Shown: piece after piece, positions 1-55,136 of the stretch | Layout: the number at the start of each line of letters is the position of its first letter | How positions within the stretch are numbered: position 1 is the first letter of the stretch | Assembly (NCBI RefSeq): GCF_001186125.1 | Contig: NW_014040545.1 | Location: forward strand, 20,504-75,639 | Direction: 5' to 3' | Length of the DNA stretch: 55,136 nucleotides | Source: Sphaeroforma arctica JP610 | Lineage: Eukaryota | Made by a program: the position numbers and the translations under genes | The notes under the pieces: generated by a model | Databases searched by the model: none | Told to the model about the DNA's origin: nothing | Seen by the model: only the letters and a program-made list of their open reading frames with translations

Positions 1-20600: not shown

Positions 20601-23600
20601 GTTTCAATCCTCCTATTTTGATCGCTTGCGCGGTGAATTTCTCGGACTGCATATATTTTTGGCATCGGTTACTCTTTTCTCCTTGCCGTATCGCTTGGTG
20701 GCTTTATTTTAGCTGCTGAGTATACCATCTCCCTGTTGTTCTTCCCTTGTTTTCTGCTCACAGGCGACGTCCGGTTGAATCGATTACCATGCTCTTGATC
20801 ACAAAACCGTCACCTTTGCAAAATCTCTCACAAAGAATTTTGTGCCTACGTCCACACAAATACTGGCTCACACCCACTTTATATCGATAACCACACAAAA
20901 ATGCGCTGTAGAGAAGCATCATATTCGAAAATCCAGACCATATGCTTGTGCGCCAAGCACCACTTCCACGCACTCCAATACCCCACATCTGCACGGTTTC
21001 ATCGGTTGCATCCACCATTCCACACAAAAACAAAACTTCGTCAAGCCTTTATTTCAATTGATTATAGTCTTCTTGCAGATAACTTCCAAAGACTATGCGC
21101 TTGATAACGGCTCACACTCAAATTGACCCACCGTAATGACAGGCCAAGACTACCAAACCAGAGCAACGTTGACTCTGGATCCATCGGTGTTTCCCTTCGT
21201 GGCACCTCCTGATGCGCTGCCCACAACCACTGGCACCACTACTGATATCTCGGGCTTCACTGCATGGCCCGAGTTCCATAATGGCGCTGCGGCGGGTTTG
21301 GAAATCGCTGTTAAAGATGGGATAAGCAATATCAATTCGGCGTGGTATGTATGTATACAGGGTTCATGTGATGTGCAGTGACTACTTGTGGCGAATGTGT
21401 GTGTGATCTATGTGTTATGCGACTACCTTTTTCTCAAAATCCACGAGCATGAGCTTCATTTTGTACCGCTGTTTTAATTGGATTGTGAAATTGCAATGAA
21501 ATGAAAAGGTGGGATCGATGCATTTGTACCTAGATACGTAGCATTTTTCTGTTACACGGTCATAGCTCACATAAACTAGCAATTTTATAGTGCCCAGCAA
21601 AAAAAAATCGCATCAACTGTCTTACATCCGATACTGACACCTATTGTATGCTTAATCTGTATTGGTGCGCGACGTCCCCGAAGCACAACTAATCTTGTAC
21701 GAATCCTTCACCCTACAGGATAGCATACAACAAACCACTCACATCCAAAAAATCCTTGCCGAATCAGAATGGAGAGTCTGACGAAAAATCTGTGACCGAA
21801 AATACTTATGCTGGTTTCCTATTAGCCCTTGGATTGCAGGGACATTTGTCGCATCTCTCTCCTGCAGCCCTGTATGGTTTTTTGCGTGGTCGGAATACTA
21901 CTACTAGTGTTGCCATAGTGCTGGGCATGGCCGCCACTTGCAGAGGTAAGGATGTGGTAGCTGCCAAGTTTTTCAAGTAGATCACTGTATATGTATTCCG
22001 TGTAATTGGTCATCTGATTAATTGCTTGCGCATGTATTGTCGGTTTACATTGTGACCTTAAGACCTGGTTGCATCTACGGAACAGAAGTTTTTTGCCTGC
22101 AAGGTTACCTACGTCGAGCAGCATACTAATCTCTGTATGCGATTTTGTGGTCAAATGAGCAAAGAAGCATATGCGTATCGTATCATCGAGAATAGTTTCG
22201 AGATCTGTTTTGTATCGTATTTGTACTTACCTAGGGGCAGATGGTCTAGTGGTGCTCACATCTCCACGAAAAGTACCGCACGCTAGACTGCCACATGTCT
22301 GTGTGCGTACCTTTTCTTCCCGCACTTTGGATCCTTCACAGTGTAGTACTGCAGAACAACCCTCCCAGAAATCAGCTTGTTGTATTCCGTCGATCCACTT
22401 TTCATCAGTAGACAGAGATATTTAGGTGCCGCTCATTATAATTCATCCGCTCTATCTCATTTTCGCTAAGCTGATGTTATAGAAAAACTTTCTCTTGTCT
22501 TGATTTGTACTACATTATAGGCACACAAGACGCCACTGTCACCGGTCTTCTTGCTATGTTTGTGCCGGCGCTTTTACCTGCGCGGAGTGCTGAATTAGAA
22601 GCCCCAGAAGCCGTTCGCACCTCGGCGGTGCTGGGGTTGGGTTTGCTATACCAAGGCACAGCCCAAAGACAGGTATGTGAATGTAACGCCACTGATACAG
22701 TGCTGCGCATTTCTCATTAAAACTCTGCTGTATGAAATTGGGGAGAGCTTGACATGTTTAGGCACAGTTCGACGACTGGTATGTTTTGGCAGCATGGTTC
22801 CCTTGCTTGATATTCTTAAGCCTTGTTGTGGGTCGATGGGGCGGGGTGGGATTGTTAGTTCAAGGCACTGCTCAATAGCAAGTAGGTGGCTGCAGCATGG
22901 TTCAGTTGCACAGTTCTGTACATCACTACTTCTAGCTTGGTTGTGAGTATTCAGGGCGCCAGAATTGATCATATGCACGTTGCTTTGGCTAGAGAAAAAG
23001 ACGGCAACTGAGGATGTCGAGCAAAAGATGACTATTTAATTGTGTTTTGGTTAGCATAATTGTGAGAGCTTTAGTGTTCTTGACTTACCATACCGGTAGA
23101 TGGTTCAACAATATGCGTGTACTGGCAGCTGGTAGCATAGCTGGTAAAACGATTGTTTTTAGCACATTGTTTTGCATTGTTGCTTGAAGCTATATTTTAC
23201 TCTTGGTGCTATGCCTGCTTTCTTCAGTCTCAACTTGAAGATGTGTGTGTGCTGGCAAATGTAGTGGGTAGAATGTGCCAATTTGTACATTGCTATGCAT
23301 CGTATATATAACTTTGTTGTGCTTTTAGTGGAAGAGTTTGCTACATCTAGAAATGACCTGAAAACGAGTGTGTGTCAATCAATTCCATGAATGATTATTC
23401 TTTGTGGGTTGATCTGCATCATTGTGTTATACCGTACATTGATATTTTACAACGTCACACCGGCTAGTTGCCAATTTGCTACCACATAGTCAACTATCTA
23501 TACCACCCGCCTTCGCAACTCGATCACCAGATGTGCAAGACCCTACTGCGTGAGATTGGCAAAGGCCCCGGCAGCACAAGCAACGGTGCCAGCAGTGGGT

Positions 23601-26600
23601 ACGACACTCGTAGTGTGAGTAATGATGAGATCAAGAACGCTCCCTCGTACTCGCTGGCATGTGGGTTGGCTCTGGGGATGTGTGCGCTGGGAATGGGTGA
23701 TTCCTACCAGAGCGTCCATGCACTGGGAGATTTGAATTTGCCGGACGAGTTGAGAAGGTAAATTAGCACAATTAGTATGGTATAACTATGTAGTTGGGCG
23801 TATGGCTGTTGTTTGTGGCGCGAGTATCTGTGGGAGCTGTAGATTTTGTAGTGTTGAGACACTTAGTCACTGGTTCTGAGGTTCTGTGTGTTGGACACTT
23901 TTATATACGAGTGTGTTTATGTACTAAGTGATCTTACTCTAAATTGAGGAGGTGAGTTGCTTCCTTTGTGGATTTCAAATACAACGGCAGGCTGAAGGTT
24001 GTACTTGTGGCCAGGGGACCTGTGCGAATAGCAGGTCTTGTGTTTCTGGAGTATCTACTAGCGGGTTGGCTGTCGGGAAGTCTGCTTCGAGAATGAGCGA
24101 ACTATATCAGAGTGTGCATGCGCTTGAATACTTAAATATGTCGGGCGAAGTGAGGAGGCCCGAAGGTTTGTTTGTCGTTTTGTGTCACATCTAGAACAAG
24201 CTGATGGCCGATCTGCCCTGTAGTTCTTCACGTGGAAGCCTGTGTGTGTTGATTCTTGCAATGCCTGAGAACAGAGTCATGCTAGCTAGCCGATAGAGTG
24301 ACTTTGGAAATAACTGTCATGGAATAGTTGTCATACTGCCCTGTGGTCGTAGTAAAATAGGACGACTCCACGCGTGATCGTATACGTGCTTTGAAGCTTT
24401 CTATCTACCTTCGATACTATTCGCACTACCCTGTAGATATATGCTTGGTGGTAAACTCCGTCCCAGTGAGATCAAGGAAGACAAGGATTACCGAATCAAA
24501 GAAGGGGAGCGCATCAACACAGATATCACAGCGCACGCCGCAACACTTGCTCTTGGCCTGATATATCTCAAGACAGGAAACCGATCCATATCTAGTAGGT
24601 ATGTATTATACTAAAATAGTATTGATATATCTTATACTAGAGTTGATCATCAGTTTATGAGTTCCTAACTAGGTGCGCCAGAGATGATAAATATAGAATA
24701 GAATGCGTCCTATCTCTGCCTGATTTATGCCCAGCCGAAACTGTATGTGCCTATTCTAAACCATTGCTGCCGCCACGCGTACACTACGAAGAATGTATTT
24801 CTACCTCTGTAGAGACGTATGGCTCCGCATTAACTCCTATAAAACTATTGTAAGATTCTGTTTGAACTTCTGGTAGAGCAGATACAAATGCCAAATTCGC
24901 ATATGTGGTAGATCGTATATCCACCTATCAAGTGATTAGGCCAAAATACCTAATATACCTAGCTTTTTTATGCTGAACGTTGCCACGACATTCCACCAGC
25001 TGAGTATGTACGAGCACGCTTGCTTGGTACTTACGTTCATTAACGTATGCTTGCTCATTAGTCCAATCCACAATGTGCCTTGCTCAGATTGGGCCATTCC
25101 ATCACCTTCGATAATGCACGAGCACACTTCTTTCTCTCCTGCTGCTTCAGTCGCATACCTACTCATCCATGCATTCTGCCCACTGCACTCAGACTGGATG
25201 TTCCAACAACATTCCACCAACTGGAATACGTACGAGCCGACTTACTCCTCCTTCGCGTTCTGTCGAGGTCACTGATACTCTGGGAAGAAATCGAGGCAAC
25301 TTCACAGTGGGTGACCTCGCAAATTCCATCGGTAGTCACAGACCTCCTGAACGCCGCCCCCAAAGATCGTGCTAAGTTTCTGGGGCCACGGGGCTACAAC
25401 TCTGCCGAGGCTAGATTGCCCATTGCACGACAGGTGTGTATGTAGATTATACACACTAGCAGCTACTGTCCTCGATGGTCTACAAGTTTTCGAGTAAGGG
25501 CTGTATCGATGCTAGATTATCACCCATGCATGTCAGGGTAGTCAATACACACAAGCAACGATATTTTGGTTAGTAGATGTTGGTTGTGGTAGCTGTTGTC
25601 CTAAGAGTTCAGTCGCTCACATGCTAGTCAAAATTTACCTATCGCTGTAAATATACATCATATGCATGAATATATATGTAATAAATGGTTTACACGTAGT
25701 TAGTGTGTATCATTTGTGTGTCGACATAGAGACTACTTGTGCATATCTTGTACTCCTATTGATTTTTCACTCGATGTAGGGGTATGTGTGCTTATACGCT
25801 ATTGAATGCGTCTACTCGCCACCAACAGGTGTGGATGTATATGATCACTGGCTCGTGCTTTGCCATTGGGTTGAAGTTTGCCGGGTCCGCTGATGCCGAT
25901 GCACAGCGTGTTTTGAGGGTATGAGAGTTTGTATCTGAGGTGGCATGCACGCCACAGCGACTGCCGGAAAAGTTGTTTGATCGTTTGTGCTGCTCATGTC
26001 AACCTAAATGATGCCCTAGTTTCGTTTTAGAAGACCAGAACTTGAGTATTGGAATTTTGTTAACAATAGATTCGATCGATTCATAGTGTGCACGTGTTAT
26101 TTGTCATACGCATTCAATTGTAAATGACCATCTTTAATCCGGTTCAACTTTTACTATATACTGTTTAATATATCAATTATATCAGTTACCATATCTGAAG
26201 CTTACTAGGGCCCTAATATTTTACACATAGTACAGGTGGTATAATAAAAGCCATTTAACCAACAAATCCTCTTCAATTATTCAATCAATGAGCCCGTGGT
26301 GCGCAAATGTGCTGTGTATATATATAATATTTGTTTTTCCAGAGCATGTGCAAATACTGAAATTCTCATGACCCGGAAGGATAATATCGCGTCGTTTAAT
26401 CCCAATACGTAATTCAGCTGTACGCCATCCACGTGCTATCTGCACGGCCAGCGGACTTCGATCAAAGTAAGTCTACTATCCGTGTGTCCTCTTTACTTTG
26501 TATTGAATAATTAAACAAGAATCTTTTCTTTGTCTTGTACTGGAGGGTCACCACCGAAGCGTCGTGCCGATATCGTAATTCGCCACTGATAACCAAGGCG

Positions 26601-29019
26601 TGATTCTGTATTCTTGCTAGATTCCCCAATTTTAAATCCGTGATCGCTGGGCTATCTATTTCAATGCGATGCTTCGCTTAGAAGCGTCAGTCATCCAATG
26701 CAATACCGTATAACTTACAAGTAGTATAAACTTTATATTCCGCCCAGGTCCCAATATTCTAACGTCGTGCGCGTTGGTGTGTCTGAATGCGTTGTGCATG
26801 GTCATGGCGGGCACGGGCGATCTACCCACCATGCGACTGATTCTTCGCTTCAAGAAGGAAATGCATCGCAGTTACGGTACGATTTAGTTCCAGAGCCTAT
26901 ATGTGGACCGACATTTCCCGTCTTCGTCCACGTACACATAAGTATAATTCGGGGTCACACGCATGTTTCGAATACAAGCTGGACTAGTTACATACAAGCT
27001 TTTCCCGGGCGCATACACATCTCGGTACTCGGTTTTTGCGTACACGATCAATTGCATTTTGTGGTGATCAGTGTTCGTTGCTTGGGGCACGTTTCCAGAT
27101 TTGTCCATATAGGAACAAACACCTTCTGTTTGTACATTTCTTAATCAACATCTACTACACTGGAAATCGACGCTATTGAGTCTTTCATACTTTTCTAGCA
27201 AACTTCGGCTTGCTTTCCGTCCACAACTCCTCAAGCTCAAGCATGAGCTCTCAACTCACAGTTAGTACCTACGACACTTAAATCAATGGGATATGACCTT
27301 TTACTTCTTCCCAGTACTAACAGCTTCCCACTCCACCACTCTTGACATAACTCCTCAGGCTCGAGCATGAGCTTGAACATGGGGCTGGGTCTGCTCTTTG
27401 TCGGGTCTGGCATGTGCTCGTTGTCCACCTCTAACGAGGCCATTGCGGCGCTTATCTGCTCCTTCTATCCCATGTTTCCCGAGAACCCTACAGATAATCG
27501 ATATCACCTCCAAGGTATTCTATAAACAGTACGTATATGCTTTCACACGTCCCTACGTGCTGTCCGGTTGGCTAATAATATTTTTTCAGTGTGCGATGTA
27601 AACAGGCGTATGCAGATTTATTCAATATTGTGCCTACAAAGCATCGAAACTCTATGCTATATGCCAATCATGCCCGATACTGACGACACCAAAAAATCTG
27701 TATTGAAAATAATTAGTGAGTTATATGTATATTATTGCTGGACTGTGTCGGGTATGCCGGATTTAACATCGTGATCATGTGCGCGCGAGTGTCAGTGGGG
27801 TTACCAGAACTTATATGCGAGCTTATTTTTTTTAGGATTCTCACCAGGGTATCGGCGCTGATGCCATACTCGATGCTCCTATGTTGTATACAATATTGTG
27901 TATTTCAGAATTCTTGCCGTGTGCTGCCTAAATGAATTCCGTTGTACCACTGCTTAATACTTGGAGGCACTTGAAACAGTCTGTTGTACATACATCTCTT
28001 AGTATTCGTACAGTTGTGTCGTCATACATGCTATGAACAAGAAAAACTCGGTCTTCACCTCTGTTTTCCCTCACTACGTATTGATGCTCAAAAACGACAT
28101 TGTCTCACAACAACTTCAGCGTTCCGTCATTTGTTTGTGCTTGCGTTGGAGAGCCGTACAGTGATTCCGCGCGAGACCGACGGAGGCGCTGCCGTGTCTG
28201 TGCCTCTGATAATCACCATGCGCAATGGGTGCACGCGCAAGGTGGTGGCCCCGTGTGTGTTGCCTGAGCTCATGTATATGAAAGTATGTGCTAAATTTGT
28301 GATCAATTGATACCAGCCGTATATCTCACATGATGTAAGATACACTGATTTTAGCCAAAAAAAAAACACACAAAAATTACTGTCATGTGATGCCTTGTTA
28401 GAACTTTGACAGAATTTGAATGTTCTTTTGAAGTCACAACCAGTATTGCGCGTATGTAGTTTTTTTTTATTTGTTTTTGTAAACGACCCGATTACACCAC
28501 AGATGCTACCCGGAGGTTAAAAAAAGCCAAAATACAATGTACTCTGAGAACTTCAGAAACCCCTTCCATATCACAGATGGTACCGTGAATGACAAGAACA
28601 ATGCACATGTGTATATATTTTTAAATACGAATGTATATCTAAGTATTTGCTTATAAATGAATAGGCAGATGTATCATTATTGACTGAAATACCCCTCCTC
28701 ATCACAGATGATATCGGTCGACAGTCCACGTTACCATCCCATACACATCCCTGTCACCCCTGACACGCGCCTAACGCGACTGTGCGCTCTGGTGGTGCAG
28801 CGCAGGACTGGATTTCTTCCCTATCGAGATGATCCTAATGGCATTAGGAGGTTGGCTGAATCTGTAATGTTCACCTCCTTCAACCACCGAGATCACAGGT
28901 ATAGTCCAGTTTCATATCGTCTGGTCAACTCAGGTCACTCACAAGAGCGCATTTATAAAACGTATGTACCACAATGAGCTTTTCCAGGCGTTAAATTACT
29001 CAATTGCCACACTTGCTGG

Positions 29020-29051
<32 letters not shown>

Positions 29052-29118
29052 CATTTACATATATAAATATATATACATATTTATGAATATATATATATGT
29101 GTGTGTGTGTGTGTGTAT

Positions 29119-29172
<54 letters not shown>

Positions 29173-29227
29173 TTTTTGTGTGTGTGGATATTATATATAT
29201 ATGTATATATATGTATATGTATGTATG

Positions 29228-29286
<59 letters not shown>

Positions 29287-32200
29287 GTATGTATGTATGT
29301 ATGTATATATGTATATATTTTTATATATTTATATATTTATATATTTATATATTTATATATGTGTGTGTTTGTGTGTGTGTGTGTGTGTGTGTTTGTGTAT
29401 ATAGATTTATAGATTATTGGTACAAATATACGCATATAAACTAGGGTGTTTATTTGCAATTGCCTGTGAGTAGTAGTGCTTGTAGCTGCAGTGGTATGTT
29501 CAATTCCCGAATTTCTTCACTACTTTCTAGGGCGTCACATCCGAAACTGCTCGAAACCTCGCAACGTGCGCAATTGATGCGAATGGTACGTGCATACACA
29601 CTCGATGCCACGCTGCTGGCATATGCCGAAACTCTACTAGGTCGGGCCGAAGAGGTAGGGTGGGCTGAAACACGGTCGTTGTGTCGACGCTAGATATACA
29701 GTACCGGTTGCATTACTATTGTACGTCCCATTTGTATTGTCCTAGACGTAGGTAAACCCAATTCAAATGTTGTTGTACCAACGAGTGCGGCGTGTATGTT
29801 CTGTGCCACGGCGCTGAATACTTAAGTGTGATTCTATATCGGATAAACTTGCGCAGATTTTTGTGTGCTGATAATGTTGAAGGGTACCAGTGTTTTGCGG
29901 AAGGGTGTGAGCCGGTTTTCACTGGTAGAATCCTTATTATCACACGCACAAATAGTTTGCTTGGTTTTTTGGCTCGTGCAACAGTAATCATAGCATGTAC
30001 ACCCAAGCACATCCTTATGTCGACTAGTACGTATAGGCGTATTCCGTTGACACCGGGATGGTTCAGCTACTGTTCCATAAACCGCAGTGTCGTTTATTGA
30101 AGAAAAAAAATGCGGACTATAGCCGTGTGAAATGCTCCTGATTCAAGGCTGCCGCGCATCTTGTCGTCATCCCACATCAGCTTTCTATACGATAATTGGC
30201 GTCTCTGTGGTAGCATCGTCAATCTTTGTGACTCTCTTATAACGTTACAGCTTGAGTCACTTGTCATTTACATGTATTTTAAATTCGCTACAATTTAGAA
30301 CGAATCATTCATCGCAATACTAAGCGAGTGCCTGGCGAGCGGAACGCCGGAGCTCCTTTCCAGTTATCTGGCAATCAATCACACGCTGAAGGTTAGCCCC
30401 ACTGTTTGCAGCTCACGCGTGACTTTTCCTCGCCTCACCATATAATATCATCTACTAAGTCCGCCTCTGCCGTGCAGTGTTTGCTACCGGATTTATGCAA
30501 GATTTTCAACCATTTTACGTATCATAGCAATATCTCACATTGCTGTATGGTTTCGCGGTAACCTACTAACTACTCAGTTCCAAAATGTGCTACAGTTCTG
30601 TCAATTTTGTATACTTGAACCACACACTGAGTGACAACGAATAAACCCAGCACATGTTTTGCAAAGTGGTACCTGATGGACCCAGTACATATATCGAGAG
30701 CAGTACCTAGTACGCAGAGTGGCACCTAGTAGACCCAGTACATGTATCGCAGAGTGGTACCTAGTAGACCCAGTACATGTATCGCAGAGTGGCACCTAGT
30801 AGACCCAGTACATGTATCGCAAAGTGGCACCTAGTAGACCTAGTACATGTATCCAATCCATGTGTGTTTGACTCATATAATCACACTTCATCAAAACTTT
30901 GTATGTCGTGCCCTTTCTACACAGATGGCGCGCACGACTCCCTGTATACACAGCCTACAGAATTTGCGACTAGCGAGAGCTTTCTACGCCCACAGGAGAA
31001 TATGCGAGAAAGTATGTGTGATTTTCGGTTGTGTGTGCATTCGTACAAGCTGAGTTCTCATGTTTGGAATAGTTATTTTGGGAGTGTTTGCGGCTGCTTG
31101 TAGAGTCTGTGGAAATGGGTGTAAGCATGTGTGCTGTGTGTACATGAATTGTTAGTTAGATTATAAAGTATAGATTATAAAGTATCCTTATTCTGCGTCT
31201 GTATGTTGTGACAAACCTGCATTGCACTTCACGAGGATCATGAATACGCAGAGAGATGTGTGTGAGCGAGCGTGTGAGTGCGTGTGTATGCCTTTGAGAT
31301 AACACTGTACTCAGTGCTGGTGCGTACAAACACTACAAACGACAATTGACCATCTATTGCGTGCGCATGTGTGTAATTGTACTCACAAGTACTTTCCTAG
31401 CACTCAACCCTGACACTCAACCACCGCAGCCTATTGTCAGCGTTTTATACCGTATTTTAAACGGCTTGCGAAGCCGAATATACTCAAAAATTATCTCACC
31501 AATGAAGTACACAAACTCCATTACAGCCACCACTTATGCTGCAGTCGTATCTCGACTATGTGCATCAACAAGTCAGCTCAGCGCTTATCAGTCCGAGGTA
31601 TGGTGAAGTTGAGTCTACCTTCTCTCTGTTTCACTTTTTTCGATTCACTTAAAAAAGTTACTGTGCACACTTTGTCCCTTATGTACCGTATGCCTGCTGT
31701 GTGCTCAATCTCAACAATACCCTTTTGTATCTCCTGGGAGCTTTATCCACTACCTGCTGTATAAGTATTGTGCTTCGCAAGTGCTGTCACGTTTATACAT
31801 GTAGTGTGCATGCCTCTTCCGCAAATGTACCACATCACCTTGAAATGCGCGTGTGTGCAGTATATGCTGGATCAAGTGGTCTAGTTTACCTTCTCTCGAC
31901 AGCATATCATTTGAAGGTATGCTACCTTGCTTACGATTGATTTGCCAAATGCTTTTCTCTCGTCATTCCATTATAACTTTACGTGTGCCATTTCCTCTAC
32001 CACAGTCCCAATCTGGATTCCGAGATTGTACAATCATTACGCTCAGTATACTTTTTTGGTGGCGCAGTAGGTCCGAACAAGGATGTACAAGCCATCCGCG
32101 ACGCATACGTAAGTATATCTATAAAACTTGTCTTTTTTCCTTCAGATTTCCGTGTCATACGTCCAAGATTAAAATTATGTGAGCTCTGACAGTCTGTTGT

Positions 32201-32484
32201 AGACTCTGTAGTTTTTAACACTAGTTTGACTCATTAAGTTATATCGTCCTCGGCTCATCATGCTTGTCCCCCAAATTCTTGCTTCGAAGACATTTTCCTA
32301 CATAAATCTCTACAACTCAGTTCTAATCTGGAATACAACATATGCATTGATACAATAGGCACACCACACAGAACAACTGCCTCCCATCTCGGCTATGTCG
32401 AGGTTGGCTACTGAATTCTCTTCGCTGAGCCCAGACACTCTTCTATCTGTGATGGACAGTGTCACCGGCGTGCCCATTCTGTGA
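8617..32484 (+). CDS. ANAPC1: Anaphase-promoting complex subunit 1 (APC1), many exons; exact boundaries approximate
   Basis: Exon 1 8617-8724 ([16 protein letters not shown]); [13 protein letters not shown] (~9660); [12 protein letters not shown]...TEPL (~20050); [12 protein letters not shown] (~21265); [14 protein letters not shown] (~21810); [12 protein letters not shown] (~22630); [10 protein letters not shown] (~23650); [29 protein letters not shown] (~24500); [14 protein letters not shown] (~25225); [11 protein letters not shown] (~25860); VMAGTGDL (~26805); [18 protein letters not shown] (27480/28120); probable last exon ends at TGA 32482-32484. Confidence 0.93.
13221..13240. other. Assembly gap (20 N)
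   Basis: Run of N next to a (TA)n tract. Confidence 1.
13241..13605. repeat. Compound (TA)n/(TG)n/(TGTGTC)n microsatellite in an APC1 intron
   Basis: Directly visible alternating purine-pyrimidine tract. Confidence 0.95.
18965..19060. repeat. Degenerate 35-bp tandem repeat (~2.7 units) in an APC1 intron
   Basis: TATCATATTCTGGTTGTACTAGCAGAACA-like unit repeated with period 35. Confidence 0.75.
29020..29410. repeat. Compound (TA)n/(TG)n microsatellite in an APC1 intron
   Basis: Directly visible. Confidence 0.95.
30645..30853. repeat. 35-bp minisatellite in an APC1 intron (4 good copies plus about 2 decayed)
   Basis: CAGAGTGGCACCTAGTAGACCCAGTACATGTATCG at 30715, 30750, 30785 and 30820, with no spacers between units. 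Confidence 0.9.
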
Positions 32485-33249
32485 GCCACTCTATGGCGTA
32501 CACCACATCATTCAATGGATGCTAGATGAACACAAATATTCTTTCCACACCACACTTGGCGCTGGCCAGGAGCTCGGATCTAGAGACACAACCATTTACA
32601 CAAAGACAACAGGCTTGTGGCGGCTAGTTGGAATCCGGCCAGAAAGCAATGAGATTTTGTCCTGAAATCGAGATTTAAATAGGATAAAACACACCAGTAC
32701 GGCCCAACAATTCCTCAGGTATCATTTGCATGTAGCGCTCAGCTAGAAAGGATCCAAATACTCGAATGAGATTGAAATACCATGAAAAACCAACCCGGAA
32801 GCTAGAAATTGGAGATACAAGAATCATTAGTAAATTCATAGTGAGAGCTGGCAACATCGGAATGTTGAAGGCAAACCCCGCGGCTGAGTATAAAACAATC
32901 ATATCTGGGCAAGAAGAAATGCAAATCACACTTCAGCTGCTGTCAATTGAAAGAATCAGCTTTATTCAGTTGTGACATTGTTGTGACATATAGAAACATT
33001 CTGACAAAATACATTTTGAGCTCGAATTGTTAGATAGGTGCCTTATTGTCCGGCATCAGTGCACCCGAGCTGCCTAAGCAGCTGTGACAACTAGCATACA
33101 TATATGTACACAGAGTCATAGCAGCGGGCAACATGCATTTTAATCAGACAGATAGTGGTAGGTCTACCACTCGCATTCTATACGATACAACGATGTGAGT
33201 TAACACTGTATAACAGTATGTACCACATGAATAACAACCATGCCACTTC

Positions 33250-34296
33250 TTACGCCTCGCTGCCGAATATGTTGTTGATTTGCTGTGTAACCCGAATGAA
33301 TGTTGTGCGCTTGGGCAGCTCCTTAAGATTACTCGCACCCACATATGTACAGGTCGATCTCAAACCTCCCAATATATCCAAGCAAGTTCCATTTAAAGGC
33401 CCACGATACGGTACCTGCACAGTCTTTCCCTCACTCGCACGGTACTCGGCTACACCACCACTGTGCTTTGTCATAGCCGTCTGACTACTCATGCCGTAGA
33501 AGATTTTGACGCGCTTGCCGTTGTCGAGTGTCTTCTCCTCACCACCAGACTCATCGTGTCCTGCAAGCATTCCTCCCAGCATCACAAAGTCAGCACCACC
33601 GCCGAAGGCCTTGGCCACGTCTCCGGGACATACGCATCCTCCATCGGACACGATGTGACCACCAAGACCGTGTGCTGCATCTGCACACTCAATTACAGCG
33701 CTCAGCTGGGGGTATCCGACACCTGTCTTTTTGCGGGTGGTACACACTGACCCGGGTCCAATGCCCACCTTCACTATATCAGCACCCGAGAGTATAAGCT
33801 CCTCGGTCATCTCACCTGTAACTACGTTACCGGCGATGATGGTGTGCTTGGGGTATTGGCCACGCACATCACGTACAAACTCTACAAAGCCCTCAGAGTA
33901 ACCGTTGGCGACATCCAGGCAGATAAAGGTGATCTCGGGAATTTTCGAGAGAACGGCTTTCAGCTTTTCTAAGTCTGCAGCGCTACTGCCAGAACTTACA
34001 GCGCAGTGGGGCAAGGCCTCGGGGTTGTTCTTGGCGAAATCAACCCACTCCTCTACACTGTAATGCTTGTGCACACATGTGAACATCTGCTTATTGCCCA
34101 ACACAGCGGCTGACTCGAATGTGCCCACTGTGTCCATATTAGCTGCCATAACGGGCACACCCGTGTATGTAAGTCCAGAGGTTCGGAACTTGTAGGTCTT
34201 GGCAAGTGTTACCTCTGACCGACTGCGCAGAGTAGATCGTTTAGGACGGAACAACACATCCTTAAAATCGAGCTTCAGCTCTTCTTCGATCCGCAT
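33250..34296 (-). CDS. GMPR: GMP reductase (GMPR/GuaC type 1), single coding exon, 348 aa
   Basis: [43 protein letters not shown], catalytic loop [26 protein letters not shown]; no CBS subdomain. Confidence 0.97.
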
Positions 34297-35464
34297 AGTG
34301 TACTAAGCGGAGTCGAATCTGACTAAATAACAAACAAACACCACTATTGGGCTGTTGGTATGTTAAACTATGCAAGACTGAGCTTTGCTTCTCGTCGGCC
34401 GATAGTATTTGCACGCAGTAAAAATAAAATAAATAACAAACTTCATGAAGAGAAGACGAGCAGTATTATGAATTCTGAAGAAAAAAAGCGATCTACCTCG
34501 TGTGGAGAAGTCCAGACTCCAACAGTAGGCTCCAGGGCCCAGGGCCCCAGGCTCCAGCCTCCAGACTCTGATCAGAGTCCAGAGTTTCAGTCACCAGTGA
34601 GGCAGCAGGCTGTCCAGCAGTGACACTGACCGGAGTGACCATACAGAATCGAGTCCTGATCACAAATCATCACCCCCACGGTTCCAGACTCAAAAGTCCC
34701 AGTCCCAGTGTCCCCACTGACCCACTGTTTTGAATGTTGGGTTTTTGTTTTGGCACGGAGTTCGGATTTCGGACTTCAGGTCTTCAGAGTACGGTGCATA
34801 TCGAATATTTTCAGAGACTGGACAAGTGGACATTGGACTGTCTAATTTTCAGAAGGCTGTGTTGATATCGGTGATCGACTCATCGGAGAGCAATTAAAAA
34901 TGTCCGACCCGAGAGCGACCGGTCCCTGAATCTGCTGAAAAGTTTCGACTCTGGATGTATTTAGTCTCTCGTCTGTCTCGAACTCTCCGTCTCGCGTCTA
35001 CTCTCTCTCTCAGAGACAGAACGAGAGATAGAGATCGAGAGAGAGATAGTAGAGACACTCTCCTAATAGAGAGAGAGAGAGAGAGGGTGGGGGGGGCCGG
35101 AGGCACTGGGTCTAGGAGTCTGGGACTCTCTCTAGTCTCTTCTAGTAGAGTGTAAATATGGACTCGAGAGGGACATAAAAAATCTGCATAAGAAGTCTGC
35201 ATTATTATCAGGGCAATACTGGCATGCATATTAATGATATTATATTTTATATATTTTGTAACAGACTGTTTTCGCAGGCAGCAATGAAGCATCGGATCAT
35301 TTGTATATATATGTGGCATATTGCTCATCACGCTCTGAGAATTATTATTTTGCCTAAACTACTATTGTACGTAGGACAACAACATACTGCTATAATTGAA
35401 TACTTCCCTGGGGGCCCAGACGAGACCCAGGTTAAGTAGTTCCGCAACTTACAGACATACCAAG

Positions 35465-36050
<586 letters not shown>

Positions 36051-36566
36051 GAGGTTGTGGTTGTGGGTGATAGTTTGTAATATATAGTGTATAGACATAA
36101 AGTGGTTTGATCACACAGTTTGAAAACAGCACACACGAGACGATTTTGTTGCAAATACACTTGCAATTCCTGCTACAACTTACGCACGCACATGCAATCC
36201 CAGCTACATTTGAAACGGCAGCTTATATGTTGCAAACGGGCTCTTTCTGGTATTTACTTATCCACCTAATAATTGTATCAATATATTTTTACTTTTACGC
36301 GGCGTTGAGTTGGTGCTAATATTCCGCAGAATTTTTGCTCGTATAACAAACCTAATTTTGACACATGATAGCACAATGCACATATTTTGCGGATTGCGGC
36401 CCAACTTGCGCTTTGCTTTAACCAACGTAAATTCTGATTCGACCTGGGCCTATACGGTTTTCGGTTTTCGCAGGTATTGAATAGTTAGTAGTTATATAAA
36501 TGAGGGTCCGCCATGTGTGTACACCTCAATATCTCGGAATGATGACAAATAGGTCCGAGAAAGTGT

Positions 36567-37870
36567 TTATTTTTTCTTCTTCTTCGGTCTTGGGGACCTG
36601 GGCGAATTCCCCCGTGAACGTTTGTTGACTGTTTCCGAATTAGTTGATTTGCCGTGTTCGGACCTCCGTTTACTGGCATCGTTGGTGTACTTCCTCCTCT
36701 CGGACGGGCCCAGCAAGGCCCATTCATGAAGTGCTAGCTGTGGTTACAAATCGAAGATAGCGTAAACATTACATAAGACTAGGCCAAGGTAATTTTGCGT
36801 TCGCAAACAATCATACACCGGCCGAATAAGCCAGACAACGCTCACGACAAATAAAAGATATGATTGTCTGCTCATTACTATAAATTTGTCCATATTTGTC
36901 TGCTCATTACTATAAATTTGTCCATATTTGTCTGCGCATATCTCTCTGCCTGAAATTAAACACTACACCTATCATATTAAAGTGTGACGCCTTCGCAATC
37001 ATTTGTAGCTAATAAGAACAATTTTGATCCCGTTCATCATGTTCAGCTTGTCAACAGACTATAGAGTGATATATGCTTTTCCTTCTATAAGGACTAACAT
37101 TGCATATATACACATCCACTTTGCAAAGCACATACCAATTGTATCTCTTCGTGGCTCTGTCCGGGGTTTGCGGCCATCAGAGCGCTTTTGAAAATTTGGT
37201 ACTCGTTCTGAGGTTTGATGCTATAACTCCTCTCTTGTTGATTATTCCCTGTCCGCGACGCACTACGCGAATTATTCCTGCTACTCGTCTGCTGTGTTCC
37301 TGTGAGTGTATTCTTATCTTTCCCTGTGTCGCCATTAACCATAGCACTTCCCCCGGCACTCCCACGGTTGCCACCATCTGATTCATCGCTAGATTTTGCC
37401 CCAGACACAGTTAAGGTGATAATCGGACCCGCCCCCAGTGGTGCTTCTTCGCTGCTGGCGTTCTGACGTGCTCTAGCATTGTCGTTACTCCTTTTAACTA
37501 TCTCTTCCTCAGCCCGCTTTTGTACTATTGCCCGTACGGGCGAGCTGACGGCGTCCCCGGGTTCTAAGTTATGTTTGAGTGCATTATACGCGCTTACTAA
37601 TTCGCTCTTGGCCGATAGAAAACCTAGTATTTCGTTGTTTTTGTTAGTGCGCTCTTCGATTTTAGACGGATCTAGCTGCGTACAGCTGGGGCAGTAAATC
37701 GTTTTATCCTGCGCTTCTTCTTCATCCATCAAGAAATACTTGGACTTCTTGACCCCTAGGCACTTAGCGTGCATCCAGATGGGGCAGATTTCACAACCCA
37801 ACATCAAAGGTGTCGCCTGTCTATATGTACGCGTACATATGGGGCAGAAATAAGTTTGTGATTCAGACAT
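36567..37870 (-). CDS. Two-exon PHD-finger + HMG-box-like chromatin protein (~301 aa)
   Basis: Exon 1 (37870-37136) has a C4HC3 PHD (CPIC...CEIC...HAKC...CPSC) and ends KPQNEYQIFKSALMAANPGQSHEEIQL|GTATGT. Exon 2 (36737-36567) follows a CAG acceptor in phase 0 and reads LALHEWALLGPSERRKYTNDA...RPKKKKK*. Confidence 0.8.
36864..36935. repeat. Perfect 32-bp tandem duplication in the intron of the PHD-HMG gene
   Basis: TTGTCTGCTCATTACTATAAATTTGTCCATAT twice plus a partial third copy. Confidence 0.95.
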
Positions 37871-39183
37871 TGTGCCTGAGTGAGTCGTCAGAAACAAAAT
37901 CGAAGAAGAAGAATAATATGTTGAAAAGCAAACTACATACTACGACAATATTCCCTCTGTGGTGTGTTTTGCACGCGATTCGAATGTTTTTAAGAGTTAT
38001 TCCATTTTTTATGACTTATAAAACTACAAAATGGAACAAGGAAGTCAGAAAATTAGGGTTTTGTCGCATTTATTTATTTATTTAAAAATTATTTAAGTCG
38101 TCGAGCTGAGTTGTTGCTCACCCCTTTTATGATTTGAAATTTTTTTTTAAACATATCTCGTATCTTTGAAAATACGGCGCGTGTCCTACGACAATACACA
38201 CGCAGAGATTGAATGCTCAACCCTCTTGTACATACCATTATAACCACTATAATTTAATCCATAAAGGTATCTTATGGCGTCTTATGGCGTAGCAAAAGCA
38301 GCACAGCAGCGTAAACGACGGGTGAAAGGAATGCGGGCCGCTTTATTTGCAGGAGGGCAATAAATGCTCTCAGAGGATCCCCAGCAAGCCTCTACCGCAG
38401 TACCAAGCACCAATGCACAGCTGACAAAAACCGTAGATAATAGACCACGCCACGAATTGCAGGATAATTGTGGCACAAAGATAGCCGCTTGTACCGCTGA
38501 CCATAGAAAAGTATGTGAACGTGGTATTGGCAGCAAGCGATTGTGTACCAATTGAGTTATCATCGCAGTATTTTACTTGTTATGTAATAATTATTGTTCG
38601 GTAATATCGTTGTGTATTTTTTTAGACGTCGTGTCTCTGCAATTTGTTGAAGCTACTTGTTCTGTTACCGAAACACAGACAAGGTGCCAATACACGTACT
38701 ATTCCTCAAGGTAGAGAGATACAAGGCACTTATATACTATGGACAGCAAAACAAGGTAGACGCAATCATTAAAGCAGATAAACTACCTGATGGAAGTAAC
38801 GGTCACTTATCAGATATAAAGCAAAATGCGTTCTACTCACTTACAGAGGCATCGCAATTCACGTCCGTACGCGGTTGTCGATCACTACTATTCGCCGCAT
38901 TAACATTATCGTACCAAAATTCTGGTTCGTCGTCTACATCTATATTAGGTCTTCAAGAGCGGCGGCCAAGGTACAGGCAGACCGAAGGTACAGAGAGTGT
39001 AAGATATACAACTTTTATACGGCCACTCACGGCCAAACACTGAACACCACTACCTCTAATCCCAAGCGTAACAAATTAAACAATGGTAACCGTAGGAGCT
39101 CGGCCCGTATCGGTTTTTCCTTGGATTCAGATGGGGCGGAGCCATCTTTGTTGGCTAATTAGTAACGCTGCAAATATCAGATA

Positions 39184-39335
39184 TGTAAACTGGAAAAGGT
39201 ATCAATTAATAAAACCATTAAAACCCATTTAGGAAACTTAAGTTCCTCGTACTATTAAGAGTACGTTTATAGTTTACGTACTGCTTACGAGTACGTTTAT
39301 AACATATAGTCTAATGTGGAGGCCCGGCTATTACA
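39184..39335 (-). repeat. 3' LTR of element 1
   Basis: 146/152 identical to 45675-45826. Preceded on the minus strand by a G-rich PPT-like tract (GCTGGGCGGGGCCTG). Confidence 0.9.
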
Positions 39336-39396
39336 CAGGCCCCGCCCAGCTTTGAGACTCACGAGAAGCAAGTTGCTTACTCAAGCTGATTATGGG

Positions 39397-39880
39397 TCAA
39401 AAAGCGAGAAAGGGTATATGTAACTCACTATATCTGCCACGAAAATAGTGAGCGGGTGTAGTTCTTATAACCGGATCAGCACACTCGTTCATCTGTGTTT
39501 GTACCCACTTAAGGTGGTACGGCCAATCATCTGCATCATTCGTTAATGCAGTACGCAAGAAGAACTTAAGTCTTCTACGGCGCGTTTCATTCGCGCCCTG
39601 CGTTTGCGGTTTATATGGCACACCTCTCTTATGGCATATGCTTGATACGAGTACTAGCGATTCCATTACGTCATCGCAGAACTCACTACAGTTATCAGTA
39701 CACATAATACCTGGCCACCCGTGGTCAGCAAAGACTTGGCAACATAATTCTTCCACGGTCTGCGTATTCTTATATGGTTTTGCGTCAGCCAATCAAGAAT
39801 GTTTTTTATCATTCTGCTCCTCCAGAATAAAGGGTGTTGAGAATCCACTTGCGTGGTCTCTAAGTTTGTACAAATGCTGT
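39397..39880 (-). pseudogene. DDE (rve) integrase core of element 1, truncated
   Basis: RDHASGFS...HGWPGIMCTDNCSEF...PYKPQTQGANE...WPYHLKWVQTQMN...TTPAHYFRGR; internal stop; no H2C2 finger found. Confidence 0.85.
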
Positions 39881-39989
39881 GTTGCATTTGAACTGATTAA
39901 CGTTCAAATTGGTAGAGAGTGAGATCTCTGATTCTTTGACCTTGTTAAGAAAGGTCTCAGAAGGGATCCATTTGGTTGTTCCAATGGGG

Positions 39990-40390
39990 TCTATACGACA
40001 TATTATAGTATGCCTCCAGGGCGTCTTCGGGACGGCTCGGGTACCATGATATAGGAAAGTATCTACTTCCCTATATAAATATATTGGCTCGCATTGTAGC
40101 ATGCTTATTAATTTATTGAGCCACATATATTTACTCCGTAATGGGCAGCACAACGAGATGGTAGCTTTGTGTATATGAACATAATTTAATAGATGGGCAA
40201 TTAACTGCCATAGTGGATTAGCCCACGCATTATTTTTGGAGATGTCTATTTGAAAGGCGTCTCCCAAAGAATGATTTAAAGCTTTGTAATTCGATAGTTG
40301 TGCATTATGATGTGCAGCAAACATATCTATGGTATGTGGCCCAAATATATTTTGAGCCAGTTCAAACCACCTGGGATTACCTTTCCAATC
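39990..40390 (-). CDS. Dam-like DNA amino-(N6-adenine) methyltransferase domain in frame with the RNase H C-terminus of element 1
   Basis: DWKGNPRWF...FGPHTIDMFAAHHNAQL...DAF...WANPLWQLI...L.CP...W matches the pattern of DIRS-type MT domains (SAM-binding DxFA; catalytic NPPW/F-like motif). Confidence 0.82.
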
Positions 40391-41906
40391 AGTGGTTAGC
40401 AACTCATGTACAGATTTATTTAAGTCCGGTACAAAGCGTGAAAACACAACCGGTAAATGGTTATGTATTCCTGGCAGATGCTTTATATCAAAATGAAACT
40501 TTGATATTGTATCATGCCAGCGACTCAATAATTGTGAGTCGGGTTTAATCTCTTTCATGTATTGAAGAGATTTCTAATCACACATCAGCGGAAATGCTGT
40601 TCCGTATAAGTAATCTCGGAAGTGTGTTAGAGCTGCCACTATGGCTAATAGCTCTTGTTTAACGGTTGGATAATTCAACTGTGAAGCATTCATTGCTCGA
40701 CTAAAGAATTGTATATATCTAGGTTTGTTATCTATAACCTGATAAAATACTCCTCCTAAGGCTAAGTCGGAGGCGTCTGGCACGCCATCGACTGGTCCTT
40801 GTACAACAGGGGCTTGTTGGAATGCGTGCTCGAGCGCTTTAAATGCGTCATCACACTCTTTAGTCCACAAGTCTCTTAGTTTGCCTTTATGACATCTTAA
40901 GTGTCCAAAAGGTTCAAGGTAATCAGCCAAGTGTTGTACTTCATCTGAAAAGAAAGTTTACAAACCCACACATGCTGTTCACATCTCTTCCTGTAGTTGG
41001 TGTTCGCCAATCTAATAGGGTTTCCACCTTACCGGGGTCGATTTTAATACCTTCCCCATGTATACAGTAGCCTAAGAGCTGTATTTCGCTCATAGCGAAG
41101 TGACATTTCTTCTCGTTAATCTTGAATTTTTGTTCGTTGAATCTTAAGGACTCGTCTGACTAATGTGGCATGTTCGCCCTTAGTCATAGAAAAGATGACT
41201 ATGTCATCCATATAGACTTGCATGTTAGGCATGTCTGCAAACATTTCCTCCATTACTTGTTGGAAGAATTGCTGGTAACCCGAAAGGTGCACCTCTGAAC
41301 CTGTATTGTCTACCTTTCCACGTAAATCTAAAGTATTTACTATATGGTTCATATATCTGCATTTGATGGTATCCTTGTGTAAGGTCTATAGTTGTAAATA
41401 CTGCAGCACCTTCCATCCTTCGCAGTAGCTCTTTAATACAAGGTAGGTGAAAGCTATGAGTTGACATTAATTTATTTATTGGACTCATATCTAAACATAC
41501 TCTGACTTTCTTAAACGATCCGTCAGAGTTATGTTGGTCTACGGCTAGCAGTGCCAAGTTAACTGGCGTCTGTTGATAGTTAACTTCTATCACTCCATCT
41601 GCTAACCATTTCTCAACTTGTTCTTTTACCACAGCCTCGTGTCTCCAGGATACATAGTTCCTTGAGGGACACTTTAACTGTGTAAAGTCCACCTTGGTTA
41701 AGTCAAGGCTGACATACCCGTCGTTAAAACGGAATTTTGCCTAATCTATGACCTTTATCTTCTTATTATCTAGAATCAGATCCATGATTTTTCTCGCAAA
41801 GCCAGGTATTAATGCCTTGACTGTGTCTGACGGGGGCTTATATGGATTCAGACAGTTATCGTCTGGCTGATCCTTTAATGGATCTATGTTATTTGATAAA
41901 CCAGTT

Positions 41907-42444
41907 NNNNNNNNNNNNNNNNNNNNNNNNNNNNNNNNNNNNNNNNNNNNNNNNNNNNNNNNNNNNNNNNNNNNNNNNNNNNNNNNNNNNNNNNNNNNNN
42001 NNNNNNNNNNNNNNNNNNNNNNNNNNNNNNNNNNNNNNNNNNNNNNNNNNNNNNNNNNNNNNNNNNNNNNNNNNNNNNNNNNNNNNNNNNNNNNNNNNNN
42101 NNNNNNNNNNNNNNNNNNNNNNNNNNNNNNNNNNNNNNNNNNNNNNNNNNNNNNNNNNNNNNNNNNNNNNNNNNNNNNNNNNNNNNNNNNNNNNNNNNNN
42201 NNNNNNNNNNNNNNNNNNNNNNNNNNNNNNNNNNNNNNNNNNNNNNNNNNNNNNNNNNNNNNNNNNNNNNNNNNNNNNNNNNNNNNNNNNNNNNNNNNNN
42301 NNNNNNNNNNNNNNNNNNNNNNNNNNNNNNNNNNNNNNNNNNNNNNNNNNNNNNNNNNNNNNNNNNNNNNNNNNNNNNNNNNNNNNNNNNNNNNNNNNNN
42401 NNNNNNNNNNNNNNNNNNNNNNNNNNNNNNNNNNNNNNNNNNNN
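41907..42444. other. Assembly gap inside element 1 (protease to RT region)
   Basis: Run of N. Confidence 1.
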
Positions 42445-42722
42445 TGGGTAGTGATATTCCTATCATTGGCCAGGGAGATTTTAACATCTGTGGCCATGGT
42501 ATCACACTTAGAAGTTTTGTCATCAGCTAAAATAAGGTGAGTTGTTTATGTTCTCCTTTCGATATCTTTCATTAATGCAAAGCGATCGGATATACATGAA
42601 ATTTCAGAACCAGGATCAATCAACGCAAGGATTTTATTTCCATTGTAATATACAGGTATTATTACACGCTCATTCAAAAAGTCGTTGTACTGTCTGTGTA
42701 ACGATTGTACCTGGTAGTACCT

Positions 42723-44934
42723 TCACTCCAACTTAATGTTGGGCTTTTTGTCACAAGACATAGTGTGATAGCCATTGGTCTTCTCACACTTGTCACACTT
42801 AGTAAGAAAGTGTGTGCAGGTGGGTGCATGCCTGCCATTCCAATAACCGTTAGGGGTCAATTGGTATATGTCATACCCACACTGTGCGTCGGCACATTTC
42901 TTAATCTCTTTAAATGGAGGTTCCTTGTCCTTCGCCTCCGCGCGTGCCCGTTTATTGGGTCGCGTGGATAGTGTGGAGTCGCGAGCACGTGTATGTTGGG
43001 GTCTCTCGTTTGAGGTCTGCCTGGATACGTATCCACGATCGGTTTGCTCCCGCGGTTTCTTAACAGTCGCTTTTCACTTCGATGTTACTCGGTGTGTGGG
43101 GAAAAGAGTGGATACAGTATCATAAAACTATTCTCATGTAAGTCGGGATAGATGAAACTTTGTTTCATGTCCCTTGTCTCGAGCCTCAGTCGCGTGTTTA
43201 CGTCGCAACTCGGTGTACAGACTCTCACGGTCGTTATTCCCTATGTTCTTACAGAACATGTGCATAATCAGGAACTCGTTCCATCGCTGCGCCTTGTCCT
43301 TTGTTATATCTGGACGTTTCAGGTCAGCATCTAGCTTCAGAATATAACTCTGAATGGGCGTGTTCTCAACTGGTTCAGTTAAAATTGAACTCAGTCCTGG
43401 GCTACGCATGTCATTACTTAACAAGGATGTAACCGACCAACACACAGCTGGCCAGTCACGACAAGTGTCTAGCTCATGCTGGTGTCGCTGCAGGATTAAG
43501 TAACTTGTTCCTGTAGGGTCAAACGTCTGCATTAAAGCGGAAATCCATTGCTGGGGAACGATATCATTTGTCTCCAGCATGACCGTAAACGCATTGCGCG
43601 TACGGCTTAGCGTGTCGAGGTCATGGTTGTTTATAAACTCGACCTGCTTACTGTTGGCATCCCAGTTTGACTTAAGTCGACTGATCTGTCGCTTGTACTT
43701 CTGGTTATCCCTGTGGTCTTGTCCACGTTGGGCCTGAAGTAGCTGATCGATGCGCTTTTGCTTAATCGCGATCACATTAGCAAAATATGATACATCATCA
43801 GCACGGTACGCATCATGGGCGATTTCCATTTTAATGGTGTAATCGTCGACCGATTTGTTAAGTTTGGTCACCTCGTCAGAGTGGAAATCCTCTGCGGGCT
43901 GATGTAATGCTGTGCGATCGAAACGATTAAATTCGACTTTGTTAACACGTTTACGGGGGTGTTTATTACCCCTTGTAAAATCCATGGTCGAGGCTTTTCG
44001 GTGCTCTGTCCCTCGGATAGTAGTTGGTAATATAATCTTGGGAGATTCCTACGTCTGGATAACATACCCAGTCTTAACTGGTTTCCGACGATTGGCATCC
44101 CAGTTGGGTAAAGGTGGCGGAGTATTTTTACCTGCCTCTGGGTCTATAGGCCGGGTGTCAGAACAGGCGAGTAATAAGCCTGAAGTTCTGGTGGTAGTAC
44201 CTCGTAAGGTATAGATATGCTAAGCACATCTGGCTCCTCTGCCACAGGTGTAGCGCTCGAGCCTTTACGCTCTTCGGGCGTAATTGCCTGTCAACGTTCT
44301 GTCCACTTCTGTAGGGCTTTAGTAATGCCCGGAGAAACATGCTCGCGTAAAAGCTGTGTATGTTTTCCTGATCTATACAATCGATCTACATGTTCAACAG
44401 TCAAATCTTTCATAAGGGTGGCTAACTGATTCTTAAAATCAGTGCTTTCAGTAATTAACTTACTTCTGCGCGTTGGTTTAGTGGTCTCGGATGTAGATTC
44501 GGGTTTGCCACTTGAGCTTGCCTCCTCTTCTGGTTCCATCATAGGTTCCTCCTGAGATTTGTCTTCGTCCCCTATAATTGGGGACTCCCTTATAATTGGG
44601 GACTTTTCCTTCTGAGTTTCGTCAGAAGAATTGGTGTCTCACTCCTTGGCTTCGTAGATGCAAGCTTTGAAATTGAGGCAATAGTTGGCCCTCGGGCTCT
44701 GTCTGTGGGAGTAGTCTCCTTGATCGGAGTGGCTACATCCTTATCTGAAGCATAGTCCTGTTGACTACTATTGTCGGAGACAAGTGCTTCGGCTACGGTG
44801 CGGTTAAACGCATCGGCAGCGGCGGCGGTTGCTTCTGCGGCGGCAGTAGCTGCGGCGGCGCCAGCGGCTTCTCTCTCTATCTTCTTCTTTTCAGCTCTAC
44901 GCTTCTTAGAAGGAGTATTGTCTTTCTTGGTCAT
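42723..44934 (-). pseudogene. gag of element 1, fragmented
   Basis: Successive minus-strand ORFs 44934-44590, 44542-44291 and 43985-43134, then KKCADAQC...HAPTC and CDKCEKTNGYHTMSC knuckles, ending at TGA 42723-42725. Confidence 0.75.
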
Positions 44935-45674
44935 AATCTTAACTTATGACTGCTAGCTGATCTTTTAAGGACTAGCTTGGACAAGAAAAATTATGTGGTA
45001 GTTTATCTCCTTTTACGCTTAAGTAATCTAAGTAATTAATACCCTTGCTAACTTTAAAATGTGTAAGATTCGGTCTATCAAGGCGATATTAATGCCTTAG
45101 AGTAATTAAACGCGTAGGTAAAATCTAAGTATCGTGAAAATTCAAAGTAAATAAACGAAACGAGACTTTTAGTAAAGTTAGGTAGGCCTCGTGAAAACAG
45201 CAATACTCTGAGGGATTGTGAGGCTGAGACATTGCCTATATATAATCCTCTCAGTACTGTTTTCGCCGAAGGGATTTTATTTAGTGTTTCGTTGTCGCTC
45301 TATTAGAAACTATGGTACGTTTCGTTGGGGCGAATCAGAGAGACTCATAAAATCCTATCTTTAGAAAAATAAAATAAAAAAATAAAATACTCTTGATGTC
45401 CTTAGTTGTTGTATTAACCAATAACTTGTCACTTATCAAGAATTACCGACTTAGCCTTTATCAGACTGGCACATCTGGTTGGCTGATCGGAGGATCAACT
45501 AGGTAACGTTAATAGTCCCTAGAGACCTATATTCGGTTGAACCGTCTCGCTACCGAAGTATTCAGATATAAATAAATTTGGAAAGTAAACATAGTTCTAT
45601 TAATAGAACTAGACCAAATCTTATGTTTGGTATTTTACTAGGGCCTTTTAATGGCCTTGTCCAAATATCTTATA

Positions 45675-45826
45675 TGTAAAATGGAAAAGGTATTAATTAG
45701 TAAAACCGTTAAAAACCATTTAGGAAACTTAAGTTCCTCGTACTATTAAGAGTACGTTTATAGTTTACGTACTGCTTACGAGTACGTTTATAACATAGAG
45801 TCTAATGTGGAGGCCCGGCTATTACA
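45675..45826 (-). repeat. 5' LTR of element 1
   Basis: Direct repeat of 39184-39335 with TG...CA termini. Confidence 0.9.
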
Positions 45827-46719
45827 GTCAAATGTCTTCGTAATTTTTTCCGTATACTTGTTGGTAATGTGATGGAGTGCCGGTAGGGTAGTGTCCTGTA
45901 ACTGGTTCAACCGCTAAGTCCAGGGTCATTAATGATCGCCTGGGCTTCAGGTAGCGCATCAGTAGAGTTGGCAAACGGAAGTGGCGACGACCAAAATACA
46001 CACTGAAAGATACACTCTTAAGTTGGCGAACATCGTGAAAAGAAGTCGTTCATCCCACCTCAAAGGCACTGCTTCACAACACTGTCTAACAGACCGGTTG
46101 GGGTCAGTACAGCGGTGACACCTTATGCAGTATATCCACTTAATGGACTATGAGTTTCACTATACTGTCAGTGAATTTGGTGCTTGTGTCTGTCTGGATC
46201 AGTCGCGGGAAACTATGTTTGCCAAAAAAAAATTATATCGAACGTCTGTACCGTCGTGTCTTTTATCTTATCAGGTGTCGCTCTAGAGAGTGAGTAACCT
46301 GTAGCGATATCTAACGCGTAAAGGATATATTTGTTCACCTCTGTGACTCGAGTGGCACAGGAATGTAATCGACCCCTATGTGATCCCATGGGTAGCGCGC
46401 GCCAATGCTGATCATCGGATGGAAACTTTTACGCAGCGTGTTCTGACCAAGGCATGTACCACATTGTGGCTTGACTTCAGTCGCTAATTCGAGGGCGCCA
46501 AGCCACACATGTCCGTTATGTCGGAGTTGTTCATGAGTGAGCTGTGTGCGACGCAGTTGCTCTTCTGGTGTCGCTTGGGCAAATGTGGGTTAGCCCTCTG
46601 TTGCGGCCATGGCCACCGATATATTGCGAGCAGTGTCTGTACACATTGTGTAGATGATGCGACGAGGCTCTGCATACCCAAGTCGCTGCGAGAACGCCGA
46701 ACTTATCTTATCCCTTTTG

Positions 46720-47110
46720 GGTTGACCTACTTTTACTACTACAGTATGGCCCCATAATGTCTTGCCACATGAGTACTTGGCATACTTCAAAAAGGTATGT
46801 GGGGTACGAGGCACTATCACCGGTTCTGAATGCAATAACTGTTCGAATAAATCAAACGACGGAGCTCTCGGTAACCAAGGCAGACAGACTGTTGCCCTTA
46901 CCCCGTCTGATTTGACCTTCCGAAGCATCTCATGTATTTTCTCACGTGTAGGATTCAACCGGTTACCTGGGACCAGTCATATGCGAACGCTCCTTCCCTG
47001 ACATTCTTCGTCCAAAACCGATGTAGTTAAGCATTGGTTAGGTCTGTCCGCAAAGATGTTGATGTTTTTCGGTACGAAATGTTGTTGAGCTTGTTCAAAG
47101 TAGCTGGGAG
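46720..47110 (-). pseudogene. Degenerate Dam-like methyltransferase domain of element 2
   Basis: SPSYFEQAQQHFVPKNINIFADRPN and LNPTREKIHEMLRKVKSDGVRATVCLPWLPRAPSFDLFEQLLHSEPVIVPRTPHTFLKYAKYSCGKTLWGHTVVVKV are collinear with the element 1 MTase. Confidence 0.75.
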
Positions 47111-48546
47111 AAACTGCAAACAGCAATCTATGTACAGTTGCAACTTCAAGTTCATCTCTCTCCGCTGTACTCTCGTGGACTCTGCACAACATGCCTGGCA
47201 ACACATTCTTCTCCCCTGGTATGTGTGATATTGTGAGGTGAAACGGTGCAATAATGTGGTGCCACCTCGCATAGGATTAAGTTTGAGTTGTGTGTTCATA
47301 TACACCAGGGCCTTGTGGTATGTGAAGTCTGCAAAACGTTGTCCGTCGAGGTAATCCCTGGCATTACACTAAAGTCGGTAGCTCTGTTGCTGTAACGTAG
47401 TTCTGTTGCGCATGGCTCACCGTCGTGCTGAAGAACACTAAGTATTGCTTCTTCCCGTTGACCCATTGGAACAATGCTCCTCCCAAACCGTGTTCGCTTG
47501 CATCGGTTTCTAAGTTTAATGGTATATCATCTACAGGGAAGTGCAATGCGACTGCATTGATCACTGCGCTCTTTATTGCTTGCCACGCGTGTGCATGCCC
47601 CGATCAATTCATTTGCCTTCAGTTTACAGCATTCTCGTAAAGGTGTCCATGTGTTCGCGAAGTTAGGAAGGTGCTCATAAAAGTAGTTCGCCAATCCTAA
47701 GGCAAAAGCGATATCCTTGTGCCGTAGTGGGGTAGGTCAGTCGAGTTATTCGCCCTCGAGACGACATCATGCGATGTCGGCAATATGCATTCGCCTCGAA
47801 GTCTAGTGCTAAACGGTGGCGTGCGTCGGTAGGCTCAGTGGTGTTGGGTGCTTGACGGCGTGGGATTGGTTCGAGGAGCTCGTCAAGTTCTGTAAGGTCG
47901 ATCGGTGCGAGAGACGATAAAATACCGCCTATGTAAAGGTCCAGCCCCTTCAACATGTCTGGTCTCACTATGATAGCTATTACCGTAGGTAGGCTCATAA
48001 GTCCGAGTAAACTGTCCATCACCTGTGTTCCGTATCGAATGGGCAACACTTCCGTCGTCCCCAGTCGAGGAGTTCGTACCGCCTTGTCAGCTGGATAGAT
48101 GAATGAACCAGGTGGTGCTGGAGCTATTGGGCGGCCAATACAAAAGGTCTTCGGATATCTGTGAGACGCAACTTCTGTTTGCTCCTGTGTCTATCAAGGC
48201 TATGAACGTGCGTTCATTGACTTGCACTTGAATATAGGCTCGGCTATCACATGACAGTAATGGATCCTTTATTGCCATGACTGCATCGATAGTGTTTACA
48301 AACGTCAAGCTCATACCTGACTCAGACACCCTCACTTCTCATTCACGCTCGGCGACTGGCTCCCATCCCCCATGGTTGTTCTCTGGCGCCGGTGCCTCGT
48401 TGCTATAATCATCCGTGAGTATCGCGTTGATGTGTGCGTCGGTAGCTTTGAGTAGAGGTGCGAAGTCGTCGTCCTGTGTTATCGTGTTGTCCTGTAGTTC
48501 GGAGATGTGTCAGTTGGCAGAAAAATCTTTGTCTGGGTTGTTGTTC

Positions 48547-48918
48547 TGCCCTTGTCTTGAGGTAAGGTTGATGCAGGTTGCTGTGCGGCCTGTGTATCTC
48601 TCTGCGGAAGGTTCTGGTCACATTGGCGTGCACGGCTGTCGTTACCCTCTGGATGTGTTGCTCGACAATGATGAGAGCGTGGGATGTGTCGTGTACCCGG
48701 TGGTGCCTGTGATCGACAACCGACACATATATTACTGTCCTTGTCTTGAGGTAAAGGTTGATGCAGGTTGCTGTGTGGGCTGTGTATCTCTCTGCTGAAG
48801 GTTCTGGTTGTATTGGCGTGCACGACTGTCGTTACCCCCTGGATGTGTTGCTCGACAATGATGAGAGCGTGGGATGTGTCGTGTACCCGGTGGTGCCTGT
48901 GATCGACAGCCGACACAT
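48547..48918 (-). repeat. ~190-bp tandem duplication in element 2 gag, each unit encoding a Cys/His knuckle-like motif
   Basis: 48547-48728 vs 48736-48918 are near-identical; unit contains CVGCRSQAPPGTRHIPRSHHC. Confidence 0.9.
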
Positions 48919-49926
48919 GTAGTAGTTGTCGTTGCTTGGAGTCGTTGTGCCCAGTTCTGCGTCTGCCTCTGTGTAGCACCGTCTGAAGGTTCGGGTGACT
49001 GTGTGTATAGTCGCGGGCTCCGTTGGTCGTCACGTCCCTATTATCACGGTTTTGGAGTCGAGCTGTTGTACGTTGCTGGGCATCCTGTACGTCGGGACTC
49101 GATAGTTGCAGTAGCTCGTGTGTCTCCATTAATTGCCACTTCAGATGTAGTTGGAGAGTCCGTTCGTACGTGCGACCTCTAACAACAGTACGATGCAGTG
49201 GTTCAACAGGTTTTGTTGAACGTCTGTGTCAGATTGACAACGTCCATGTACCCGTCTATGGTTTTCCCTGAGCGGAGTCATTTGTTCCATGATGAGAGTG
49301 TGCATGTTCCTACTGTGGCCTTTGGCTAGCTTGCGAAATGAGGGGTAGACTGTTGCCTGCGTCTCATTCAAACACGCCTGCTTTATTTGCAACGATGGGA
49401 TTCACATCTTCAAACGTTCAGAGTTGTCTCGTATGTAGTCTAGTGTTGATTTCTCTGTTTTGAAGTGAGATAATACTTCGCGGAACCATGTAAGGCTCCA
49501 ACTCTCGTCCAGGCCGGCGATTTGTGCATACTTGAAGGCTTATAGAAGTGTATCTCTCGTGTTGCGTTCCATATTATCATGCAGGTGATATCTGTTTGAT
49601 GATCAATTGATCCAGGTGTGATGGCACTGGACGTATCTCGACTAGCTTGGACTCGAGTGTAGCCCGGAGTGTTGTTTCTATTGTTCCCCGGAGAGCATTA
49701 GCTCGAGCCATGTTGTCATATTTGTTGCTTGACATAGTCGAAGTATGCGTACATGGAGTGATTGACGACTCTTCTCGGTACTCTCTGGTGTGAGTAGAGG
49801 TGCGGTGGTTTCCTTCCCTTGCTGCTTGTAAGTGTGCACATAATCACTAGTCGCTTGAAAGACTTCCTCTGCTGATGCTTGCGAAAGTTCGTGTTCAATC
49901 GGTCGTGCACGTTCTTCAGAGCTTTC

Positions 49927-50238
49927 TTTAGCATCTAGGAACCAGATTATCAAAAAGACAATCCCAATTCCAAAATCTAGAATCATCAAATTTTGAGTTT
50001 TGGAATTAGGACTGCAATATTCCTGGTATTAAAGTCATCAAAAATATTAGCGGTAGAACCGGTAAGCTATACCGGGACACCGCGTGTGAGAGAAACACTC
50101 AAATAGAAAACCTGAGCCTAGTGAATTAGAACACACAAATAAAGACTCAGTTCGAGTTTCTCAGACTATGGACTTTTCCTAGCTGAGATAACCGAATTTC
50201 TTTGGCTCGTACCTTTCAGCTACTCTCCATACTCTAAT
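49927..50238 (+). repeat. 5' LTR of element 3 (termini mutated)
   Basis: Aligns over ~310 bp with 53828-54160. Confidence 0.85.
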
Positions 50239-53200
50239 TTTTTTTTACAATATCATTACTTAGATAAGTCAAGTAACTTACACTTAACAAAGTAAAATAG
50301 AAGTGGAGTATACTACCAAAGTATCAAAGAAACTTTATATTGAACAAGCTTTATTCCAAAGAAGGGATACTAGAAGAAGCCTCAACAAGGAACCAAGGAA
50401 GCGACGTGTTCCACCGGACAGACGTGTTCCCACCAGCTAGCAGGTATTGGTAGCAAAGGACCCAACAAGAAGTCAGTAGAGGAAGCAAAGACCAAGCCAC
50501 TACTCACTAGCATAAACCAAGGTAGAACAAACCCAGGTAACAGTATCGTGTTGAGGCGTGACGTTCTATATAGCCAAGGTGAACATATAGAGAGAAGAAC
50601 AAATAAGTGTCAAATTTAAGGCACACGCTAGTGAAAATTGATAAGCTGTCACAGTGATTTGTTTATCAATGTTGGGGATTTTTGGGATATTTCAAATAAG
50701 AAAACATCCCGACGTTAGGACTCCCAAGAAGAACATCACTACACTTCAGCAGGATACCTCTAGACAAGTAGCAATAGCACAGTACATGGTAAAGAGACCA
50801 ATTAACAAACTGTGGCTCAATTAGAGCAGTCCAATGAGACATGCAAGCGTCAGAAACGAACATCATCATGGACAGATAGATCATTTCAACGTGCACATAA
50901 CCAATAACACAATAAGAGGGTCAGCATTAGGCTGGACACACCAATATAACACTATGCAACAGCTATATGGAATGGCTAGTATCAACTAGACAATTCACAA
51001 GAAGCATCTTTAAGCCTCAAGTGATATCTGAGATCAGAGGATCCTTATTGTTATAGACAAGAAGTATCATTTTAGTCACAAGTAGTTTCTAAGATGAAAA
51101 GATTCTTAATAGCTAAGCATACGAGAGCGACACTCAATCACAGAGTAAAGCCAGACCAGACCATACAAGATCACACTTGCAATCAGACAAGACCATACTT
51201 GTCTAAATCAGACAAGGACGACGAGATCACACACGATCGTACTAATTGACTAGATCACTAGTACACACATCAAACCCAAACAAAGGTGACTACACACAAG
51301 GCTTAGCATACACACCACAACACTGCGGGTGAGACCAGAAGGCTAATGCACACAACCAGAACAAGGAGTATGTGTGAAATTAAGGATTTAGACCTGAAAG
51401 CACACCATCAGGACATGCGAGAACGAAATTGAACTCAAGACAAGACATAACATCGAGTGCGTCTCAAAATAGCACACAACCACACACCGAAGACCTGATC
51501 AAGTATAATTAGTACCCAAGAAAAAAACGATCAAGAAAGGAAGGAAGTGATGTACACATGCGAAATGAGATCTAGCAAAACATATCAATAAACACAAAGT
51601 ATATTTTATGGAACAATACTGCCCACAAAGGTTGATAAAACAACACACGAACACACCCCATCAACCTGATCGAGTACAATTAGTACTCAAATAAAGATCA
51701 AGACATGGCAACGATGAGGTACTCATGTTGAATGAGTTCGATCAGATCACACTCGTAAAGACATAAAAGACATAACACAAACACTAGCACTGGCTGCACA
51801 AGAGGAACAAGGTCCCAACGCAGATCACTGAGCAGAAATAGAACACTCGGCCAAGTGCATGTCAGAACATAATCGCAAGTAGCAAAGTTCACACGATACA
51901 CACGACACAAAGTGATCAGATCACACGCTACCAACACACATGCGCACATCAGCACGATATACACGATATAAAGTGATCAGATGATACGCTATCAAACCAC
52001 AGGCGCATAGTAGTCGGATACGAAGATATAAATATCAATAAGATTGCAGGATCGCGTATCATCGCAAAAGAGACTGAAATCTCGCGTCAAAGCGATGACT
52101 AAGCAGTAACAGACTCTATAATTACAACAACACAGATGTGAACACATTTGTGCCAAGCATCTGAAAAATAAAGAATCTCCTGTGTAGCAACACACACACG
52201 CAACACAGGAACACGATCAACAGGCGCTCCTAGGACTGAACATCACGAAAAAGTCAAGACGACTGAGATCAACAGTGAATCCTGCACAGCAGAACAACTT
52301 GCTACAGGACGAGAACATTACACGAGTCCAGAACATAAAGGTGGTCGTAAATATCAAGTAAGTTCGGTACAACACAGAACATCTCAGATCGCAGTGACGC
52401 CATCACAGTTCGGTACAGAACCGAACTTCCTCGGTTCCGTCAACAGGACCGAACTTTCCCGGTGACGTCACTAAGACCGAACAACTCATTATGATCACAC
52501 ATGAGAAAGGGCGGAAGCAAACATGATTGACCTGGCTGACCGGCTCAATGTAAAAACTGATGAAGAAACGTTGTTAATAAATGCAAGTAATATAAGTTAC
52601 CAACCTTTATCCTTACTTCCTGCACCACGAGACCAACGATTACACATTGACAAACAGATTAATGGCAGTACATAACGCTCGTGCATGGACAAAAGTATAG
52701 TAGCTGAACTATACCTCTTAGTCAGATCGCAACCGGAATATATACAATTAGCACAACGCATGGGTCAACCCAAGAATGTGACATTAATTATGGAGGAAGG
52801 AAAACCTCTCAGTGTTTTGAAGTGTTGGACCTCCCTAACAAGAAGGCACCAAAACTTCTCGGTATGGACACCCTACCATACATAGGTATATACATAGCAG
52901 GATTAATCAATACATTTATACCAACAGATGCAAAATGGGAATCACTCCTCAGGCCACATGAAGAGGACCCTGAGCATGAACAAGAAAGTTTTAGAGAGTC
53001 ACTTGTAGAACTCTTAGACATAAATGCGAACATACCTCCTGACATACATGGCAACCTACCAGGCTCTACAGTCACAGTACCTGCAAATAAAACTAATGTC
53101 AGACAAATGAGGCACGCCAAAGTCAGCTTTGTACCTCACAAGTATATTCCGCAAACGGACGAGAATGTACGGAAGTGACTTACAGATGAACACATATGCA

Positions 53201-53827
53201 AACGAAGTACACCAACAACAGTGAATCTACCTTTGTTATCAACAGGTGAGAGCGACCATCCAGGTCTCCCCAAAAGAGTTAGAACATGTTTAGACTTACG
53301 CGTGATCAATTACCAATACAAACAAGATAAGTTTGTGCTACCAAAAAAAAGAAGAAGTCCTGCACAACCTACAAGGAGCACCATTCTTTTCCGAGTTGGA
53401 TCTCACAGGAAGGTTCCACCATTGTCGGAACATATATTTGTTTAACGAAGTAACTTTATTTTCATAATACATACTGGCTATATAGTATAATAATTACCAT
53501 GTGCCTTTTTAAGATATTATTAAAATTATTCAGCTAAAATATTCGCCGAAATATATTTTGGGCTTAAAGGGTTTTTAGGGTTTGAGTCTTATAAGTTCGT
53601 CTCAACACTCTCCTGAATTGGAAGCGAAAGGACAGAGTATATACATAGTTGCATATATGTTGGGTTGGTAAAGAACTCCCGTCATAGTATAAATTTGGTT
53701 GATAGGTAATATGTAAGAATATATAATGGTGGCACGTTTTTCATCTTATGCCTCCTAAGGGGTAAGTTTTTCCCTTTACAAAACACTTTCTACTTCTACG
53801 CAGGCTATGAAGCACAAAGTTGGGGGC

Positions 53828-54160
53828 TGTAGCATCTAGGGACCAGATTATCAAAAAGCCAATCCCAACCCCAAAACCTCAGAATTGTCAAATATTGAGT
53901 TCTGGAATTAGGATTGAAATATTTCTGATATTAGAGTCATCAGAAATATTAGCGGTAGAACCGGTAAACTATACCGGGACATCGCGTGAGAGAGAAACAC
54001 TGAAGTAGAAAACCTGAGTCTAGTGAATTAGAAAACACAAATAAAGACTCAGTTCGGTTCTCTCAGACTTTGGACTTTTCCTAGCTGAGATAACCGTACT
54101 TGAGAAGAGGACTATTATATCCTTTGACTCCTCCCTTTCAGCTACTCTCCATACTCTACA
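53828..54160 (+). repeat. 3' LTR of element 3
   Basis: TGTAGCATC...ACTCTACA termini; AATAAA inside; preceded by a G-rich PPT-like tract. Confidence 0.88.
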
Positions 54161-54786
54161 TTTTCCCCCATGTCGATTTTGCTTCGCTAAAACCTGCTTG
54201 CGCGCACAATCCTGGAGTGGTTGGCCATCATCCAAAGACAGCTGACCCTCCGATACTGGTGATTCATACCCGATTCCACGATGTGGCCGAGTGGGGCCGT
54301 GGATTTGACACCGGACGCCCACGCTTTCGCGAGCTATTATTCGTCTCTGTAGTAGGTATGGGCCGCACTGGAGAAGTACGTTGCAGACGTTGTTCGTATT
54401 TGTCAGGCAGGGGCCTCTGTTGCGCCATCAACTGTGTCAGTTTCTGTGCAGAATACTGGTCAAGCACGTTACCTTTGTTGTTGCGTCGATGATGACGTCT
54501 GCGCTTGCCTGATGGGAGGCATGGTTGACTGTTGCTTGGTTTGCTGTTTCCACCTGGGTAGGTGCTTGCCGTATTGGAGACTGCTGGTCTGAAAATGACT
54601 GCTAGTCTGAGGACGATGAGCCGGAATTCTCCAAAGACGAACGAAGACAGACCGTTACTAGCTACATTTTTACCAGTAACAATATGATCGTGATCCGCAC
54701 GTAGGTCGGAGCACTGCCTAATGCGACGTGATTCTCATGGAGGTTAGGCTCGGCTCCGTGTGCTCGTGGCGTCTACTTACGGTCAA

Positions 54787-55135
54787 GGAACCCTTGATTC
54801 ACCTGATTATGTTCGTCCGGATCCTTCTCAGGTTGCTGGTTGATGTGGTCCGGATTGGGCTGGCGACGCTTAGTGCCGCGCCGGTCGATGTCGTCTTCCT
54901 TGCGGCGCTCAGGGTTAACGTGCTGCTGTCGACGACTTTGTCGGGAGTCAGACATGATGCAGAAAGTTGATTTCAATTGGAGTCTTAGAAATGTGTGAGA
55001 TCGAACTATAGGCGGACTTAAAATATATCGCCCCACCACATACACACCCTTTTCAAACCTAGAGCTCGATCAACGAATAAACCGGAACCCTTGATTCGCC
55101 TGATTATGTTCGTCCGGATCTTTCTCAGGTTGCTG
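54787..55135. repeat. Direct repeat with ~297-bp offset; second copy runs off the window
   Basis: GGAACCCTTGATTC(A/G)CCTGATTATGTTCGTCCGGATC(C/T)TTCTCAGGTTGCTG at 54787 and 55084. Confidence 0.85.
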
Positions 55136-55136
55136 A

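What the first reader, a model, noticed from the sequence alone, without database searches (positions are those of the whole stretch)
39860..40558. Gypsy LTR retrotransposon carrying a DIRS-type DNA adenine methyltransferase between RNase H and a DDE integrase
Seen: one stop-free 232-aa frame runs from the RNase H tail (RWHDTISKFHFDIKHLPGIHNH) directly into DWKGNPRWF-FGPHTIDMFA-NAQL-DAF-WANPLW, and an rve integrase core follows, all inside direct TG...CA LTRs. Established: Dam-like MT domains after RNase H are a feature of DIRS tyrosine-recombinase retroelements; canonical Gypsy pol is PR-RT-RH-INT. Inference: this is a chimeric RT-RH-MT-INT Gypsy lineage that could methylate its own cDNA or insertion site, for self-marking or to mimic host active chromatin. 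I do not know a description of this architecture, but I cannot search the literature. The catalytic motif reads NPLW (40208-40219), one C>T change from NPPW.
Basis: partly seen in the sequence, partly recalled or inferred. Interest (0 to 1): 0.9.

Follow-up and report, generated by a model that had tools for sequence, protein, structure and literature searches.

The report
Dead Gypsy retrotransposon with adenine methyltransferase
This is a broken copy of a Gypsy-type jumping gene that carries a phage-like adenine methyltransferase domain between its RNase H and integrase, a real design that a 2026 preprint has already described, and whose working relatives likely use the domain to methylate their own copies.

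Summary
A 232-codon frame (40558-39863, minus strand) runs from the RNase H tail into a Dam-like domain with NPLW at 40208-40219. Two relatives, 60-62% identical, carry RT-RH-MT-integrase in one ORF (one also the protease), with NPPW and CPPW. The domain folds as an amino-methyltransferase (pLDDT 91). Its best predicted-structure matches are phage N6-adenine methylases; its best solved-structure match is the RNA cap methylase PCIF1. RT and RNase H are Gypsy-type, not DIRS-type, and RT and MT trees recover the same clade. Between the two relatives, MT is as conserved (67%) as RT (62%). This copy is dead: stops, frameshifts and two deletions remove the integrase zinc finger, first catalytic Asp and tail. 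The 5' LTR ends GA, not CA, and no target-site duplication was found. bioRxiv 10.64898/2026.05.21.726589 (May 2026) already describes such 'DAM-LTRs' and proposes the same self-marking model. Small additions: two more elements related to this group lie in the window; the clade has a divergent chromodomain below Pfam's cut-off; and the PCIF1 match leaves RNA open as the substrate.

The parts
45660..45826 (-). 5' LTR (167 bp, TG...GA)
42723..44943 (-). decayed gag-like region (several broken ORFs; Cys/His-rich end at 42723-43073); assigned by position, no convincing Pfam hit
42447..42707 (-). aspartic protease remnant (DPG motif; stop at 42548), followed by an assembly gap of N at 41907-42444
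   Evidence: tblastn to P0002, 38% identity, E 4e-12
40950..41905 (-). reverse transcriptase (YMDD), one stop (41743) and three frameshifts (about 41270, 41145, 40960)
40436..40957 (-). Gypsy-type RNase H, 5-aa deletion, in-frame stop at 40576
   Evidence: RT_RNaseH_2 E 3e-24
39980..40393 (-). Dam/PCIF1-like N6-adenine methyltransferase domain; motif I-like TIDMFA; motif IV NPLW at 40208-40219
39397..39792 (-). integrase core remnant (second Asp and Glu kept; zinc finger, first Asp and C-terminal part deleted)
   Evidence: 63-68% identity to P0001/P0002
39169..39335 (-). 3' LTR (167 bp, TG...CA), preceded by a G-rich, polypurine-tract-like stretch

Best explanation
This is a dead copy of a Ty3/Gypsy LTR retrotransposon whose pol gene carries a DIRS-type adenine methyltransferase between RNase H and integrase; in intact relatives the domain is likely packaged with the RT-RNase H and would add N6-methyladenine to the element's own reverse-transcription product. 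Shown: the architecture, the fold, the Gypsy-type RT and RNase H, co-inheritance of MT with RT, conservation of the MT at the level of RT, and the lesions in this copy. Inferred: an ancestor captured only the MT from a DIRS-like element; the MT stays attached to RT-RH (about 10 residues separate them in this subfamily, whereas a long variable linker separates MT from integrase); it methylates cDNA or the RNA-DNA hybrid inside the particle; and, in the preprint's model, host AMT1 then maintains the mark so that new insertions sit in active chromatin. Confidence is about 0.95 in the identity and about 0.5 in this mechanism.
For: Single-ORF relatives P0001 (RT-RH-Dam-rve) and P0002 (PR-RT-RH-Dam-rve) are 60-62% identical to the window ORF. 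P0001 vs P0002 identity is MT 67%, RT 62%, RH 72%, integrase core 59%, linker 23%. NPP(W/F/Y) is present in 113 of 151 aligned database proteins, 2 of which lack the region, and in 16 of the 17 other members of the window's MT clade. D, F, A of the motif I-like stretch and PP are at least 90% conserved in 73 sequences. The model has pLDDT 91; top viral-library matches are phage N6-adenine methyltransferases, E 2e-8 to 2e-5, TM about 0.7. RT tree: integrase-bearing vs DIRS-like split 100/99, window in a 10-row clade at 100/98. MT tree: the same 9 relatives plus 8 partial proteins, 95/86. RNase H scores against P0001: 46-250 bits for 12 of 12 integrase-bearing proteins, at most 23 for 34 DIRS-like ones. 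The preprint reports more 6mA and more expression on DAM-LTRs than on other LTRs in two ichthyosporeans.
Against: No activity has been shown for any member; the preprint's expression in Dam-deficient E. coli gave no 6mA increase. The closest relative P0002 has Cys in place of the catalytic Asn while the rest of its domain stays conserved. Iyer et al. (PMC4738411) judged DIRS MT domains likely inactive and derived from PCIF1. The best solved-structure match is the RNA cap methylase PCIF1 (Z 10.5), above M.TaqI and T4Dam (Z 8.0) and EcoDam (Z 7.7). The element shows no ApT enrichment (0.95 vs 0.97-1.07 in flanking DNA). The motif counts are biased because the hits were picked by similarity to the query. 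The host, and whether it has AMT1, is unknown.
Confidence: 0.5

Rival explanations
1. The domain is a non-catalytic or dispensably catalytic nucleic-acid/SAM-binding module attached to RT-RH, kept as a structural or template-binding aid.
For: CPPW in P0002; F, H, C, A or L replaces the Asn in 24 of 151 relatives; negative E. coli assay; Iyer et al. propose inactivity. Other scan notes report motif-less versions in other genomes (not checked here).
Against: 16 of 17 other clade members keep NPP(W/F), and the motif I-like residues are at least 90% conserved.
Confidence: 0.25
2. The domain is a PCIF1-like RNA methyltransferase that adds m6A/m6Am to the element's own transcript or cap, affecting its stability, packaging or escape from host RNA surveillance.
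For: PCIF1 is the top solved-structure match in two independent searches: Foldseek E 1.9e-4 and VIA Z 10.5, with rRNA adenine methylases next. The profile also hits PCIF1 weakly over the motif I-like stretch, E 0.52. This would explain a negative DNA assay.
Against: Predicted phage DNA N6-adenine methylases match better (E about 1e-8) than viral PCIF1-like proteins (E about 1e-4). No solved structure of that phage family appeared among the listed matches, so PCIF1 may rank first by default (inference). The 150-aa model covers only the catalytic core of the 482-aa PCIF1 chain.
Confidence: 0.18
3. A DIRS element nested in a Gypsy element, or an assembly chimera, places the MT next to an unrelated integrase.
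For: The integrase remnant is in another frame, and the locus has an N gap and nested insertions.
Against: Single-ORF relatives carry all domains at 58-69% identity to each window segment; RT and RH are Gypsy-type.
Confidence: 0.02

Closest known systems
DAM-LTR retrotransposons (Fernandez-Moreno et al., bioRxiv 10.64898/2026.05.21.726589, May 2026)
   Same: Ty3/Gypsy-like element with a PF05869-type Dam domain and an NPP motif. [quoted passage not shown]
   Different: I could not place this element in one of the five named lineages: the supplements are closed and the host is unknown. This clade has a divergent chromodomain-like tail. This copy is dead.
DIRS1-group tyrosine-recombinase retroelements (PMC3783388)
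   Same: Related MT domain in the same position, right after RNase H.
   Different: This element has a protease, a DDE integrase, direct LTRs, and Gypsy-type RT and RNase H; DIRS lack protease and DDE integrase and have inverted terminal repeats.
PCIF1/CAPAM cap-specific adenosine N6-methyltransferase (PDB 6irw, 6irx)
   Same: Closest solved fold (Z 10.5, rmsd 3.0 over 134 residues).
   Different: 12-16% identity; only the catalytic core is shared.
Phage N6-adenine methyltransferases (PF05869 / TIGR01712)
   Same: Best predicted-structure matches (TM 0.67-0.77); same compact motif order.
   Different: 14-21% identity; here embedded in a retroelement polyprotein; activity not shown.

Membership tests
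Ty3/Gypsy LTR retrotransposon | pol order PR-RT-RH-INT with a DDE integrase | tested here: met
   Order kept in the window and in one ORF in P0002; integrase partly deleted in this copy
Ty3/Gypsy LTR retrotransposon | Gypsy-type RT and RNase H | tested here: met
   Best PDB match of P0001 is Ty3 Gag-Pol, E 3e-71; RT tree (no named reference elements in it); RH scores
Ty3/Gypsy LTR retrotransposon | direct LTRs | tested here: met
   167-bp direct repeats, 158 of 167 positions identical
Ty3/Gypsy LTR retrotransposon | TG...CA ends, target-site duplication, primer-binding site | tested here: inconclusive
   3' LTR TG...CA, 5' LTR TG...GA; no duplication seen; PBS not identified; no second copy or host tRNA set available
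DAM-LTR (2026 preprint) | PF05869 Dam domain within a non-DIRS LTR element | tested here: met
   P0001 E 7.4e-6, passes the preprint's 1e-5 threshold; P0003-P0013 above the Pfam cut-off; window ORF E 0.0018
DAM-LTR (2026 preprint) | NPP catalytic triplet | tested here: met
   16 of 17 other clade members; this decayed copy reads NPL and P0002 reads CPP
Ichthyosporean DAM-LTR lineage | ichthyosporean host and placement in that clade | not testable with these tools
Ichthyosporean DAM-LTR lineage | no chromodomain | tested here: inconclusive
   No Pfam Chromo above cut-off in 10 clade proteins, sub-threshold in 3 of 10; tail profile matches true chromodomains at 96.6%
DAM-LTR (2026 preprint) | 6mA enrichment on insertions; host encodes AMT1 | not testable with these tools
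   No reads or genome
DIRS1 group | no protease or DDE integrase; DIRS-type RT and RNase H; inverted terminal repeats | tested here: not met

The most novel reading that the evidence does not exclude
The 'Dam' of these Gypsy elements is a PCIF1-like RNA (cap or internal m6A) methyltransferase acting on the element's own genome RNA, paired with an overlooked divergent chromodomain, so the DAM-LTR model has the wrong substrate and the 'chromodomain-less' lineage is in fact a chromovirus-like one.
Probability: 0.15. Interest if true: 0.7.

Novelty: new member of a known kind. Interest (0 to 1): 0.25.

Why it matters
If the domain is active, these elements write an activating base mark on themselves, the reverse of the usual host-silences-transposon picture. 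That idea is already in the 2026 preprint and remains biochemically unproven. This locus adds no direct test because it is dead. Its intact relatives (NPPW in P0001, natural CPPW in P0002) make a ready pair for a substrate assay, and the PCIF1 match says RNA should be in that assay.

Tried and rejected
No host genome was held, so copy number, dN/dS and AMT1 could not be checked. No sequencing runs and no cluster names were obtained. No DNA loci of relatives were found in metagenome contigs or viral contigs, and a near-length protein search found none among 95 candidates. The single-sequence fold failed, pLDDT 36; it was redone with a 73-sequence alignment. PHROGs gave no methyltransferase hit; NCBIfam gave TIGR01712 only at E 0.063. 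The ESM Atlas gave one Dam-linked cluster at 0.90, with Dam on 11% of members, a lead only; later Atlas calls did not complete. No tRNA gene is in the window; the bacterial promoter scan was uninformative. Dinucleotide counts show no ApT enrichment and no strong CpG loss. Host placement failed: the neighbouring GMP reductase matches human GMPR best among solved structures, which does not discriminate. An ichthyosporean host is my guess from recall and the preprint's species list, about 60%, untested. Nested DIRS and assembly chimera were rejected (see rivals). PMC9940879 passages were irrelevant.

Full report
Observation. Upstream in the same frame lies RNase H (RT_RNaseH_2, E 3e-24), cut off only by a stop at 40576. 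Direct repeats of 167 bp at 45826-45660 and 39335-39169 differ at 9 positions. Both begin TG; only the 3' one ends CA; no target-site duplication is visible. Pfam Dam hits the ORF at E 0.0018, below its cut-off, and rve does not hit the integrase remnant, so the window alone is only suggestive.

Relatives settle the architecture. A search among longer proteins returned 2 of 222 candidates, P0001 (1376 aa) and P0002 (1400 aa), 60-62% identical. Both have RT, RNase H, Dam (E 7.4e-6 and 7.6e-5) and rve in that order in one ORF, and P0002 also has the protease. Each window segment matches them at 58-69%, so the integrase belongs to the same element. A full HMMER search with the MT gave 381 proteins at E 0.001 or better; the best 150 were listed. 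I scanned 30 of these 150 with Pfam. The 11 closest after P0001 all pass the Dam cut-off. Of these 11, 7 have rve or H2C2 downstream, P0010 has an integrase by phmmer, and 3 end before it.

Fold. With a 73-sequence alignment the domain models at pLDDT 91, pTM 0.86. Among predicted viral structures the best named matches are phage DNA N6-adenine methyltransferases (E 2e-8 to 2e-5, TM 0.67-0.77), with viral PCIF1-like proteins next (E about 1e-4). Among solved structures PCIF1/CAPAM is first by Foldseek (E 1.9e-4) and by VIA-align over 48,161 chains (Z 10.5, rmsd 3.0, 134 aligned), ahead of DIMT1/KsgA/Erm (Z 8-8.9), M.TaqI and T4Dam (8.0). That the motif labels (I, IV) and their roles apply here is from my own knowledge of amino-methyltransferases.

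Gypsy, not DIRS. P0001's best solved-structure sequence match is Ty3 Gag-Pol (E 3e-71). The RT tree had 50 rows: 47 of 151 proteins with a usable RT, two added MT-before-RT proteins, and one unjoined window frame filling 48% of the columns. It separates 34 integrase-less RT-RH-MT ORFs from all integrase-bearing ones (100/99). I labelled those 34 DIRS-like by architecture; their recombinases were not checked. The window sits with P0001 and P0002 (100/98) in a 10-row clade (100/98). The MT tree (60 rows) recovers the same nine relatives plus eight partial proteins (95/86). Other integrase-bearing MTs fall elsewhere, two of them beside a DIRS-like ORF (97/88), consistent with several captures. 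RNase H is also Gypsy-type, so only the MT was acquired. Both trees are unrooted and contain no named references, so the direction of transfer is taken from the preprint, not shown here.

Selection and motif. Between P0001 and P0002 the MT is 67% identical, against RT 62%, RNase H 72%, integrase core 59% and linker 23%: the domain is maintained. NPP(W/F/Y) is found in 113 of 151 aligned proteins (2 lack the region) and in 16 of the 17 other clade members; P0002 has CPPW. NPLW occurs only in the window copy and is best read as decay. The hit list is biased towards motif-keeping sequences.

This copy is dead. It has stops at 42548, 41743, 40576, 39862 and 39399, three frameshifts in RT and a 5-residue deletion in RNase H. 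About 520 nt are missing between MT and integrase (linker, HHCC finger, first Asp), and the integrase C-terminal part is gone.

Literature. bioRxiv 10.64898/2026.05.21.726589 was found; I read the whole main text but not its figures or supplements, which would settle the lineage assignment. It reports Dam domains in Ty3/Gypsy-like elements from at least four independent captures, including a clade with DAM between RT and integrase and an ichthyosporean lineage without chromodomain. It also reports a conserved NPP triplet, 9 of 13 host species with AMT1, more 6mA and expression on these elements in two ichthyosporeans, a negative E. coli assay, and the model of methylating RNA-DNA intermediates. 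It calls this the first identification in non-DIRS LTR elements. My searches showed no earlier sequence-level description; one 2019 opinion piece loosely lumps DAM and DCM over Gypsy and DIRS (PMC6338049, passages). PMC3783388 (passages) gives the DIRS definition. PMC4738411 (passages) derives the DIRS MT from PCIF1 and calls it likely inactive. PMC5560861 (passages) and PMC9940879 (passages) added nothing decisive; one search was seen as a listing only. The scan's own notes list 23 similar findings in at least 3 genomes; these are unchecked and are not evidence.

Mechanism. Most likely the intact element makes a Pol in which the MT stays on RT-RH. About 10 residues separate RH and MT in P0001 and P0002 (33-89 in the other 10 clade members measured), while a long variable linker precedes the integrase. 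Inside the particle it would methylate adenines on the cDNA or hybrid, priming host maintenance after integration. Every step after the architecture is inference. A non-catalytic role (0.25) and an RNA substrate (0.18) remain open.

Small additions. The C-terminal tails of 10 clade proteins align to four Pfam-called chromodomains (hhalign 96.6%, E 6e-10); the tail profile finds 4 of 4 of them at E 3e-8 to 4e-5 among 151 proteins. Pfam itself gives only sub-threshold Chromo hits in 3 of the 10. If this clade is the preprint's ichthyosporean lineage, 'lacks chromodomains' may reflect the threshold. The window also holds two more decayed elements related to this group. The host is an unidentified eukaryote.

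Verdict: real, correctly read, but a dead member of a kind described in May 2026. Interest 0.25.

Noticed in passing
window 45950-49926 (-), probable 5' part at 54161-55136: A second, more decayed element with PR-(RT largely deleted)-RH-MT-zinc finger-integrase order, 28-30% identical to P0001/P0002; its MT lies at about 46720-47120. Its placement in the clade was not tested with a tree.
   Followed up: partly
window 49927-54160 (+): A third element with 84%-identical LTRs and a near-perfect 5-bp target-site duplication (4 of 5), apparently inserted into the second element. Its PR-RT is 68% identical to P0013, an intact RH-Dam-INT polyprotein, but RH, MT and integrase were not found in this copy.
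   Followed up: partly
C-terminal tails of P0001, P0002, P0004, P0005, P0008, P0010, P0011, P0013, P0028, P0103: Divergent chromodomain-like region below Pfam's cut-off; most divergent in P0001/P0002 and deleted in the window copy.
   Followed up: partly
P0016 and P0044: Polyproteins with an exo-endo-phosphatase (EEP) nuclease and a Dam domain before a long-branch RT, followed by RNase H and an integrase zinc finger: a different architecture.
   Followed up: no
P0135: 776-aa protein with dUTPase directly followed by a Dam-like domain.
   Followed up: no
P0024: Starts as the end of a P0002-like MT and linker, then runs into what looks like a different RT, possibly a nested insertion.
   Followed up: no
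window 33250-34302 (-): Single-ORF GMP reductase (TIGR01305, E 8e-187) in a host whose other genes look spliced.
   Followed up: partly
window 37094-37939 (-): 281-aa ORF with an N-terminal PHD finger (E 1e-6) and low-complexity tail, 1.2 kb beyond the 3' LTR; no link to the element shown.
   Followed up: no
window 41907-42444: Assembly gap of 538 N where the relatives need only about 85 nt, so the gap size is probably overestimated.
   Followed up: no
window 1-1147 (+): Roughly 66-bp tandem repeats encoding an Ala/Glu-rich coiled-coil-like protein with apparent frameshifts; no Pfam hit.
   Followed up: no
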